NCBI GenBank assembly: GCA_963714525.1
Contig: CAVQPB010000005.1
Location: forward strand, 275,824 to 339,823
DNA length: 64,000 nucleotides
Direction: 5' to 3'
Source of the DNA: an uncultured Pseudomonadota bacterium
GTDB lineage: Bacteria > Pseudomonadota > Gammaproteobacteria > Burkholderiales > JALYOK01
The position numbers and the translations under genes were made by a program. The notes under the pieces were generated by a model. It ran no database searches. It had not been told where the DNA came from and worked only from the letters and a program-made list of their open reading frames with translations. Positions 1-64,000 of the stretch are shown here, one piece after another. Position 1 is the first letter of the stretch; the number at the start of each line of letters is the position of its first letter.

Positions 1-1
1 G

Positions 2-706
<705 letters not shown>

Positions 707-713
707 TATCTCA

Positions 714-748
714 GCTAAATCCTAGCTCCTAAATCCTAATCCCTGCTT
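714..748. repeat. Five degenerate 7-bp tandem units (consensus CCTAAAT)
   Basis: gctaaat cctagct cctaaat cctaatc cctgctt between rho and msrB. Confidence 0.5.
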
Positions 749-751
749 TTT

Positions 752-1150
752 ATGTCCGATAAAGTCATCAAATCCGATAAAGAATGGGCGGCGATGTTGA
801 CGCCGATGCAGTACAAAGTCACGCGTAAACACGGCACTGAGCCGGCCTTCAGCGGCGAATATCACGACAGCAAAACACCCGGCACCTACAACTGCATATG
901 TTGCGGCAACCCATTGTTTAGCTCGGACACCAAGTTCGATTCCGGCACCGGTTGGCCGAGTTACTGGCAGCCCATCGCGCCCGACAGAGTGGCGGAACAT
1001 GAAGACAACAGCTTCTTCATGCGCCGCACGGAAGTTCTATGCAGCCGTTGCGACGCCCATCTCGGCCACGTCTTCGAAGATGGGCCGGCGCCGACGGGAT
1101 TGCGTTATTGCATGAACTCGGCTGCGCTCAAGCTCGACAAGAACAAATAA
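752..1150 (+). CDS. msrB: Peptide-methionine (R)-S-oxide reductase
   Basis: [17 protein letters not shown], two CxxC zinc pairs and RYCMNS. Confidence 0.97.
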
Positions 1151-1164
1151 TTCTTGAGTATCCC

Positions 1165-1247
1165 TGTCATTCCCGCGCAGGCGGGAATCCGATTTGGCCG
1201 ATGTTGCGAGAATCGGCCATGGATTCCGCGCCTGCGCGGGAATGACA
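1165..1247. repeat. Palindromic REP/dRS3-like pair (TGTCATTCCCGCGCAGGCGGGAATC ... GGGAATGACA)
   Basis: Terminal inverted repeats with ATTCCC-N8-GGGAAT cores; near-identical copy at 19657-19724. Confidence 0.85.
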
Positions 1248-1339
1248 TAAGGGTCACCGCCTCCCCGAATGAAAGCAGCATATAATCTCTTTTTGTTTCG
1301 TAAATTTCGCGCCCGTACGGCAGCGAACTGAATATAGCC

Positions 1340-2434
1340 ATGTTGATGAATGACCCGCTCGCAAAATATAATACCGACGATCTGCGCATCAAGGAGATCA
1401 AGGAGCTCTCGCCTCCCAGTCATATATTGCGCGAGTTTCCGATGTCGCCGAACGCGGCGGAGACGACCTACGAAGCACGCCAGGCGATCCATCGCATTCT
1501 GCATGGCGCCGACGATCGATTGCTCGTTGTGATCGGGCCGTGTTCGATCCACGATGTGCATGCAGCGCAGGAATATGCCACCCGCTTGCTCGAGCAAAAG
1601 CGCGCGTTGGAAAAAGATTTAGTGATTGTTATGCGCGTGTATTTCGAGAAACCGCGCACCACCGTCGGCTGGAAGGGTCTCATCAACGATCCCGATCTGG
1701 ATGGCAGTTTTCAGATCAACAAAGGCTTGCGCGCGGCGCGGCGATTGTTGCTGGAACTGAACGAGCAAGGCATGCCCGCCGCGACAGAATATCTCGACAT
1801 GATTTCACCGCAGTACGTGGCCGATCTCATCAGTTGGGGCGCTATCGGCGCGCGCACCACCGAGAGCCAAGTGCATCGCGAACTCGCTTCGGGATTATCG
1901 TGCCCGGTCGGATTCAAGAACGGCACCGATGGTAATCTCAAAATCGCGGTGGACGCGATTCGTGCATCGCAAGGCGCGCATCATTTCTTGTCGGTAACCA
2001 AGGCGGGACATTCGGCGATCGTCTCCACCACCGGTAACGAAGATACCCATATTATTTTACGCGGTGGCAAGCAGACGAATTACGATGCCGCGAGCATCGA
2101 CGCCGCAGCCCAAGAATTGGGCAAAGCCGGTCTCGCGGCGCGGGTCATGGTCGATATGAGCCACGCCAATAGTTCGAAGGAATACGCTCGTCAAATGCTG
2201 GTCGCCGACGATATCGGTGATCAAATTTCTGCCGGCGACGATCGCATTTTTGGCGTCATGGTCGAGAGTCATTTGCATGCAGGGCGTCAGGATCTGGTGC
2301 CGGGAAAAGAACTCGCCTACGGCCAAAGCATCACCGATGCGTGCATAGGCTGGGACGACAGCGCCGCGATGCTGCAGAAGTTGGCTGCGGCGGTTCGCGC
2401 GCGGCGGCTCGCACTAGAAAGCAAGATCGCGTAA
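1340..2434 (+). CDS. aroG: 3-deoxy-7-phosphoheptulonate (DAHP) synthase, class I-alpha
   Basis: GPCSIHD, YFEKPRTTVGWKGLIND, GARTTESQVHR and GFKNGTDG; the feedback isoform cannot be assigned. Confidence 0.93.
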   Translation: MLMNDPLAKYNTDDLRIKEIKELSPPSHILREFPMSPNAAETTYEARQAIHRILHGADDRLLVVIGPCSIHDVHAAQEYATRLLEQKRALEKDLVIVMRVYFEKPRTTVGWKGLINDPDLDGSFQINKGLRAARRLLLELNEQGMPAATEYLDMISPQYVADLISWGAIGARTTESQVHRELASGLSCPVGFKNGTDGNLKIAVDAIRASQGAHHFLSVTKAGHSAIVSTTGNEDTHIILRGGKQTNYDAASIDAAAQELGKAGLAARVMVDMSHANSSKEYARQMLVADDIGDQISAGDDRIFGVMVESHLHAGRQDLVPGKELAYGQSITDACIGWDDSAAMLQKLAAAVRARRLALESKIA

Positions 2435-3390
2435 CGTCGATTACACGCAAGATTTGTTTTCTACCGCACCTTGCCTGGGGCCTTTGCTGGGCTTGCCTCC
2501 TGGCGTGGCATGGCCTGGGAGCCGCACCCCTATTGGCGCCTGGCGATGATGGTCAGCAAGTTATTCTGCAACAACCGGCACAACGGGTTATCTCCCTCGC
2601 GCCTCACCTAACGGAACTGATCTACGCCGCCGGCGCCGGCGATAAGCTGGTTGCGGTTTCTGCATACAGCGATTACCCCGAGGCAGCGAAGAGTCTGCCT
2701 CAAGTCGGCGACGCGTCCAATCTCGATCTCGAACGTATCGTCATGCTCAAACCCGATTTGGTGCTGGCTTGGAAAAGCAACGTCAGTCCGTTCGCCGTCG
2801 AGCGGTTACGTCGACTGTCGATTCCTGTTTATGTAACGGAAACCCGTCGCCTGGCAGGTATCCCAAAATTATTGCGCAGCATCGGCACACTCATGGGAAC
2901 GACGAGCACTGCCGAACACGCCGCGCAGAATTTTGCGGATCGAGTGCGCGATTTGGAGGAGGGCGCGCGCGGACAAACGATCATCCCGACCTTCATCGAG
3001 ATTTGGCACGATCCGCTCTTAAGCGTAAACGACGAACACATCATGAGCGAAGTGGTCTCGCTGTGCGGCGGCAGAAATATTCTGGCGAACGCGCCGATCC
3101 TGACTCCGAGCATCGGCCTGGAAACCTTGCTGGAAGCCGATCCTGGCGCGATCATCGGCGGCGGTTCGGCGGCGACTGCGGATGATTTTACGCCTGTGTG
3201 GGAAAAACACACGAGCCTAGCGGCAGTACGAAAGCGCAGCGTTTTCTTTGTCAATCCCGACTGGATCCAGCGCGCGGCGCCGCGCATTTTATTGGGCGCG
3301 AAAGTGATTTGTGAAGGCTTGCCTGCGCTCGCTCAAGTCGTTCGAAGTAAGAATTTGATAGCCACCGAGTCATTCCCACGAAAGCGGTAA
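2341..3390 (+). CDS. btuF: Periplasmic cobalamin-binding-like ABC substrate-binding protein (BtuF family); true start unresolved, probably after about 2435
   Basis: QRVISLAPHLTELIYAAGAG, YSDYP, LKPDLVLAW and NPDWIQRAAPRI. Confidence 0.8.
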   Translation: MHRLGRQRRDAAEVGCGGSRAAARTRKQDRVTSITRKICFLPHLAWGLCWACLLAWHGLGAAPLLAPGDDGQQVILQQPAQRVISLAPHLTELIYAAGAGDKLVAVSAYSDYPEAAKSLPQVGDASNLDLERIVMLKPDLVLAWKSNVSPFAVERLRRLSIPVYVTETRRLAGIPKLLRSIGTLMGTTSTAEHAAQNFADRVRDLEEGARGQTIIPTFIEIWHDPLLSVNDEHIMSEVVSLCGGRNILANAPILTPSIGLETLLEADPGAIIGGGSAATADDFTPVWEKHTSLAAVRKRSVFFVNPDWIQRAAPRILLGAKVICEGLPALAQVVRSKNLIATESFPRKR

Positions 3391-3491
3391 AACGAGACCG
3401 TAGGCCGAAGTTTTGGGAAACGGCCGTTCAGAGACTTTCAAAAAATAATAAGAGCTCCCCACCTTCGCAGGGATAATGTCCTTTGATCTTG

Positions 3492-4406
3492 TCAAGTTTT
3501 TGTAGACGACTTAATCGTTGAATTATGTTTTAGCTGTAGTTCGTAATATTCGTTTTCGAATTGTTTAGGTGATCGATAGCCGAGCGAGGAATGCAATCGC
3601 ACCGGGTTATAGAACATTTCGATGTACGCCACGATATCCGCCTTTGCGATCTCTCGCGTTTGGTAAATCTTTTGTAAATACACCCGCTCGGTCTTCAGCG
3701 TTTTCCAAAAGCTTTCCATTGCCGCATTATCGAAACAATTACCTTTGCCGCTCATGCTCGGCCGCAAGCGATAATGCTTGATGCGTTTTCGCATGGCCTT
3801 GGCGGCATACTGACTGCCCCGATCGGAATGGAAGATTGCACCCGGCGCCGGATGCTTGCGAAACCACGCCATCGTGAGTGCGTCCAGTACCAAGTCCACC
3901 GTCATCCTGGGTTTGATTGCCCAACCCACAATCGCCCGCGTATACAAATCCATCACCGCCGCCAAATACAGCCAGCCTTCTTGGGTGCGAATGTAAGTGA
4001 TGTCGCTTACGAACGCTTGGTTGGGTCCACTGGGCTGGTGTTCGGGCTCGGCTAACAAATTGGCGGCGATCGGGTTCGGATGATTCGAGTCCGTGGTCGC
4101 CTTGAACTTCCGACGCGTCTTGGCACGAATACCGTGGTTGCGCATCAATGATTTGATCCGATTCAGGCTACCCTCGTAACCGTGTTCGGCTTGCAGCACG
4201 GCACAAATTCGTGGCGCGCCGTAAATGCCACCAGAACCGTTGTGAATGGTTTTGACCAAAAACAACAAGCGCTGTTGCTCGATCACACGCGGCGCCGGCG
4301 CCCGATTCTTCCAGGCGTGATAGCCCGAGACGCACACGCTGAGCGTTTCACACGCTAGCGTCAGCGGATAGTCACACAGCGCGTTCTGAACAAAGGCGTA
4401 CTTCAC
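3492..4406 (-). CDS. IS3 transposase OrfB (DDE/integrase core)
   Basis: SDITYIRT, HSDRGSQY, GNCFDNAAMESFWKTLK and FYNPVRLHSSLGY; GTGA overlap with the orfA stop. Confidence 0.95.
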   Translation of the reverse strand: MKYAFVQNALCDYPLTLACETLSVCVSGYHAWKNRAPAPRVIEQQRLLFLVKTIHNGSGGIYGAPRICAVLQAEHGYEGSLNRIKSLMRNHGIRAKTRRKFKATTDSNHPNPIAANLLAEPEHQPSGPNQAFVSDITYIRTQEGWLYLAAVMDLYTRAIVGWAIKPRMTVDLVLDALTMAWFRKHPAPGAIFHSDRGSQYAAKAMRKRIKHYRLRPSMSGKGNCFDNAAMESFWKTLKTERVYLQKIYQTREIAKADIVAYIEMFYNPVRLHSSLGYRSPKQFENEYYELQLKHNSTIKSSTKT

Positions 4407-4702
4407 TTGCTCTCCTTGGCAAAGTACGCCGCGGCCTTTTTTAGGATGTCGCGCTCCATCTTCAATCGTTGTACCTCTTGCCGTAAGCGGCTCAACTCCT
4501 GTTGTTCAGCAGTGACGCGTAATCGCGGTGCACCTGTCACCAATTCACCCGCTCGATATTTCTTTGCCCACCCCTGAATCAATTTCGGCAGCACACCCAA
4601 TTGCTTTCCCGCTTGCGCAAAACTATAGCCCTGATCCAATACCAGCTTCGCCGCCTCAATCTTAAATTCCGCCGTAAATTGCCGGCGCTTCAACTTTTCC
4701 AT
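4403..4702 (-). CDS. IS3 transposase OrfA (HTH)
   Basis: RRQFTAEFKIEAAKLV ... LKMERDILKKAAAYFAKES. Confidence 0.95.
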   Translation of the reverse strand: MEKLKRRQFTAEFKIEAAKLVLDQGYSFAQAGKQLGVLPKLIQGWAKKYRAGELVTGAPRLRVTAEQQELSRLRQEVQRLKMERDILKKAAAYFAKESK

Positions 4703-4844
4703 CTTCGACTCCTTTCAAGGTACCCACTAAATTTACCTCGATTAAGTCGTCTATTGAAATATTACAAGATCACTTTTACTTGTTTCCCGCAACACCCAGA
4801 CGCTTTTGTTTTCCACGATTTATTTGCCAACAGTTTTGTTGATT

Positions 4845-5228
4845 TCAATCGGCTAAAGCTGAGCATTTACCACAAACACCTAGGCGAAGCTCCTCGAACA
4901 AATCCTTAGTCTGGTTAGAATCATTGCCTGTTGTGATGATGACTACCCAAGACTCCTTCGATTGTTTGGCCAAGCATCGTAAAACGCCACGCACATCACC
5001 AACTGAAAATGCCGCTGTGGTATCTGTGATTTTCTTTTCCGTGAAGTGCCAATTCTTATCGGTATTGGTGAATACTTCGTCCACTAGTTTTCCACACCAA
5101 GTCATCGATTCCGGGTAGACATAATAATAGTGGTAGTACGTCGGCGTTTTGGCAAAGGCTATCGCAGAGATAAATGTTAAGGCGCAAGCGGCCGCGAATA
5201 CTTGTAAGCTTTTAAACAGAATCATCAT
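4845..5228 (-). CDS. Hypothetical exported protein, 127 aa
   Basis: RBS (aggagg) and Sec signal peptide (...SAIAFA/K); directly downstream of the serine hydrolase. Confidence 0.75.
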   Translation of the reverse strand: MMILFKSLQVFAAACALTFISAIAFAKTPTYYHYYYVYPESMTWCGKLVDEVFTNTDKNWHFTEKKITDTTAAFSVGDVRGVLRCLAKQSKESWVVIITTGNDSNQTKDLFEELRLGVCGKCSALAD

Positions 5229-5276
5229 ATCCTCCTAGTTATCATTGACCGTCTGGTCCGTCGACTGCTCAGCCTT

Positions 5277-7226
5277 CTACTTAGTCCAATAGACCGTGTA
5301 GCGCACCTTGCCCCCCTCTTCGCACTCAGTGATCGCCCGCGTGCGAAAACCAGCACTCATCGCGTCTTCCCAACTGGTTACGAATTGCGCGGCGGTTAGC
5401 CCGTGGCTTGCTTTCAAGGCGGACACTTCAGGTTTCTCCGCCCAAATGGCCGAAAAGTGGAGCTTGCCCTGGTGAAGGTAGCTGTTCAGGTAGTGGAGAT
5501 GTCTCCCGCTCGCTTTGTTCTCATCGAACTTGGTCTGGTACTCCTCAGGGGTAAGGAATGAACGAGCTTCGAAATTTCCGATCGCCTCCTTGCTGTACAG
5601 AGCCGTGTAGCGCAGCTTCCCGCCCACCGAGGCCACGGATATGACCTTGGGCCTCCATCCATCGCTCTTCAACGAGTCGAACGATTTCTGATGTTCCTCG
5701 GCAGTGCTGCCGTGGTAAGCGGTAAATGCACCACTCGATTTTCTCCAGATGGCCGCATAAAGAACATCATTACCGACCACGTAAGAATCGACGTGTACCA
5801 ATGAAAATCCCTCTCCGCGGTATTTATCGAAATTTTGCTGATAGGTTGTGCCAGTCATGCTGCCATGATTTCTCCAATCGATCCCCTGTTCGTCCGTTCG
5901 GAAAATCACATTGAACTTCGCCTTTCCGTCATCGGTGTACCCATCGATCCATTCGAGCCGATAACCTGATTGGACAGCCTCGTCAAAAACCTGTTTGTAC
6001 TCGTTCGCCGGGACTCCGTGCCGAGCGTATTCGCAGGAACAGACGGATTTGCCCTGTTTCCAGAGGTCGAAGGTCGCGGGCACGTTGGAAGCAGGAACAG
6101 CTTGGGCTATGTCGCCCGCAAGACGGCTCAGACTTGATGTAGGGAACCCTATGTTTGTAGCAACGGCGACGTGAACCCCGCGCAAATCCACGTTGGTAGA
6201 GTCCTCGGTAAACATGGCCACGTAGGCCGCGCCGTAGCCAGCCCCACCGCTGTGTCCTAGTTTGCCTGATGACCCACTCCAGCCCATGCTATCGAGCTCC
6301 GCCGTCGTGTGCTTCTTAGCGAGGGAGGCCGTCAAGCTCAAGAGGCTCTGAGCAGAGCATGTGAACCCTCCCGCAGCCAAACCTAAATCGCTTTCCCTGA
6401 AGTCAGCTCTTTCAGGCTTAGCGTCTTTATTGAATTCGTGGTTGTGCGCGTCGCAGGAATCCGGGTTTGCCCTTCGCGGCCGCACGGCATGGTGCAGCTT
6501 CATGGGTTTAAGATAGTTCTCCCGAACGTAGTCCGGGTAGGATTTTCCCGACATCTTCTGGATGAGCAAGGTCCACAGGCCGAAGCCGTGATTTGAGTAT
6601 GATTTCCCATCATTTTTACCTAGTTCTTTTAATAGCTCAGGAGAGGGCGTCGTTCCGGGCTCATAAATGGGTCTCTCCTGCAGGAAGTGACGATGCACTT
6701 GTTCATAGGTCAGCTCATCTACCGAAACATCGAACAGTTCGGCCGCGCCATCATTACTCCCACTTCCTATAAAGCCAGCCTTGTGATCCAGCAGATTTTG
6801 AATGGTGATCTTTTCGTACCATGCCTTCCACTTGGCTGCATCTGGCATGTTCTTCTTAAGGCCATTTTTAATGCCAATATCGATGTCGGCATCAAACATG
6901 CCACCGAACAATCCTTTCGGACCATAAAGCTTCGTTGACTTGGGATCGATCTTCTTCGACTTCATCAACCGGAAGCCGGCTGGTCCGGTGACGACGGCTT
7001 TCGCCACACTCCCGGTTTCGCTGCGCGAGCACGGTTTCATCGGCAATTTCCTCGTTCCTTCCACGAGAGCGGAGCCGTAGCCCTTCGATAGGAGAAGCCG
7101 TCCCTCTTTTGTAACGGCAACCGTCATTCCCGGCAAGGTTTTTTCCTCAACCAATGCCTCGACGAGACTATCGACCTTTTCCTCAAGTTTATCCCAGGCC
7201 TCGCCTGTGGATTTTGGTGTATTCAT
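5277..7226 (-). CDS. Beta-lactamase-fold serine hydrolase with five C-terminal polyglycine-hydrolase-like tandem repeats (BTRD1-type)
   Basis: SxxK (GSVAK), YxN (YSN) and HxG (GHSGG); five ~50-aa repeats of the form HG...YQ..FD....G........Y..G...Y.AIW; RBS aggag; no signal peptide. Confidence 0.88.
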   Translation of the reverse strand: MNTPKSTGEAWDKLEEKVDSLVEALVEEKTLPGMTVAVTKEGRLLLSKGYGSALVEGTRKLPMKPCSRSETGSVAKAVVTGPAGFRLMKSKKIDPKSTKLYGPKGLFGGMFDADIDIGIKNGLKKNMPDAAKWKAWYEKITIQNLLDHKAGFIGSGSNDGAAELFDVSVDELTYEQVHRHFLQERPIYEPGTTPSPELLKELGKNDGKSYSNHGFGLWTLLIQKMSGKSYPDYVRENYLKPMKLHHAVRPRRANPDSCDAHNHEFNKDAKPERADFRESDLGLAAGGFTCSAQSLLSLTASLAKKHTTAELDSMGWSGSSGKLGHSGGAGYGAAYVAMFTEDSTNVDLRGVHVAVATNIGFPTSSLSRLAGDIAQAVPASNVPATFDLWKQGKSVCSCEYARHGVPANEYKQVFDEAVQSGYRLEWIDGYTDDGKAKFNVIFRTDEQGIDWRNHGSMTGTTYQQNFDKYRGEGFSLVHVDSYVVGNDVLYAAIWRKSSGAFTAYHGSTAEEHQKSFDSLKSDGWRPKVISVASVGGKLRYTALYSKEAIGNFEARSFLTPEEYQTKFDENKASGRHLHYLNSYLHQGKLHFSAIWAEKPEVSALKASHGLTAAQFVTSWEDAMSAGFRTRAITECEEGGKVRYTVYWTK

Positions 7227-7308
7227 GATTTATCTCCTGACTATAATCAATTCGACGTCCGAACCATTTCCGCAAAACCAGCGGATACTGCCTGCTAATC
7301 CATGACCA

Positions 7309-7392
7309 CTAACTAATGACCGGCGCATTTGCCAAAGCCGTTTTGACGCGTTGCCGAACAATTCGAGGGAATGTGTATTCATTGTGAAACAT
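7309..7392 (-). CDS. Putative 27-aa small ORF (MFHNEYTFPRIVRQRVKTALANAPVIS)
   Basis: Strong RBS GAAGGAGCAACATC-ATG, nearly identical to the leader of the 12408 gene; 98 bp downstream of motif copy 1. Confidence 0.4.
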   Translation of the reverse strand: MFHNEYTFPRIVRQRVKTALANAPVIS

Positions 7393-7489
7393 GATGTTGC
7401 TCCTTCTAACTAGGAATGAATGTCGCAAATTGCGTTGTCCGCGACGCGAGGTCGGGCGTCCGTCATTCGGCGATGCCCTTCTACTCACT

Positions 7490-7518
7490 AATGGCGCAGG
7501 AATCGTCAAAAGCGGTCA
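7490..7518 (-). promoter_or_regulatory. Putative ECF promoter, copy 1 (TGACCGCTTT-N10-TGCGCCATT)
   Basis: Exact 10+9 nt match with a 10-nt spacer in four places, each upstream of a minus-strand unit. Confidence 0.75.
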
Positions 7519-7715
7519 GAAATAGGGGTGGCTGTCGCCTCGTGGTTGATAACCCGTCCGGCGAAACCGATAGCGCCATGCAATTTGAGCGCGGGATTTT
7601 AAACACGTTAGCGCCAATGGGGCTAACGCTTTTGGCCTATGTCGTTTAGTCTATTGTCTTCGACACAGTGATGGCTTAGGCTAAGTCACGTTGAAATCCA
7701 CCGAATGGATAAGCG

Positions 7716-8333
7716 ATGGAACCGGTAGTGACCTGGAACGATGTGCATGGTCTGATGAGCGATGTTCGGGTGATCGCGCGCCGCTTGCTTAGGTTCGAAG
7801 CACATGCGCAATCGCTGCAAACCACTGGACTGGTGTTGACCGGATTAAGACGGCAACGGCTCGCCGATCAAGACTGGAGTGAGGTGACGTGGCAGAATCG
7901 CGAGCGCTTTCTCGCTGCGATGTACCGCGCCATGGACCGCGCGCTAAAGGATCACGGACGGCGCCGCACGGCACAAAAACGCTGGGCTCGGCAAAGCATC
8001 GCGATAGAAGATTTGTCGCCGAACGAATTGTTACGCACCGCCGACTTTCAGCCTCACGAAATGGAACGTGTCCTCGATGAACGTCCGGAAGTCATCGAAG
8101 CCCTCGCCGAGGCACTCGCTTCGTTGGAACAAAATCATCCCGATTGGGCTTGGATCGCGAAGCATCGTTACTACGGCGCGCTGACGATCGAACAGACTGC
8201 TCAAGTCATGGGCATCGGCGAGCGCACCGTCCGACGGCACTGGGAGCAGGCACGCATCCTGCTGCACGACGAAATCGTCCGCGGCTTGAGCGCACGCGGC
8301 TACGAAGCCCAGGAGATGGAGTGCAGTCGTTAA
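7716..8333 (+). CDS. ECF-type RNA polymerase sigma factor (TIGR02999 / Sigma70_ECF family, kinase-associated)
   Basis: SLQTTGLV, WQNRERFLAAMYRAMDRALKDHGRRRTAQKR and RYYGALTIEQTAQVMGIGERTVRRHW. Confidence 0.9.
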   Translation: MEPVVTWNDVHGLMSDVRVIARRLLRFEAHAQSLQTTGLVLTGLRRQRLADQDWSEVTWQNRERFLAAMYRAMDRALKDHGRRRTAQKRWARQSIAIEDLSPNELLRTADFQPHEMERVLDERPEVIEALAEALASLEQNHPDWAWIAKHRYYGALTIEQTAQVMGIGERTVRRHWEQARILLHDEIVRGLSARGYEAQEMECSR

Positions 8334-10234
8334 GCGAAGCTCAGTGGGCTCGCTACTTCAACTTAATCGAGAGCTTGGAGGAGATGCCCGCCGATCAACG
8401 TCACGCTACGGTATGTTCGCTGCGAGCAGAAGCCGACGATGATACGGTTTTCAGATTAGTGGAGTTGCGACTCGGTTTGACCCCCGACTTCGATCGCGAC
8501 CGCAGCGGCGAACAGATACGCAATTTTGTGCTGCGGGAACAAATCGGCCGCGGCGGAATGGGCGTGATCTACCGCGCGGTGCAGATATTTTCTGACGGTA
8601 TCGAGCGCGAAGTCGCTATAAAGCTGATTCATCCCGAGTTAGTCGCACACCGGCAGGATGAAGCGCTGCAACACTTTCAGCAAGAGATCGGGGCGTTAGT
8701 TAAGCTCGAACACAGAGGCATTGCGCGCATCTATGACGGAGGCCTGCAGTGCGATACTGATGGGCGCGAAGAAACACTTTTTTTCGCGATGGAGTTCGTG
8801 CAAGGCATGCCGGTCACGGAATACGTTGCCCAGAAACGAGCCAAACTGCGCTTAACCGGGACGCTGCGACTATTCTTGCACATCTGCGATGCGGTGGCCT
8901 ACGCGCATCGCCAGGACATCATCCATCGCGACCTCAAGCCAGCCAACATCCTAGTCGATGCCGAAGGCGATCCACGCATCATCGACTTCGGCCTCGCTCA
9001 GCTTTGTGGAACTGCGATCCGTGGAAACCACCAGCTCTCCGGAACACCCGCATACATGAGTCCCGAGCAGTTAGGCGCTGATTCGCAGCCGCTTACCCCG
9101 GCGAGCGATGTCTATACGCTGGGACTCGTTCTGTGCGAGCTCTTGATAGGGCGGCGTCCGCGTAAAACGGATGTTAAATCGGCGGCATCCGAAGACCTTA
9201 GTCTCTATTACCCGGAATGCAGCCTTGAACTGCAGCAAACGGTCAACAAAGCCATCGCGGCGAGACTCACTGATCGGTACTCGTCGGTAGAAGCATTGAG
9301 TAAAGCCGTCGTTCGATGCCTCAAGGCAGCCGATTTGCAAGCGAAACGCGCGCTCCACTGCCGCGAATACTTGATCAAAAAAGTACAAAGCTTTTGGATC
9401 GACGGCGTACTTAGCAACTCACTACACGCGGCTGTTTCGATCGAACTTGGATTGGCGATAAAAGCGGACGCAGTCGACCATCCTTGGGACTTGATCATCC
9501 AAACGCGCGATGAGCTTTCACGCCCGTTACCGCCCGGCACAAAGGCAAGCGACGTGTTCCAAGAATTGAACGAGGCGATGCTGATACTCGGCGTCCCGGG
9601 CGCCGGCAAGACCACGTTGCTGCTTGAATTGACCCGCGACCTATTGACGCTAGCCAAGCACGACCGATCGCAGCGTGTGCCGGTTGTGTTCCACCTATCG
9701 ACCTGGGCGGAAAAGCGCTTGCCATTGGCCGATTGGTTGATCGACGAATTAGATAAGCGTTATTACCTGCCACCGGGCGCAGGCCGAAGTTACCTCGCAA
9801 GCGGCCAACTCGCGGTGTTGCTCGATGGATTGGACGAAGTGGCGCCTGCATATCGGGCCTCGTGTGTTAACGCCATCAACGAATTTAGCAAGACCCATAA
9901 CTCGATCCCGGTGGCCGTATGCAGCCGCATGGTGGACTATGAAACGATGTCGGTGCGGCTGCAACTGAATGGTGCGGTGGTCATTCAAGCGCTCACGCGC
10001 GAGCAGATCGACGACTACTTCGAGCGCGCGGGAGAACCTTTGGCCGGCGTGCGGATTGCGCTTGGCCATGACGAGCAGTTGTGGGCGTTGATGAAAACGC
10101 CATTGCTGCTGAGCATTGCGGCTCTGGCCTACCATAAGAGTTCATTCCATACACCAAAAATAGCGGCCACGCTGGACGAAAGGCGCAGCGCAGCTTTTCG
10201 CGGCGTACACCGAAGCCATGTTCGCGCGGCGTAG
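8321..10234 (+). CDS. Hanks-type Ser/Thr kinase fused to a NACHT NTPase (N-terminal part; the frame continues through three +1 shifts to 11161)
   Basis: GTG start with RBS aggaga overlapping the sigma gene; GRGGMG, VAIK, HRDLKPAN, DFG and GTPAYMSPEQ; Walker A GVPGAGKT and Walker B LLDGLDEV. Confidence 0.9.
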   Translation: MQSLSEAQWARYFNLIESLEEMPADQRHATVCSLRAEADDDTVFRLVELRLGLTPDFDRDRSGEQIRNFVLREQIGRGGMGVIYRAVQIFSDGIEREVAIKLIHPELVAHRQDEALQHFQQEIGALVKLEHRGIARIYDGGLQCDTDGREETLFFAMEFVQGMPVTEYVAQKRAKLRLTGTLRLFLHICDAVAYAHRQDIIHRDLKPANILVDAEGDPRIIDFGLAQLCGTAIRGNHQLSGTPAYMSPEQLGADSQPLTPASDVYTLGLVLCELLIGRRPRKTDVKSAASEDLSLYYPECSLELQQTVNKAIAARLTDRYSSVEALSKAVVRCLKAADLQAKRALHCREYLIKKVQSFWIDGVLSNSLHAAVSIELGLAIKADAVDHPWDLIIQTRDELSRPLPPGTKASDVFQELNEAMLILGVPGAGKTTLLLELTRDLLTLAKHDRSQRVPVVFHLSTWAEKRLPLADWLIDELDKRYYLPPGAGRSYLASGQLAVLLDGLDEVAPAYRASCVNAINEFSKTHNSIPVAVCSRMVDYETMSVRLQLNGAVVIQALTREQIDDYFERAGEPLAGVRIALGHDEQLWALMKTPLLLSIAALAYHKSSFHTPKIAATLDERRSAAFRGVHRSHVRAA

Positions 10235-11161
10235 CAAAATCGCCCGCTATACGCCTGAGCAATCGATGCGCTGGCTGGGATGGCTGGCGAGTACCATGCA
10301 ACGTCATCACCAAAGCGTGTTCTACTTAGAATGGATGCAGCCCGATTGGCTGTTGCGTCCCATCGAGCGCTGGGCGGTCAGTGTCGGGTCAGTGATGCTG
10401 TGCGGTGGGTTGGTCGGCATCGTGGTCGGCTGGCGGCGCTAGCCTCGCGAGCGAATATGCGTTGAGTTTCCCGATTTCATTGACGCTCGGCTTGGTCGGT
10501 GGGCTGGTTTTCGGGTTGCTAGGCCACGGCGATCAAGATGCGTCCGATTTTCCGGTTGGGCTGGTCATGGGCAGCGCTGCGCGACGGCTTGGGGCGCAAG
10601 ATGATTCTGGCGTTGGGCGCCGGCGCGTTGTTGAGTGCTGGCATTGCGCTGGTATTCGATGCGGCGGTGGGCATTGCGGTTGGACTGGCGATGACTGTGG
10701 CATTTTGCTACTTCGGCGGACTCGATTTGGAACGGTTCAGAAATGACCCCGGCCACTTCACCGTACCCAACGAAGGGATACGGCGATCGCTGCGTAACGC
10801 CTTACTCGGGGCTGTCGTCGGTACCGTCGGCGGTGGTCTGGCGGGAGGGTTGGCCGGCGGCGCGGCAGGTGCGTTGTTCGGCGCCACCGTTTTCGCACTA
10901 ATTAGTGCGATGCTAGTTGGCGGCTACACGTGTTTGCAGCATCTTATTCTTAGACTCCTGTTATGGCGAAACCGGTTCACACCTTTGCGCTATGTTGATT
11001 TTCTAGAATATGCCGTCGAGCGTATTCTTCTGCGCCGAGTGGGAGGCGGTTATGCGTTCGTCCATCGTGCGATGCTAGAGTATTTCGCCGCGACCTACAC
11101 ACCTAAAGCCCTCGTACAGGTAGGCCGTGGCCGGGGGTCCGGCCACGGCTCAATGGGTTAA
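10192..11161 (+). pseudogene. Frameshifted continuation of the kinase-NACHT gene: multi-TM Gly-rich region and conserved C-terminal module
   Basis: QLFAAYTEAMF...WLGWLASTM...FYLEWMQPDWL, then GLVGGLVFG helices, then LQHLILRLLLW...YVDFLEYAVERILLRRVGGGYAFVH; breaks at about 10190, 10430 and 10530; may be a sequencing artefact. Confidence 0.8.
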
Positions 11162-11162
11162 G

Positions 11163-11627
11163 CTATGGCGCAGGCGACGGGCCTGACACCGGCGCCAGTG
11201 GATTATTAAAGTTATCGCGACATTCCACAAAAACGCGATAGGATTCCGTGCTGGCGCCGCTTTTTTCGACCAGCAGGTAATATTTGCCGGCGCCCATGTT
11301 GACGTTGACGGTCGCGCTAGGAAATTCCCCGATCAATGGCGGATTAATTTGCGCTTGTAAACCATCGACCGCATCGGTGGTTTCGCTCTTCGTTACTCCC
11401 TTGATCATCTTCAGGGTGACGAGCGGCGTGTGCACGGGCGCCCGATCTGTTACGTTTCCCGAAATGTGATGCGTTCCCGCCGGACACTCAAGCACAAATA
11501 AGTCAACGCTGCTTGCCGGAACACCCATGCTATCGTTGATCACCGCTGCCTGCGAAATTGGTGCGCTCGCCAGGGCGATGCAAAGTGGGGTAAGCATGCT
11601 TGCTCTCTTTAATGCGTTCGTCTTCAT
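11163..11627 (-). CDS. Hypothetical exported beta-rich protein, 154 aa; paralog of the N-terminal domain of 12539-13846
   Basis: Signal peptide, two mature Cys, GKYYLLVEK strand; about 75% identity to the paralog by manual alignment. Confidence 0.85.
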   Translation of the reverse strand: MKTNALKRASMLTPLCIALASAPISQAAVINDSMGVPASSVDLFVLECPAGTHHISGNVTDRAPVHTPLVTLKMIKGVTKSETTDAVDGLQAQINPPLIGEFPSATVNVNMGAGKYYLLVEKSGASTESYRVFVECRDNFNNPLAPVSGPSPAP

Positions 11628-11744
11628 GATCGATCCTTTCAGCCGCCACCATCGGTGGACGACAAGTTCGTTTAAAAAGAAGTCAATTTCCTACTCAGGC
11701 AAGAGGCGATGACACATTGTTCGCGTTTCTCTTCCTGTAATCTC

Positions 11745-11773
11745 AATGGCGCAAGATTGGGCGAAAGCGGTCA
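11745..11773 (-). promoter_or_regulatory. Putative ECF promoter, copy 2
   Basis: Plus strand aatggcgca-agattgggcg-aaagcggtca; 118 bp upstream of the ATG at 11627. Confidence 0.75.
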
Positions 11774-11841
11774 AACCATGGGTCCGAAGCCCGGGAAATT
11801 GTCCGCGTCGCGGCAGCAACGCGCCGCGACGCCTAGAGATA

Positions 11842-12408
11842 TCAATTGGGAAGCTGCGCGTCCAAGCAATTGACGGTCATGGACACGTCCGTTACCGTCG
11901 CATTCGCGCCACCGGTCTTACGCGCCAGGCAGTAAATGTTTTGGTAATAGGTTTGGGGGACGTTGAAGAAGCACGTGGTGGTTACCTCTTTCATCCGATT
12001 GTCCGGAATAGCCGCATCCGGAATCATCGCATTGGCAGGAATGTTGTTGAATCCGAGCGTGCGCTCACATGCCCCATTCGGGAGCGGGTTCACATTGTTG
12101 AGCGACAAGGTAAAGAGATAGACGTGTGGGGGGCCGAAATAGCCTGGATTGGCGAAATCCGCGCTACAAACTGCCGTGCAGTAACGTGGCATCACTGCGT
12201 TGACCGGGACAGACCGAAGAACCGTCCAGGCTGCGCCCACGGGTTGGTCCGCATTTGTAGCGCTACCGCCCGCCGCGTCCGCCGCCAACAGGTTCGGCGA
12301 CAGCAATGCAAGGGATGCAGGCAAGGCCAGCGCGATCAGCGTCTTGAGAATCGGCCCTTCTGTGTGTTGCCGCGATGATTGCTTTAATGTCATTTTTCCA
12401 GAAGACAT
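11842..12408 (-). CDS. Hypothetical exported Cys-rich protein, 188 aa
   Basis: RBS gaaggag, signal peptide (...PNLLA/ADA) and six Cys in the mature part. Confidence 0.8.
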   Translation of the reverse strand: MSSGKMTLKQSSRQHTEGPILKTLIALALPASLALLSPNLLAADAAGGSATNADQPVGAAWTVLRSVPVNAVMPRYCTAVCSADFANPGYFGPPHVYLFTLSLNNVNPLPNGACERTLGFNNIPANAMIPDAAIPDNRMKEVTTTCFFNVPQTYYQNIYCLARKTGGANATVTDVSMTVNCLDAQLPN

Positions 12409-12507
12409 GGTGTTGCTCCTTCAAAAAGAGTTTGAATCTCGCAAACTCGTATGTCTGCAAGGTTTATGGGCTGGGCTTTGACGACTGTCATTGCCTTTCC
12501 CACTGCT

Positions 12508-12536
12508 AATGGCGCAAAAACCGGGAAAAGCGGTCA
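12508..12536 (-). promoter_or_regulatory. Putative ECF promoter, copy 3
   Basis: Plus strand aatggcgca-aaaaccggga-aaagcggtca; 100 bp upstream of the ATG at 12408. Confidence 0.75.
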
Positions 12537-12538
12537 GC

Positions 12539-13846
12539 TCAGGAGGGGCCGCCCGTCATCCAGGCCTTGCGGATTAGCCGCCCGCACTTCACCGACTCGA
12601 TGGCTGCGCCGCCGACGGCCGCGCGCGCGACGATGCCGTAATAGGTCTTGTCCGCGTCGATCCAGGGATAGAAGCCGAAAGCACCCGGGCTGCTGAACGC
12701 GCCATCGCCCACCGCCGGATCGTCCTCCACCCAATGCCCTAGCGAGTATTGCCATTTCTCGTCGGCGGGAATCGGTGTGTTCACGGCCGACGCGCACGTG
12801 GCCGGATTCGTGCACACCGCATGCGTGCCCAGCGCGCGGCCCATGCGCAGGTCGCCGGTGAGCATCTTGCGCAGGAACTTCGCGTATTGGCGGGCGCTGG
12901 TGCGCACGCCGCCGGCTGGCTGCGGCTGCGTATACGTCATGGCGATCTCGGCGCCGATCTGGCCGCGTACTTCTGCGGCAAGCCCAGCGTTGTTCAGGCC
13001 GTCCAACCCTTCCAGGCTTGCGTGCTTTTGCATGTGGCCGCCGTTGTAGAAGAACTTGCCGTCGGTGGCCCCGTCGTACTCGCCGTTGCTGCCGCTGGCC
13101 AGGCACAAACCCACCGTGGGGTTGTTGTTGCAGTTGTCGAAACTGCTGTAGCCGCTTCGGAAGTTGAGGAATTTGATGTCCTGCGCGGTGAGCGCGCCCA
13201 AACGCTTTTCGACGACATAGGCGCCGTATATCCACTTCGAAGCGGACGCCACATTGAGCAAGGTGTCCGCGCTGTAGACCGGGGCGCGCACCGAACCGCT
13301 TGCGATGCGCGCGGCCTGGTCGCCGATCTCCCAGTAGAACGACGGCAGCGATGCGCAGGCGTTGCTCATGCTTTGCGCGGTGGCCGTGGCGGCGGCGACG
13401 CGGGCGGCATTAGTCAGGTCGGGGGCGGGACCTGCCACTGGCGGGAGAACATTGTTGAACGCGTCGCGGCAGGTCACGGAGACCCGATAGATCTCCGGAC
13501 CGGGACCGCTTTTCTCGACCAGCAAGTAGTATGTGCCGGCGCCTAGATTGGCGTTCACGGTCGGGCTGGGGAACTCGCCGCCATCCACTGGATCGGTAGT
13601 TTCGCTCTTGCCCACCCCCTTGATGATCTTCAACGTTACCAGCGGCGCTTGAAGCGGCGCTCGGTCCGTGATGTTGCCCGAGACATGGTGAGTGCCGGCG
13701 GGGCACTGGAGCACGAACAGATCGACGCTTGCCGTGGGAACGCCCAGGCTGTCGTTGATGATCGCGGCCGGCGAAATAGTTGCACTCGCCAGGGCGATGC
13801 AAAGCGGGGTGAGTATGCTTGCGCTCTTTAAAACTTTGGTTTTCAT
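12539..13846 (-). CDS. Exported two-domain protein: unknown N-terminal beta domain plus beta-lactamase-like serine hydrolase
   Basis: Start MKTKVLK; SxxK (VASASKW), FFYNGGHMQ and SSPGAFGFYPWID. Confidence 0.85.
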   Translation of the reverse strand: MKTKVLKSASILTPLCIALASATISPAAIINDSLGVPTASVDLFVLQCPAGTHHVSGNITDRAPLQAPLVTLKIIKGVGKSETTDPVDGGEFPSPTVNANLGAGTYYLLVEKSGPGPEIYRVSVTCRDAFNNVLPPVAGPAPDLTNAARVAAATATAQSMSNACASLPSFYWEIGDQAARIASGSVRAPVYSADTLLNVASASKWIYGAYVVEKRLGALTAQDIKFLNFRSGYSSFDNCNNNPTVGLCLASGSNGEYDGATDGKFFYNGGHMQKHASLEGLDGLNNAGLAAEVRGQIGAEIAMTYTQPQPAGGVRTSARQYAKFLRKMLTGDLRMGRALGTHAVCTNPATCASAVNTPIPADEKWQYSLGHWVEDDPAVGDGAFSSPGAFGFYPWIDADKTYYGIVARAAVGGAAIESVKCGRLIRKAWMTGGPS

Positions 13847-13961
13847 GGTTGATCCTTTCAGTCGCCACGATGGCAGTGGCCCGTTGAAAAAAAAGAAGCC
13901 GAAATGGCTACCCAAGTAAGAGGCGATGACAGGGTGTTCGCGTTTCTCTGTCGGTATTCAC

Positions 13962-13990
13962 AATGGCGCAAAATTGAGCGAAAGCGGTCA
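13962..13990 (-). promoter_or_regulatory. Putative ECF promoter, copy 4
   Basis: Plus strand aatggcgca-aaattgagcg-aaagcggtca; 116 bp upstream of the ATG at 13846. Confidence 0.75.
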
Positions 13991-14093
13991 AACCACGGGC
14001 AGGAAAGTCGTGATTCCGACCTCCATGGAAATTTGGCGCGCATCCGCTGTTGAGTATGAATGGTGGGCACATCAGGAGCGAGGTCGCGTCACT

Positions 14094-14219
14094 GTGCGGC
14101 GACAGAATCTTTTCTACGTTAATCCAGATTGGATACTGCGAGCGAGGCCGAGGATTTTATTTGGGGCAAAAGTGATTTGCGTAGGACTTGAACGCGCTGG
14201 GATAGATCAACTGAAGTGA
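14094..14219 (+). pseudogene. Remnant second copy of the 3' end of the BtuF-like gene
   Basis: VRRQNLFYVNPDWILRARPRILFGAKVICVGL versus VRKRSVFFVNPDWIQRAAPRILLGAKVICEGL (3226-3321), 22/32 identical. Confidence 0.8.
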
Positions 14220-14241
14220 TAGAGAACGCCGCGCATTAATT

Positions 14242-14386
14242 TGTCATTGCCCCCCTGACTAAAGCATTCGAGGGCAGGCTACAGCGGGAATCCAGTGTCT
14301 TTTGCTCAACGACACTGGGTCCCCGCCTTCGCGGGGACGACATACTATTACTTTGTAATTGGATTCCCGCTTTCGCGGGAATGACA
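14242..14386. repeat. Composite cluster of the GTCATT...AATGAC palindromic repeat family
   Basis: gcgggaatcc, ccccgccttcgcggggacgac and ggattcccgctttcgcgggaatgaca units. Confidence 0.7.
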
Positions 14387-14400
14387 TTTAGGCAAGCCGT

Positions 14401-14883
14401 CTATTCTTGCTTACGCCCGCGCGGATCGTCGCTAGGATTGACGTATTTGATCCCGCTCTCCGGCCCTTCGCCGCTTTCTTGGATGATGACTTCTTCATCT
14501 TTGGTGGCGCTGAAGTGGCCGGTGTTGGCGGGGGTGAAATAGAACGTGCCGGCGGGAAACGCTTGCAGCTTGGATTCGTCGAACGTATCGCCGATGGCGG
14601 AATAATACGTGCCTTTGAGCACGGTCACGGTGCGCACGTCGGGGTGCTTGTGCGGCGGCAATTTATAGCCCGGCGGAAATTTGGCACGGAAAATAAATGG
14701 TCCGGGCTTGTTCGGCGCGCCGTAGATCATCATGAATTGCATGGTCGGCGGCACCGTGGGATTGACCATCCACTTTTCTTCGCCGAGGGGAACGCTGGGC
14801 ATGAGTATCTGTTCTTCAGCGACCGAAGCCATACTAAAAATAACGAAACCTAGCCACCCTATCCAATGCCGCGCGTGTTTCAT
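14401..14883 (-). CDS. Exported cupin-domain protein
   Basis: Signal peptide; PPHKHPDVRTVTVLKG and FTPANTGH cupin motifs. Confidence 0.85.
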   Translation of the reverse strand: MKHARHWIGWLGFVIFSMASVAEEQILMPSVPLGEEKWMVNPTVPPTMQFMMIYGAPNKPGPFIFRAKFPPGYKLPPHKHPDVRTVTVLKGTYYSAIGDTFDESKLQAFPAGTFYFTPANTGHFSATKDEEVIIQESGEGPESGIKYVNPSDDPRGRKQE

Positions 14884-14942
14884 GATCGATTCCTCGACAT
14901 CAGCGTTCGTTCGCGCGAATTGGCGCGAACGAACGCTCAGGT

Positions 14943-15470
14943 TTATTTCTCGCTAATGGTTTTCAGATTGCCGAGGCATGCTTTATATAAACCGGTGATA
15001 AAGCTGGTGACACCGGCGTCGCTTTCGCCTTCGGGAGGACTGTCGGCGCTGTTGCGGCGCTTAAAACTGCCTTGCCAGGCAACGGTGGTGCCGCCGCTGG
15101 CATTCGGCTTGATGCCCATAGAGGAAAAATAATTCATGATCGGCAGCGGAGCGGGTTCATCGACGTCGTAGGAAAACGTCATGGCGGTCGGGTCCATCGC
15201 CAGCAGATTTTCAGTGAAGGTTGGGCCATCCTTGACGGTAAGGGAACGTTTTACACCGATCATTCCATCCTTGCCGGACACGATATCGCTTTTTGCGAAC
15301 GGCGGGCACCAGTTGATCAGGCCGTCGAATTTACTGACTTTAGCCCAAACATCCGCAGGTGTGGCTTTGATTTCGACAATTTCCACAACCGTTAACATCG
15401 GTTGTGCAGCAACGCTCACTAAAGGGGTGAGCATAATGGCGCCAAGCGCGGCGTAAGCAACTTTTTTCAT
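14943..15470 (-). CDS. Exported SRPBCC/polyketide-cyclase family protein (MxaD-like)
   Basis: Signal peptide; IKATPADVWAKV..FDGL..WCP, RSLTVKDG..FTE.L and a C-terminal helix. Confidence 0.8.
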   Translation of the reverse strand: MKKVAYAALGAIMLTPLVSVAAQPMLTVVEIVEIKATPADVWAKVSKFDGLINWCPPFAKSDIVSGKDGMIGVKRSLTVKDGPTFTENLLAMDPTAMTFSYDVDEPAPLPIMNYFSSMGIKPNASGGTTVAWQGSFKRRNSADSPPEGESDAGVTSFITGLYKACLGNLKTISEK

Positions 15471-15615
15471 GTTTTCTCCTCAAATCGGTGGAATAAAATA
15501 ACTCAAAGCTTGGTGTATTACTTCGTGACGGTTGTGTTTTGCAAGCGACATGCGCAATATAACAAAATAGCGTTCATCACGATACGTGTACCACAAACCG
15601 CGTTTTGGAGTTTTC

Positions 15616-16227
15616 ATGAAATCGACTGCCGTCGCTGCTTTAACCGCAGCTATCTTGGGTTGCGCATCACTGGCCCTAAATGCTGCGCCTAAAGATCCAC
15701 CTCCTTCGCCCTACGGCACGGCGAAATTCAGCCCCTACGCCGATATCGACGACATCAAGCAACTGAAGGCGGTATACGACTTTTATTTTCCCAATCCCAA
15801 AAGCGTGCCGTTGGTGTTATCAGCTATCAATTCGCTGATGGCGCAAACGGCGGAATTCGGGCCGCACGATTTCGAGCCGCTGAAAATCGTGGTCGTGTCC
15901 CATGGGCCGGAACTGGTGGTGTTCGCGAAGCGCAACTACGCGAAGTATAAAGAAATCGTCGATCGCGCCGCGAGTCTGGCGCAGCAAGGCGTGCGCTTTG
16001 AGATTTGCCGCGGCGCGGCGGCGGCGTTGAATTTTGTGCCCGAGGATTTCCACGGTTTCGCCACGGTCGTACCGTCGGGGCCTTATGCATTAACGTATTG
16101 GCAAATGAAAGGTTACGGCCTCATTCCGGGCGGGTTTACCGATCCACAGCGTTACACCAATCGGTTCAACAAAGACGACATTCCGCCCAAGCCGCGTGGC
16201 GAGCGGGCGTCCGATAAGGGAAAATAA
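15616..16227 (+). CDS. Exported DsrE/DsrF-like family protein
   Basis: Signal peptide; KAVYDF, IVVVSHGPEL, GVRFEICRGA and VVPSG. Confidence 0.8.
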   Translation: MKSTAVAALTAAILGCASLALNAAPKDPPPSPYGTAKFSPYADIDDIKQLKAVYDFYFPNPKSVPLVLSAINSLMAQTAEFGPHDFEPLKIVVVSHGPELVVFAKRNYAKYKEIVDRAASLAQQGVRFEICRGAAAALNFVPEDFHGFATVVPSGPYALTYWQMKGYGLIPGGFTDPQRYTNRFNKDDIPPKPRGERASDKGK

Positions 16228-16229
16228 AA

Positions 16230-16340
16230 CTAAGGAAGCTCTGAATAATCGAATTCTAAGTAAGATCAAGGCGAACAAGCAAAAAATATCGACGCAGCAT
16301 ATGGATGATATGTAAGGAGATATTTTTTGTGAGTAACCGA
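16230..16340 (+). mobile_element. MITE-like element, copy A (right end truncated)
   Basis: Starts CTAAGGAAGCTCTGA; the interior aligns with the copy at 33571-33719. Confidence 0.7.
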
Positions 16341-16342
16341 AA

Positions 16343-16522
16343 TCAATACTTCCAATTCTTGCGGCGATTTACCCAGCGTAAACGAATGACCGTCAAGGCG
16401 GCGCCCAGCAGCAGGGCGCCGGACACTTGACCTATTTGCACATCGGTCGAGGCAAACGCGGTTAAGCCGCTGATGGTGTAAACGTAGGGAGAGAGTTCGT
16501 ACCAGATCGTTTCGAGATCCAT
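16343..16522 (-). CDS. Small membrane protein, 59 aa (below the ORF-track cutoff)
   Basis: MDLETIWYELSPYVYTISGLTAFASTDVQIGQVSGALLLGAALTVIRLRWVNRRKNWKY; RBS aagga; two hydrophobic segments and a basic tail. Confidence 0.65.
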   Translation of the reverse strand: MDLETIWYELSPYVYTISGLTAFASTDVQIGQVSGALLLGAALTVIRLRWVNRRKNWKY

Positions 16523-16579
16523 TATTTTTTCCTTATGACCGCTTAATGCGGTGCTTCTTTGTAACTTATTGATAGCACG

Positions 16580-16954
16580 TTAAAAGGCGCCGAGCAAGAA
16601 GATCGCGACGCTCAAGCCGAGCCCCGCACTCCAAACCAGGCTGCGCAACCTCGCCAAATCCATAAGATAACAAGCGACATAGCCGATTCGCACGAGGATA
16701 AACGATGCAGCGAGGGCATTGAGCCAGCCCTGGTGGGCGTGCAATTGGTGGGCGATGATTACCGCGGCAGCGAAAAAAGGAAACGCCTCGAAGCCGTTAA
16801 GATGGGCAGCATGGGCGCGAGCCGGCAAGCCTTCGAGACGACCGAGCCAAGCACGTGGATGGCGATTGTCAAAACTTTTATTCCATTTGGCGACCGCAAC
16901 GGTAAAGTAGGGTAACAGCGCCGCGATCAACACGCACCAATAGGCTAGCGTCAT
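16580..16954 (-). CDS. MAPEG family membrane protein
   Basis: RAHAAHLNGFEAFPFFAAAV and RIGYVACY; four hydrophobic segments. Confidence 0.88.
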   Translation of the reverse strand: MTLAYWCVLIAALLPYFTVAVAKWNKSFDNRHPRAWLGRLEGLPARAHAAHLNGFEAFPFFAAAVIIAHQLHAHQGWLNALAASFILVRIGYVACYLMDLARLRSLVWSAGLGLSVAIFLLGAF

Positions 16955-17090
16955 TCCAGGTCCTCTTGTTATTTCCGCTGACACACTATACCTCAAGGTC
17001 GACCGCGCCAGGAAGCAATACCAGTGCGGCTCCCAGAGTATGGTGAGCCACGAGCCAAGCCGGATGCGGCTTCTGGCTCGACTAACGAAT

Positions 17091-17153
17091 GTAGCCCGGA
17101 TGCAATCCGGGGGTACCTTATTCCCGGAATCCGTTACACTCCTTCCGGGCTAC
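17091..17153. repeat. GTAG-family REP pair
   Basis: gtagcccggatgcaatccggg ... ttccgggctac. Confidence 0.75.
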
Positions 17154-17184
17154 ACTACGGGTATTCTCAAATTTGGAGTGTGTC

Positions 17185-17952
17185 ATGACTAAGCTTTTCG
17201 ATCTCAGCGGCAAGGTGGCGATTATCACCGGCGGTAATGGCGGCATAGGCTTGGGCATGGCGACCGGTCTAGCCGAAGCTGGCGCGACCATCGTGATCGC
17301 GGCGCGAGATGGGGAGAAGAATGCGAAAGCGGTCGAAAAATTGCGCTCCCTCGGCGCAACGGCAACGTCGCGGACCCTTAATGTGACCGACGAAGCGGCG
17401 TGTAAATTGCTGATCCAGCACGTCAGCGCGCAACACGGCAGAGTGGACATTCTGATCAACAACGCCGGCATGAACATCCGCAAACAACCGCAACAATACA
17501 GTCTCGATGAATGGAAGTCGGTCATCGACACCAACTTGTCGAGCGCGTTCGTGTTAAGCCAAGCGGTCTATCCGGAAATGTTGCGAAACGGAGGTGGGAA
17601 AATTATCAACATCGGTTCCATGACGTCGATATTCGGCGCGCCATTCGCCGCACCCTATAGCGCGAGCAAAGGCGGCATCGTTCAACTCACCAAGGCGCTT
17701 GCGTGTGCGTGGGCCAAAGACAACATTCAGGTAAACGCGGTTTTGCCGGGATGGATCGATACGGACTTAACGATCCAGGCGCGCAAGGATGTGGAAGGAC
17801 TGCACGAACGTGCGCTGATGCGCACGCCCGCGGGGCGCTGGGGTAAACCTGAAGATCACGCCGGCGTCGCGGTGTTTCTTGCGAGCAGCGCGTCGGATTT
17901 TATTACCGGCGCGGCGATTCCGGTGGACGGTGGCTATTCGTCTTTCGCATGA
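17185..17952 (+). CDS. Short-chain dehydrogenase/reductase (KduD/gluconate-5-dehydrogenase-like)
   Basis: TGGNGGIG, NNAG and YSASK (YxxxK). Confidence 0.92.
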   Translation: MTKLFDLSGKVAIITGGNGGIGLGMATGLAEAGATIVIAARDGEKNAKAVEKLRSLGATATSRTLNVTDEAACKLLIQHVSAQHGRVDILINNAGMNIRKQPQQYSLDEWKSVIDTNLSSAFVLSQAVYPEMLRNGGGKIINIGSMTSIFGAPFAAPYSASKGGIVQLTKALACAWAKDNIQVNAVLPGWIDTDLTIQARKDVEGLHERALMRTPAGRWGKPEDHAGVAVFLASSASDFITGAAIPVDGGYSSFA

Positions 17953-17957
17953 CGCGC

Positions 17958-18242
17958 TTAGCGTTCGACGCTTACACCTTTCCAAAACGCCACATGATCC
18001 TTGATTTGTTTCGCGGCGTCTTTCGGCGTGGGGTAATACCACGCCGCGTCCGGATTGGTTTGCCCGTTGACCTCGACGCTATAGTAGCTCGCGACGCCTT
18101 TCCACGGACACGTGGAATGGGTGCCGCTGTCTTTGAAATATTCGCGTTTGATCGTGGACGTGGGAAAATAGACGTTACCCTCGACTAGTTCGAAAGTGTC
18201 GCTTTCGGCGAGGGTGACGCCGTTCCAGACTGCTTTTGCCAT
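17958..18242 (-). CDS. DUF427 family protein
   Basis: VEGNVYFP, CPWKGVASYY, DAAWYYP and VAFW. Confidence 0.92.
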   Translation of the reverse strand: MAKAVWNGVTLAESDTFELVEGNVYFPTSTIKREYFKDSGTHSTCPWKGVASYYSVEVNGQTNPDAAWYYPTPKDAAKQIKDHVAFWKGVSVER

Positions 18243-18267
18243 TACGTTTCCTTGAGATAGATTTCGC

Positions 18268-19596
18268 TTAAGCGACAGCCTTAGGTGCGTACTCGCCTGC
18301 CACCAATGGCGCGAGACGACCCAGCCCGTCGAATTGCAGCGGTTCCAACTGACCGAGAATCTCAAAATCGTTGGTTCGCATTTTTGCGTTGGCGTACAGC
18401 GCTTCCGAAATTTGGATATGACTCAAGTGCAGCGTATCGGTGATGCGCACGATTTTGAGGTCCTCGAACTTAACCCGAACCACACTCTTAATGGCAAGCG
18501 CGATGGCATCGTGCTCGGTGTTCATGATGATGGGAATCGCCGCGCCGTCTAAATAGGTCGAGGTGATGACATTGGCGTAGGTCAGGAAAATATCCATTTC
18601 CTTGTAGAGCTGCATGGTGATCACGTCCGCACCGCCTAGGCCGGTGGCGTTGCCGTGGGTTTCCGGCGTAAGGCCCAACACCGCGATCTTTTTGACGTTC
18701 GGCTTCATATTCCATTCCGTGCCGCGGCAATTGCGGCCGGTGATGTTGGGGTCCATGCCGGAACCCGAAATGTTTTTGCCGATGCGTTCGACGATCAACA
18801 CGTCGACGTCGTCGAACTTGATGCGCGGCATGAATTCCTTGGCTTTCGCTTGCAATGCCGCTTCGCGATCGAACAGGGTGGCGCTGGGAACCGCTTCGAT
18901 GATCGCCGTTTCGTCGTGGGGATTTTCCACCATCGCCATACCGAACAGGAATTTACCTTTCGCCATGATCATTTCCGCCGCTTCAGGCAACAGCGTGCCG
19001 AACACGTCCATGCCTTGCGTGTGCAGGCTGGTGGCGCCGATGATCTTGCCCATACCGATGGTCATCATTTTGACGATGCCCGATTCGATCGCCGCGCGGA
19101 AATTGGTGTGCGGCTTAACGCGACATACCAATACGATGCCGTCGGCTTCGCTGGCGAGCTTGTCTTGGTAGATCGGGATGCCGCTCGGGTGTTTACCGAC
19201 TTCGATCACATCCATCGATGAACGGATTTCACAGCCGCAATACTCGGCAGAGATGCCGTATCCTTCCAGGACTTCGCGTTGGGCTTCCGCCGTGCCGCCG
19301 CCGTGGCTGCCCATGGCAGGGAAAATAAAGGGCTTGGCACCCAGGGCCTTTAAATTATCGACCGTCGCTTTTGCCGCTTCGGCGACATTGTTAATGCCGC
19401 GGGAACCGCAGCCCACGGCGACGCTCATGCCGGGTTTGATCTTGGCGCGTATCTCCGGGCGTTTGAATTCGTCGTTGATGGCGGCGGTGACGCTGGCCAA
19501 TTTTTCCGTCTTGAATTTCTGCCTCACCTCGACCATGCGCGGCAACGGAAAATCCAGTCCGCCTGCGATGTTGGTTTCAATTTTGTTGCCGATCAT
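18268..19596 (-). CDS. Lactate-racemase-domain (LarA N-terminal/DUF2088-like) protein
   Basis: VAVGCGSRGI, PAMGSHGG, RVKPHT.F and IGKNISGSGMDPN. Confidence 0.78.
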   Translation of the reverse strand: MIGNKIETNIAGGLDFPLPRMVEVRQKFKTEKLASVTAAINDEFKRPEIRAKIKPGMSVAVGCGSRGINNVAEAAKATVDNLKALGAKPFIFPAMGSHGGGTAEAQREVLEGYGISAEYCGCEIRSSMDVIEVGKHPSGIPIYQDKLASEADGIVLVCRVKPHTNFRAAIESGIVKMMTIGMGKIIGATSLHTQGMDVFGTLLPEAAEMIMAKGKFLFGMAMVENPHDETAIIEAVPSATLFDREAALQAKAKEFMPRIKFDDVDVLIVERIGKNISGSGMDPNITGRNCRGTEWNMKPNVKKIAVLGLTPETHGNATGLGGADVITMQLYKEMDIFLTYANVITSTYLDGAAIPIIMNTEHDAIALAIKSVVRVKFEDLKIVRITDTLHLSHIQISEALYANAKMRTNDFEILGQLEPLQFDGLGRLAPLVAGEYAPKAVA

Positions 19597-19656
19597 AATG
19601 GTCTCCTTGTGCATTCGATGAGACGGCGCAACGTCATCACAGTTGGCCTAGTTTCG

Positions 19657-19724
19657 TGTCATTCCCGCGCAGGCGGGAATCTAATTTCACGGCCTAATGG
19701 ATTCCCGCCTGCGCGGGAATGACA
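19657..19724. repeat. Palindromic REP/dRS3-like pair
   Basis: tgtcattcccgcgcaggcgggaatc ... gattcccgcctgcgcgggaatgaca, perfect 25-bp IR. Confidence 0.88.
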
Positions 19725-19766
19725 AATCGCATATATCATGCGTGTTCTAAACCCTATTCTACCAAA

Positions 19767-21785
19767 ATGAACCCCTATCAATCTGACAATCGAAACGCGT
19801 TCTGGCGTGCGGCTAGCCGGTTGTTTGTAGCCATCTGTTTGGGCACTGCCGCGCTAACGAACCACGCCGCCGTCGTCGACATCAAAATCGAATCGCGCAC
19901 GCCGGTATTACAAGGCAAGACGTTTGGTAGCGCCGGCGCCTATGAAAAAATCGAGGGCGTCGTCACCTTCGCGCTCGATCCCGCCCTCGCGGCGAACGCT
20001 AGAATCGTCGACCTCGACAAGGCGCCTCACAACATGGAGGGCTTGGTCTATGCCCAGGCAAACTTCATGGTGCTGCAGCCAACGGACGCAACCAAGGCGT
20101 CCGGCATAGGCGTACTGGAAGTCAGTAACCGCGGCGGCAAGGCCATGCTGCCTTATTTCAACGCGGGAACCCATACTAACGATCCGTTACGCAACAACGA
20201 CTTCGGCGACGGTTTTCTGATGCGGCGCGGCTATACCTTGATGTGGGTCGGCTGGCAATGGGATGTGCCGCCGGCGCCGAAGGTGTTGCGGCTTTCCGTA
20301 CCGATCGCCAAGGATAAAGGCGAGCCGATCAAGGGCTGGGTGCGATCCGATCGGGTGATGGAGCAAGACGATACTTTCATCTCGCTGTCCCATCGCAATC
20401 ATTACCCTTATGTCGCCATCGATCCAGACGATCCCGGCAACTCGCTCACCGAGCGCGATACCCGCGATGGGCCGCGCATGCTGGTCCCGCGCGATAAATG
20501 GTGGTTTATGAACGGCTCTAGTGCTGTGGATGGCGCCGACTTTATCAGCAAAGAAGGCGGTTTTATTGCAGGAAAAATCTACGAGGTAGTCTATCGCTCC
20601 CAGGATCCGCGCGTGGTAGGCATGGGCTTCGCCGCCGTGCGGGATTTTATGAGTTATGCCAAATACGAGCCATCCAGTCCATTCAAGGTGAAGCATGGAT
20701 TGGCGTTCGGCGTTTCGCAGACCGGCCGCTTTTTGCGTCATTTTCTCTATGAAGGCTTTAACAAAAACGAACGCGATCGACAGGTGTTCGACGGCATGTT
20801 TATCCACACGGCCGGCGGAGGACGGGGTAGTTTTAACCATCGCTTCGCCCAGCCTTCGCGCGATGGCCATCGCTTTTCCACATTTAATTATCCGACGGAT
20901 TTGTTTCCCTTTACCGGCGCATCGCAGACCGATCCCGAAACCGGAATCACCGCAGGATTGCTGCCGAAAACCTACCTGCCGAAAATTTTCTACACCAACA
21001 CGGGTTACGAATATTGGGGCCGTGGGGCCTCGCTGATTCACACCACGATCGACGGAAAAAAAGATGTCGAGCCGCTCGCGAATGAGCGGATTTATCACTT
21101 GGCCAGCGGGCAACATTTTGTCGTGCCGTTCGCACCGCGAGAACAATTGCCCGGCAGCGACGCGTATCTCGGCAATCCGCTGGACTTTCTGGTGAATCTG
21201 CGCGCTTTGTTGCCTCGGCTGGCAGATTGGGTGGCAAAAAGCGACGAGCCGCCGATCAGCGCCTATCCTCGCGTTTCGGCAGGTATGCTGGTAGAGCCAA
21301 TATCCATGCGCTTTCCAGCCATGCCTGGCCTGAGCGCCGCACGGGTGGCCCATGTCCCGCAACGCATGGATTTTGGGCCACGTTGGAAGCAGGGCATTAT
21401 CGATCAAGAGCCGCCTAAACTCGGCAAGCCCTATGTCACATTAATTCCGCAGGTCGACGAGTTCGGCAACGAACTGGGCGGCATCCGCAACCTCGAGATT
21501 GCGGTTCCTCTGGGGATGTATACGCCGTGGAGTTTGCGCGCAGGTTTGCCGGGCGCGAAGGATGAGTTGCGCGATTTTTTCGGTACTTGGCTACCGCTAG
21601 CGAAACAGCGCAACGAGGCCGACTCGCGCCCCGCGTTGAGCGCGCTTTACCAAGGGAAAACCGATTACTTAGAGAAAGCCAAAGGCGCCGCCAAGTCGCT
21701 GATCGAGGCAGGCTATATGCTCGAAGAGGACCTACCGCGAGTGCTCGATCGGGCGACGCAGACGTGGGATTGGGTTAGCCGGTAG
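19767..21785 (+). CDS. Exported alpha/beta-hydrolase-domain protein (Abhydrolase_10-type)
   Basis: Signal peptide; GAYEKIEG, EVSNRG, GFAAVRD, nucleophile elbow GVSQTG and NTGYEYW; start approximate. Confidence 0.82.
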   Translation: MNPYQSDNRNAFWRAASRLFVAICLGTAALTNHAAVVDIKIESRTPVLQGKTFGSAGAYEKIEGVVTFALDPALAANARIVDLDKAPHNMEGLVYAQANFMVLQPTDATKASGIGVLEVSNRGGKAMLPYFNAGTHTNDPLRNNDFGDGFLMRRGYTLMWVGWQWDVPPAPKVLRLSVPIAKDKGEPIKGWVRSDRVMEQDDTFISLSHRNHYPYVAIDPDDPGNSLTERDTRDGPRMLVPRDKWWFMNGSSAVDGADFISKEGGFIAGKIYEVVYRSQDPRVVGMGFAAVRDFMSYAKYEPSSPFKVKHGLAFGVSQTGRFLRHFLYEGFNKNERDRQVFDGMFIHTAGGGRGSFNHRFAQPSRDGHRFSTFNYPTDLFPFTGASQTDPETGITAGLLPKTYLPKIFYTNTGYEYWGRGASLIHTTIDGKKDVEPLANERIYHLASGQHFVVPFAPREQLPGSDAYLGNPLDFLVNLRALLPRLADWVAKSDEPPISAYPRVSAGMLVEPISMRFPAMPGLSAARVAHVPQRMDFGPRWKQGIIDQEPPKLGKPYVTLIPQVDEFGNELGGIRNLEIAVPLGMYTPWSLRAGLPGAKDELRDFFGTWLPLAKQRNEADSRPALSALYQGKTDYLEKAKGAAKSLIEAGYMLEEDLPRVLDRATQTWDWVSR

Positions 21786-21936
21786 GGCAATCTGCTGATT
21801 CAGTGTTATCCTTGCGAATCAGTTGACTGGCGTCTACACTGAACTCTGTTTTTAGGGGAGGTTCCATATCGCTACCTCCTACCCATATTTCTTCCGTTCC
21901 ATCATTGAACAATGTTAAGCACCCTAAGGCGCATCG

Positions 21937-23250
21937 ATGAAAATTAGCATTTTCGGTTTAGGTTATGTCGGCGCGGTCTCCGCCGGCTGTTTGGCGGCCG
22001 ACGGTCATACGGTTATCGGCGTCGATCCCAACGCCACCAAAGTCAAATTGATCAACGACGGCGTCACGCCGATTATCGAGAAAGACATCGGCGAGATCAT
22101 CGCCAAAGCCGTCGCGGAAAAACGCCTATGGGCGACAACCAACGTTGCGGAGGCGATTGCGGACACGGAATTGTCGATCGTGTGCGTCGGCACGCCGAGC
22201 GAGCGCAATGGCAGCCTCGATTTGCGCTACATTCGCAATTGTTGCGAAGAAATCGGCCGCGCGCTGCGCAATAAATCGAGTTGGCACAATGTCACCATCC
22301 GCAGCACGATTTTGCCGGGCACGATGCGTAACATCATCATTCCGATGTTGGAAGAATCCAGCGGCAAAAAAGCCGGCGTCGATTTCGGTATTTGCAATAA
22401 CCCCGAATTCCTGCGCGAAGGCACGGCGGTCTACGATTATCGCAACCCACCCAAAACCGTTATCGGCGAAATCGATAGCCGTAGCGGTGACGTGCTCGCG
22501 GCGTTGTATGCTCATCTGCAAGCGCCGCTGATACGCACCTCGGTTGAAACGGCGGAAATGGTCAAATATGTCGATAACGTTTGGCATGCGGTCAAAGTAG
22601 CTTTCGCCAATGAAATCGGAAATATCTGCAAACCGTTGGCGATCGACAGCCACGAAGTAATGGGCATTTTCTGTCAAGACACCAAGCTTAACCTTTCGCC
22701 CTATTACCTCAAGCCGGGTTTCGCATTTGGCGGTTCGTGTTTGCCGAAGGATTTGCGGGCGCTATCTTACAAAGCGAAGGCGCTGGATCTCGATTTGCCG
22801 CTGCTTGCCAGCGTGTTGCCGAGCAACGAGTTGCAAGTGGATCGAGCGTTTAAGTTGATCGCCGATCGAAACGTGAAGAAAATTTCCGTGCTCGGATTTT
22901 CTTTCAAGGAAGGCACTGACGATTTGCGCGAGAGCCCGGTGGTCGAACTGATCGAGCGCATGATAGGGAAGGGCGCCGATTTGCGTTTGTACGACAAGAA
23001 TGTTTCTCTCGCCGCCCTGACCGGCGCTAATCGCGATTACATTCTCAATCATATTCCGCATATTTCGCGATTGATGGTCGATAACATCCAGGCTGCGGTC
23101 GATCACGGCGAGTTGATTATTATCGGCAATAAATCGCCGGAGTTCGTCGAGTGGATCGACAAAATTCCTTCCGACAAACACATTCTCGATTTGGTGCGCA
23201 TCGCAAGAACCGTCCGCCCCGTCGCAAATTACGAAGGCATTTGTTGGTAA
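21937..23250 (+). CDS. Nucleotide-sugar dehydrogenase, GDP-mannose 6-dehydrogenase (AlgD)-like
   Basis: GLGYVG, CVGTPS, NPEFLREG, FGGSCLPKD and FKEGTDDLRESP. Confidence 0.9.
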   Translation: MKISIFGLGYVGAVSAGCLAADGHTVIGVDPNATKVKLINDGVTPIIEKDIGEIIAKAVAEKRLWATTNVAEAIADTELSIVCVGTPSERNGSLDLRYIRNCCEEIGRALRNKSSWHNVTIRSTILPGTMRNIIIPMLEESSGKKAGVDFGICNNPEFLREGTAVYDYRNPPKTVIGEIDSRSGDVLAALYAHLQAPLIRTSVETAEMVKYVDNVWHAVKVAFANEIGNICKPLAIDSHEVMGIFCQDTKLNLSPYYLKPGFAFGGSCLPKDLRALSYKAKALDLDLPLLASVLPSNELQVDRAFKLIADRNVKKISVLGFSFKEGTDDLRESPVVELIERMIGKGADLRLYDKNVSLAALTGANRDYILNHIPHISRLMVDNIQAAVDHGELIIIGNKSPEFVEWIDKIPSDKHILDLVRIARTVRPVANYEGICW

Positions 23251-23278
23251 GCGCGGTTGTGGCCGAACGGCGCGGGCG

Positions 23279-24514
23279 ATGAAGTCCGTTTGGTTGACGA
23301 CGAATTTTCTGCACCCGATGAACCGGGGTGGAAAAATTCGCACCTACAACATTCTGAAAGAACTCTATAAGCAGGACGAGGTGACCTACCTCGGTTTCGA
23401 TGGGTTAATTCCCGGAGAAGAGCCGCTAAAGCGCGTCGAATGAATATTGCTCGCGGGCGGTCGCGGTAAACCATCGCGAAACCGAACGCGGCCAGGCCGC
23501 GTTTTTTCTGGAGCTTGCGGGAAACCTATTTTCGTCGCTACCTTATTCGGTAGCGAAGTTACGCTCTGGCGAAATCGCACAAAAATTGCAGGAAGAACTC
23601 GCTCGACCCGACCTCGATTATCTCGTCTGCGATTTCGTTCACGCCGCGGTCAACATGCCGGGTCAGGTTCGAATTCCGACTATTTTGTTTCAACATAACG
23701 TCGAGGCGGTGATCTGGCAGCGCCTGTATCAGCAGCAAACTAATCCCATCATTCGCATGTACTACGAAAAGCAATGGCGCCGCATGTTCAATTTCGAACG
23801 CGATGCCTGCCGTCGATTCGATGCGGTTATCGCTGTGTCGGACGCAGATGCGGAAAAGATGCGTGCGGACTATGGCCTGCAACAGGTGCTGGCGATTCCA
23901 ACAGCCGTCGATACCGACTATTTCCAGCCTAGACCCGACGTGGTGCGAGCCGCGAACACGTTGGTCTTTACCGGTTCCCTCGACTGGACGCCGAACATCG
24001 ACGGACTGCGCTGGTTTATCGATTCGGTGTTGCCCATCGTAGCTGCGCACGGCGCCGAACGTTAAACTCAAGGTGGTTGGGCGCAATCCACGGCCTGATT
24101 TAGTTGCCGGCATCAAGGGCCGCCCTGGCGTTGAATTGGTGGGCCGGGTGCCCGATGTGCGGCCCCATGTGCAAGGCGCAACGGCATCGGTCGTGCCGTT
24201 GCTGGTGGGCGGTGGAACGCGCATGAAGATATTCGAATCCCTAGCGCTGGAAACACCGGTTGTCTCCACCACCATCGGCGCCGAAGGTTTGCCGCTGCAA
24301 CACGATAAACACATACTCATCGCCGACACACCGGAAGATTTCGCGCAGCAGACGATCAAAACTGCTAACTGAGCCGGCGCAGAGCGCGGCCTTGGGTTTA
24401 GCGGGTAGCCAGTACGTCAGAGAGAAATTCGGCGCCGCTGCCGTTGCGCGCGAATTTGCTGCAATTTGTCACGCGACCGTCGAGCGCATACGCGCGGCTC
24501 AGCAGAAATCCTAG
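23279..24514 (+). pseudogene. Glycosyltransferase family 4 protein broken by three +1 frameshifts (possible artefact)
   Basis: GGKIRTYN..KEL, QHNVE, VFTGSLDWTPN and GGGTRMKIFE...TTIGAEG; breaks at about 23435, 24055 and 24361. Confidence 0.85.
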
Positions 24515-24595
24515 AGTCTGGCAAAAGGAAGTCTTATCCTCGCCACCTACGTTTTTGATACAATTTCGCTTTCACAAATATGCGTGCGACCACCC

Positions 24596-24919
24596 ATGAC
24601 ATACGTCGTAACTGAAACTTGCATCAAATGTAAATACACCGATTGCGTGGATGTATGTCCCGTCGACTGTTTTCGCGAAGGCCCTAATTTTCTAGTGATA
24701 GAACCGGATGAGTGTATCGACTGCACGCTGTGCGTCGCCGAGTGTCCGGTAGAAGCGATTTTTGCGGAAGACGACGTGCCGGAGAACCAGCGCCACTACA
24801 TTGAATTGAATGCCGAATTATCGCGCGTATGGAAGCCCATTATCGAGCGCAAAGATGCACCCGCCGATGCGGACGAATGGGCGAAGGTCAAAGAAAAGGC
24901 CCATTTGCTCGAGAAATAG
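24596..24919 (+). CDS. fdxA: 7Fe ferredoxin (FdxA family)
   Basis: [14 protein letters not shown] and [12 protein letters not shown]. Confidence 0.95.
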
Positions 24920-24940
24920 CGCAACACGTAATTTCATAAG

Positions 24941-27694
24941 ATGTCCATCGAGCCCGGCCTAACCTCCAGCGTTGCGCCGGGCTCGAATCTTTTACAAGCC
25001 GCATCCGCGGCGATTCTTGCGCGCGAGCGCGCGCCGGATTTGTCCGGCGCCGTCGTCATTGTTCCTAGCCTCTACGTCGTGCAGCCGTTACAACAGGCAT
25101 TGCAGCGCACAGCCAACCGCGCCGCGCTGCTGCTTCCGACCATCACCACATTGACGCTTTGGGCGGAGTCCATCTCCCTGCACAAAACCGCGGCGCCGGA
25201 GAGTCGCCGCTTAGCATGGGTCTATGGCGCGCTGCGTCGTGCTGACTGGTTTCCCGACCTCGATCTGTGGCAAGTGGCGGCGGAGATCCTCGCGCTTATC
25301 GATGGCTGTGCGCGTCATGGCGTGGCGTTGCCGGAGGACGCGGACGACTTTCAACGGGTGGTGCGGCAAGCCCTGCGTGCAACGGAGAACCACGCGATCC
25401 AATTCGAAGCGCGGCTCGTGCATGAACTGTGGCGCGCGCTACAAGGCGATGGCGCCGAGATCGACCGCCACGGCGCTTACCGATTGCGCCTTACGGAGCT
25501 CGCCGCCGGTGCTGTTGCCCCGCTTTACGTCGTGGGTTTGGCGGATATCACCGCGGCGGAAGAGCAATTTTTTCAGCGTTATGCGCAGCACCAACCGGTG
25601 CATTTGATAAGTGCGGACGACGTCGCGAGCATGGCCCATTCGCCGCTGTTTGCCTTACTGCATAGCGCTTGGGACGACGACGAAGAGTCGCCGGCGTTAA
25701 TGATGCGGGCAAGGGCTTTCGCTCAGACCCATCATGCCAGTCCAGCGCCATCGCTGCGCATGTTCGCCGCGAAAAGTTTGGAGCAGGAAGCAACCGCCGT
25801 TGAACTCACCGTTCGCCGCTGGCTACACGAAGGCAAGAACTCGATCGCCATCATCGCGCAAGACCGTTTGACGGCGCGGCGTGCCCGCGCGCGCCTGGAA
25901 CGCGCGCAAATTCTCATCGCCGACGAAAGCGGCTGGACCCTGTCCACCACCACGGCGAGCAGTGTGGCCATGCGCTGGCTCGATGTGATCGCCGGTGACT
26001 TTTACTTCCGCGACGTGCTCGATTTTCTGCATTCACCATTCATCCTCGGCGATCTCGACGAAGGAGAGCGACGCATCGTCGTCGCGCGGTTGGAAACGCT
26101 GTTGATCGGCGCGAACTATATCGATGGACTGCATAAGCTACGTACTATTTTCGAACGTTCGGACTTATCGCCCACGGCATCCCAGCTCGCCACTTCTCTG
26201 TTCGCAAGTGCCCAGCGTTTTGGCCGTAAGCCGCGTCCGTTATCCGGTTGGTTGCGCGCCCTGCTCGACAGTTTGCAGCAACTGGGCGCAGCCTCCACTT
26301 TACGCCTGGATGCCGCCGGCATCGATTTATTGCACTTATTGCAAAGCCTTGCTATCGAGCTAGAAGGGGAGAATGAAAACTACAGCTTGAGCGAATGGCG
26401 GCGTTGGTTCGATCGTCAATTGGAGGACGCCAACTTTCGCGATGCGGCGATAGAAAGTCCCGTGGTGCTGACTCACCTTGGGCTCACCGATGGCCGTACC
26501 TTCGACGGCGTGATCCTGCTCGGAGCGGATGCGGATCATCTACCATCGCCGGTCAATAACGGCTTGTTCAACGATGCGGTGCTGCGTCAACTTGGGTTGC
26601 CGAGCCGCAAGGCACAGCACGATCTGGAGCGGCGGCGGCTCATGCATGTTCTCGCCCATTCAGACGCGGCACTGATCACCTGGCGAGCGGCCAAGGGCAA
26701 TGAGCCTAACTCGCCATCGGCCTATTGGGCGCGGTTAATTGCATTCCATGGCGTAGCCTACGGCGCAGACTTAGCGGACAGTCAACTAGCGTCCTTGCTC
26801 GATGCGTTGCCAGCCACATTCAACGCAGGGGAGCGGATCGGTGTGGCGGCGATGCCCCGCCCCAGCGCGCCGGTCCTCGTCCCCGACACGCTATCGGCTT
26901 ACGACTACGGCAGCCTTATTGCCTGCTCTTATCAATTTTTCGTGCGGCGCATGCTGGCGCTACGCGAGGAAGACGACGTGTTGGAGGCGATGGAGAAGAA
27001 AGACTATGGCGAATTGGTGCATCGCATCTTGGCCGAATTCCATCAACGTTTTCCCGTTGTTTCCATAGCCGATGACGCAGTCCTCCTCACAGCGCTGCAT
27101 CAGATCAGCGAAAGGATTTTCCTAACTGCACCGCAGAGTGATTATTCTGCGCGGGCATGGCATTTGCGATGGCAACAGCTCATTCCGGCATATCTAGCGT
27201 GGCAACGCGAGCGCGAGCATCAAGGCTGGCGATGGCAGGCGAGCGAGGTGACATGCGAAACTCCACTCGAACTTGCATCGGGCAAGACCGTGCGGTTACG
27301 TGGCCGTGTCGACCGCATCGACATGCGGCGCGACGAATCAAACGAAGTATATTTCGCCGTGCTGGATTACAAGACCGGTAGCCGCGATGGTTTGAAGAAG
27401 CGCGCCGCTAATCCCGATGAAGACGGCCAGTTGCCTTTTTACGGCATCATCGCTGACCCCGCTCCGAGCGAGCTCGCCTATGTCGGCGTAGACAACGATC
27501 CGATTGCTGCGTATGCCATGTCTGGCGATGCGGGCTCAATTGCCGCGGATCACCGGCAACGGTTACAGCAAACCTTGAGCGACATCGCGGCGGGTAAGGG
27601 TTTACCTGCGCAGGGAGTCGACACCGTCTGCAACTACTGCGAAGCCCATGGCGTGTGCCGCAAGCGATTTTGGGACGATGGCGATGGCAGTTGA
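24941..27694 (+). CDS. addB: AddB-like subunit with a PD-(D/E)xK nuclease domain
   Basis: C-terminal RGRVDRID...LDYKTG; Fe-S Cys residues (ACSY; CNYC...C). Confidence 0.85.
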   Translation: MSIEPGLTSSVAPGSNLLQAASAAILARERAPDLSGAVVIVPSLYVVQPLQQALQRTANRAALLLPTITTLTLWAESISLHKTAAPESRRLAWVYGALRRADWFPDLDLWQVAAEILALIDGCARHGVALPEDADDFQRVVRQALRATENHAIQFEARLVHELWRALQGDGAEIDRHGAYRLRLTELAAGAVAPLYVVGLADITAAEEQFFQRYAQHQPVHLISADDVASMAHSPLFALLHSAWDDDEESPALMMRARAFAQTHHASPAPSLRMFAAKSLEQEATAVELTVRRWLHEGKNSIAIIAQDRLTARRARARLERAQILIADESGWTLSTTTASSVAMRWLDVIAGDFYFRDVLDFLHSPFILGDLDEGERRIVVARLETLLIGANYIDGLHKLRTIFERSDLSPTASQLATSLFASAQRFGRKPRPLSGWLRALLDSLQQLGAASTLRLDAAGIDLLHLLQSLAIELEGENENYSLSEWRRWFDRQLEDANFRDAAIESPVVLTHLGLTDGRTFDGVILLGADADHLPSPVNNGLFNDAVLRQLGLPSRKAQHDLERRRLMHVLAHSDAALITWRAAKGNEPNSPSAYWARLIAFHGVAYGADLADSQLASLLDALPATFNAGERIGVAAMPRPSAPVLVPDTLSAYDYGSLIACSYQFFVRRMLALREEDDVLEAMEKKDYGELVHRILAEFHQRFPVVSIADDAVLLTALHQISERIFLTAPQSDYSARAWHLRWQQLIPAYLAWQREREHQGWRWQASEVTCETPLELASGKTVRLRGRVDRIDMRRDESNEVYFAVLDYKTGSRDGLKKRAANPDEDGQLPFYGIIADPAPSELAYVGVDNDPIAAYAMSGDAGSIAADHRQRLQQTLSDIAAGKGLPAQGVDTVCNYCEAHGVCRKRFWDDGDGS

Positions 27695-30600
27695 GCAAGC
27701 ATCGCTGTTAGACGCACTCGACCCTGACTTTAGTGTTGTAGTCGAAGCCTGTGCCGGCTCCGGCAAGACTTGGCTATTGGTGTCCCGGATCGTGCGGCTG
27801 CTGCTGGCCGGCGTGGACCCAAGCGAGATACTCGCCATTACCTTCACGCGCAAAGGCGCGCGGGAAGTCCAGGAACGGCTGAACGCGTGGTTGCAAGATT
27901 TGGCGACTCACCCCGACGATGAATGGGTGAAGAATTTCCTGGTTGAGCGTGGCGTGAACGGCGCTGATGCATTGCTGCCGCAGGCGCGCGGCCTATTCGA
28001 AAAAGTCTTGGCCGCCCGACCGGGAATCAAAATCAACACCTTTCACGGTTGGTTCGCGGATCTAGTGCAGCGAGCGCCGTTGCAGGCTGGGGTTGCCAAG
28101 GGCTTTGCGTTGACCGAGGCGGTACAGGCACTGGAGCAAGAGGCCTGGCAACGCTATGCACTGTCTCTAGCCGAGTCGGAAACGAGTTTGCAGCAAGCGG
28201 CGTTGGATGATCTGTTCCGCCAACATGGGTTAAGCAACACCCGCAAGCTGCTCGCTAACTTTCTCGCCAAGCGTGCCGAGTGGTGGCGTTATACCGCTGG
28301 GCAAACGGATCCGGTGGAATTTGCCTTAGAACAACTCGCGTCTCAGACTAATGTCAATCTCGGCGAGGATCATGCCGCCGCTCTCTATGCTGATGTGGGA
28401 TTCGATGACGCTTTGACTAATCTAGTTACCGCGTTGGAAGCGGGTGGAAAATCCCAGCAAAAGCTGGTTGCTGAACTCAACCTTGTGTGTGCCAATGTCA
28501 TGCCTGGGGAAAGATTCTCGGCGATGATGGACTTGATTTTCACCCAGGCACATACACTGCGCGCTGCGTTGCAAAAGTTTTGTATCAAAAGCGGCGAACG
28601 CGCAGCCCAAGCGCTTGCGATCGTGAGCGAGAAAATGTTGAGTGCACATCATAACTTGACCGAACAACGCATGCTGCGTTCGCATCGATCGGCATTTACT
28701 GCCGGCCATGGCTTGCTGCAACACTACCAACAACTGAAGACCGAGCGCGGACTATTCGATTTTACCGACGTGGAGTATGCGGCGTACACCTTGCTGCGGC
28801 ATTCGGATTATGCCGAGTACATGCAATATAAACTCGATGCGCGCTATCGGCATATTTTGCTCGACGAGTTTCAAGACACCAATCCGCTGCAGTGGATGAC
28901 GTTGCAGGCGTGGCTGCAAGCCTCATCCGATGCGGATCTCAGGCCGACGGTGTTTTTAGTCGGTGATCCGAAGCAGTCGATCTTTCATTTCCGTCGCGCC
29001 GATGCGCGTTTATTTCGCCACGCGGCGGAGTTTTTAACGCGTGAGTATGACGCGATCATCTTGCAACAGAATGTGTCGCGCCGCAGCGGCGCCGCCGTAT
29101 TGGATGCGGTGAACAACGTTTTCGCACGCGCGAAACAGTTGAGCGGGTTTACACCCCATCGAGCGTACGACGAAAAGTTGCCGAGCGCGGTGCATCTGCT
29201 GCTGCTGCCGGCTGTGGCCGACGGCGGCGCACAGTCGTCTTCGCCTGGGGACGGATTACGCGATTTACTCGCGCTGCCGCAACTGAGCGAGGCTGATGTC
29301 CGGCGTGTCTTGGAGGCTGGCGAGCTGGCACGCGGTATTCAATTCATGATCGCGACCTGGCAAGTTCAGGAGGACGGCAAGCGCCGGCCGGCGGAATATC
29401 GCGACGTGATGATCTTAACGCGCAGCCGCACACAATTGCACCGCTACGAATTTGCCCTGCGCGCCGCGGGTATTCCGTACGTCAGCGCGCGCCAAGGCGG
29501 TTTATTGAATAGTTTGGAAGCGCAGGACTTGATGGCCTTGTTGCAATTCTTATTGCGGCCCAGCGACGATCTGAGCTTGGTTCATGCACTGCGGGCGCCG
29601 ATCTTCGATTGCACCGACGATGATTTGATTGCACTGGCCCAAGCGCCCGGCGCCGATTGGTGGCGGCGGCTCACGGCCATCGCCGCCACGGCATCGTCCG
29701 CGCTCACCCGAGCTCACGGGTATCTCGCGCGCTGGTTGGACCGAGCGCCGCATTTGCCGGTGCACGATCTGCTCGATCGCATTTACTTCGAATCGGATCT
29801 GGAGCGGCGTTACGGCCTCGCTGTGCCTCAGGCCATGGCGCAGTTAGTCCAAGCGAATTTGCTTGCGTTTATGGAACTCAGCCTCACGCTAGACAGCGGA
29901 CGCTATCCGAGCCTAAGTCGTTTTCTTGAAGACTTGAAGGCGTTACAACATGCGCGCGATATCGAAGCGCCGGACGAAGGCACGCTGGCCGAGGTAGGCA
30001 ACGCGGTGCGCATCCTTACGATTCATGGGGCGAAAGGGTTGGAAGCGCCGATCGTCTGGATCATCGATGCGACGTCCCGGCCGAAGCCGACGGATTCCTA
30101 TGACGTACTAGTGACATGGCCTACGGGCATGGAGCGGCCGCAGCATTTCAGTTTTCTCACCACGAAAAGCGAACGTGGCGTGGCGCGTGAAACCTACCTT
30201 GCGGAAGAAGCGAGCATACGCGAGCAAGAGGACGCGAATCTGCTCTACGTCGCGATGACGCGGGCGAAGCAGTATCTAATCGTCAGCGGTAACCAAGTAG
30301 GTTCCGCCGCGGGAAGTTGGTATGAGGCACTGTCGAGTGCGATGTCGCAGAGCGAATTGGCGAGGGCGATGTCGCCGACCTCAGCGCTGGTAGACGTTGC
30401 GGACCAGGGAGTGGTTCGACCTACAATTGAATTGCCCGATTGGTACACCCGGCCTTTGCCCTACGGTGAGCGGAAGTTATCCACGCCTGACCGGCATCGC
30501 GAATACGGCATCAAGCTCCACGCCTTGCTGGAAGCGGCGCGAGGTGGCGAGGTCTCGGAAACTAAGGCCATGCAGTTGTTGTGGAATGAAGACGAGGGCA

Positions 30601-30941
30601 CGCGAGCAGTGTTGTTACATCATGCACAAGCTATTCTGCGTGCACCTCACCTGCAAAGATTTTTTGACGCGCGTTTCTTTCTTAGCGCACGCAATGAGGT
30701 AGCATTAATCGATAGCGAAGGTGAGTTGCTGCGCGTCGACCGCATCGTCGAGTTTGACGACAATGTCTGGATATTGGATTATAAAAGCGCGGCGAGCAAG
30801 GCGGCTCGCGCATCCGAATTCATGGCCGATTATCGAATGCAACTGCTGCGCTATCGGCACGCCATGGCGAACATCTATCCTGACAAATCACTGCACTGTG
30901 GTTTGATTTTCGGCGATGGGGTTCTAGAGGAGATTCATTAG
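27678..30941 (+). CDS. addA: AddA-like UvrD helicase-nuclease
   Basis: ACAGSGKT, LLDEFQDT, VGDPKQSI, TIHGAKGLE, YVAMTRA and RVDRI...LDYK. Confidence 0.9.
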   Translation: MAMAVEQASLLDALDPDFSVVVEACAGSGKTWLLVSRIVRLLLAGVDPSEILAITFTRKGAREVQERLNAWLQDLATHPDDEWVKNFLVERGVNGADALLPQARGLFEKVLAARPGIKINTFHGWFADLVQRAPLQAGVAKGFALTEAVQALEQEAWQRYALSLAESETSLQQAALDDLFRQHGLSNTRKLLANFLAKRAEWWRYTAGQTDPVEFALEQLASQTNVNLGEDHAAALYADVGFDDALTNLVTALEAGGKSQQKLVAELNLVCANVMPGERFSAMMDLIFTQAHTLRAALQKFCIKSGERAAQALAIVSEKMLSAHHNLTEQRMLRSHRSAFTAGHGLLQHYQQLKTERGLFDFTDVEYAAYTLLRHSDYAEYMQYKLDARYRHILLDEFQDTNPLQWMTLQAWLQASSDADLRPTVFLVGDPKQSIFHFRRADARLFRHAAEFLTREYDAIILQQNVSRRSGAAVLDAVNNVFARAKQLSGFTPHRAYDEKLPSAVHLLLLPAVADGGAQSSSPGDGLRDLLALPQLSEADVRRVLEAGELARGIQFMIATWQVQEDGKRRPAEYRDVMILTRSRTQLHRYEFALRAAGIPYVSARQGGLLNSLEAQDLMALLQFLLRPSDDLSLVHALRAPIFDCTDDDLIALAQAPGADWWRRLTAIAATASSALTRAHGYLARWLDRAPHLPVHDLLDRIYFESDLERRYGLAVPQAMAQLVQANLLAFMELSLTLDSGRYPSLSRFLEDLKALQHARDIEAPDEGTLAEVGNAVRILTIHGAKGLEAPIVWIIDATSRPKPTDSYDVLVTWPTGMERPQHFSFLTTKSERGVARETYLAEEASIREQEDANLLYVAMTRAKQYLIVSGNQVGSAAGSWYEALSSAMSQSELARAMSPTSALVDVADQGVVRPTIELPDWYTRPLPYGERKLSTPDRHREYGIKLHALLEAARGGEVSETKAMQLLWNEDEGTRAVLLHHAQAILRAPHLQRFFDARFFLSARNEVALIDSEGELLRVDRIVEFDDNVWILDYKSAASKAARASEFMADYRMQLLRYRHAMANIYPDKSLHCGLIFGDGVLEEIH

Positions 30942-30984
30942 TTGGCTTAAGCCAGATTACCCGGCGTCGCTTACCGTGGCGCCA

Positions 30985-31057
30985 CGCCAGGAGCCGCGCG
31001 CAGGCTTGCTGTCAGGGTAGGCATTGCCAAGAACAAGGCTGGGTGCGGTTTCTGGCG
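30985..31057 (-). repeat. About 73-bp palindromic repeat family, copy 1
   Basis: The reverse complement resembles 47582-47652 and 56640-56712. Confidence 0.55.
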
Positions 31058-31204
31058 ATGTCGTTTTTAAAATGATGTGGATCAAGCGCAGCGGATCCAC
31101 CGATAGGCGGTTAATCAATTGCAGGAAAGCAGATCCTTCAGTTCGTTCAGGATGACAGTGGGATTAGTGGATCCGGCGCTGAGCGCCTTGATCCACTACA
31201 AGAA

Positions 31205-31591
31205 TTATCCGGTGACGATGTCCGTGCGGGTGCTATCGACAATGGCTGCGAGTTCACCGACTTCTTGCGCGGGAATGCCGAACTTTTTCGCGGTTTGGCC
31301 AAAATCGTCGAGGAACGCATCCCATTCGTCTTGCGTGATTTTAAGGTGAGCGTGGGAGTCCTTCATGTTGCGGCCGGTGTATTGTTGCGGCCCGCCCGTA
31401 GCCCAGCACACCATCTCGGTGACCAGATACTTGAATCCGGCCGGTGGGACTTTGTGATGGGCGTGATCGACCAGCGGATTTTTGTTCAAGCGCGGGTCCG
31501 TCATTACCCGATCGATGAAATCGTCGATCACTGTGGCGATGGCGTATACGCCGCCTAGCCTTTCGTATAAAGATTTCTCATTCGCTGACAT
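31205..31591 (-). CDS. Group I truncated hemoglobin
   Basis: SLYERLGG, GGPQQYTGRNMKDSH (proximal His) and KIT..EW. Confidence 0.92.
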   Translation of the reverse strand: MSANEKSLYERLGGVYAIATVIDDFIDRVMTDPRLNKNPLVDHAHHKVPPAGFKYLVTEMVCWATGGPQQYTGRNMKDSHAHLKITQDEWDAFLDDFGQTAKKFGIPAQEVGELAAIVDSTRTDIVTG

Positions 31592-31701
31592 CTTCTCCTC
31601 CATTTAACGCTTATTAATTAAGTGTGATCCAGTGCGAAATTTACCGAGAAATCCCTCAACCCGCAACTGGCCCTAAGCCATCGCCTAGAAACTTTAACTG
31701 T

Positions 31702-31755
31702 TGTCATTGCGAGCCCTTCGCTACGCTTGAGGGTGAACTCTGCGAAGCAATCTCG
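31702..31755. repeat. GTCATTGCGAG...GAAGCAATCTC-type REP
   Basis: tgtcattgcgagcccttcgctacgcttgagggtgaactctgcgaagcaatctc. Confidence 0.6.
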
Positions 31756-31759
31756 CCCT

Positions 31760-32179
31760 TTACTCGGTGAGAGGTTGAAGCGTGGCCACGGCAATGACCC
31801 AGTAACGCACAAATTTTCCGATCGCCATGAAGACGATGCATTGCCAGACATTAAACCGCAGCCAGCCCGCCGCCACGCAAAGCGGATCGCCGATCCATGG
31901 CAACCAAGCCAATAACAGGACGGGGCTGCCGTAGCGCTTGACGCGCTGAATCAAAGTTCGTGCCGGTAGGGCTTTACCCTCGGGCAGGAAACGGCCGATT
32001 GCGTAAGAGGTTACCCCGCCCAAGGTATTGCCGATTGTTGCCGTGACTAGCGCCGGCCAAAACAACGCGGCGTTGTACTTCAATACCCCGAACAATACGA
32101 CTTCGGAGCTGATGGGTAAGACCGAACCAGCGAGGAAGCTTGAGAGAAACAAGCCCGCCAAAGCGCTTCCCGTCACCAT
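31760..32179 (-). CDS. YqaA/DedA (VTT-domain) membrane protein
   Basis: FLAGSVLPISSE, GNTLGG and LPWIGDPLCVAAG...GKFVRY. Confidence 0.9.
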   Translation of the reverse strand: MVTGSALAGLFLSSFLAGSVLPISSEVVLFGVLKYNAALFWPALVTATIGNTLGGVTSYAIGRFLPEGKALPARTLIQRVKRYGSPVLLLAWLPWIGDPLCVAAGWLRFNVWQCIVFMAIGKFVRYWVIAVATLQPLTE

Positions 32180-32384
32180 GAATTATTTCGCTGCAACGGC
32201 GTTTTGAATTCGATGAAATGAAAAATCAAGCGGGAATGGGCTGGTCGTCTTGGGGCCTCACTTTAGCACGGGCTCGCCTCGAATCATGAAGCGAATGCAC
32301 GATCGCGGTGCGCATGATTCACGGTGGTGCTCAAACAATGTCTTTTCTTCGATTTTTTTTGCAAGATAAATATCGGCTGATTCT

Positions 32385-32471
32385 CGCTACATATCCTCCA
32401 AATGCGGCGTCACCATTTTTCCTTCGCGCCTTGTCTTGCTTAGAACTCGAAATAAATCAGAGCTTCCCTAG
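32385..32471 (-). mobile_element. MITE-like element, copy B (partial)
   Basis: About 87 bp near-identical to the reverse complement of 33571-33660; contains the stop codon of the radical SAM gene. Confidence 0.75.
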
Positions 32472-33550
32472 AACAAGGATAGTTGGCCGGTCGCAGCGGT
32501 CGGTGCTTTAAATTGAGAGTTGTCCAGCGCTCGCCGTTCTTGATTGAGCCCCAGCCGCTGGCTGGCGATATCGAAGCGTCTCTTCAATAGGTTCGCAAAC
32601 TCACCCTCGCCGCGCATGCGGCTGCCGAAATTCGGATCGTTGTCCTTGCCGCCGCGCATTTGGCGGATGATGCTCATGACGTGTTTGGCCCGTTGCGGAA
32701 AATGCTGCTCCAGCCATTCCGCGAATAGCGTTTTCACTTCGAACGGTAGGCGAACCAGAATGTAGGCCGCCGATTCGGCGCCGTTTTCTTTTGCCTGCTC
32801 AAGAACCGTTTCCATATCCTTGTCCGTCAGCGCCGGGATCACGGGTGCGACGATGACGCCGGTTGGAATGCCTGCGGCGCTCAAGGCGCGGACCGCTTCC
32901 ATGCGTCGCATCGGCGCGCTGGTGCGGGGTTCGAGGTGACGGGAGATGTCGTGGTCCAGCGTGGTAATCGAGACAAATACGCGCGCCAAATTACGCTTGG
33001 CCATCGCGCTCAAGATGTCGATGTCCCGTTCGACCAGCGCCGACTTGGTGACGATGGAAACCGGATGGTTAAACTCGTTCAGCACCCTCAATATCGACCG
33101 TGTGACGCCCAGTTTCTTTTCGATGGGTTGATAGGGATCCGTGTTGGCGCCGAGCGCGATGACTTGCGGCCGATACCTGGGCTTGCGGAGTTCCTTGGTG
33201 AGCAACTCCGCTGCGTTATCCTTATAGAACAACTTCGTTTCGAAATCCAGACCGGGCGATAACCCAAGGTAGGCGTGGGCGGGGCGGGCATAGCAATAAA
33301 TGCAGCCGTGCTCGCAGCCTTTATAGGGATTGATGGAACGATCGAAAGGAATATCGGGCGATTCGTTATAGCTGATGATAGTTCGCGCCGGATCGACTCG
33401 GACTTCGGTTTTCAGTGGCGCGGCTTCTTCGGTTAGCAACGCATGGTCGAGATGATCGCCGTCCGCTTCGCGGGTCCAAGCATCGAAGCGCGCTCCGGGT
33501 CGGCTTACGGCGCCACGGCCTTTGAAGGATTTTTGTGTCGGATCGTTCAC
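32468..33550 (-). CDS. Radical SAM protein, PA0069/Rv2578c family
   Basis: SINPYKGCEHGCIYCYARP (CxxxCxxC) and GANTDPYQP. Confidence 0.92.
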   Translation of the reverse strand: MNDPTQKSFKGRGAVSRPGARFDAWTREADGDHLDHALLTEEAAPLKTEVRVDPARTIISYNESPDIPFDRSINPYKGCEHGCIYCYARPAHAYLGLSPGLDFETKLFYKDNAAELLTKELRKPRYRPQVIALGANTDPYQPIEKKLGVTRSILRVLNEFNHPVSIVTKSALVERDIDILSAMAKRNLARVFVSITTLDHDISRHLEPRTSAPMRRMEAVRALSAAGIPTGVIVAPVIPALTDKDMETVLEQAKENGAESAAYILVRLPFEVKTLFAEWLEQHFPQRAKHVMSIIRQMRGGKDNDPNFGSRMRGEGEFANLLKRRFDIASQRLGLNQERRALDNSQFKAPTAATGQLSLF

Positions 33551-33570
33551 GTTAGGTCGAGCTCATTCGA

Positions 33571-33719
33571 TTAAGGAAGCTCTGATTTATTTCGAGTTCC
33601 AAGCAAGACAAGGCGCGAAGGAAAAATGGTGACGCGGCATATGGGTGATATGTAAGGAACCATTTTTCCTGAGCAACGCAGGATTGCGACGAAATCGGAA
33701 TAAATCAGAGCTTCCTTAA
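33571..33719 (+). mobile_element. MITE-like element, copy C (complete, 149 bp)
   Basis: 25-bp TIR TTAAGGAAGCTCTGATTTATTYCGA, 24/25 match. Confidence 0.85.
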
Positions 33720-33754
33720 TGGATTGTACGCCTACGTCGGCGTAAAATCGTGTC

Positions 33755-34547
33755 ATGCTCATCGCGCAAATCACCGATCTTCACGTCACACCCCGCGGCG
33801 AGTTACTGCAGGGGCGAGTCGACACGGCTGGTTATTTAGAAAAGGCTGTGGCGAAGTTGTCAGCCATGAAACCCAAACCGGATGTGGTATTGATCACCGG
33901 CGATTTAGTGGAAAACGGTGCGGCGGAGGAATATAAATTGCTACGCAGTATCATCAAGCCGCTGGCCATGCCCGTTTATGTGATACCGGGAAATCACGAC
34001 GATCGCGAAACCATGCAGCTGTGAATTCGACGATCACCACTATCTTCCTAAGCAGGGTTTTTTGCATTTCGCCGTCAACGATTTTCCGCTACGGCTGATC
34101 GGCCTGGATACGGTGATTCCTCACAAAACCGAAGGTGAGATGTGCTCTAAGCGCCTTGCCTGGCTGGAAGCAACGCTGGACGAAGCGCCAAAACAGCCGA
34201 CGTTGATCTTCATGCATCATCCGCCGTTCGCAACGGGGATCACTCACATGGATAACTTCGGCCTGCTGAACCCGACGCCATTTGCCCAGATCATCGCGCG
34301 CCATCCACAAGTGGAACGCATCGTCTGCGGCCACGTACATCGCGCGATTCAAGCCAAGTTTGCCGGAACCCTCGCGCTCACTTGTCCGAGCGCCGCCCAT
34401 CAAATCCATTTCGATATGGCAATCGACGCACCCGCCGCATTCACGTTCGAGCCGGCCGGCCTGATGCTTCACCTGTGGAATGGGCGGTCACTCGCGACCC
34501 ATACGCTCTACACTGAGCATTTTGACGGGCCGTTTCTCTACGAGTAG
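33755..34547 (+). pseudogene. Metallophosphoesterase (CpdA/GpdQ-like) with one +1 frameshift at about 34020 (possible artefact)
   Basis: TDLH, TGDL, GNHD, MHHPP and CGHVH. Confidence 0.85.
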
Positions 34548-34554
34548 TCAGTCC

Positions 34555-34684
34555 GTAGGGCGGAAAAGCGTAGCGCCTTCCGCCGTATGGGTGTTGTTAT
34601 GTTCGCCTACTGTCGCTATCGAATTCCGCGGGTAGAGATTGACCCGTTGCATACGGCGGAAGGCGCTACGCTTTTCCGCCCTAC
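34555..34684. repeat. GTAG-family REP doublet, perfect 35-bp inverted repeat
   Basis: gtagggcggaaaagcgtagcgccttccgccgtatg (34555-34589) and its reverse complement (34650-34684). Confidence 0.9.
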
Positions 34685-34895
34685 AGTCCTATGATTAAAT
34701 AGTCACTGCTTTGGAAGCCAAGTCCAGCTTGGCTTCTGGCAGGGTATGTCGTGCGATCCAATATCCACGCGCCTTCTGGCGATGCCTCGAATCGAAAATC
34801 TTACGCTGCTTGAGAAAAAACCTGTCCTGCGCGATAATAATGGGCTTAGTTACGACCACATCCGCCGTAACGTATATTCAGAAAGGTCTCCTGCT

Positions 34896-35099
34896 ATGAA
34901 AACCGGCATCCATCCCGATTACAAAGAAATCAACGTGACTTGCAGTTGCGGCAACGCGTTTAAGACCAGTTCCACCATGGGAAAAGATTTGCATGTGGAA
35001 GTTTGCTCTGCCTGCCATCCTTTCTACACGGGGAAACAGAAGATTGTCGATACCGCCGGCCGGGTCGAGAAATTCCGTCAGAAATACGCGCTCAAATAA
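34896..35099 (+). CDS. rpmE: 50S ribosomal protein L31, zinc-binding type
   Basis: [23 protein letters not shown] and GRVEKF. Confidence 0.97.
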
Positions 35100-35116
35100 G
35101 CGCTTCTTGGTAAACT

Positions 35117-35145
35117 AAAGGCAGCTTCGGCTGCCTTTTTGTTTT
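35117..35145 (+). terminator. Intrinsic terminator after rpmE
   Basis: aaaggcagc-ttcg-gctgccttt followed by a T tract. Confidence 0.85.
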
Positions 35146-35166
35146 GCGGACTCGGAGGAGAGTGCA

Positions 35167-36697
35167 ATGAAAAGCAAAAAATCCGTCTCTCATCGCTGCG
35201 GCGTGATCGTTCTCGCTTTGCTGGCGATTTTCGGCCTGGCGACCTGCGCGAAAAATCCCGTCACGGGCAAACGCGATTTCGTGCTCATGTCCGAAGAACA
35301 AGAAGTCAAAATGGGCGTAGCAGGCCGACGGAGAAGTCAAAAAGGAATACGGCACTTACGACCGCGCCTCGCTGCAACAATTTGTCAGCGAACTCGGCCA
35401 GCGTTTGGCCGCGCACAGCCACCGCAATAATCTCAAATACCAGTTCACCGTTGTCGATAGCGCGGAGATCAACGCTTTCGCGCTGCCGGGCGGCTACATT
35501 TACGTCACCCGCGGCATCCTGGCCTATCTTAATTCCGAAGCGGAAGTGGCGGGTGTGCTGGGCCACGAGATCGGCCATGTCACGGCGCGCCACGGCGTGC
35601 AGCAGCAAAGCATGGCGCAGGCGGCAAACCTTGGCGTCATGCTCGGGGCGATCCTGGTGCCGGGACTGCGTAACGAATCGGCCGTGGGGATGATGCAGCA
35701 AATGAGCGTAGCGTGGATACGCGGTTATGGGCGGGAAGACGAGTTGGAAGCCGATCGCCTGGGCGCCGAATATCTGGCACGCGCCGGCTACGATCCGCAA
35801 GCCATGATCAAGGTCGTCGGCGTGTTGAAGAATCAGGAGTTGTTCGATGCCGAACTCGCTAAACAAGAGGGTCGCGAACCGAGAAAATACCATGGCGTGT
35901 TCGAGAGCCATCCCGACAATGACACGCGCCTGAAACAAGTGGTCGAGGCGGCGAAGCAATACAAAACCGGCGCCGCGCGCCCCGACAATCGTGATGGTTT
36001 TCTCAAACTGATGAACGGCGTCACTTACGGCGATAGTCCGCAGCAGGGCATTACCCGCGGCTCGCGGTTCTATCACGAAGGCCTGGGACTCGCGTTGAAA
36101 TTCCCCGATGGCTGGAAAGTACAAAATTCCGCCGATCGGGTGGCGGCGGTCAATCCCACGCAGGACGCAATCGTCGAGTTGCATTCGCTACCCAAGGATC
36201 AAACAGGCAGCCCCGCGGATACGGTAAAGGGCCTGCTCAAACTCGACAAAGTGACATCGGTCAATTCCTTGAGTGTGAATGGTCTACCCGCTACGGTTTT
36301 AACCGGCGTCAAAAAAGATGTGGCGATACGCGCGGCGCATATCATGCTGAACGGAACGCCGTATTTGATGATGGGCTATGGCAAATCCCAGGAGATTTTC
36401 AACAAAAATACCGCCAGCTTCGACGCAGCGATCAAGAGCTTTCACGCGCTGACGGAAGCGGAGCGGGCGCAGGCAAAACCCTATGGGATCCGCACCATCA
36501 CGGCGAAACCCGGCACTACCTTTGCCCAACTCGCCAAGACCATGCCGCAATTAGGTCGCAACGCCGAGCAGCAGTTGCGGTTAATTAACGGTAAATATCC
36601 GAGCGGGGAGCCACAAGCCGGCGAGCTGATTAAGTTGATCGAAACCGATACGGGTGGAATTTCGACAGGTATAACAATTGACCGATTTGGCGGCTGA
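35167..36697 (+). pseudogene. M48 family metalloprotease with one +1 frameshift at about 35318 (possible artefact)
   Basis: NPVTGKRDFVLMSE, INAFALPGG, HEIGH, ELEAD and SHP. Confidence 0.85.
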
Positions 36698-38366
36698 CAA
36701 GCCGAAGGCCATCAACTTTAACTTAGACTTCGACGGCACCGCCACGCCCGTTAAGACGGCGCTATTCCTGCTGGTGCTGTTGTGCTGGTTGCTGCCGGGA
36801 TTAGTCGGACACGACCCATGGAAGCCCCAGGAGGGCCAGACCATAGGCGTGATCTACAGCATGATTAAGAGCGGCGATTGGCTGGTTCCCATGCTGGCCG
36901 GCGAACCTTATCTTGAAAGGCCGCCGCTCTATTATTGGACCGCGGCGGTGTTTGTGAAAGCGTTTTCTCCGCTGCTGCCGATGCACGACGCGGCACGCCT
37001 GGCGACCGGCTTCTACATGGTGCTTGCCATTCTGTTGGTGACCCTCACGGCGGCAAAACTTTTCGGCCCTCGATTTGGTCGGGTTACCGCTCTGATCTTC
37101 ATCGGGTCCTTCGGCCTGCTGGCGACCGCGCATATGCTTACCGCTGATACCGTCATGTTGGCGGCCGTTGCTCTGTTGATCTACGGACTCGCCTCGCTTC
37201 CCGGCCAAGTGCTCGTCGCCGGACTATGCATTGGCTCCGGTATCGGTATCGCTTTCCTGGCAAAGGGATCCACTGCTGCGGCATTGGCATTCGCCATGGT
37301 GGCGACGCCGTTTTTGTTGTTTCGCGCCTGGCGTACTAAGCCCGTCGCGCAAGCACTGGGTATCGGCTTAGTAGCGGCGCTGCCTTGGATTGTGTGGTGG
37401 CCCGCGAGTTTTTACGCGCGTTCGCCGCAACTCGCCATGGAATGGTTGTGGCTAAAGGACTGGGCTGAGTTTTCCGGGATATTTTCGTTGGCTTCGTTGC
37501 GTCGTCTGGCCTACTACTTGGGTCTGTTGCCGTGGTACGCATGGCCGGCCTTACCGCTGGTCGGCGTCATGTTTTGGTACGGCCGAGGGCGCCTTATGGG
37601 CGATCCGAAGATTCAGCTATTGGTGGGCGCGTTGCTCGGCGCTTTGGCAGTCTTATGTTTGACCGGCGATACCCGCGAGGCTAAGGCTTTGCCGATCTTG
37701 ATTCCCCTCAGCCTCATTTGTTCGAGCCGCATCGATGAGTTGAATCGCGGCGCGGCGAGCGCTTTGGATTGGTTTGGAATGATGACATTCGGCTTACTCG
37801 CGGCGGGCATGTGGGTCGGTTGGTTCGCCTTGCTGTTCGGATTCCCAGAACCGGTGGTGAAGTATTTGCAAATCTACCTGCCCGGCTATCAACTCGAGTT
37901 TCGAGTACTGCCATTCGTGTTGGCGATGACGCTGAGTGTACTTTGGCTGATCGCCATTACCCGGTCGCGCCAATCCAATCGGCGCGCGATCGTGAATTGG
38001 ACCGCCGGCATCACTATGTTTTGGATGTTGGCGATGACATTGTGGCTGCCCTTCATCGACGAGGGCAAGAGCTATCGCGCGATGACGACTTCGCTCAAGC
38101 AAGCGTTGCCTACACCGCGTAACTGCGTTGCAAGCCGTGGTCTGGGCGAAGCGCAACGGGCGATGCTGGATTACTTTATCGATCTGCGCACCCGCCGCCT
38201 CGAACTCAGCGCCACTAACAATTGCCGGCTCCTGCTTACGCAGGGCGTACAGACCGCCCCGACATTTGAAGATAGCGAAGATTGGCGGATGATCTGGGAA
38301 GGCGCGCGGCCTGGCGATCAAGTGGAGTTGTATCGGTTATATCAACGCCGTAAAAACTCACGTTAA
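36678..38366 (+). CDS. ArnT/PMT-family membrane glycosyltransferase
   Basis: DPWKPQEG, PYLERPPLYYW and LAKG; many TM helices. Confidence 0.88.
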   Translation: MTDLAADKPKAINFNLDFDGTATPVKTALFLLVLLCWLLPGLVGHDPWKPQEGQTIGVIYSMIKSGDWLVPMLAGEPYLERPPLYYWTAAVFVKAFSPLLPMHDAARLATGFYMVLAILLVTLTAAKLFGPRFGRVTALIFIGSFGLLATAHMLTADTVMLAAVALLIYGLASLPGQVLVAGLCIGSGIGIAFLAKGSTAAALAFAMVATPFLLFRAWRTKPVAQALGIGLVAALPWIVWWPASFYARSPQLAMEWLWLKDWAEFSGIFSLASLRRLAYYLGLLPWYAWPALPLVGVMFWYGRGRLMGDPKIQLLVGALLGALAVLCLTGDTREAKALPILIPLSLICSSRIDELNRGAASALDWFGMMTFGLLAAGMWVGWFALLFGFPEPVVKYLQIYLPGYQLEFRVLPFVLAMTLSVLWLIAITRSRQSNRRAIVNWTAGITMFWMLAMTLWLPFIDEGKSYRAMTTSLKQALPTPRNCVASRGLGEAQRAMLDYFIDLRTRRLELSATNNCRLLLTQGVQTAPTFEDSEDWRMIWEGARPGDQVELYRLYQRRKNSR

Positions 38367-38511
38367 GGAAGCACTGATTTATTCCGATTTCGTCGCGGCT
38401 TTGAGTTTGGCTCACAAAAAAGACCTCCTCACATATAACCAATATGCTGCGTCGATATTTTTGTTCGCGCGTTGTCTCGCTCAGAACTCGAAATAAATCA
38501 GAGCTTCCTAG
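38363..38511 (-). mobile_element. MITE-like element, copy D (complete, 149 bp)
   Basis: TIRs ttaaggaagcactgatttattccga and tcgaaataaatcagagcttcctag; its ends contain the stop codons of both convergent genes. Confidence 0.85.
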
Positions 38512-39497
38512 TTTTTCTGCGTTTCGATTTTCTTACGTATCCCGTTCAGGGTTTCTTCCGCCGCCGCGCGATTCGGTCCCTGCAAGCTCGCGGCTCGTTC
38601 GGCTGCCGTTAGCGCCTCCGGCAGACGATTTTGCGCAGCGAGCACTTCCGCTAAATTATTCCAGCCGATGATGGCTTGCGGATGAGCCTCGGTCGCTCGG
38701 CGAAAAGCTGCTTCGGAGCCGGCGAGATTAGCTTGCGCATAGCGGCTGTTGCCCAGGCCGACTAGCGCTGCCAGATCAGATGGCCAGCGTTGCAGCGCGG
38801 CTTCGTAAGCCAGTGCCGCAAGCGCCGGTCGCCGTGTCTTTTCCATTTCCAAGGCGCTGGCAAAAAAAGTTTCTCGAGTAGCGGTTTTGGGCACTTCGTT
38901 AGGCGGCACCACCGCAATCGCCCAATAGTTGCTGCGTTTCCACGTGCGCTCGAACGTTGTGAGCGACATTACTTCCCGCTGTTTCGTCCCGGAACGAAGA
39001 ATAATGGTCGCTCGTTCTAAGTCGTAACCCACCACCACCGCGTAGTGCCACAATGGATACCAACTTAGCGCCAAGTTTTGTAACACGATCACCGGATTTC
39101 CAGCCGCGACTTCCGTTAGCAAGTCCCTCACTCGCCCCGACATGGTCACCGGTAGCATGCCTTGCCGGCGCGCCGCCGTGCGCATTTCCACCTGGAGACT
39201 ACCCTTGCGTGTAGGTAGGAATAAATCTTTGCTGAGATCTTGTGGCGTAACGTCTTTTCCCTTCGCGCCTAGTACGGTAGCGAGCGCCGCGGGACCGCAC
39301 TGAAACTCTTCCTGGGGGAAAAACGGAACTTCGGTAAGTTCCACTTTGTTCTTGAGGTTCGCCGGTGGATTTTTGAGTAAGGTTTGACTGTCTAGTGTCG
39401 CGCAACCAGAAACGATGAGTCCCAAAAACAACACGCCCGCGAAGGCGCGGGCGTGTTGTGAAAAGGCGTACTTCAAACTGTTACTCGCGCGGACCAA
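38508..39497 (-). CDS. PA2778-family C39-like cysteine peptidase lipoprotein with TPR repeats
   Basis: Lipobox VSGC, QEEFQCGPAALA, WHYAVVVGYD and C-terminal TPRs. Confidence 0.88.
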   Translation of the reverse strand: MVRASNSLKYAFSQHARAFAGVLFLGLIVSGCATLDSQTLLKNPPANLKNKVELTEVPFFPQEEFQCGPAALATVLGAKGKDVTPQDLSKDLFLPTRKGSLQVEMRTAARRQGMLPVTMSGRVRDLLTEVAAGNPVIVLQNLALSWYPLWHYAVVVGYDLERATIILRSGTKQREVMSLTTFERTWKRSNYWAIAVVPPNEVPKTATRETFFASALEMEKTRRPALAALAYEAALQRWPSDLAALVGLGNSRYAQANLAGSEAAFRRATEAHPQAIIGWNNLAEVLAAQNRLPEALTAAERAASLQGPNRAAAEETLNGIRKKIETQKN

Positions 39498-39882
39498 GTT
39501 GCCACGGAAATATCTTCGTCCATCCCAAGAAATCGGTGATCACCAACACGATCAATATGATCAATAGAATGGCCCAGACTTCAATGCCGCCGGCAGGCAG
39601 CGTATCTAGCTTGCCGGCAACTTGATTGATCTCCTGGTCGGTCATTGCCGCGACGCGTGATTTAGCGTCATCCGACTTGATTCCCATTTTCTCGAGTTGG
39701 GCTTGAACATCGCCGCGCGCCATGAACGCTTCGACTCTTTCGCGGTTTTGCACGGTCTGCGTTTGTTCAATCACGCTCTCCGTCCCAAGCATGGCTGCAT
39801 TAGCGCCGCGCATCGGCAAGTGTAGAGCTATCAAAGCAACGATCAATAGGCGAGCGGTTGTGCGGAACAATTGGTTACTCAT
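39481..39882 (-). CDS. PA2779-family exported protein
   Basis: RVAAMTDQEI...LDTLPAGG and a hydrophobic tail ITDFLGWTKIFP. Confidence 0.85.
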   Translation of the reverse strand: MSNQLFRTTARLLIVALIALHLPMRGANAAMLGTESVIEQTQTVQNRERVEAFMARGDVQAQLEKMGIKSDDAKSRVAAMTDQEINQVAGKLDTLPAGGIEVWAILLIILIVLVITDFLGWTKIFPWQLGPRE

Positions 39883-39957
39883 CATTATCCTCCGTGAGTC
39901 ATTTTTGGAGTGATTACCATAACACATCGAGACGGCGTTTCACAACCTAATCGATGC

Positions 39958-42063
39958 TTAGAATGCTGCAGTAAGGGTGAGCCGTGCCGAGCGTTTCTCC
40001 ACCGGATGAAAATGAATCTCTTCCAGCGCGTCTTGTAATACGCCGTTTCTGTCCTTGATGCGGGATTCATAGGCGTAATCGATATCGTGATCGTCGCGAT
40101 CGAATAAATTGAAGATATCCAAACGCAGTTTCCAGCGCTTACTGAATTTATAACCGCCTTGAACGTTGGTGATTGCCGTGGATCGCGAGCGAAAGCTGTT
40201 GTCTTCTTTCAACGGCCGCGGGCCGAAGTAGCGAAACTGCAGCGCGCCAAACCAGCCGTGGAGATTGTCGACTGTTGCTGATGCTGAGATCACCTGTTCC
40301 ACCGCGCCAGGTATACGGTCTCCTGCGGGATCATTGTCGGTGAATCTCGCTTTTGCCGCGGCGAATTCCAAGTCGAATATTAGCCATGGCTTGGGCGTAT
40401 AGTGGATTTCCCATTCCAATCCCGTGCGCAGGGAGGGGCGGCTCGCCTCCGTGATGCCGGCGTCGCCGACGAACAGCAACTCCGAGTCCTGCTTAAGTCG
40501 CCATAGCGCAACCGAGGTTTGCACATTAGGAATGATTTCGCTGCGTAAACCCAATTCGTACCCTAGCGTTTTCACCAGTGGATCGACTTTTTTCACCGGG
40601 TTCCCATCGCCATCGAACACGTCGCCCGTACCCGGGTCCACGGTAATGGTCGTGCCACGCGCATCGTTGCTGTGAAAGCCGCGGCCGATGTTGACGAAAT
40701 ACTCGGTCTTTGCCCAAGGACCAAACACCAATGAAAGTTTCGGCGAAACGATCGAATCGCTAGCGTTACCGGAATTTTCCGAGCGGTTGCTGTTGACGTT
40801 AAAGCGGAAATAATCGGTGCGAACGCCGGCGATATGGCGGAACCAATCGGTCCATTGCACCTCGTTACTGAAGTAAAGACCTATGCTGGATTCCGTCACC
40901 CGGTCCTCGCGCGTGGTAGCGGGAATGACATTGCCGTCGTAGTCGAGTTTGTCGACGCGCTGGCGATTTTTGGTGCTGTACAGAGCAACCGGATCCAACC
41001 GATCGCGCCGCAATTGCAGACCGACGCGATTGGACATATCTTTCCCGCCCAATTTGCCGAACCAGGTATGGTTCGCCTCGCCGCCCAAGACCAACCGTTT
41101 CTCCGCCTGTTCAAACTGATTACCGTCGGGCGAGCCAAGAAAAAATTCAAAATTCGAAAACAGATTGAGCTTGGAACGGATGATGTAAGCGTTGACGGCG
41201 GTGCGCGATGCCTCACCCGTGCGGCGCCATTCCGTCGACAGGCTGTAGCGGTCCTGCTTGCCGCCATCGGAAGGATCCAGTGCGCCGTATAGCCCGATGA
41301 TGCCTTTGTCGATCGCGCTCTGCGGGATCTGATCGGTCGAGTTCCAATCCGCCGAATACGCCATGCCCGTGACGTTGAAACCATTGCGGTTATCGCCTAG
41401 GGCGTAGCGCAGCATGCCGTTATATTTAGTGAAGTCCGCGGGGTTATCCCATGGGCCGTCGCTGTGCTGGAACTCGGCGCCGAAGATCAGACGTCCGGGC
41501 CCAAGCTGTGGCCCGCCGAGCACCAAGGCACGTTCAAAATCATACTGCCCTACAGTCAATTGCCCTTGATAGTCCTTTAAATTCTCGGTGTAAGAAACTC
41601 GAGCCGAGCCCGCCGACCCGAAGTCGCCGTTCTCGGCGAAATAGGGGCCTTTGGAATAATCGACGCGGGAAATGAGCTCAGGAATAAGAAAATTCAAGTC
41701 GGTATAACCCTGGCCATGGGCGTGGCTAGGCATATTAACGGGCATGCCGGCGACGTAAGTCGCAAAGTCGGTGCCGTGGTCCAGGTTATAGCCGCGCAAA
41801 AAATATTGATTCGCCTTACCGTCGCCGCTGTGCTGGGTGATGATCAGACCCGGCACCGCTTCCAACACGTCGCCGGGACGCAGAATAGGGCGGCTCTCGA
41901 ACATCTTGGGTGTGACGACGCCTTGACTAGCGGCGTCGGAAGTACCCACATTATTCTGATAGTTGCCGATGACCTCGATGGTTTCGAGTTGCTGAATTTC
42001 TTCGGCGGCATTCGCTGATATCGAGATGATCAAGCCAACCGCGCACAACCAACGTTGCTTCAT
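39958..42063 (-). CDS. TonB-dependent outer-membrane receptor (His-containing plug; possible metal uptake)
   Basis: ETIEV TonB box, NQYFLRGYNLDHGTDF, HAHGQGY and terminal Phe. Confidence 0.9.
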   Translation of the reverse strand: MKQRWLCAVGLIISISANAAEEIQQLETIEVIGNYQNNVGTSDAASQGVVTPKMFESRPILRPGDVLEAVPGLIITQHSGDGKANQYFLRGYNLDHGTDFATYVAGMPVNMPSHAHGQGYTDLNFLIPELISRVDYSKGPYFAENGDFGSAGSARVSYTENLKDYQGQLTVGQYDFERALVLGGPQLGPGRLIFGAEFQHSDGPWDNPADFTKYNGMLRYALGDNRNGFNVTGMAYSADWNSTDQIPQSAIDKGIIGLYGALDPSDGGKQDRYSLSTEWRRTGEASRTAVNAYIIRSKLNLFSNFEFFLGSPDGNQFEQAEKRLVLGGEANHTWFGKLGGKDMSNRVGLQLRRDRLDPVALYSTKNRQRVDKLDYDGNVIPATTREDRVTESSIGLYFSNEVQWTDWFRHIAGVRTDYFRFNVNSNRSENSGNASDSIVSPKLSLVFGPWAKTEYFVNIGRGFHSNDARGTTITVDPGTGDVFDGDGNPVKKVDPLVKTLGYELGLRSEIIPNVQTSVALWRLKQDSELLFVGDAGITEASRPSLRTGLEWEIHYTPKPWLIFDLEFAAAKARFTDNDPAGDRIPGAVEQVISASATVDNLHGWFGALQFRYFGPRPLKEDNSFRSRSTAITNVQGGYKFSKRWKLRLDIFNLFDRDDHDIDYAYESRIKDRNGVLQDALEEIHFHPVEKRSARLTLTAAF

Positions 42064-42190
42064 TTCCGGTTTCTCCGAGCTGTCATTTCTTGTTTCTACG
42101 CATATACCGTCATTACGGATGTCAGTTTGTTGCTGCGATGTGCGCAAGATAGTGCGGTGAATTCTAGCGAAGGAACGATGCGCTGAACAT

Positions 42191-42207
42191 TGAGGCAAAA
42201 TGCCGCA
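42191..42207. promoter_or_regulatory. Candidate RegA-type operator TGCGGCA-N3-TGCCTCA
   Basis: Inverted repeat with one mismatch, about 130 bp upstream of the TBDR start; resembles the GCGGC-N5-GTCGC RegA/RegR box. Confidence 0.4.
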
Positions 42208-42344
42208 GTTGATTGGCCCGCAAAAATGGAAAACCGGAGCGAAAAGAATCCGCGAATGCGGTAGAGGAGGAAAATTACTCAGTGCTACGAACTGGGATCG
42301 AATTCCAGTTCGCATCAGAAAATTAACGCTACTAGATGATAGGC

Positions 42345-42887
42345 CTAGGTGATCGCTAGGCGACGGCGAGCGAGTTTACGCTGCAAGGTACGGCGATCGA
42401 TATTGAGTTGGCGCGCCGTGGCGGAGATATTGCCGTGGTTGTCCGTAAGCACTTTTTGCAGATGTTCCCACTCGACCTCGGCTGAGGACAGCGAGCTGCC
42501 ATCGGTGTCTACCGCCGGATCGCCATGGGTTTTCGCTAGCGCGTTGATGACATCCTCGGCGTCGACAGGCTTGGCCAGGTAATGGGTCGCACCGAGTTTG
42601 ATCGCCTCGACGGCGGTGGTGATGCTGGCGTAGCCCGTCAGCACCAGAATACGCATGTCGGCATTGATCGCCTTGAGGGCGGGCAGCAACGTCAGACCCG
42701 ATTCACCGGGCATTTTGAGATCGATGACGGCGAAGTCCGGCGGATCGTTAGTCGCCGCTTGCACCGCGGTGTTCACGTCGTGGGCGAGCGCGACACGAAA
42801 ACCACGGCCGCGCAAAGCCCAGCTCATCGCTTGGCAGAACGCCATGTCATCGTCGACGATTAACAGGCAAGGCTCGGCATGATTCAT
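42345..42887 (-). CDS. regA: RegA/PrrA/ActR-family response regulator
   Basis: LLIVDDD, VIDLKMP, LTGYASITTAVEAIK, EVEWEHLQKVL and RRTLQRKL. Confidence 0.9.
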   Translation of the reverse strand: MNHAEPCLLIVDDDMAFCQAMSWALRGRGFRVALAHDVNTAVQAATNDPPDFAVIDLKMPGESGLTLLPALKAINADMRILVLTGYASITTAVEAIKLGATHYLAKPVDAEDVINALAKTHGDPAVDTDGSSLSSAEVEWEHLQKVLTDNHGNISATARQLNIDRRTLQRKLARRRLAIT

Positions 42888-42908
42888 GTCCGCGGATATT
42901 ACCTATTG

Positions 42909-44177
42909 TCAGCTTGCGGGAATCAGAATGGTCGCCTGAACGCCGCCGCCGGCGCGATTGGATAGCGTCAGCGAGCCGCCGAGACGTTCCAAGGTCGCCC
43001 GCGCGAGGTACAGCCCGATGCCGAGCCCTTGCCGTGCCGGCTTGCTGCTGAATGGCGTGTGCCCGGCCCGTTGTAAATCGTGGTCGCTCAGACCTGGTCC
43101 GACATCCAATACATCAACCGTCATTTCACCGCTGTTCCAGCGGGCGCGGACTTCAATCTGGTCCGGGGACACATCGGCAGCATTATTAAGTACGCTGATC
43201 AGCGCCTGTTTTAACGTAGGCTCGGCGATAATGTTGGGCGCTGATTGTGCGGGCGGCCGGAAGAATTCAACTTTTGCGTCGGGCCGAATCGCCTGCCAAT
43301 CGGTCAAGGTCTCTGACAGGAAATCATTAGCCGCCCACAGCGAACAATTTTCAATCCGTTCGGCGCCGGAATTTCGTGTCAGCTCGGTAAGATGATGCTT
43401 ACACACATCCACCTGGGTGCGCAAAGTATGCAACATCTCCTGCACCTGGGGCGAGGCATCGGAACGCCGTTCCAGTTCTTTCGCGATGACGGCGATGGTC
43501 GAAAGTGGCGTGCTGAGTTCATGGGCGGCGCCGGCGGCGAATGCGCCGAGGGCGACAATGCGCTCGTTACGTAAACTCTCCTCCCGCGCGGAAGCAAGAC
43601 GACGTTCGCGCTCGCGCAGGCTGGACACCATGTTCACCAGCAAAGTCGCGACAATGAACGCGCTCAACACGAACGTGACCCAGGCGCCGACGGTGTGCAA
43701 ATCAAGCGTTGCATCGCCCGCCGAGGTCGGATCGTGCCGATGTATCATCGGCTGGTAGAAAAAAATGAGCGAGGTATAAAACGCTAATACCAGAAAGGCG
43801 AGAAACCAACTGTAACGCCCCGGCAACAGCATCGCCCCGACCGTGAGTAAGACGAGATAAAACGAAACGAAGGGATTGGATATTCCGCCGCTAAAATACA
43901 GTACGGCGGTCAACGTTAATACATCCACGCACAGTTCGACAAATAATTCCCATTGCGCAACCGTTCGCATGCGCAGCATGCGCATCACGTTCACGGCCAC
44001 GAATACGCCGATCGCTAGCAGGATAGGCTCGGCCGGGAGGACGATGCCGAGTTTGCTGGTGCCTACCCATAAGCCCACGATCAGCGCGAAGATGACGATG
44101 GAGCGCAGCGCCATGACATGCATCAGGCTCTCGGCCGAAACTCGATCGGGAACGGCGTTGCGGTGGTCAGCGATCAT
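42909..44177 (-). CDS. regB: RegB/PrrB/ActS-family sensor histidine kinase
   Basis: GGISNPF quinone-binding motif, H-box AHELSTPL, QVDVC, N-box NNAADV and GLGIGL. Confidence 0.88.
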   Translation of the reverse strand: MIADHRNAVPDRVSAESLMHVMALRSIVIFALIVGLWVGTSKLGIVLPAEPILLAIGVFVAVNVMRMLRMRTVAQWELFVELCVDVLTLTAVLYFSGGISNPFVSFYLVLLTVGAMLLPGRYSWFLAFLVLAFYTSLIFFYQPMIHRHDPTSAGDATLDLHTVGAWVTFVLSAFIVATLLVNMVSSLRERERRLASAREESLRNERIVALGAFAAGAAHELSTPLSTIAVIAKELERRSDASPQVQEMLHTLRTQVDVCKHHLTELTRNSGAERIENCSLWAANDFLSETLTDWQAIRPDAKVEFFRPPAQSAPNIIAEPTLKQALISVLNNAADVSPDQIEVRARWNSGEMTVDVLDVGPGLSDHDLQRAGHTPFSSKPARQGLGIGLYLARATLERLGGSLTLSNRAGGGVQATILIPAS

Positions 44178-44189
44178 TCGATAAACCGG

Positions 44190-45956
44190 TCAACCGCTTT
44201 CCAGCGCGGACGATTCGTTATACGAAAATCGAATCGATTCCGGATAGGGAAAAATATCTTCCACATGTCCGGCTGAAATACGCCGCTGGGTGGCGGTCCA
44301 GTAATCCGCATCGAGCAGATCCGCATGATGAGCCATGAAGCGCTCGCGTATCTTCGGATCGGTCAGCAGGAACGTCGCAAATTCCTCAGGGAAGATGTCG
44401 TTCGGCGCGACCGCATACCACGGTTCTGCAGCGAGTTCGTCTTCGTCATTGCGCGGCGGCGGAATGCGGCGGAAATTGCAGTTGGTCAGATAGTCGATTT
44501 CGTCGTAGTCGTAAAACACCACCCGGCCATAGCGCGTGACACCGAAGTTCTTATAGAGCAAATCGCCGGCAAAAATATTCGCTGCGGCAAGCTGTTTGAG
44601 CGCGCGGCCATATTCAAGCATGGCATGATCGCGCTCTTTGTCGTTAGCCTTGTCGAGATAGATGTTGAGCGGGATCATGCGGCGCTCGATGTAAAGATGC
44701 TTGATGACGAGATTGCCGCCGTCTTCTTCCAGTTGCGATGGGACCAGCGCGTGCAGTTCGTCCAGCAGTTCCCGGGTAAATCGATTTTTCGGAAACGCGA
44801 CATCGGAATACTCAAGCGTGTCCGCCATGCGGCCAACCCGATCGTGCAGCTTCACCATCAAATACTTGGCTTTCACTAGATCGCGATTGGTATCTTTCGG
44901 CGGCGCCACCACGTCGCGGATAACCTTGAACACATAGGGGTAAGAGGGCAGGGTGAACACCAACATCACTAAACCCTTGATGCCGGGTGCGATAATAAAA
45001 TCGTCGCTGGAATGTTTCAGGTGATGCAGAAAGTCGCGATAAAAAAGCGTCTTGCCGTGTTTTTGTAAGCCGAGGATGGTGTAGAGCTCCCACTTGGGCC
45101 GATTCGGCAGCATACTGCGCAAGAACTGAACATAGGCCGACGGCACCTCCATGTCCACCATGAAATACGCCCGGTAGGAACTGAACAAAATATCCAAATG
45201 GTAACGGCTAACGAGCACCGTATCGAGATAGAGTTTACCCTGGGAATCGTGCAGTATCGGTATCGCGAAAGGGAACTCGTGATTACCGTTAATGACTTTG
45301 CCCACCAAGTAAGCACCCTTGTTGCGATAAAACAGCGAGCTCAACACTTGGATTTGATGGTTCGCCTCTAGATGAAACGGCCGTAGCAACTGCCGGCGCC
45401 AAACGCCCATCACGTGGCGCAGATCGTGTTTAAGGTTCGCGAACGGGCGCGTAAGCCGCATGTCAGCGACAACCTCCTCGATGGCACGGCGCAGACCCAC
45501 CTTGCCCGGATAGTAGCAGCGGTAGGCGGGTGGCTCCGAATCCATATACTCGGTGGAAATCGCCGGGCGCACAAAAATATAATCGTTATGAAAATACGTG
45601 CGATGCAAAATGCTGCAACAAACGGAATTGAAAAAGCTCTCCGCTAATTCCGGCTGTTTGTGATTGCTCAAAAGCCCGATGTAATTCAACTTGATTTGCT
45701 GCCATTCGGAACCTAACGATTCGGCGTGAAACTCGTGTTCCAAATGCTCAACGGATTCTTTCACGCGCTGATCGTAAAACAAAATCCGATCGCGGTTGGC
45801 CTTCTGGCCGATCGCCCAATCGCCTTGCTCGAAGCGCATTTTCGCCGCGGTGCTGGTTTCCTTAAAAATCCGATAGTGCTTGTTGAAACCGTCCAGCAGC
45901 GCGCGCGCCACGGCGTAGGCAACATCGGTTTTGATAATTGGGTTGGCGCGTTCCAT
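44190..45956 (-). CDS. aceK: Isocitrate dehydrogenase kinase/phosphatase
   Basis: AESFFNSV, GKTLFYRD, APGIKGLVM, HDRVGRMADT and KNFGVTRYGRVVFYDYDEI. Confidence 0.96.
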   Translation of the reverse strand: MERANPIIKTDVAYAVARALLDGFNKHYRIFKETSTAAKMRFEQGDWAIGQKANRDRILFYDQRVKESVEHLEHEFHAESLGSEWQQIKLNYIGLLSNHKQPELAESFFNSVCCSILHRTYFHNDYIFVRPAISTEYMDSEPPAYRCYYPGKVGLRRAIEEVVADMRLTRPFANLKHDLRHVMGVWRRQLLRPFHLEANHQIQVLSSLFYRNKGAYLVGKVINGNHEFPFAIPILHDSQGKLYLDTVLVSRYHLDILFSSYRAYFMVDMEVPSAYVQFLRSMLPNRPKWELYTILGLQKHGKTLFYRDFLHHLKHSSDDFIIAPGIKGLVMLVFTLPSYPYVFKVIRDVVAPPKDTNRDLVKAKYLMVKLHDRVGRMADTLEYSDVAFPKNRFTRELLDELHALVPSQLEEDGGNLVIKHLYIERRMIPLNIYLDKANDKERDHAMLEYGRALKQLAAANIFAGDLLYKNFGVTRYGRVVFYDYDEIDYLTNCNFRRIPPPRNDEDELAAEPWYAVAPNDIFPEEFATFLLTDPKIRERFMAHHADLLDADYWTATQRRISAGHVEDIFPYPESIRFSYNESSALESG

Positions 45957-46020
45957 TACAACTTTCGTGCTGTTGTCGTTTTCTCGTGGGGGATTATAAA
46001 GTGGGTCGCATACTTAGACC

Positions 46021-46200
46021 TAGTGTAATGTTTCGTGCTTAACGGGACAAACAAATAAGAATGCGGGATTTTCCATCTGGAGGGCTGGCCTAGGGCCATC
46101 AGACGCGATGAAGCCGCATGGCGGGCTCGCTGCAACCACGAGTAACAACGCTAGACGGACAACGACGCATTTTTATGTTTTGTTAAGTACGCAACACTAT
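46021..46200. repeat. MITE-like element with imperfect 15-bp TIRs
   Basis: tgtttcgtgcttaac (46029) versus gttaagtacgcaaca (46182-46196), 13/15. Confidence 0.45.
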
Positions 46201-46367
46201 ACAAGGGTAAGGCAGAAAAACGAATCGCCGTGGCGCGTGCCGACCTTCTAACGGACTGGGTTGCGGCCGCTCGGCTGCAACTTACGTCGTGGGGCTGCGA
46301 CGAAAAAGTGGTTTGCGGTCGATGGGTGGTTCCTAGGCAAGCATCGAGTTTCGGCTAGCGACCCGAA

Positions 46368-47354
46368 TCATTGGATCACCTGATCCGCTCGCACCAGCAT
46401 CGCCTGCGGCACAACAATACCCAATTGCCGCGCCGCTCTTGCATTGACGATAAGCTTGAACTCGCGCGGTTCCTCAATCGCCATCTCGGCGGGTTTTTCG
46501 CCTTTCAGTATGCGCGCTACATAGTGCCCGGCGCGGCGGTAGATGTCCTCGAAGTCAGGGCCGTACACCGCGATCGCATTGCCCACCAACTGCGGCACGT
46601 CGTGCATGAATGGTATCCCGTAGTTGATCGACAGCAGCGCCAGTTTGTCGGTGATGTCCTGGTTGCTCGTCATCGGCGCGGTGATGAGGGCCTGAACCCT
46701 GGCGTCCTGGGCGCGTTTAAGACCCGCTTCCAGGTCGTTCTTACCGGCATCGACCGGAATCCGCACCAGAATTAGGCCGAGCGTGGCGGCCGCCTTGTCC
46801 ATCAGCACCAGTTCCTCTTCGCAACTTGCGAGCAGGCCCTCGTCGATGAAGGTGCCCAGACGCTTGATTCCCGGGATCAGTTCGGTGAGGAGTTGCATGC
46901 GCTTGCCGATGAGTTCGGCATTGGCGGTGGTAACTCCGGTGATATGCTTGCCCGGGCGCGCCAGCGAAACCGCGTAATCGACCGCGATCGGGTCGGTGAC
47001 GGTGGCGATTACGGTCGGGATTCGACGGCTGGCATACCAGGCCGCATCGGCCATAGGCTTCGCCGGGGCAAACAACACGTCAACCTTCTCGGCGACAATC
47101 TCGCGCGCCAGCGCGCGTAGCTTGCGCAGGTCGCCGTCAGCCGACCGGCTGACGAACTCGAGATTCTTACCCTCAATGTACCCGGCTTCGCGCAAACCCT
47201 TTACCAAGCCGCGCGTCGTAAGCTCGCTGTACATACCGCTGGATTGCAGCATCAGCCAGCCGACTCGGGCCGGGCGGGTCTGGGCCTGCGCTGCGCTGCC
47301 GAAGAGCAACAGCGCGACAAGCGCCGCTTTGGCCGCCTTCATGAAATTGCCCAT
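46368..47354 (-). CDS. ABC transporter substrate-binding protein (ABC_sub_bind type), stand-alone
   Basis: GYIEGKNL, DPIAVDYAVSLARPGKHITG, RILKGEKPA and VNARAARQLG. Confidence 0.9.
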   Translation of the reverse strand: MGNFMKAAKAALVALLLFGSAAQAQTRPARVGWLMLQSSGMYSELTTRGLVKGLREAGYIEGKNLEFVSRSADGDLRKLRALAREIVAEKVDVLFAPAKPMADAAWYASRRIPTVIATVTDPIAVDYAVSLARPGKHITGVTTANAELIGKRMQLLTELIPGIKRLGTFIDEGLLASCEEELVLMDKAAATLGLILVRIPVDAGKNDLEAGLKRAQDARVQALITAPMTSNQDITDKLALLSINYGIPFMHDVPQLVGNAIAVYGPDFEDIYRRAGHYVARILKGEKPAEMAIEEPREFKLIVNARAARQLGIVVPQAMLVRADQVIQ

Positions 47355-47581
47355 CGTCATCCTCCTGCTATGGTCAGGCAATAAAGTTTTTAAATTCTCC
47401 TTTGCGCCGACTTTTGATCTTACCCCAAGCCAGCGAGTAGTCAACTCTCGCCATCAATGGCTGCTTGCGGCTGGCATTGAGCCACTTGCCGCGCCTTGTG
47501 CCGAACCCAACGCCAATCGACACCTGTCCGTGGTTCGTTGGGTTTCGCTTCGCAAACCCAGGCTACATTTTTTTTGGTCGT

Positions 47582-47652
47582 GCCACGAACCGCATCCAGC
47601 TTGCCTCGCGGCAAGGCATGTCCTGGGAGGCAAGATCCATGCGCCTCCTGGC
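47582..47652 (+). repeat. About 73-bp palindromic repeat family, copy 2
   Basis: ccgcatccagcttgcc...ggcaagatccatgcgcctcctggc. Confidence 0.6.
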
Positions 47653-47668
47653 ACGATATTATTTTCAA

Positions 47669-48892
47669 CTACTCGTAACGCAATGCTTCCACGGGCCGTA
47701 GGCTTGCCGCGCGGCGAGCGGGATAGAGCCCGAAAAAAATTCCCGTCGCCGCCGCGACGCCGAAGGCCAGCAGCATCGCGCGGCTGCTGAGTTCCACTTC
47801 CATGCCGAAGCCCATGGCAGCGCCATAGGCGCCCCACACGCCGAGGGCGACGCCGATTAGTCCTCCTATGATGGACATGATCACCGCCTCCAGCAAAAAT
47901 TGTAGCAAGATATCCCAGCGCCGCGCGCCGATGGCCATGCGCACGCCGATCTCGCGGGTGCGTTCAGTGACCGAGACCAACATGATGTTCATGATGCCGA
48001 TACCGCCGACGAGCAACGATATTGACCCGATCGCGCCTAGCATCATCGACAGCGCCTGTGCCGCTGCCGACGCGCTCTCTGCCGCCGCGGCGAGGTTGCG
48101 TACGGTGAAATCGTCGTCTGCGCCGGGCTGAATACGATGGCGTTGCCGCAGGAGCTGTTTTATGTCCTCTTCCGCTTCGTCCATCCGCTCGGCTGATTTC
48201 GCTTGTACGCTGATGAAGCGGACGGTGCCGGGATAGGGATTGCCGAATAACTTGCTCTGCGCGGTGGTGATCGGAACCAACACGGTGTCATCTTGATCGC
48301 GGCCATCCAGACTCTGGCCTTTGGGCGCCAGCGTCCCGGTGATCAGGAACGGCAAATTTTTTATGCGTATGGTTTTGCCGATGGGATTTTCATCGCCGAA
48401 CAAATTTTTGCTGACGGTTTGGCCGACGATGGCGTTACGCGCGGCGTTGCGAACATCTGCTTCGCTAAGGATGTCGCCTTCCTCTATGGTCCAAGAGCGG
48501 GCGGTGAAATATTCGGGCGTGACACCGGTGATCTGCGTGCTCCAATTGTTTGCGCCGAATATGACTTGCGCGTTACCCGAGGAGATCGGCGCAGACGCGG
48601 CGATCGACGGTAACTTGCCGATGGCTTCCGCATCTTTAATGGTCACCGTGGGCGATGATCCCGCTCCGCCGCGCAATCCTCCCGCCGAGGTGGAACCGGA
48701 CAACACGATAAACAAATTGCTCCCCATCGACTGCACCGAGCGGTTGACACTTTGTTTCGCGCCTTCGCCGATCGCCAGCATCAGCACCACGGCGGCGACA
48801 CCGATAATCATGCCGAGCATGGTTAAGGCGGTGCGCATGCGATTGGCGCCCAACGCACGCCAGGCTTCACCCAAGGTGGCGAAGGGATTCAT
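47669..48892 (-). CDS. MacB-like ABC transporter permease
   Basis: LTMLGMIIGVAAV, GGIGIMNIMLVSVTERTREIG and FFGLYPA. Confidence 0.93.
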   Translation of the reverse strand: MNPFATLGEAWRALGANRMRTALTMLGMIIGVAAVVLMLAIGEGAKQSVNRSVQSMGSNLFIVLSGSTSAGGLRGGAGSSPTVTIKDAEAIGKLPSIAASAPISSGNAQVIFGANNWSTQITGVTPEYFTARSWTIEEGDILSEADVRNAARNAIVGQTVSKNLFGDENPIGKTIRIKNLPFLITGTLAPKGQSLDGRDQDDTVLVPITTAQSKLFGNPYPGTVRFISVQAKSAERMDEAEEDIKQLLRQRHRIQPGADDDFTVRNLAAAAESASAAAQALSMMLGAIGSISLLVGGIGIMNIMLVSVTERTREIGVRMAIGARRWDILLQFLLEAVIMSIIGGLIGVALGVWGAYGAAMGFGMEVELSSRAMLLAFGVAAATGIFFGLYPARRAASLRPVEALRYE

Positions 48893-49593
48893 AGATGATT
48901 AACGGGACCGTCGTGAACGACGACACCGTCCTTAAACCGGATCAGCCGATTGGCGAAGTTCGCGATATCCTGCTCGTGGGTCACCAATAGGATAGTCATG
49001 CCGGCGTCGCGGTTGAGTTGCGTGAAGACGTTCATGATCTCGCTGCTGGTCTCGCTGTCTAGATTGCCGGTGGGTTCGTCGGCCAAGATCACTTTGGGCG
49101 AATTCGCCAAAGCCCTAGCGATGGCGACCCGCTGTTGCTGGCCGCCGGAGAGACGATTCGGCAACGACTTTGCGTACTTACCGAGTCCCATCTGCGCCAA
49201 CAGTTCTTGAGCACGGGTGCGTCGCGCTTGTTTCCCGACACCGGCGTAGAGCAACGGCAGCGCTACGTTGTCCAGCGCATTGACCCGCTTCAACAGATTG
49301 AAGCCCTGGAAGACAAAGCCGAGTTGGCGATTGCGAACGTCGGCTAACTCATTGATGCTGAGGTCGGCGACGTTGCGGCCGTTGAGAAAATAGGCGCCGG
49401 AAGTCGGCACGTCCAGGCAACCCAATAGATTCATGAAGGTCGATTTGCCGGAACCCGATGGGCCCATGACGGCGACGAATTCTCCAGCATCGATATCGAC
49501 GTTCACTTTGTTCAGCGCCGGCGGCGTGTCGGGTGCAGCGGTGTCGTACTGCTTGCCTAAGTTTTGAACCCGAATAAGTGGCTGGTTGGTCAC
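48889..49593 (-). CDS. ABC transporter ATP-binding protein (LolD/MacB-type)
   Basis: GPSGSGKST, LSGGQQQRV and LADEPTG. Confidence 0.95.
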   Translation of the reverse strand: MTNQPLIRVQNLGKQYDTAAPDTPPALNKVNVDIDAGEFVAVMGPSGSGKSTFMNLLGCLDVPTSGAYFLNGRNVADLSINELADVRNRQLGFVFQGFNLLKRVNALDNVALPLLYAGVGKQARRTRAQELLAQMGLGKYAKSLPNRLSGGQQQRVAIARALANSPKVILADEPTGNLDSETSSEIMNVFTQLNRDAGMTILLVTHEQDIANFANRLIRFKDGVVVHDGPVNHL

Positions 49594-49603
49594 CTTCTGG
49601 CGG

Positions 49604-50746
49604 CTACATCATGCGAAAGCGGAACGGACTCTGATCGGCTTGACCTTTACGTGCGCCGAGGTCGCGGGTGATCACTTCATCGCCTTCGCTCACGTCGCCG
49701 GAAACAATTTCGGTGTAGAGATTATCGGCGATGCCGAGCTTGACCGTGAACGATGCCGGTTTGCCTTCGATCAACTTATAAAGCTTCGGTTTGTTGTCCT
49801 TGCTCGCTAATTCGCCATCGCTGGGTTTGTAGCGCAGCGCGGCATTTGCGACGCGCAACACTTGCGACCGCTGCTGAGTATTGATCTGCACGTGGGCTGT
49901 CATGCCCGGTAACAATACACCTTCGCTGTTGTCCGCCGCGACGACCACGTTATAGGTCACGACATTTTGCTGGATCGTCGGGTTCAAGCGTACTTGCTTG
50001 ACGTTGCCGGGAAAAATTTTGTCCTGGAAGGTGTCGACAGAAAAACTCACTGGCTGATTGAGCTTGATCTTGCCGATATCGGCTTCGGCGATACTGGTCT
50101 CAATCTGCATGACTTTGAGATCCTGCGCGATTTGGAACAAGGTCGGCGTCTGAAAACTTGCGGCGACGGTCTGGCCGATATCGACAGGGCGGGCGATGAC
50201 GATGCCGGAGATCGGCGAGCGGATAGTGCTGTAGCGCAGATTCGCCTGATCGCGCTCGACCTGCGCTTTGGCGACCTTGACTTGCGCGCTGGCGGCTTCC
50301 AGCGCTTCGATTGCTTCGTCGAGTTGCGACTGGACGACGAAGCCCTTACCGACCAAAGTGCGGGCGCGCACCTCCCGGGTTTTCGCGAGTTTACGATTGG
50401 CCTCGGCGCTCACCAAGTTGGCTTCGCTTTGCTTTAAGGTGGCGTTGAGGATAGAGGGGTCCAGTTCCGCCAATATCTGATTAGCGATGACTTGATCGTT
50501 GAAATTAACGTGCAGTTTCTGAATGGTGCCGGAGATCTGTGTGCCGACATTGACTACTACTACCGGATTCAAAGTGCCGTTTGCCGTAATGGTTTGCACT
50601 ACGTCGCCGCGCTCTATTTTTTCGGTCTTGAATTTCGGCGCAGGATTTTCCGCGGGTATTTTCTTCCACAGCGCATAGCCGGCGCCGCTGGCCGCTAGCA
50701 GCATCAGCCAGAAAACGAATCGCCATGGGAGCGCGAGCTTACGCAT
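49604..50746 (-). CDS. MacA-like periplasmic adaptor (membrane fusion protein)
   Basis: VGTQISG, IRSPISG and GQTVAASFQTPTLF; the start overlaps the soxB stop. Confidence 0.92.
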   Translation of the reverse strand: MRKLALPWRFVFWLMLLAASGAGYALWKKIPAENPAPKFKTEKIERGDVVQTITANGTLNPVVVVNVGTQISGTIQKLHVNFNDQVIANQILAELDPSILNATLKQSEANLVSAEANRKLAKTREVRARTLVGKGFVVQSQLDEAIEALEAASAQVKVAKAQVERDQANLRYSTIRSPISGIVIARPVDIGQTVAASFQTPTLFQIAQDLKVMQIETSIAEADIGKIKLNQPVSFSVDTFQDKIFPGNVKQVRLNPTIQQNVVTYNVVVAADNSEGVLLPGMTAHVQINTQQRSQVLRVANAALRYKPSDGELASKDNKPKLYKLIEGKPASFTVKLGIADNLYTEIVSGDVSEGDEVITRDLGARKGQADQSPFRFRMM

Positions 50747-52445
50747 CCCAACCCGGGTTTCCATTAACGCCTACCAGCTTAGGTAAATTAAGCTCACCCA
50801 TGGTAACGGTGCCTTTATCGCGCAGATAACGGGTTACTACGTTCCAGATCGGCGGGCCGGATGCACTCTCGTCGAGCGAGGCCCAGCTCGCGACTTTATA
50901 CTTACGGCTTACTTCCAGGGGTTTGCCGTTCAGGCTCAAGCTGGCGATTCGAGCGCCGTTTCTAGCCGCTGGCTCGATCGCGTATTGCATCCCGCCGACC
51001 CGCGTCATGTCGCCACCCTGTTGTAAATAGGGATCGGGATTAAAGAGATTATCGGCTTTGTCCTCGAGGAATAGCTTGATCTGCGCGCCGGACATTTCCC
51101 TGACTTCGGCGGAGGGGTAAGTGATCGCCGTCTGCGCGAGCAAGTCTTCGCGGGTGATGGACGAACCCGGCAACAGCGCCGTACCCCAGCGGAACCCTGA
51201 CGAGAACGCGATCTCCGCATCCATCACCTCCATCATGGCGGCGAGTATGAGTTGATCGAAACTACCATTAAAATTGCCGCGCCGGTAAAGCAGGGTTTCG
51301 GTGGTGGCGAGTTCCTGCTGCAGTCTGGGCAAGAAAGGTTCGCGATGGCGTTGTATCAATGCCTCCATGTCGTGGTCGGCCTCGATAAGATTCGCAAATA
51401 CCGGTAACAAGCGATAGCGGAATCCATCGACCCGCCCGGCTTTAACGTCGAGATCCATGACGGCGAGGAACTTGCCGTTCGAGCCGGCATTGGTCACCAA
51501 GGTTTTTCCGCCAGGATTGGCAACCATGATGGGTTCCGGCGTCGCATCGTGGGTATGGCCGCCGAAGATCACGTCGATTCCCGTTACCCGCGATGCGAGT
51601 TTGAGGTCCACATCCATGCCGTTGTGGGATAGCAACACGATCACACCCACACCCTGGGCACGCAAAGCGTCGATCGTATTTTGTAACGGCTCCTCCTGGA
51701 TGCCGAAACTCCATAACGGCACTTTGTAAGCTGGGTTAGCGATCGGCGTGTAGGGAAAGGCTTGCCCTATCACCGCGACGCGCACGCCATTGATCTCGCG
51801 GACGACGTGAGATTTGAATACCGCGTCACCGAAATCGCGAGTGCTGACATTCTGCGCCAGGAAATCGATCTTGCCGCGAAAATCCTTTTCTATAATCTCA
51901 GTCACACGCTCCGCGCCCAAAGTGAATTCCCAATGGCCGGTCATGACGTCGACGCCGAGCAATTTCGATGCGTCGACCATGTCTTGGCCATTGGTCCAGA
52001 GCGCCGTCGCGGAACCCTGCCAGGAGTCGCCGCCATCGAGTAATAGCGCGCCAGGTCTATCTGCCCGCAGCCGTTTGATCAATGTAGCGAGATGGGCGAA
52101 GCCGCCGACCTTGCCGTAGGTACGGGCGGCCTCGACGAAATCGAGATGGGTGAAGGCGTGGGCGTAGCGAGAATGCGGCGGAATACCGAAATGTTTGAGC
52201 ATGGCCGCGCCGACCAGATGCGGCGGTTTTCCGCGATGACGGCCTAAGCCCAGATTGATATTGGGTTCGCGAAAATACGCCGGTAATAACTGGGCGTGGC
52301 AATCGGTGAAGTGCAGCAATGAGACGTTGCCAAACACCGGAATGTCATAACCAACGCCGTTTTTGGCGGCAGCGGTGTCGAAAGAAAATCCGGCAACTCC
52401 GGCGGCCCCCAACGTCTGTAAAAATTCCCGTCGCGTCATCGCCAT
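50739..52445 (-). CDS. soxB: Thiosulfohydrolase SoxB
   Basis: Tat signal RREF, HFTDCHAQ, DGGDSWQG, GHWEF, SHNG, GGHTH and YRRGNF. Confidence 0.95.
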   Translation of the reverse strand: MAMTRREFLQTLGAAGVAGFSFDTAAAKNGVGYDIPVFGNVSLLHFTDCHAQLLPAYFREPNINLGLGRHRGKPPHLVGAAMLKHFGIPPHSRYAHAFTHLDFVEAARTYGKVGGFAHLATLIKRLRADRPGALLLDGGDSWQGSATALWTNGQDMVDASKLLGVDVMTGHWEFTLGAERVTEIIEKDFRGKIDFLAQNVSTRDFGDAVFKSHVVREINGVRVAVIGQAFPYTPIANPAYKVPLWSFGIQEEPLQNTIDALRAQGVGVIVLLSHNGMDVDLKLASRVTGIDVIFGGHTHDATPEPIMVANPGGKTLVTNAGSNGKFLAVMDLDVKAGRVDGFRYRLLPVFANLIEADHDMEALIQRHREPFLPRLQQELATTETLLYRRGNFNGSFDQLILAAMMEVMDAEIAFSSGFRWGTALLPGSSITREDLLAQTAITYPSAEVREMSGAQIKLFLEDKADNLFNPDPYLQQGGDMTRVGGMQYAIEPAARNGARIASLSLNGKPLEVSRKYKVASWASLDESASGPPIWNVVTRYLRDKGTVTMGELNLPKLVGVNGNPGWDA

Positions 52446-52451
52446 CGAACG

Positions 52452-53303
52452 CTACTTTCGGTAAACCGATGCTTTGAGGGGGAGGCCGTTGCTCAGATAG
52501 GAATGGAAATATTCCAGGTTGTTGAAGTCCTCGCCGCCTTGTTCCAACGGCACGGCGCGAATCTGCTCCAGACAGCGCTTATAGCGAGCTTGGATGGTAT
52601 TAAGATTATCGCCGCCACGAAAAACCGGCCAATGGGTCGCTTGGCCTATTGTCGGCGAAAGAATTTCCGTACGCAACGTGTTGCCGGCATTTTGCACGTG
52701 GCAAGACGCGCAAGCAAAGTTGAGTTGACCGCGACGGGTGTAGAAAAAGCGCTTACCTGCTTCGAATTTTTCCAGCGCGGCCGGGCTATCGACTTTAATA
52801 TTCATCTTCATGCCGTCGGACAAAGTACGAGCGTAAGACATCAGCACGCCTAGCATGTTCATATCGGATATCTTAAGCGGCGGTTCGTTGTTCGCAACCA
52901 AACATAGGTTGATCGCCATTTCAAACGTGACGACTTTACCGAGTTTTTCGTCGTATAGCGGGTAATTGCCCGCGACCATTTTTCCGTTGTTGGGAAAGCA
53001 ATCGGCGTAGGTCTTGCCGTTCTTGAATGGCTGCTCCCACATGGCCTTGCCTTGATCGATCACCGGCGAGAAGGGTGGCCATTCCATGATGCTATCGTAT
53101 TGCTGCATCGCGTCTTCGCTCAGCATGAGGGCGCCGTAGACGTAGTCGTCCAGCGGTTTGGTTGGGAATTTTTTTTGATACAGTTCGACGAACGCAAGAC
53201 GGTCCTGCTCCGGATCCGTGCTGGCGTTGAGCGCTACGGAACCCAATGCAATAGTCGATAAAAATATCGACGCTGCCCACCGCAGAATCGCTTTGCGTCG
53301 CAT
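52452..53303 (-). CDS. soxA: Sulfur oxidation c-type cytochrome SoxA (single CxxCH)
   Basis: RRGQLNFACASCH and RYKRC with the catalytic Cys. Confidence 0.93.
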   Translation of the reverse strand: MRRKAILRWAASIFLSTIALGSVALNASTDPEQDRLAFVELYQKKFPTKPLDDYVYGALMLSEDAMQQYDSIMEWPPFSPVIDQGKAMWEQPFKNGKTYADCFPNNGKMVAGNYPLYDEKLGKVVTFEMAINLCLVANNEPPLKISDMNMLGVLMSYARTLSDGMKMNIKVDSPAALEKFEAGKRFFYTRRGQLNFACASCHVQNAGNTLRTEILSPTIGQATHWPVFRGGDNLNTIQARYKRCLEQIRAVPLEQGGEDFNNLEYFHSYLSNGLPLKASVYRK

Positions 53304-53310
53304 CGGTTAC

Positions 53311-53643
53311 TTAGCTCGGCTTGGCTTCGAGCTTGGTCTTGTCAGTGCGCTGATCGCCCTTGTTGTCGACCCACGTTACCGCCAACTCATCGCCGACCTT
53401 TGCGCCCTTAACCTTAAATCCGAGGAATGGGTTCTTCGAAATAGACGATCCAAACTGACCATCGACGACAGTCTTGCCGTTCAATGCGATAGTGACTTGT
53501 TGGATGAAATGGGGCTGGGACGCCATGACCCACTCGCCGTTATCGTTCTTCTTACGACCGGTTTCCATCGGATGGTTCATCAGAATTTTGATATCTGCAA
53601 TGTCGCCTGCGACTTGCGCGCGGATTTTCATCGGATCGGCCAT
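53311..53643 (-). CDS. soxZ: SoxZ
   Basis: HPMETG, PHFIQ, SISKNP and WVDNKG. Confidence 0.95.
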   Translation of the reverse strand: MADPMKIRAQVAGDIADIKILMNHPMETGRKKNDNGEWVMASQPHFIQQVTIALNGKTVVDGQFGSSISKNPFLGFKVKGAKVGDELAVTWVDNKGDQRTDKTKLEAKPS

Positions 53644-53678
53644 GCTTTATGTTCTCCAAAAATTACTGATGGTCACCA

Positions 53679-54137
53679 TTAACCGCAACCACCGATAGTG
53701 ACCTTAACTTCTTTGCTCGCCGTGTAATTTTTTCCGCCTGCCAGCACGACGACGCGGATGTTACCGGTATCGCCCATTTTGATGCGGGTTGAAATATAGG
53801 GCTCGACACCATCGGCTATTTCGAACTGTGCGATCAAGGGCTGTGGGTTTTTGTCGGCGAACAACGAAATCATTTGTGCGCCGGGAATCTTGCAATTCAC
53901 TTCCACCGGCACGACGGCGCTATTTTCCGCGATATCGGGTGCTTTGATGATAATGTCTTTGCTTTCGACGGCATTCTGCACACCCGCTCCTTTCAAGGCT
54001 TCCGGCAGGGTCTTGGCGTCAAATGCAACTTTATTCCACTCCGCTGCCAGCGCGTTCAATGGCCTGAGTAGACCCGTCACGGCGATGGCGCCAAAGGTGA
54101 AGACGCGGGAAATAAGTGTTCTACGTAAGCTATTCAT
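53679..54137 (-). CDS. soxY: Sulfur carrier SoxY
   Basis: RR signal, APDIAENSAVVPV, STRIKM and C-terminal VTIGGCG. Confidence 0.95.
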   Translation of the reverse strand: MNSLRRTLISRVFTFGAIAVTGLLRPLNALAAEWNKVAFDAKTLPEALKGAGVQNAVESKDIIIKAPDIAENSAVVPVEVNCKIPGAQMISLFADKNPQPLIAQFEIADGVEPYISTRIKMGDTGNIRVVVLAGGKNYTASKEVKVTIGGCG

Positions 54138-54152
54138 CGAGTCTCGTCGTTG

Positions 54153-54521
54153 TTATAAGTTGGCAACATAATCCAATATTTTATCAATTTCGCTTTCCGT
54201 CAGGATTTTGTGCCTACCGAAAGGCGGCATGACCGTCGACGGGTTGAAGGCGGTTGCATCCCAAATCTGTGCTCGCAACTTTGCGCGATCCGGGTAGCGC
54301 TCTTTCATGGCGACGAGCGGTGGGCCGATATTAGCGGAAGTAATCGCGCTGGGATCCCCCGGCATCTGGTGACAGGCGAGGCAGTTGCCTTTGGCGGTGC
54401 TGAACGTCAGTTCGCGGCCGCTTAACTGCTTATCGTCACCCGCGCGCGCGTAACCGAGGGTTAATGAAACCATAGCCATGCATATGGCGCCGAGGAAAGC
54501 TTTGTTCAAGTTTTGTACCAT
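54153..54521 (-). CDS. soxX: SoxX c-type cytochrome
   Basis: KGNCLACH, GNIGPPL-like ANIGPPL and TVMPPFG. Confidence 0.92.
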   Translation of the reverse strand: MVQNLNKAFLGAICMAMVSLTLGYARAGDDKQLSGRELTFSTAKGNCLACHQMPGDPSAITSANIGPPLVAMKERYPDRAKLRAQIWDATAFNPSTVMPPFGRHKILTESEIDKILDYVANL

Positions 54522-54528
54522 GCAAAGT

Positions 54529-55965
54529 TTAAGGCGCTTTATTCGATTTACGTTCGGCTGTGAGCTGATCTCGTAAATCCTTCAACCGCGCTTCCACGCT
54601 GGATTGCTGATAATAATCGCCATCGCCGCTGCGGGCGGCGATTTGCAGTTGATCGACGGCGGCGGAAAGATTGCCGATGCGCACGTAAGCCTCCGCCAAC
54701 GACTGATGCTGCAACAGTTTTTTCCCCTGTGCGGCGTAAGCCTTGCCTTGCAAATCGTAGAGTTCGGCATCGGCGCTGGTGATCAGCAGGCGGTCGGACA
54801 ATACCTTGAGAGCCTGATTGGTTTCTTTGGTTTCGATCAGCGTCTCGATATACCCATAATTCAACGCGCGATCATCGCCGAATCGCTTCAAACCGCCTTG
54901 ATAGATGACGAGGGCAGACTTCGGATCTTTCAGATCGCGTTTAAGTTGGGCAGCGAGATTTTCCATCATGGCTGACGAGACTTTATTGCGCGCAACGGCG
55001 AGTTCTTTTTCCGCGCGCGGATAGTTGTTCATGCGGCGCGATACCACCGCGAGCCCATAGTTTGCCACCACACCCGCATCTTGCCCGCCCTCCAAGCGCA
55101 AGCTTTCGAAGTAACGCAGCGCATCCTTGGCGGGATGCAACAACGCCCTTAATTTGGCGCGGACTAACTTAAACTCCAGGCTGTCCTTGGCTTGCTTAGT
55201 CGGCAGTTGCTCAACTCGATTCTGGATATCGGCGATACGATCGCTGGTGAGCGGATGAGTCAGCAAATATTGCGGTGCGTTAGTGTCGTACACGCGATTG
55301 TTGCGCTGTAAGCGCTCGAAAAACGCGACCATGCCAGCAGCGTCGAAGCCGGTTTTGCTCAACAGCTCAACGCCGGTGCGATCGGCTTCGCGTTCGTATT
55401 CGCGGCTGTAGTTGAGTTGCGATTGAATGCCTGCCGCCTGGGCCCCGGCAATGGCCGCTTGGGCGGCGTCGGCGCTCGAACGCGCCGCCAGGATCGCCAC
55501 CGCCAACGCGGCCAAAGTCATCCAGGCGCCGCGCTCTTGGCCGGCGATTTGTCGTGCGATGTGGCGCTGAGTAACGTGGCCGATTTCATGCGCGAGCACC
55601 GAGGCAAGTTCCGATTCGTTCTCCGCTGCCAGAATCAATCCGGTATGGACACCGACGAATGCGCCTGGCAGCGCGAACGCGTTGAGCGTGCTATCGCGCA
55701 TCAAGAAAAACTCGAATGCCCGGCCTTTATCGGTGCTGTTCGAAACCAAACGGCCGCCGAGGTTGTTCAGATAGTCCACCACCTCCGGATCTTCGTAGTA
55801 ATCTTTGTAGGCGCGCACCTCGCTCATAATGCTGTTGCCGAGGGCGCGTTCTTGCTGCGGCGAAAACACGCCTTGGGCGCTTTCGCCCAGGTCAGGCAAG
55901 TTATCCGCGGCTAGCGCCGGCTGCAACACAAGGCAGAGGGAGGTGATTAAAGCGATAAATTTCAT
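54529..55965 (-). CDS. bepA: M48 metalloprotease with TPRs (BepA/YfgC family)
   Basis: LPDLG, NAFALPG, HEIGHVTQRH, EREADR and THP. Confidence 0.88.
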   Translation of the reverse strand: MKFIALITSLCLVLQPALAADNLPDLGESAQGVFSPQQERALGNSIMSEVRAYKDYYEDPEVVDYLNNLGGRLVSNSTDKGRAFEFFLMRDSTLNAFALPGAFVGVHTGLILAAENESELASVLAHEIGHVTQRHIARQIAGQERGAWMTLAALAVAILAARSSADAAQAAIAGAQAAGIQSQLNYSREYEREADRTGVELLSKTGFDAAGMVAFFERLQRNNRVYDTNAPQYLLTHPLTSDRIADIQNRVEQLPTKQAKDSLEFKLVRAKLRALLHPAKDALRYFESLRLEGGQDAGVVANYGLAVVSRRMNNYPRAEKELAVARNKVSSAMMENLAAQLKRDLKDPKSALVIYQGGLKRFGDDRALNYGYIETLIETKETNQALKVLSDRLLITSADAELYDLQGKAYAAQGKKLLQHQSLAEAYVRIGNLSAAVDQLQIAARSGDGDYYQQSSVEARLKDLRDQLTAERKSNKAP

Positions 55966-56115
55966 GATGCTATGATAACGCCTTTCCCTTACAAGTTCCT
56001 TTACGGGTTGATGCAAAACTACTACGCGAGCCGATTTGTGCGGGGCTCAATGTACTGCTCACACCTGAGCTCCTCGAATACGTTTTTAATCAACCCGTAG
56101 AGCACATGATTGATT

Positions 56116-56595
56116 ATGTCAAATCCTTTAACCCACTTCGATGAACGGGGCCAGGCCCACATGGTTGACGTGGCGGCCAAGGCCGAGACCCATCGCGTCG
56201 CCCGCGCCGTGGGCAGTATTTTCATGCAGGCGACAACGTTCAAAATGGTTAAAGAAGGCAGCGCAAAAAAAGGCGATGTGCTCGGCATCGCACGTATCGC
56301 GGCGATTCAAGGCGCGAAGCGGACGTGGGAACTGATACCGCTCTGTCATCCGATTCCACTGACGCGCGTGGCGATGGACTTTACGCTGGATGATGCAAAA
56401 CATGCGGTGCATTGTGAAGCAACTACCGAGACCGTTGGCCGAACCGGCGTGGAAATGGAAGCATTGACGGCGGTGCAAATCGCACTGTTGACGATTTATG
56501 ACATGTGTAAAGCCGTCGATCGCGGTATGCGCATCGAAAACGTGCGGCTGGTGGAAAAATTCGGCGGAAAATCGGGGCATTGGCAGCAGGAATAA
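56116..56595 (+). CDS. moaC: Cyclic pyranopterin monophosphate synthase MoaC
   Basis: [27 protein letters not shown] and DMCKAVD. Confidence 0.97.
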
Positions 56596-56639
56596 TCCTG
56601 CGGGATGCCTGGTGCGCAGCGAAACTCATTACAGCATCG

Positions 56640-56712
56640 CGCCAGGGCCCGCGTCCAGCTTGCCTGTTGGCATGGCATGCCTTAACAGCCAGTATCCATG
56701 CGGCTCCTGGCG
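56640..56712 (+). repeat. About 73-bp palindromic repeat family, copy 3
   Basis: ccgcgtccagcttgcc...tatccatgcggctcctggc. Confidence 0.6.
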
Positions 56713-56837
56713 ATACCTCGACTGAACCCGCTAGGCGTTATGCGGGCATATATTACAGCGCAATTACGTTAATTCGGCGTCGCCAGAGATTGCGTCGAAC
56801 TTAAGTCCGAGGGAGCGTGCGGGTCGCCGCTACGCAG

Positions 56838-57869
56838 TCACAATTTCCTAACTTTAATAGTGTAATTTCCCATCCCGCTGTCGCGGTTCCAGTGGCGAAT
56901 CTGCACGAAGTATTCGCCTTCGACCAAGTGGGTGACGAGGCGCGCGTTGGTGTCGATGCCGGAATCGTCGTCTTCGGCAATAACGGCCGTTTGCGAGTTA
57001 GGGCCGAACAATTTCATCACCACATCGGTGGGGCCGCGCGTGTCGATGACGTAGTGGCCGGTTTGCGTTGCGGTGAATTTGAATAGGTCTTCCTCGCCGA
57101 ACTTGCCGATGGCGGCGGCGGTGCGCCGCCTGGCATTCACCCTGAGTTCGGTAACCGGACCGCCTACGCCGGGGTTAGACCTCGGATACATCTTGGCGCC
57201 GGCGATGAACTGCTGGTCTATCGCCGAGAGCACTTCGTTTTGCTTCGTTGCAACGCCGTTAAGCGTCCATTCGCTGGGGAAGAAATACAACATGACCGAA
57301 TCGGGGTCGAAGGCGGTGCCGTTAATCTGGTCGGCCGAATACTTGCGCAGGACGTTGTGACGGGTCTGCGCTTCGGTCCAGAAGTTGGGCGAGCCCGCCA
57401 GTTCGCGGATGACAACGGCCTCGTTCCATTGGATGCCGCCGGCGGGATTTTGATGCTCGTGCGCGAGGCCGATGGCATGGCCGAACTCGTGCGCGGCCGT
57501 GCCGCCGTCGAGAAAACCCAGGTTCATGGTAGCCTCGTTGGCCGGGATGCCCTTGGCGTCGGTGCCGACGTAACTCCAGGCGCCGTCGCTCTCATCGAAC
57601 GTGATGCGGATGTCGGCATCGGGCGCGTCATCGAATACGAACGTCAGATTGGCGTGGTTGCTCCACCACTTGGCCTGGTCCTTCGCCACCGCCTGCTGCT
57701 GCGCGCTGCCGTCGATGAAGCGCACGTGCAAGGTGGAACCGTTCATCCAGGTCTTGCCGATCGGAGATATCGCACGCAGCACACCCCGGCGCGGGCGGGT
57801 GGTCAGTTGCGGGCGCATCAGGTCGCGAGGTAACACTCGATCGAAACAAACGTGTGGGTGCTTAGCCAT
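56838..57869 (-). CDS. Astacin-like (M12A/metzincin) zinc peptidase with a C-terminal PPC-like domain
   Basis: HEFGHAIGLAHEH, Met-turn SVMLY, and EDDDSG...L..G.YFVQI. Confidence 0.9.
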   Translation of the reverse strand: MAKHPHVCFDRVLPRDLMRPQLTTRPRRGVLRAISPIGKTWMNGSTLHVRFIDGSAQQQAVAKDQAKWWSNHANLTFVFDDAPDADIRITFDESDGAWSYVGTDAKGIPANEATMNLGFLDGGTAAHEFGHAIGLAHEHQNPAGGIQWNEAVVIRELAGSPNFWTEAQTRHNVLRKYSADQINGTAFDPDSVMLYFFPSEWTLNGVATKQNEVLSAIDQQFIAGAKMYPRSNPGVGGPVTELRVNARRRTAAAIGKFGEEDLFKFTATQTGHYVIDTRGPTDVVMKLFGPNSQTAVIAEDDDSGIDTNARLVTHLVEGEYFVQIRHWNRDSGMGNYTIKVRKL

Positions 57870-58197
57870 GAACCATTCCTCCATAAGTGAACGGGAGAAG
57901 TCACCGCGCCGGCGTTGCGTGGAAAACGCCGGTCTGCGACGTCCTGCGAGCAGGGGTTTAAGCCTCCCCTGTCGCTGACATGATAATCTAGCGCTGAGCC
58001 GGCGCGCCGTCAATCGCAGTCAGCGGTTTGGCCGTCCGTTTAGGAGCAGAGTCAGCGCGGGAAAATTCCGCCGATCGGAGTATGATTTTGGCTACTTAAG
58101 GCTGCGGCGGGTTCGGCGTTATCGGCGTCACCGAATTCATCGGCGCACAACGATGTGCAGGCTATTCAACAATAACGCGCTATAAAAGGAGGATGCA

Positions 58198-59835
58198 ATG
58201 GCTGACATCACAGTGCGGCAATTCAGGCAAATCCTGCTATGGCCGCTGCAACTGACGCCGACGCAGGAAGGCGTGCAAATTCAGCGTCACTCGGAACTGT
58301 TCGCCCAGGTGCAAGATAATCCTTGGCGCGAAGTTGCCGATCCGTTTGCCGACGATCAGACGCGATTTCTGGAACGGCATTATCGCGAATTCGTCACCTT
58401 TCTTCCCCATGTTCGACGCTTTCTATATGGCCAGGGGATGGGGCAAGCGGTAAAGCGTAGTTATGGCGAGTCGCCGATAAGAGCTTTTCGACGCAGCGAT
58501 CTTGCCAAGGTGCGCATTACATCGACGCAGGGCGAGGATGTGGCGCTGTTCGATATCGAGCGCGCCGATCTTCATTTTTTTTACGACCTAGACATCGCCA
58601 TTCTCGCCTTGGAAATCGGCGCGGAGAATGTCAGTCTTATGCGCGTGCAGGACATGCTGTTTAAGTTCGGCCGCGCCTATCCCGCCTATTGGGAGAATAG
58701 CGGCGCGGCGGCCCATTGTCTTAAGCAAGTGGAATGGCTGTCGCACGCCGGCGAAGTGCTGGCGGTGGCGGACTATGACCGGCGCGAGAAGTATCTCGCG
58801 TTCGTGCGCCAGCATCGCGCGCCGCCTATCGCCGCCCATTGGGAATATCTGCTCGAGCCCATGGCTTTGCATCACTCGGAGCGCAAGGGCTTGATCCGTT
58901 ACCGTCAGATCGAACACTACCGTATGCCATCGCTCGCCTATTTGGCGCTCGATGGGCCGACCCAGCTCTCGCGCGGAGACTTTGCGCGCTTGGCGCTGGC
59001 GGCCGAGGCGGGAGAATCAAGCACGCTGCCCTTTTCGGAGCAATACCTTGCCGACTTCGAGCAGCGCTACTGCTACGACCGGCATTGGGACGAACAAGGC
59101 TCTTCCAGACGCAATACCCGCTTCATGTGCAGCAGCCATGGTTTTGTCATGGTCGGCGACTCCAATGAAAAGTTTTTTGTCGATGCCGAGACCGGACTAC
59201 TGTGCCAATTTCGACATCAGTATTTTCTGTTAGGGCTGATCGTTTACTTTCATCGTGCGGCGCTGCTCATGCTCTCCGACCGCTTGATTGTTGCCATCAG
59301 CAAACTCGATATCCAGCAGCCGGACTCGGTCCGGCAATTCAAGCGCGCTATTCGTCATACCCAGGAAATATTCTTGCGCTTCACTCACCGTTATTGGTTC
59401 CACGAAGTGTCCGAACAAGTCCCGGTGCGGGACTTGTTCCGTCGCTGGAGCGGGCAGTTGGGCACGGATCAGTTGTTCGCCGAGACGCGCGAAGAAATCG
59501 ATGACATGAGTCACTATCTTGAGCGCGATAATTTGCGGCGCCAGGCGAACACTGTCGTGCGTCTCACGGTAGTGACCACCTTCGGATTGATCGGCACGGT
59601 TGCGACCGGTTTCCTCGGCATGAACCTGATCGGCGCCGCCGACCAGCCGTTCCTCGCCAAAATCGTCTATTTCCTAGTGGTTTTCATTCCCATAATGGCG
59701 TTGACCTTCTACACCATCATGAAATCCAAGCGGCTGTCGGATTTCCTCGATCTGCTGCCCGATGAGCGGGTGTCGAGCAAAGCAAAACTCGCTGCCTTTA
59801 TCGCAGTGTGGAAGCGGCACCCAGGGGGCGCTTGA
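58198..59835 (+). CDS. CorA-like family membrane protein with a long N-terminal soluble domain
   Basis: Two C-terminal TM helices with GMN (FLGMN). Confidence 0.75.
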   Translation: MADITVRQFRQILLWPLQLTPTQEGVQIQRHSELFAQVQDNPWREVADPFADDQTRFLERHYREFVTFLPHVRRFLYGQGMGQAVKRSYGESPIRAFRRSDLAKVRITSTQGEDVALFDIERADLHFFYDLDIAILALEIGAENVSLMRVQDMLFKFGRAYPAYWENSGAAAHCLKQVEWLSHAGEVLAVADYDRREKYLAFVRQHRAPPIAAHWEYLLEPMALHHSERKGLIRYRQIEHYRMPSLAYLALDGPTQLSRGDFARLALAAEAGESSTLPFSEQYLADFEQRYCYDRHWDEQGSSRRNTRFMCSSHGFVMVGDSNEKFFVDAETGLLCQFRHQYFLLGLIVYFHRAALLMLSDRLIVAISKLDIQQPDSVRQFKRAIRHTQEIFLRFTHRYWFHEVSEQVPVRDLFRRWSGQLGTDQLFAETREEIDDMSHYLERDNLRRQANTVVRLTVVTTFGLIGTVATGFLGMNLIGAADQPFLAKIVYFLVVFIPIMALTFYTIMKSKRLSDFLDLLPDERVSSKAKLAAFIAVWKRHPGGA

Positions 59836-59896
59836 TGCCGTGGGTCGAGCGGCATTGCCACAAGCCGCATGTCCCAGGCTGCGGCAGAGCTTAGAA

Positions 59897-60349
59897 ATGA
59901 AATTGGGCCCTAGACCTCTTGCAGTTGCGGCCGCACTTTTTTCCGCTAGCGCCCTGCTTGATTTGTTAAGTCATGCGACTGCGTATGGCGCGCAGTCCGG
60001 CACGTCAGAGGTTTCCCATCCCGACCTCGTGCTGGCAAAATTTCGCGGTTGCGAAACCGCGCGAACGTGCCGATTCTGGATCGAATCGTCGATACCTTTG
60101 AACGAATCATTACATGTTGTTAGGCCCAATGGCGTGTCGACTGGAAAAGAGGGAGATGCGTCCGCCCTTGCGGTGCGGGATCGACTCAATTTCCTCCTGT
60201 CCGATATGATTCACCAACACAAGCGCATTGAGCTGCAGGATTTACGTGAATTGGACGATGGTGCTTATGCGGCGACGATCAAAGTCAACGGCATGGATCT
60301 TAGCGCAGACCCGATCCTAAAAGATCTTATGCAAACGTCAAAAAATTAA
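59897..60349 (+). CDS. Hypothetical exported protein
   Basis: Signal-like N-terminus and a C-x5-C pair; start approximate. Confidence 0.6.
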   Translation: MKLGPRPLAVAAALFSASALLDLLSHATAYGAQSGTSEVSHPDLVLAKFRGCETARTCRFWIESSIPLNESLHVVRPNGVSTGKEGDASALAVRDRLNFLLSDMIHQHKRIELQDLRELDDGAYAATIKVNGMDLSADPILKDLMQTSKN

Positions 60350-60353
60350 AAAC

Positions 60354-60422
60354 TGTCATTCTGAACGAAGCGCGCTTTAGCCAAGGATCAGAGATCCCGG
60401 GCTAAAGGCGCTCAGAATGACA
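60354..60422. repeat. GTCATTCTGA...TCAGAATGAC palindromic REP
   Basis: tgtcattctga ... tcagaatgaca with an inner ctttagcc/ggctaaag stem. Confidence 0.75.
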
Positions 60423-60485
60423 GTAAATGGAGATTCCCTTCCGGCGATGTAACCGCCGCTAGAAGGGAAAGACAAGTGAGAAAAA

Positions 60486-62138
60486 CTACTCTTTGGTGAT
60501 GGTCCAAACAACTGCGGATTTTGGCGTCGTGTAGAACGGCGATTCCATCTGGTAATTCACGTAAAGCTCGCCGTAGTCTGCCACGTACATGGTCTTGCCG
60601 TCCATGCTGAACTCCACGTCGTTGGTCCGCTCGAATCCACCTACGTTGCCCTTCTTCTGATAGGCATTGGGTCCAGGATCCATGTTCTCGGCGAAGATCG
60701 ACCACTTGATGCCGGCCGGGTTGAGCAATTCAATCTTCACGATCGCCGGCCACATCGGGCGCAGGCTCTCGGGCCCGTTGTCGATGATGCCGAATACCGC
60801 GGTGAATATCGTGTCGGTGGCGCCAAAGGCCTTCGGCGACCAAGCCAACCCGTCCATGGGATTGTTGGTATCCCATTCCATGATCGGGTTGATGTAGCCG
60901 TTGGGATTGGGATTGGCCATGATCAGCGGTGTGCCGCGAACGCCGATGGAATGGTCGATGAAACGGTACGGCGGCAGCGCCGGAACGAACGGCTTGTCGC
61001 CGATGTTCAACTGCGGATTCGGCCGTGTTGGGTCGTATTTGTTGCCGCGATAAACGTCGGGCCCGGAACGCTTGATGTTGACGAAGTTAATGCCGTCTTT
61101 ATCCGGGAAACCGGCATCCTGACCTTTTTCGGTCACGATGAAGAGCCGCTCGGCAGAGTTTGCGACGCGGCGATTGCCCTTGTCGTTATGGCCGTTGTCG
61201 CTAACCGCCAGGGCGTTTTCGAAGCGCGAACCTTTAGGGCCGAAAGCCACGCCGGACGAGTTACGCAAGCCCATGGTATACACCTCCCAATCGTCGGTGG
61301 TGTAGCTGCTGTCGGGCTTCAGTTTAGCGCGATGGATAGCGCCGCCGCACGGCTTTTGCGCTTTGATTACTTGCCCGGGTTTAGACGGCGTGCCTTTGGG
61401 AAGATAGGCGCCCGTGAGATTACCTTGGCTGTCGCGAATGTTGAGTCCGGTCAACACGATGTCGCGGCAGGGCGGGTCACGCGGTAACGCCGGAACGCCG
61501 GGAGGCGTGCGTTTTTCCCAGTAGGGATCGACCGCATCGGTCCAACCGTGAATGTCCGGGTCGGAAAAACCTGAGTTGGTCGGCGCACCTACGGCGTAAT
61601 ACAACCAGCCGTCGCGGCAAGTGATGCCGCCCAGCGCGTGGTCGCCGATGGGTACTTCGTTCATGATCAGTTTAGGCGTGCCGTTAACGCCGTCGATTTC
61701 CCAAATACCGTAGCTGTAGTCACCGACATAGGTGCGGCCATTCTCCGCGCAATAGCCGAGCTCGTTCAGCGCGAAGGATTTGAAAGTGCCCAGGCCAACG
61801 TTGTCTTTAATCAGCTTACCCGACTTGTCGTAGATCTTAACGTGCGGCTTGTCGATGCCTTCCGGCGGAAAGCCGAATGTGTTACCCGAGATGGCGACCC
61901 ACACATTATCTTGCTTGTCGACGGTGATGGATGTGACGGTATCAATGCCGGATGCGAACACACCTACCTTGTATCCCGGTGGTACTTTGATCTTGCTGGG
62001 ATCCGGCTTCACCGGCACGCGAGTAGACCATTTTCCCGCGGGACCGCCGGGATCCGCTTTTGCTCGATCCTGAGCCAAAGCGGCTCCGGACACGAGTCCC
62101 ACTGCTAAGGCGAGAACTACCGTGTACATCTTCATCAT
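60486..62138 (-). CDS. Exported beta-propeller protein of the glucose/sorbosone dehydrogenase (PQQ-dependent) superfamily
   Basis: Signal peptide; IKVPPGYKV, GDH, GLRNSSGVAF, SDNG and RTNDVEFS.DG.TMYVADYG. Confidence 0.75.
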   Translation of the reverse strand: MMKMYTVVLALAVGLVSGAALAQDRAKADPGGPAGKWSTRVPVKPDPSKIKVPPGYKVGVFASGIDTVTSITVDKQDNVWVAISGNTFGFPPEGIDKPHVKIYDKSGKLIKDNVGLGTFKSFALNELGYCAENGRTYVGDYSYGIWEIDGVNGTPKLIMNEVPIGDHALGGITCRDGWLYYAVGAPTNSGFSDPDIHGWTDAVDPYWEKRTPPGVPALPRDPPCRDIVLTGLNIRDSQGNLTGAYLPKGTPSKPGQVIKAQKPCGGAIHRAKLKPDSSYTTDDWEVYTMGLRNSSGVAFGPKGSRFENALAVSDNGHNDKGNRRVANSAERLFIVTEKGQDAGFPDKDGINFVNIKRSGPDVYRGNKYDPTRPNPQLNIGDKPFVPALPPYRFIDHSIGVRGTPLIMANPNPNGYINPIMEWDTNNPMDGLAWSPKAFGATDTIFTAVFGIIDNGPESLRPMWPAIVKIELLNPAGIKWSIFAENMDPGPNAYQKKGNVGGFERTNDVEFSMDGKTMYVADYGELYVNYQMESPFYTTPKSAVVWTITKE

Positions 62139-62252
62139 GAACTCCTCCATTGAAGTTTGACCGAACACTTATCGGCTTGCTTGCACTGCAACAACAACTA
62201 TCAAGGCGCTACACTTCGCCTAGCGGAAAAGTACAGGCCATAACAGAGTCAA

Positions 62253-62636
62253 CTAAAACGTTCGTATGTGCGCGACAATCTCGCGGATCAGGTCTTCACT
62301 TAAGCGTTTTTCCCATGCGGGCATAGTGGCGATCTTCCCCATGTAAGCACCACCTTTTTTGATAATCAATATGAGATAGTCATCGGTTAGCCCGGCCATA
62401 TATTCTTTATTGGCGAGCGTTCCTATATGCGGACTGAAGCCACCCCGATGTCCTTCCCCGCCATCGCCGCGAAAACCGTGGCATCCGGCACACATCTGAT
62501 CGTAAACTTCCTTGGGGTTATCGGATTCAAGCAGCGCTGGGGCCGCGGGATCGGCGGTCGCTACGCCGTTTTGTTCGGCTGACGCAGCCGGGAGGGAAAA
62601 TAACAGCATCGCAATGAGCACGGCCGAAAATTTCAT
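62253..62636 (-). CDS. Periplasmic monoheme cytochrome c
   Basis: Signal peptide, CAGCH and distal Met (TMPAW). Confidence 0.92.
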   Translation of the reverse strand: MKFSAVLIAMLLFSLPAASAEQNGVATADPAAPALLESDNPKEVYDQMCAGCHGFRGDGGEGHRGGFSPHIGTLANKEYMAGLTDDYLILIIKKGGAYMGKIATMPAWEKRLSEDLIREIVAHIRTF

Positions 62637-62769
62637 TTGATCCCAACCAAGAAAATAGCGGTATATCGGTTTAGTAATTGGGGAAGACTATATCGCTGCG
62701 AAGATAGCACGTCAATCGTCCTTGCATCGGCGAAGTACTTTAAAAATACAGCGTCTAATCCACCCTATA

Positions 62770-63277
62770 GTTTCGCCTTTCGGCGAGTTACTTTCTTTTG
62801 CTTGGCCAAAAGAAAGTCACCAAAGAAAAAGCCACCCTATGCGCTGCCCCTTCGCGAAGCGAAGGGGTGCCCTGCGCTGCTCGCCCCAGCGCGCGGCTGC
62901 GCAACTCGCCCTGCGGGCTCAGACAGTGCTCGCCGACTACCCGCGCTTGGGCTGCGCTGCTCGGCAGCGCAACAAGGGGACCCAAAGGCAAGTCAAGTAA
63001 CGTGTTGAGTCGCTGCGCGAGCCTTGGTTCTTTTCTCCTTCTCCCCTCCGGGGAGAAGGCCGGGATGAGGGGAAGCCCCCTTCTGCGGCGCTTCGGTTGC
63101 AGACGAAAACGGGAGCCGTGCGATCCGTCTGTCTGAGCGCGCAGCGCGAGTTTACGGATCGCCCCGTTTTCGACTGTAACCGAAGGCAGCCCGAAGGGCC
63201 GACGCGGCAGGGTGGCCTTTTCTTTGGTACCTTTCTTTTGGCCAAGCAAAAGAAAGATACCCGCCGAAAGGCGGAAC
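62770..63277. mobile_element. 508-bp composite palindromic non-autonomous element with about 67-bp imperfect TIRs and an internal REP
   Basis: 62770-62836 versus the reverse complement of 63211-63277; internal ctccttctcccctccggggagaagg unit. Confidence 0.8.
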
Positions 63278-63329
63278 CTCAGCGCATCCTATACGATAAA
63301 CTTTTGAACAAAGTCGATGCGAAGACAAA

Positions 63330-63998
63330 TCAAAAGCTATACCCCACCCCCACTCGTGCCCGTATCCCAGGCTGCTCGAAACCCACAAACTGCTCATAAT
63401 GATCATCAAGCAAATTATCGATGGCAAAAGTCGCCGTTAACTTGCGCCATTTGTAATTGAGCGCCACATCCACGCGCGTGTAAGAATCGAGCTTCACCTC
63501 CCCGGTCGGTATAGCAGAATCAAACGCTTTCCCGACGTAAGCCGCGTTGAAAGCGAGTTGTAACGAGTCGAGAATCGCGTAGTTGATCGACAACCCGGCG
63601 CGATGCTTCGGACGATTTCGCAGGTTGATATCCGATTCTTCAATTTCTAAATCAACGTAGGTGTAACTCAAAGCGATGTTAAGCCGATCCAGCGGCCGCA
63701 ATCTCAGTTCCAACTCCGCACCGTCGGCGTTGACGCGATTGCGGTTCACCAGCCGGAATGTGGCAAAGTCGAAGTCGATCAGGTTCTTGTATTGGGTCTT
63801 GAACAGCGACGCGCCGAAACTTGCTCGATCGCCCCAGAACCCTTGCTCGAAGCCGAGCTCCGTGCTCTTACTGGTCTCGGAAACGAGATCCGGATTGCCC
63901 GAGATCGGATCACCGAGGGCGAAGAAACTCGGCGGTTTGAAACCTTCCGCATAGTGGGCTTTTAGCGTGGATTGCGTGCCGGGAAAAGTAAAACGTAC
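63330..63998 (-). CDS. TonB-dependent receptor, C-terminal part (5' end lies outside the window)
   Basis: Open frame from the window end: GFKPPS, GNPDLVSETS, FAIDNLLD and terminal GYSF. Confidence 0.9.
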   Translation of the reverse strand, partial: VRFTFPGTQSTLKAHYAEGFKPPSFFALGDPISGNPDLVSETSKSTELGFEQGFWGDRASFGASLFKTQYKNLIDFDFATFRLVNRNRVNADGAELELRLRPLDRLNIALSYTYVDLEIEESDINLRNRPKHRAGLSINYAILDSLQLAFNAAYVGKAFDSAIPTGEVKLDSYTRVDVALNYKWRKLTATFAIDNLLDDHYEQFVGFEQPGIRARVGVGYSF

Positions 63999-64000
63999 AC

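What the first reader, a model, noticed from the sequence alone, without database searches (positions are those of the whole stretch)
7490..13990. The same bipartite motif TGACCGCTTT-N10-TGCGCCATT occurs four times, always upstream of minus-strand cargo genes
Copies lie at 7490-7518, 11745-11773, 12508-12536 and 13962-13990. All 19 fixed bases and the 10-nt spacer length are invariant while the spacer sequence differs. Each sits 98-118 bp upstream of an RBS-ATG. TGACC to CGCCAT is 17 nt, which is typical ECF -35/-10 spacing. I found no complete copy elsewhere in the window. Inference: this is the promoter of the adjacent sigma factor, so the regulon can be read directly from the DNA.
Basis: partly seen in the sequence, partly recalled or inferred. 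Interest (0 to 1): 0.85.

Follow-up and report, generated by a model that had tools for sequence, protein, structure and literature searches.

The report
Promoter of a kinase-switched sigma factor
A 29-base two-box DNA signal repeated in front of several exported-protein genes is very probably the promoter read by the neighbouring kinase-controlled ECF sigma factor, so this small regulon can be read from sequence, which is useful but an ordinary kind of finding.

Summary
TGACCGCTTT-N10-TGCGCCATT occurs exactly four times on the minus strand, at the stated coordinates (0.05 expected by chance).

In the whole 5.5-Mb genome a weight-matrix scan is bimodal. Seven sites score about 40-46 bits, one is intermediate at 27, and the rest is noise.

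The adjacent gene (7716-8333) encodes an ECF sigma factor (Pfam PF07638) carrying the ECF43-type "QTT" motif. A Ser/Thr kinase-NACHT gene follows it.

The decisive evidence is comparative. In 10 of 12 contigs carrying a 61-86% identical sigma-kinase pair, the same motif lies within about 2.3 kb of the pair and points into the next gene. Across all 22 sites the two boxes stay 84-97% identical, while spacer and flanks are near random. GCGCCAT is present in 21 of 22. The downstream genes are variable, mostly exported proteins and hydrolases.

The geometry fits ECF promoters (TGACCG-N16-CGCC). It fits neither sigma-70 nor sigma-54.

Only DNA metagenome runs were found, so no start site could be mapped and sigma dependence remains inferred. 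The promoter reading is supported at confidence about 0.8. It is a new member of a known kind, and interest is moderate.

The parts
7490..7518 (-). Motif copy 1 (TGACCGCTTT-tgacgattcc-TGCGCCATT), a predicted -35/-10 promoter. It is divergent from the sigma gene, 198 bp away. It drives the leader, the 27-codon ORF and the hydrolase gene 5277-7226.
11745..11773 (-). Motif copy 2, a predicted promoter of the 154-aa exported protein gene 11163-11627.
   Evidence: An identical site stands in front of the 86%-identical orthologue in L158.
12508..12536 (-). Motif copy 3, a predicted promoter of the 188-aa exported protein gene 11842-12408. It starts 3 nt after the stop codon of the upstream gene.
13962..13990 (-). 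Motif copy 4, a predicted promoter of the 435-aa exported protein gene 12539-13846.
7716..8333 (+). ECF sigma factor of 205 aa, ECF43-like. SLQTTGLV sits at residues 33-40. No copy of the motif lies on its own strand upstream.
   Evidence: QTT rule from PMC13147305 and PMC8999054.
8321..11161 (+). Hanks-type Ser/Thr kinase fused to a NACHT NTPase and a Gly-rich membrane tail. It is the presumed activator of the sigma. Its reading frame changes three times between about 10190 and 10540 in this assembly.
   Evidence: Intact 913-960 aa orthologues. Relatives' contigs.
5277..7226 (-). Target gene: a serine beta-lactamase-fold domain plus five BTRD1 (polyglycine-hydrolase-like) repeats, 649 aa, with no obvious signal peptide.
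   Evidence: A domain-homologous gene (Beta-lactamase + BTRD1; only the repeat region aligns, 29%) follows the motif in L159.
7309..7392 (-). 27-codon ORF (MFHNEYTFPRIVRQRVK...) behind a strong RBS. It resembles the N-terminus of the 181-aa target on contig C6, so it is either a remnant or a leader peptide.
11163..11627 (-). Target gene: a 154-aa exported protein with no family match.
11842..12408 (-). Target gene: a 188-aa exported protein with no family match.
12539..13846 (-). Target gene: an exported protein whose N-terminal domain is a paralogue of 11163-11627, followed by a weak beta-lactamase-fold domain.
   Evidence: The orthologous domain follows a motif in L160.
3388..14359 (.). Accessory island of about 11 kb that carries the whole system plus an IS3-family transposase (3492-4702). 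An island-free junction exists in related metagenome strains.
   Evidence: table 5c (joint 3387 to 14360). The sigma is absent from 9 same-genus genomes.

Best explanation
The motif is the target promoter of the island's own ECF43-like sigma factor (7716-8333). TGACC(G/A)(C/G)TTT is the -35 element, read by sigma region 4. (T/C)GCGCCAT(T/A), with core CGCC, is the -10 element, read by region 2. The geometry is TGACCG-N16-CGCC. Transcription is expected to start about 6-9 nt after the second box, at a conserved purine tract (GA[A/G]G). That would give 50-120-nt leaders, or 263 nt for the hydrolase gene. By analogy with EcfP/PknT and EcfK/PknS, the sigma would be inactive until the adjacent Ser/Thr kinase(-NACHT) phosphorylates a threonine of its QTT motif. 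The holoenzyme would then fire all motif-bearing units together. These are four cassettes in the island and three to four elsewhere in the genome, mostly encoding exported proteins and hydrolases. Shown here: the motif, its genome-wide rarity, its orientation, its box-versus-spacer conservation, and its co-occurrence with sigma-kinase orthologues. Inferred: that it is a promoter, that this sigma reads it, the start site, and the phosphorylation switch.
For: 1. There are four exact copies against 0.05 expected.
2. The genome-wide PWM scan is bimodal: seven sites at 39.7-46.4 bits, one at 26.8, and the rest at 22 or below.
3. The gene next to the sites is an ECF sigma (PF07638, 67.6 bits; the fold search returns only sigma factors). 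It is followed by a Hanks kinase.
4. Ten of 12 contigs with a 61-86% identical sigma-kinase pair carry 14 sites (19.3-38.5 bits), all within about 2.3 kb of the pair and most within 700 nt, and each points into the next gene. One of the two contigs without a site ends about 100 nt after the kinase. The background is one hit of at least 19 bits in 837 kb of unrelated or distant loci.
5. Over the 22 sites, pairwise identity is 0.84-0.97 in the boxes, 0.40 in the spacer and 0.27-0.34 in the flanks. GCGCCAT is present in 21 of 22.
6. Sigma and kinase are the only genes common to all these loci. The cargo varies but draws on shared families: BTRD1 hydrolases, beta-lactamase fold, and small exported proteins.
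7. Same-genus genomes without the sigma have at most one 2-mismatch hit.
8. No sigma-70-like promoter precedes the target genes.
9. The spacing and the T-tract after the -35 box match the general ECF layout (established knowledge; for example sigmaW TGAAAC-N16-CGTA).
Against: - No transcription start data exist. All runs that hold the locus are DNA metagenome contigs.
- The boxes read GACC and CGCC rather than the commonest ECF cores AAC and CGT.
- The sigma scores below the NCBIfam TIGR02999 cut-off (80 against 126 bits).
- In this assembly the kinase-NACHT frame is interrupted three times, so the switch may be defective in this strain.
- One orthologous locus of adequate length (L161) has no site.
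- More distant relatives (43-51% identity) lack the motif. I could not extract a co-varying motif from them.
- The four window copies are two pairs of paralogous cassettes, so they are not four independent events.
Confidence: 0.8

Rival explanations
1. The motif is an operator or activator site for a different DNA-binding regulator encoded elsewhere. In that case the sigma is merely a neighbour.
For: No direct binding or transcription data exist. A weakly conserved purine tract lies 7-11 nt downstream, and conserved leader sequence is present. These show that more than two boxes are under constraint in some cassettes.
Against: - The motif is asymmetric: it is neither a palindrome nor a direct repeat (read directly from the sequence).
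- Its spacing is strictly fixed and its orientation relative to the downstream gene is strict in all 22 sites.
- It co-occurs with sigma-kinase orthologues on contigs whose other genes differ. No other regulator gene is shared among them.
- It is absent from sigma-less genomes of the same genus.
Confidence: 0.08
2. The motif is a promoter, but it is read by another alternative sigma factor of the host. The genome has four weaker PF07638/ECF hits.
For: One search lists four other ECF-like genes in the genome. Cross-recognition among ECFs is known in general.
Against: - The other ECFs are not linked to the sites.
- The motif follows this particular sigma clade across different contigs and genera.
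- It disappears in relatives at 43-51% identity.
- It is absent from same-genus genomes lacking this sigma.
Confidence: 0.05
3. The repeat is conserved only by descent. It would be part of a duplicated promoter-leader cassette or a mobile/recombination element (REP, MITE or attC-like), with no specific function for the two boxes.
For: - The window copies fall into two paralogous cassette pairs with alignable leaders.
- The island is accessory and carries an IS3 transposase.
Against: - Within those cassettes the spacer and flanks have drifted to 30-43% identity while the boxes stay at 95-97%.
- Sites in other contigs share nothing but the boxes.
- The motif contains no inverted repeat, and no integrase is present.
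- Only 7-8 copies exist in 5.5 Mb.
- Rfam finds nothing.
Confidence: 0.04

Closest known systems
ECF43 sigma factors activated by a cognate Hanks-type Ser/Thr kinase: EcfP/PknT of Vibrio parahaemolyticus and EcfK/PknS of Xanthomonas citri (PMC8999054, PMC13147305)
   Same: - The sigma has two domains.
- A kinase gene lies immediately downstream in the same orientation, and no anti-sigma gene is present.
- An uncharged S/T motif (here SLQTTG; ECF43 consensus QTTA) stands where other ECFs have the acidic DAED-type motif.
- No copy of the target motif lies upstream of the sigma gene itself, so autoregulation through this motif is unlikely.
- The sigma controls a small, dedicated gene set.
   Different: - In most orthologues the kinase is fused to a NACHT NTPase and a membrane tail, rather than being a simple receptor kinase.
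- The regulon is a variable set of exported proteins and hydrolases (beta-lactamase fold, BTRD1 repeats, metzincin-like), not polymyxin-resistance genes or a type VI secretion system.
- The sigma is divergent: it falls below the TIGR02999 cut-off and has no sequence match to any solved sigma.
- I could not retrieve the published promoter sequences of EcfP or EcfK, so no promoter comparison was made.
Generic ECF promoters, for example sigmaW TGAAAC-N16-CGTA and sigmaE GGAACTT-N16-TCAAA (from established knowledge, not tested here)
   Same: - The signal is bipartite, with a fixed 16-17 nt gap between the cores.
- A T-rich tract follows the -35 core.
- The -10 core begins with CG.
- The spacer sequence is not conserved.
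- Stringency is high, so only a handful of sites exist per genome.
   Different: - The -35 core reads GACC rather than (G)AAC.
- The -10 reads GCGCCAT rather than CGT(C/A).
- The -10 box is longer and more invariant than the -35 box.
- A purine tract at the expected start region is also conserved.

Membership tests
ECF-sigma-dependent promoter | Two conserved boxes separated by a non-conserved spacer of fixed length | tested here: met
   In 22 sites, pairwise identity is 0.84-0.97 in the boxes and 0.40 in the spacer. The spacer is always 10 nt.
ECF-sigma-dependent promoter | A gap of 16-17 nt between the -35 core and the -10 core | tested here: met
   The layout is TGACCG-N16-CGCC, or TGACC-N17-CGCCAT, read directly.
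ECF-sigma-dependent promoter | The commonest ECF cores: AAC in the -35 box and CGT in the -10 box | tested here: not met
   The cores are GACC and CGCC. ECF groups differ in their cores, so this lowers resemblance to the commonest logo but does not exclude the class.
ECF-sigma-dependent promoter | Upstream of a gene and pointing towards it | tested here: met
   All 7 strong own-genome sites and all 14 sites in orthologous loci point into the next gene, 49-118 nt before its start where a start is close. Copy 3 lies 3 nt after the preceding stop codon.
ECF-sigma-dependent promoter | Transcription start 5-10 nt downstream of the -10 box | not testable with these tools
   Only DNA metagenome contigs hold the locus.
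ECF-sigma-dependent promoter | Transcription depends on the cognate sigma | not testable with these tools
   Only co-occurrence evidence is available.
ECF43 (kinase-activated ECF sigma) | Sigma-70 family protein with only the sigma2 and sigma4 domains | tested here: met
   PF07638 scores 67.6 bits over residues 14-187. The AlphaFold model has pLDDT 74, and all top PDB fold hits are ECF or sigma-70 factors. Region 4 superposes on 2h27 with TM 0.83.
ECF43 (kinase-activated ECF sigma) | A Hanks-type Ser/Thr kinase gene adjacent to the sigma gene | tested here: met
   Pkinase matches at 8.5e-41 in the next gene. A kinase lies directly downstream in 11 of the 12 orthologous loci; in the twelfth (L162) the next gene is cut by the contig end and was not checked.
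ECF43 (kinase-activated ECF sigma) | The acidic DAED-type motif of region 2.2 is replaced by an uncharged S/T motif (QTTA consensus) | tested here: inconclusive
   SLQTTGLV sits at residues 33-40, and SLQTT is the consensus in 22 homologues (S33 invariant). It lies at the start of the second helix of the model. No residue-level alignment to EcfP, EcfK or a DAED-bearing ECF was made.
ECF43 (kinase-activated ECF sigma) | Scores above the curated cut-off of the TIGR02999 (Sig-70_X6) model | tested here: not met
   The score is 80 bits against a cut-off of 126.15. It is the best NCBIfam hit but sub-threshold, so this is a divergent relative.
ECF43 (kinase-activated ECF sigma) | Assignment by the ECF Hub classifier (Casas-Pastor et al. 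2021) | not testable with these tools
   The ECF Hub models and the supplementary text are not held.
Sigma-70 (housekeeping) promoter | A -10 hexamer with A at position 2 and T at position 6 (TAnnnT) | tested here: not met
   The hexamer at the right distance is CGCCAT. The consensus scan calls no site at any of the four copies.
Sigma-54 promoter | GG and GC dinucleotides 10 nt apart (TGGCAC-N5-TTGC) | tested here: not met
   The invariant positions contain no GG.
REP / MITE / attC-type repeat | Internal inverted repeat, many copies, and no fixed relation to genes | tested here: not met
   The boxes are not complementary to each other, which is read directly from the sequence. There are 7-8 copies in 5.5 Mb, all gene-proximal and co-oriented. 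Rfam finds nothing.

The most novel reading that the evidence does not exclude
The motif would be the output end of a self-contained, horizontally mobile three-tier module. A STAND/NACHT-kinase sensor phosphorylates a dedicated sigma factor. That sigma then fires interchangeable promoter-leader cassettes placed in front of a shuffled arsenal of exported hydrolases, which may target the cell wall or other organisms' proteins. This would amount to an NLR-like sensor wired directly to transcription in bacteria. The promoter would act as the plug that lets new cargo join the regulon.
Probability: 0.3. Interest if true: 0.7.

Novelty: new member of a known kind. Interest (0 to 1): 0.4.

Why it matters
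Kinase-activated ECF43-type sigma factors are widespread, but only two are characterised. The general classifications predict ECF promoters from autoregulation (PMC7826278), and here no copy of the motif precedes the sigma gene, so that route would not find it. In this clade the promoter can be read directly because each cargo gene carries its own copy beside the regulator.

This yields three practical things:
- a ready regulon list for a soil and wastewater Burkholderiales clade;
- a clean reporter for studying what the unusual NACHT-kinase senses;
- a potentially orthogonal sigma/promoter pair for synthetic biology.

It does not change how ECF sigma factors are understood.

Tried and rejected
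**Start-site mapping.** Two run searches and two read-laying runs (42, 44, 47, 58) returned only low-depth DNA metagenome contigs. Contig ends near the motif are explained by repeat-induced assembly breaks, so they were not used as evidence.

**Published ECF43 promoter logos.**
- The Casas-Pastor supplement is not held.
- The EcfK/PknS and review papers give no promoter sequence.
- The Iyer et al. 2020 paper is not in the library.

**A co-varying motif in more distant sigma-kinase pairs (43-51% identity).** The PWM finds nothing. A gapped k-mer count was swamped by coding homology. Inspection of the intergenic DNA gave no clear bipartite motif.

**Sequence search of the sigma against PDB.**
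- The single-sequence search found nothing meaningful.
- The profile search gave only weak region-4 hits.
- The fold search was needed to see the ECF relationship.

**Alternative classes considered.**
- Sigma-54 and sigma-70 readings were rejected on sequence (and direct reading).
- Known RNA families were rejected.
- Leader folding gave z-scores that are unremarkable except for the 12508 leader.

**Other limits.**
- The Piscinibacter sp. XHJ-5 genome (71% identical sigma) could not be fetched.
- The search of 185,579 species genomes found only one close orthologue.


Full report
**Observation**

A pattern search with up to three mismatches finds exactly four matches to TGACCGCTTT-N10-TGCGCCATT in the window. 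All four are perfect, all are on the minus strand, and they lie at 7490, 11745, 12508 and 13962. Chance expectation is 0.05, and none of 100 dinucleotide shuffles reaches four.

- The spacers differ.
- TGACC and CGCCAT are 17 nt apart.
- The next Shine-Dalgarno/ATG lies 97-117 nt downstream.

At the 7490 copy that ATG opens only a 27-codon ORF. The hydrolase gene begins 263 nt after the motif.

The copies are two pairs of paralogous promoter-leader cassettes, so they are not four independent events.

**Surroundings**

- ORF 7716-8333 (+) matches Pfam Sigma70_ECF (PF07638) at 67.6 bits.
- The next gene carries a Hanks-type protein kinase domain (8.5e-41) and a NACHT NTPase domain.
- The genes behind the four motifs encode:
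  - a beta-lactamase-fold protein with five BTRD1 (polyglycine-hydrolase-like) repeats (5277-7226);
  - a 154-aa exported protein and a 188-aa exported protein with no family match;
  - a 435-aa exported protein that combines a paralogue of the 154-aa protein with a weak beta-lactamase-fold domain.
- The sigma carries SLQTTGLV at residues 33-40. In ECF43 sigma factors an uncharged QTTA/STTA motif replaces the acidic DAED motif of region 2.2, and its threonine is the phospho-switch (PMC13147305, PMC8999054).
- The best NCBIfam hit is TIGR02999, at 80 bits against a cut-off of 126. The protein is therefore a divergent relative.
- An AlphaFold model built from 22 homologues (pLDDT 74) finds only sigma-70/ECF structures in the PDB. 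Its region 4 superposes on E. coli sigmaE region 4 bound to -35 DNA.

**Whole genome**

The window is C5:275824-339823 of a 5.54-Mb, 30-contig assembly. A weight matrix built from the sites gives a bimodal result:

| Class | Sites | Score (bits) |
|---|---|---|
| Strong | Four window copies, C6:388516, C22:76821, C22:66073 | 39.7-46.4 |
| Intermediate | C6:387788 | 26.8 |
| Remainder | Next best lies inside a gene on the other strand | 22 or below |

- The three strong sites outside the window precede genes for small exported proteins.
- The intermediate site lies about 675 nt before an exported beta-propeller protein gene and remains uncertain.
- Only one gene in the genome gives a strong PF07638 hit: the window's sigma.
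- The motif is therefore neither an abundant repeat nor confined to the island.

**Comparative evidence, which carries most weight**

The sigma is absent from nine other genomes of the same genus. One genome of another genus in the family (an uncultured Burkholderiales MAG) has a 63% identical copy. In that genome the sigma is followed by a kinase. Overlapping the kinase stop codon stands TGACCGGTTTTCTCGGACTTCGCGCCATT. It lies 106 nt before the orthologue (72% identity) of the exported protein that carries the motif on contig C22 of the window's genome.

Sixty homologues at 57-93% identity exist, mostly in metagenomes. I fetched eleven further contigs that carry them.

Counting the MAG, 10 of 12 loci hold 14 sites (19.3-38.5 bits), all within about 2.3 kb of the sigma-kinase pair and most within 700 nt. 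Most lie 14-90 nt after the kinase stop or divergent from the sigma start, and every one points into the next gene. Of the two loci without a site:
- L163 ends about 100 nt after the kinase.
- L161 is long enough and has none.

The same matrix finds one hit of at least 19 bits in 837 kb of unrelated or distantly related loci. Apart from sigma and kinase, the loci share no gene.

The cargo varies but draws on recurrent families:
- BTRD1-repeat hydrolases with a beta-lactamase-fold or metzincin-like catalytic domain;
- a beta-lactamase-fold protein;
- small exported Cys-containing proteins.

The NACHT domain is present in most kinases but absent in four loci that still have the motif. This leaves the sigma as the only shared DNA-binding protein.

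**Anatomy of the 22 sites**

The consensus is TGACC(G/A)(C/G)TTT-N10-(T/C)GCGCCAT(T/A).

| Region | Mean pairwise identity |
|---|---|
| First box | 0.84 (0.97 within the genome) |
| Second box | 0.92 (0.95 within the genome) |
| Spacer | 0.40 |
| 30-nt flanks | 0.27-0.34 |

- GCGCCAT is present in 21 of 22 sites.
- This box-versus-spacer contrast holds inside the paralogous cassettes, so the boxes are kept by selection rather than by recent descent.
- The layout TGACCG-N16-CGCC, with a T-tract after the first box, is the ECF layout known from established examples, such as sigmaW TGAAAC-N16-CGTA. The cores differ from the commonest AAC/CGT.
- The hexamer at sigma-70 distance is CGCCAT, which lacks the essential A at position 2. 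A consensus scan calls no sigma-70-like promoter in front of any target.
- The invariant positions contain no GG, so the site is not a sigma-54 promoter.
- The two boxes are not complementary, and Rfam finds nothing.
- A purine tract (GA[A/G]G) sits 7-11 nt after the second box in about 20 of 22 sites. This is where the transcription start is expected.
- No copy of the motif lies on the plus strand before the sigma gene. Autoregulation through this motif is therefore unlikely, and the usual autoregulation-based route to predicting an ECF promoter (PMC7826278) would not find it.

**What could not be shown**

All public runs holding the locus are low-depth DNA metagenome contigs from sediment, biofilter and wastewater samples. 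No transcription start or expression data exist. Promoter function, sigma dependence and the phosphorylation switch are therefore inferences.

I could not retrieve the published promoter sequences of EcfP or EcfK, nor the ECF Hub predictions.

**Side results from the read laying**

- Related strains carry a junction joining window position 3387 to 14360. The 11-kb stretch with the IS3 transposase, sigma, kinase and cargo is thus an accessory island.
- The hydrolase cassette (about 5004-7508) is missing from the relatives sampled.
- The relatives have one base fewer at each of the three places where the window's kinase-NACHT frame changes. Orthologues have uninterrupted genes of 913-960 aa.
- The kinase may therefore be damaged in this strain, or the assembly may contain errors.

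**Verdict**

It is a new member of a known kind: the target promoter and regulon of an uncharacterised, divergent ECF43-like, kinase-coupled sigma clade. Interest is moderate. The finding gives an immediately testable sigma/promoter pair and a regulon of exported hydrolases. The more unusual aspect is the NACHT-kinase sensor and the modular cargo cassettes, which is a separate question.

Noticed in passing
window 10188-10535 (within 8321-11161): The kinase-NACHT gene changes reading frame three times (frames 1, 2, 3, 1). Orthologues are uninterrupted at 913-960 aa, and related metagenome contigs have one base fewer at each of the three places. This is either a damaged gene or assembly errors.
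   Followed up: partly
window 3387 / 14360: Contigs in two metagenome runs join 3387 to 14360, with 28-29 other letters between, at higher depth than the island itself. This is an island-free form, so the 11-kb sigma/kinase/cargo region is an accessory insertion next to an IS3-family transposase (3492-4702).
   Followed up: partly
window 5004-7508: The hydrolase gene, its promoter cassette and the 127-aa exported protein gene 4845-5228 are not covered in any of four metagenome runs that cover the rest of the island. An 86%-identical sigma locus (L163) has a Peripla_BP_2 gene there instead. Cargo content differs between strains.
   Followed up: partly
window 7309-7392 (-) and G000 C6:387868-388413: The 27-codon ORF behind copy 1 (MFHNEYTFPRIVRQRVK...) resembles the first ~20 residues of the 181-aa product behind the C6 site (MFHRTSAFTRIQRQRAK...). 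The cassette was copied together with the start of a coding region. It could be a remnant or a conserved leader peptide.
   Followed up: no
window 7420-7446 and 12434-12462 (-); L005 leader: The leaders of the 7490, 12508 and C6 cassettes share a hairpin (GUCGCGGA...UUUGCGAC versus CUUGCAGAC...GUUUGCGAG) with one G-C to C-G exchange and two one-sided changes that keep pairing. Only the 12508 leader folds better than shuffles (z -3.7).
   Followed up: partly
7-11 nt downstream of the second box in about 20 of 22 sites (e.g. window 7476-7482): A conserved purine tract GA(A/G)G, with 82-100% purine at six consecutive positions, lies at the expected start region. It is a third, weaker constrained element whose role is unknown.
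   Followed up: partly
window 14270-14400 and 16231-16354: REP-like palindromic units (ATTCCCGCGAAAGCGGGAAT type) show 20-170x summed depth in metagenomes. In addition, a 122-bp segment (16232-16353) is skipped in contigs of three runs, which suggests a small insertion element.
   Followed up: no
G000 C22:65480-66101 and 76227-76849: The motif-bearing gene for a 164-aa exported protein is duplicated about 10.7 kb apart, together with its flanks. The second copy is split into two overlapping frames (100 + 114 aa).
   Followed up: no
L084 about 7090-7390 and L085 about 7240-7390 (downstream of the 1501-aa kinase of a 45%-identical sigma): Several copies of a palindromic unit GCCA(G/C)ATAA(T/C)(A/G)TGGCG follow the kinase gene. 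They are unrelated to the motif studied here and may be a different cis element in that clade.
   Followed up: no
L081, L083, L084, L085, L090, about 120-160 nt upstream of the sigma start: In the 43-51% identity clade, a block CACTCTTCCTGGCGACAC(C/T)GCC(A/G)GGGGGAAA(C/G)TGGACA is conserved upstream of the sigma gene.
   Followed up: no

What the first reader, a model, noticed from the sequence alone, without database searches (positions are those of the whole stretch)
8321..11161. Unusual architecture: ECF-partner Ser/Thr kinase fused to a NACHT NTPase and a Gly-rich multi-TM tail
The N-terminal helical segment (QWARYFNLIESLEEMPADQR) resembles the leader seen on ECF-associated kinases. It is followed by a complete kinase, then NACHT Walker A and B, TM helices, and a conserved C-terminal LLRRVGGGYAFVH module. 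From memory, that module is typical of membrane NACHT proteins of Actinobacteria, Cyanobacteria and Chloroflexi. ECF-partner kinases I know of more often carry TPR or extracytoplasmic sensor domains. Inference: NACHT oligomerisation triggers kinase trans-autophosphorylation, as in NLR-kinase signalling, and the gene was probably acquired horizontally.
Basis: partly seen in the sequence, partly recalled or inferred. Interest (0 to 1): 0.75.

Follow-up and report, generated by a model that had tools for sequence, protein, structure and literature searches.

The report
NLR-like membrane kinase paired with sigma factor
This is a mobile two-gene signalling unit, a sigma factor of the phosphorylation-switched type next to a membrane kinase controlled by an NLR-like NTPase, and the three frameshifts that break the kinase gene are most likely errors of this assembly.

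Summary
An ECF sigma gene (7716-8333) overlaps by 13 nt a gene (8321-11161) encoding a 60-aa helical leader, a complete Hanks kinase, a NACHT NTPase and six Gly-rich TM helices. The conserved GGGYAFVHR motif closes the protein. Three 1-base insertions break the frame.

The architecture is not rare. About 22 intact orthologues (49-76% identity, 913-965 aa) align end to end. The NACHT-TM module occurs in about 6,700 representative clusters. Kinase effectors and TM blocks inserted in NACHT are already catalogued.

The less ordinary part is the coupling:
- An ECF43-type sigma with the QTT switch motif lies directly upstream in 6 of 6 orthologue loci.
- The leader is present in all 8 sigma-linked kinases and absent in 4 unlinked ones.
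- A bipartite motif, TGACCGCTTT-N10-TGCGCCATT, precedes exported-protein genes around the cassette here and in three homologue loci.

The frameshifts are probably assembly errors. Close relatives lack all three bases. Each insertion looks like two alleles of a SNP written in tandem. Downstream substitutions are mostly synonymous. mrdA and a glycosyltransferase carry the same lesion type.

The cassette is absent from 60 related genomes, which fits horizontal acquisition. Phospho-transfer and NACHT-driven activation are inferred, not shown.

The parts
7716..8333 (+). ECF sigma factor (205 aa) of the ECF43 type. SLQTTGLV lies at 7812-7835 in region 2.2, and T37 is the predicted phospho-acceptor.
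   Evidence: PF07638 scores 67.6 bits against a cut-off of 21.1. TIGR02999 scores 80 bits, below its 126 cut-off. The third position of the motif is S/T in 5 of 5 cassette sigmas. The ECF43 hallmark is described in PMC13147305. This is the best PF07638 match in the genome.
8321..8500 (+). N-terminal helical leader of the kinase, about 60 aa and three helices. It is the candidate sigma-docking element.
   Evidence: AF2 helices 6-20, 24-37 and 41-50 in the homologue P0002. A leader HMM hits every orthologue, plus P0026 (sigma-linked) and P0025 (context not examined). It hits none of the four kinases without a sigma neighbour, whose kinase domains begin at the N-terminus.
8531..9295 (+). Hanks-type Ser/Thr kinase domain with all catalytic motifs.
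   Evidence: Pkinase 7e-41. Motif positions. The fold matches M. tuberculosis PknB with TM 0.82.
9296..9440 (+). Long linker helix between the kinase and NACHT.
   Evidence: AF2 helix 324-365 in P0002.
9455..10186 (+). NACHT nucleotide-binding domain and helical domain. Walker A at 9590-9616, Walker B at 9815-9838, TPLLLS at 10097-10114. This is the last part read in frame 2.
   Evidence: PF05729 26.2 bits, and the family is on record for nearly all the orthologues. The model of a kinase-less family member matches NLRC4, NOD2, NAIP5 and NLRP3 at E 7e-7 and higher, probability 1.0.
10187..10189 (+). First frame break (frame 2 to 0). Relatives have one base fewer here.
   Evidence: Relatives read ACG or AGG where the window reads AGCG.
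10191..10370 (+). First half of the winged-helix domain (QLFAAYTEAMFARR ... SVFYLEWMQPDW), read in frame 0.
   Evidence: AF2 helices 619-636 and 646-662.
10371..10966 (+). Six Gly-rich TM helices inserted in the winged-helix domain. External loops are very short and two conserved loops face the cytoplasm. The block crosses frame breaks 2 and 3.
   Evidence: Hydropathy. AF2 helices 681-883 in P0002 and 330-537 in P0036. Conservation.
10431..10434 (+). Second frame break (frame 0 to 1). Relatives have one base fewer here.
   Evidence: Relatives read GGC, TGC, TGG or TAT where the window reads TGGC.
10535..10537 (+). Third frame break (frame 1 to 2). Relatives have one base fewer here.
11000..11161 (+). 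Second half of the winged-helix domain: a helix, a beta-hairpin wing carrying GGGYAFVHR, a last helix, then the stop codon.
   Evidence: Invariant G907 G908 G909 Y910 F912 H914 R915. AF2 H891-900, E904-907, E910-913, H916-925. This module is found in 6,709 representative clusters.
7490..7518 (-). Copy 1 of the bipartite motif TGACCGCTTT-N10-TGCGCCATT. It is a candidate sigma-dependent promoter and faces the 649-aa beta-lactamase-fold/BTRD1 gene (5277-7226).
11745..11773 (-). Motif copy 2, 118 nt upstream of the exported 154-aa protein gene (11163-11627).
12508..12536 (-). Motif copy 3, 100 nt upstream of the exported 188-aa protein gene (11842-12408).
13962..13990 (-). Motif copy 4, upstream of the gene for an exported beta-domain fused to a serine-hydrolase-like domain (12539-13915).

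Best explanation
The locus is a self-contained, horizontally spread signalling cassette of two genes.

Gene 1 is an ECF sigma factor of the ECF43 kind. Its region 2.2 carries an uncharged Q-T-T motif instead of the acidic RNA-polymerase contact. By analogy with EcfP and EcfK it should be inactive until that threonine (T37) is phosphorylated.

Gene 2 is its cognate Hanks kinase. The usual single-pass receptor domain is replaced by a NACHT (NLR-type STAND) NTPase. The winged-helix domain of that NTPase is split by six Gly-rich membrane helices with almost no periplasmic loops.

Proposed mechanism (inferred):
1. A change sensed within the membrane shifts the helix bundle.
2. This frees the winged helix from the nucleotide-binding domain.
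3. NACHT exchanges nucleotide and oligomerises, bringing the N-terminal kinase domains together for trans-autophosphorylation.
4. The 60-aa leader docks the sigma factor and the kinase phosphorylates T37.
5. The sigma factor then binds RNA polymerase and reads promoters of the form TGACCGCTTT-N10-TGCGCCATT. These sit in front of genes for exported proteins and hydrolases beside the cassette and at about five other places in the genome.

Shown: the domains, their order, the TM insertion, the sigma adjacency, the switch motif, the co-variation of leader and sigma, and the co-conservation of motif and cassette.

Inferred: phospho-transfer, the NACHT trigger, and the promoter role of the motif.

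The three 1-base insertions that break the kinase gene are most likely (about 0.8) consensus errors of this assembly, so the organism probably has an intact gene.
For: Domains and motifs.

Intact orthologues aligning end to end.

Structure:
- AF2 model of P0002 (pLDDT 81.5) gives leader, kinase, long helix, NACHT, split winged helix and TM block.
- The kinase fold matches PknB.
- The NACHT-TM model matches NLRC4, NOD2 and NLRP3.

Sigma coupling:
- A sigma gene lies directly upstream in 6 of 6 orthologue loci whose other neighbours are unrelated.
- It is also upstream of P0026 and two genes upstream of P0101.
- It is absent beside four kinase-NACHT proteins that lack a leader.
- QTT(G/A), CASE or PVT occupies the ECF43 switch site in 5 of 5 sigmas.
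- Precedent for phosphorylation-activated ECF43 sigmas: EcfK/PknS and EcfP/PknT (PMC13147305; PMC7826278).

Motif:
- 4 exact copies in the window against 0 expected.
- 9 copies in the genome against 0 for the reversed control.
- 5 copies beside the cassette in L082, L083 and L086, and 0 in 1.06 Mb of other loci.
- Most downstream genes begin with a signal peptide.

Assembly-error reading:
- Contigs from six metagenome runs at 95-99% identity lack one base at each site they cover. Site 1 is covered in six runs, site 2 in four, site 3 in one.
- At sites 1 and 2 the window's four letters equal two alleles seen in relatives written in tandem. Site 3 fits the same pattern only with an assumed allele.
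- Downstream of the first break, substitutions against a relative are 16 synonymous to 8 conservative non-synonymous in the homologues' frames.
- The only mrdA (PBP2) gene is split by the same +1 type of shift.
- A glycosyltransferase at 23279-24514 carries three more.
Against: - No experiment or expression data exist for any member.
- TIGR02999 scores below its cut-off, and the ECF group was not assigned with the ECF classification's own models.
- No shared promoter was found upstream of the sigma genes themselves, so autoregulation is not evident.
- The motif is missing at up to 3 mismatches near the cassette in L084 and L085.
- The cargo proteins are unrelated between loci, which a housekeeping stress regulon would not predict.
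- The leader HMM finds nothing in 80 kinase loci from other phyla.
- The assembly's own reads could not be found, so a real pseudogene is not excluded.
- The sigma gene of the closest homologue locus (L082) carries an amber codon. Cassettes are therefore sometimes truly inactivated.
Confidence: 0.6

Rival explanations
1. The cassette is a conflict or anti-phage system of the bacterial NLR type. The NACHT-TM module senses an invader at the membrane. The kinase is the effector that shuts the cell down by broad phosphorylation. The sigma factor and exported cargo are an accessory or secondary arm.
For: - The same NACHT-TM module is fused to TIR, BTAD, cyclase, HTH and DnaJ-type N-terminal domains in other proteins. 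That effector swapping is described for defence NACHTs.
- Distribution is patchy and genomic contexts vary.
- Cargo differs between loci.
- In L082 the sigma gene is inactivated by an amber codon, as expected for a costly system.
- In the window the cassette sits in a variable island next to an IS3-family transposase.
Against: - PADLOC models match only the kinase domain in the listed best 25, and the matches are generic.
- No known defence genes lie next to any of the loci examined.
- A dedicated sigma partner, a sigma-specific leader and a co-conserved promoter-like motif all point to a transcriptional output, not cell shut-down.
- The two readings are not exclusive. A transcription-based defence response would satisfy both.
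Confidence: 0.2
2. The three insertions are real. In this strain the kinase gene is a young pseudogene that yields only a 637-aa kinase-NACHT stump without winged helix or membrane anchor, and the sigma factor is left without its activator.
For: - The truncated 637-aa product is what is called on the public assembly (P0005).
- Across 60 kb, coding indels against relatives are confined to two genes and are not spread evenly. Decay of dead genes would produce that pattern too.
- A homologue locus shows a genuine-looking nonsense mutation in the partner gene.
- The source reads are not available to settle the matter.
Against: - All 7 frame breaks I checked in this assembly are single-base insertions. 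That runs against the deletion bias usually seen in bacterial pseudogenes (my own knowledge, not tested here).
- They include the only mrdA gene.
- At sites 1 and 2 the insertion falls in a codon that varies among relatives and equals two alleles in tandem.
- Three indels in 350 nt go with only about 4% substitution divergence, and that divergence is two-thirds synonymous in the homologues' frames. That is too little neutral change for three independent indels.
Confidence: 0.18
3. The shifts are decoded. Programmed +1 frameshifting or four-base codons produce the full-length protein from the sequence as written.
For: - All breaks are +1 and sum to +3, so the last 208 residues are back in the starting frame.
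- Site 2 can be read with a four-base CGGC word.
- A second gene shows the same +1, +1, +1 pattern.
Against: - The three sites share no sequence context, no slippery or hungry codon pattern and no common four-base word.
- Relatives at 95-99% identity simply lack the bases.
- The same lesion in mrdA and in a glycosyltransferase at unrelated sequences argues for a technical cause.
Confidence: 0.01

Closest known systems
ECF43 sigma / Hanks kinase pairs: EcfP-PknT (Vibrio parahaemolyticus) and EcfK-PknS (Xanthomonas citri)
   Same: - The sigma and kinase genes are adjacent.
- The sigma factor lacks the acidic region 2.2 motif and has a Thr at the switch position (QTTG here, QTTA consensus, QATE in EcfK).
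- No anti-sigma gene is present.
- The kinase is membrane-bound.
- The output is a small dedicated regulon.
   Different: - PknT and PknS are described as transmembrane receptor kinases. Here the sensor and regulator is a NACHT STAND NTPase with six TM helices inserted in its winged helix and almost no periplasmic part.
- TIGR02999 scores below its cut-off.
- Phosphorylation has not been shown.
Bacterial NACHT (bNACHT / NLR-related) proteins as surveyed by Kibby et al. and Kaur et al.
   Same: - Tripartite logic: N-terminal effector, central NACHT, sensor part.
[quoted passage not shown]
- The predicted fold matches NLRC4, NOD2 and NLRP3.
   Different: - Those studied protect against phage through effectors acting on the cell.
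- None that I found in the searched literature is paired with a sigma factor or a defined promoter motif.
- No defence phenotype or defence neighbourhood is seen here.
Animal NOD1/NOD2-RIPK2 signalling
   Same: NACHT oligomerisation brings a kinase into proximity, and the output is transcription of secreted defence factors. This is an analogy of logic only.
   Different: - In animals the kinase is a separate protein recruited through CARD domains, and it acts through ubiquitin and NF-kB.
- Here the kinase is fused to NACHT and would act directly on a sigma factor.
- No common descent of the pathway is implied.
STAND-linked actinobacterial regulators such as PknK (kinase + MalT-like ATPase + TPR) and AfsR-type SARPs
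   Same: A Hanks kinase or a transcription factor is fused to a STAND NTPase that gates output. This comparison rests on my own knowledge and was not tested here.
   Different: - They belong to a different STAND clade (MalT/AP-ATPase-like, not NACHT).
- They are soluble, use TPR sensors and have no sigma partner.

Membership tests
ECF43-type (phosphorylation-activated) ECF sigma factors | ECF sigma architecture (sigma2 + sigma4) of the PF07638 / TIGR02999 lineage | tested here: met
   PF07638 scores 67.6 bits against a cut-off of 21.1. However, TIGR02999 scores only 80 bits against a cut-off of 126, so the protein is not a member of that curated subfamily model.
ECF43-type (phosphorylation-activated) ECF sigma factors | A Hanks-type kinase gene conserved next to the sigma gene | tested here: met
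   13-nt overlap in the window. The same arrangement occurs in 6 of 6 orthologue loci.
ECF43-type (phosphorylation-activated) ECF sigma factors | Uncharged motif with a conserved Thr (QTTA consensus) in region 2.2 in place of the acidic DxxD contact | tested here: met
   SLQTTGLV at residues 33-40. The third position is S/T in 5 of 5 cassette sigmas. The criterion is taken from PMC13147305.
ECF43-type (phosphorylation-activated) ECF sigma factors | Placement in group ECF43 by the ECF classification's own models or tree | not tested
   Those models are not among the libraries at hand.
ECF43-type (phosphorylation-activated) ECF sigma factors | Activity depends on phosphorylation by the partner kinase | not testable with these tools
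   Needs a kinase assay and phospho-ablative or phospho-mimetic mutants.
Hanks-type Ser/Thr protein kinases | Glycine loop, VAIK lysine, alphaC glutamate, HRDLKPxN, DFG and (A/S)PE motifs, plus the kinase fold | tested here: met
   All motifs were located. Pkinase 7e-41. The model matches PknB with TM 0.82.
NACHT clade of STAND NTPases | Walker A GxxGxGKT, Walker B hhhhDGhDE, following helical and winged-helix domains, and an NLR-like fold | tested here: met
   Motifs. PF05729 scores 26.2 against 26.7 in the window and is on record for nearly all the orthologues. The model of family member P0036 matches NLRC4, NOD2, NAIP5 and NLRP3 at probability 1.0.
Membrane NACHT proteins with the TM block inside the module | TM helices lie between the first helices of the winged-helix domain and its wing, and the protein ends with the wing motif GGGYxFxHR | tested here: met
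   Order of secondary structure in two AF2 models. Six TM helices by hydropathy. The match lies at the C-terminal end in most of the longer hits among 6,709 clusters. Packing of the two winged-helix halves was not inspected in coordinates.
Known anti-phage defence systems (PADLOC; bNACHT defence genes) | Match of the NACHT or sensor part to a defence model, or a defence-island neighbourhood | tested here: not met
   The listed PADLOC hits cover only the kinase domain (residues about 60-350). The neighbours are exported proteins, a hydrolase and a transposase.
Known anti-phage defence systems (PADLOC; bNACHT defence genes) | Protection against phage | not testable with these tools
   Needs plaque assays in a laboratory strain.

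The most novel reading that the evidence does not exclude
A bacterial NLR-like membrane receptor signals by transcription instead of cell suicide. NACHT oligomerisation activates a fused kinase, the kinase switches on a dedicated sigma factor by phosphorylation, and the sigma factor induces a mobile, locus-specific set of secreted proteins. In logic this would be a prokaryotic counterpart of NOD-RIPK2-to-transcription signalling. It would also be a third way, besides anti-sigma factors and simple receptor kinases, of coupling the envelope to an ECF sigma factor.
Probability: 0.3. Interest if true: 0.75.

Novelty: new variant of a known kind. Interest (0 to 1): 0.5.

Why it matters
Both halves are known kinds: phosphorylation-switched ECF43 sigma factors, and bacterial NACHT proteins with kinase effectors and membrane inserts. 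Their conserved pairing was not found in the literature I searched.

If the pairing works as proposed, it gives a NACHT protein with a simple, measurable output: one sigma factor and one promoter motif. That would make activation of a bacterial NLR relative easy to assay. It would also show that STAND switches can feed transcription directly.

For annotation, the result is a warning. This assembly carries single-base insertions in at least three genes, one of them mrdA. Its apparent pseudogenes should not be taken at face value.

Tried and rejected
- Shared promoter upstream of the sigma genes in six loci: none found.
- HMM of the leader against 80 kinase loci from other phyla: no hit, so homology of the leader to the 'classic' ECF-kinase leader is not shown by sequence. 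P0101 does carry that classic leader.
- Sequence search of the NACHT part, with the TM block cut out, against solved structures: nothing. The fold search succeeded instead.
- Fold search with the full-length model: dominated by kinases and uninformative for NACHT.
- Search for the assembly's own reads: two searches, best share of words 0.35 and 0.17. All are relatives, none is the source.
- PADLOC: only generic kinase hits.
- Pfam on cargo proteins of homologue loci: no families.
- Four-base codon (CGGN) or programmed +1 frameshifting: rejected, because the sites share no context.
- Full-length orthologues in species-representative genomes: the scan was saturated by kinase-domain hits and the best were only 37-42% identical over the kinase.


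Full report
**What is there.**
On the + strand an ECF sigma gene (7716-8333; PF07638, 1.8e-18) overlaps by 13 nt a GTG at 8321. From there frame 2 encodes three things. The first is a 60-aa leader that includes QWARYFNLIESLEEMPADQR. The second is a complete Hanks kinase (Pkinase 7e-41) with the glycine loop, VAIK, HRDLKPAN, DFG and SPE motifs intact. The third is a NACHT NTPase with Walker A GVPGAGKTT and Walker B LLDGLDE.

Frame 2 stops at TAG 10232. The protein continues in frame 0 (QLFAAYTEAMFARR ... SVFYLEWMQPDW plus the first TM helix). It then moves to frame 1 (second TM helix) and back to frame 2 from about 10536 to the stop at 11161. A read-through of 945 aa, made for searching only, aligns over 98% of its length with intact proteins. 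Those of 939-950 aa are 76% identical, and about twenty more of 913-965 aa are 49-58% identical. G-G-G-Y-x-F-x-H-R is invariant near the C-terminus.

**Are the three frameshifts real?**
Evidence from relatives:
- Contigs of six metagenome runs (biofilter, biofilm, wastewater and one unlabelled), 95-99% identical to the window, lack one base at each site they cover. Site 1 (10188/10189) is covered in six runs, site 2 (10431-10434) in four, and site 3 (10535) in one.
- The 86%-identical DNA of homologue locus L082 shows the same three gaps.

Four further observations point to a technical cause:
1. At sites 1 and 2 the insertion falls in a codon that varies among relatives, and the window's four letters equal two alleles written in tandem. 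AGCG compares with ACG and AGG. TGGC compares with TGG, TGC and GGC. At site 3, CAAG fits the same pattern if CAA and CAG were the alleles, but only CAG was seen in a near relative and the CAA-ATG allele is assumed.
2. Downstream of the first break, 24 substitutions against relative X2 split into 16 synonymous and 8 conservative non-synonymous when read in the homologues' frames. That is the mark of a translated gene. It is also far too little neutral change to go with three independent indels in 350 nt.
3. The lesion type recurs. A GT4-like glycosyltransferase at 23279-24514 is broken by three +1 shifts at 23439, 24046 and 24356, again absent from relatives. The only mrdA (PBP2) gene of the genome is split by a +1 shift.
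4. All seven breaks I checked are single-base insertions, and none is in a homopolymer.

Elsewhere in 60 kb, indels against relatives are intergenic or near gene ends. The errors therefore cluster in stretches where strains differ. That pattern fits a consensus built from mixed-strain reads.

I put the artefact reading at about 0.8. The assembly's own reads could not be found, so a young pseudogene remains possible.

**Architecture.**
The AF2 model of the intact homologue P0002 has pLDDT 81.5. In order it gives:
- three leader helices (6-50);
- the kinase (69-312);
- a long helix (324-365);
- the NACHT core (about 379-605);
- two helices of the winged-helix domain (619-662);
- membrane helices (681-883);
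- a helix, a beta-hairpin carrying GGGYAFVHR and a last helix (891-925).

Hydropathy gives six TM helices. An even number puts both halves of the winged helix in the cytoplasm. By that topology the external loops are only a few residues long, while two well-conserved loops (GHGDQxRPxxRLxWSW and PNxGIRxSLRN) face the cytoplasm. This last point is my inference from the sequence.

A second model, of the kinase-less family member P0036, shows the same order. Its best PDB matches are NLRC4, NOD2, NAIP5 and NLRP3. The kinase part matches PknB. The TM block is therefore an insert in the NACHT winged helix and not a tail.

**How common is it?**
- The last 208 residues find 6,709 representative clusters at E<=0.001 among 1.84 billion proteins. 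In most of the longer hits the match lies at the C-terminal end.
- Among the best 120 word-index hits, about 45 combine Pkinase with NACHT. Others carry TIR, BTAD, cyclase, HTH or nothing in front of the same NACHT-TM module.
- Named members come from Betaproteobacteria, Halothiobacillaceae, Skermanella, Pyrinomonadaceae, Egibacteraceae, Ktedonobacteraceae/Dictyobacter and Coleofasciculaceae.

The architecture by itself is a known kind.

**The sigma link.**
- In all six orthologue loci examined (P0002, P0009, P0023, P0018, P0015, P0021) a PF07638 sigma gene sits directly upstream, overlapping or abutting the kinase gene. No other neighbour is shared with the window.
- The link extends to P0026, which is 43% identical and has a sigma region 4 fragment upstream.
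- It also extends to P0101, arranged as sigma, kinase, kinase-NACHT.
- Four more distant kinase-NACHT proteins (P0028, P0045, P0063, P0069) have no sigma neighbour.
- The leader follows the sigma. All eight sigma-linked kinases have an N-terminal helical leader of about 60 aa. The four unlinked ones start directly with the kinase glycine loop.
- The sigma factor carries SLQTTGLV in region 2.2, and across five cassette sigmas the third motif position is always S or T. According to PMC13147305, ECF43 sigmas replace the acidic DxxD contact by QTTA. The Thr is conserved in 88% of ECF43 members and is phosphorylated by the neighbouring Hanks kinase in EcfP and EcfK.
- This is the only strong PF07638 member in the genome.

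**Candidate output.**
Following an earlier first-reader note, I tested a repeated motif.
- TGACCGCTTT-N10-TGCGCCATT occurs four times exactly in the window, at 7490, 11745, 12508 and 13962, all on the - strand. Zero are expected by chance.
- Each copy lies upstream of a - strand gene, about 100-120 nt for three of them and about 260 nt for the fourth. The genes are a 649-aa beta-lactamase-fold/BTRD1 protein, two small exported proteins, and an exported beta-domain fused to a hydrolase-like domain.
- The genome holds nine copies at up to 2 mismatches and none of the reversed control. The five copies outside the island also precede genes whose products begin with signal peptides.
- The motif recurs beside the cassette in L082 (2 copies), L083 (2) and L086 (1), mostly 70-95 nt upstream of exported-protein genes. 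It is absent from 1.06 Mb of other loci. L084 and L085 lack it.
- The cargo proteins are unrelated between loci and mostly match no Pfam family.

Co-conservation of motif and cassette supports, but does not prove, that this is the promoter read by the sigma factor.

**Origin.**
SoxB and other genes place the host among sulfur-oxidising Betaproteobacteria, with SoxB 61-69% identical to Sulfuritalea, Sulfuricella and Rhodocyclaceae.

No genome among 60 relatives has a match to the NACHT part. That set includes 9 same-genus and 4 same-family species.

Strain-level relatives in metagenomes do carry the cassette, but they lack the adjacent 649-aa gene. An IS3-family transposase lies at 3492-4406. 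GC content is unremarkable. Horizontal acquisition by this species lineage is the simplest reading.

**Verdict.**
The elements are real and the gene is probably intact in the organism. The kinase-NACHT-TM architecture is common and already catalogued. Its conserved pairing with an ECF43-type sigma factor, a sigma-specific leader and a co-travelling promoter-like motif is a new variant. I did not find it described in the papers I searched. The mechanism, from membrane cue through NACHT assembly and kinase activation to phospho-sigma and exported proteins, is inferred from the parts and from ECF43 and NLR precedents. A defence role is not excluded.

Noticed in passing
window 23279-24514 (+): A GT4-like glycosyltransferase is split into four ORF pieces by three +1 shifts at about 23439, 24046 and 24356. 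Relatives in three metagenomes lack one base at the sites they cover. This is the same pattern as in the kinase gene.
   Followed up: partly
genome contig C21:58109-59891 (-), loci L177/L179: The only mrdA (PBP2) gene over the TIGR03423 cut-off is split into two frames at profile positions 484-489 by a +1 shift. A broken essential gene points to assembly error.
   Followed up: yes
window 7490-7518, 11745-11773, 12508-12536, 13962-13990 (-); also C6:387788, C6:388516, C22:66073, C22:76821, C1:25924: The bipartite motif TGACCGCTTT-N10-TGCGCCATT occurs nine times in the genome, each time upstream of an exported-protein gene. It is also found beside the cassette in three metagenomic homologue loci.
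   Followed up: yes
L082:5393-6013: In the locus of the closest intact kinase homologue (76% identity) the sigma gene carries an in-frame TAG where the window has TGG (Trp60). In that contig it is the partner gene that is inactivated.
   Followed up: partly
window 5277-7226 (-): A 649-aa protein has an N-terminal beta-lactamase fold and five BTRD1 (polyglycine-hydrolase-type) repeats, with no signal peptide. The stretch 5337-7337 has no cover in four metagenomes that hold the rest of the region, so the gene is strain-specific.
   Followed up: partly
window 11163-11652 and 13428-13871: The 154-aa exported protein and the N-terminal part of the 458-aa exported hydrolase-like protein are paralogues (71-76% DNA identity). 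Their 92-nt leaders, which include the motif, are 85% alike.
   Followed up: no
window 3492-4406 (-): An IS3-family transposase (rve, HTH_21) sits at the edge of the variable island.
   Followed up: no
window about 1166-1191, 14298-14386, 16231-16354, 19658-19727, 32400-32470, 33640-33720: Short stretches show very high summed depth and many joints and loose ends in all metagenomes. They are probably dispersed repeat elements shared by many organisms or copies.
   Followed up: no
genome C22, loci L172 (2481-2975) and L173 (2728-3223): Two 95%-identical paralogues of a motif-preceded exported 164-aa protein. The L173 copy is out of frame through a -1 and a +2 difference inside a 50-nt cluster of substitutions.
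   Followed up: partly
whole genome: At 5.5 Mb the genome is much larger than the nine same-genus species representatives (2.2-4.1 Mb). Estimated contamination is 3.55%.
   Followed up: no
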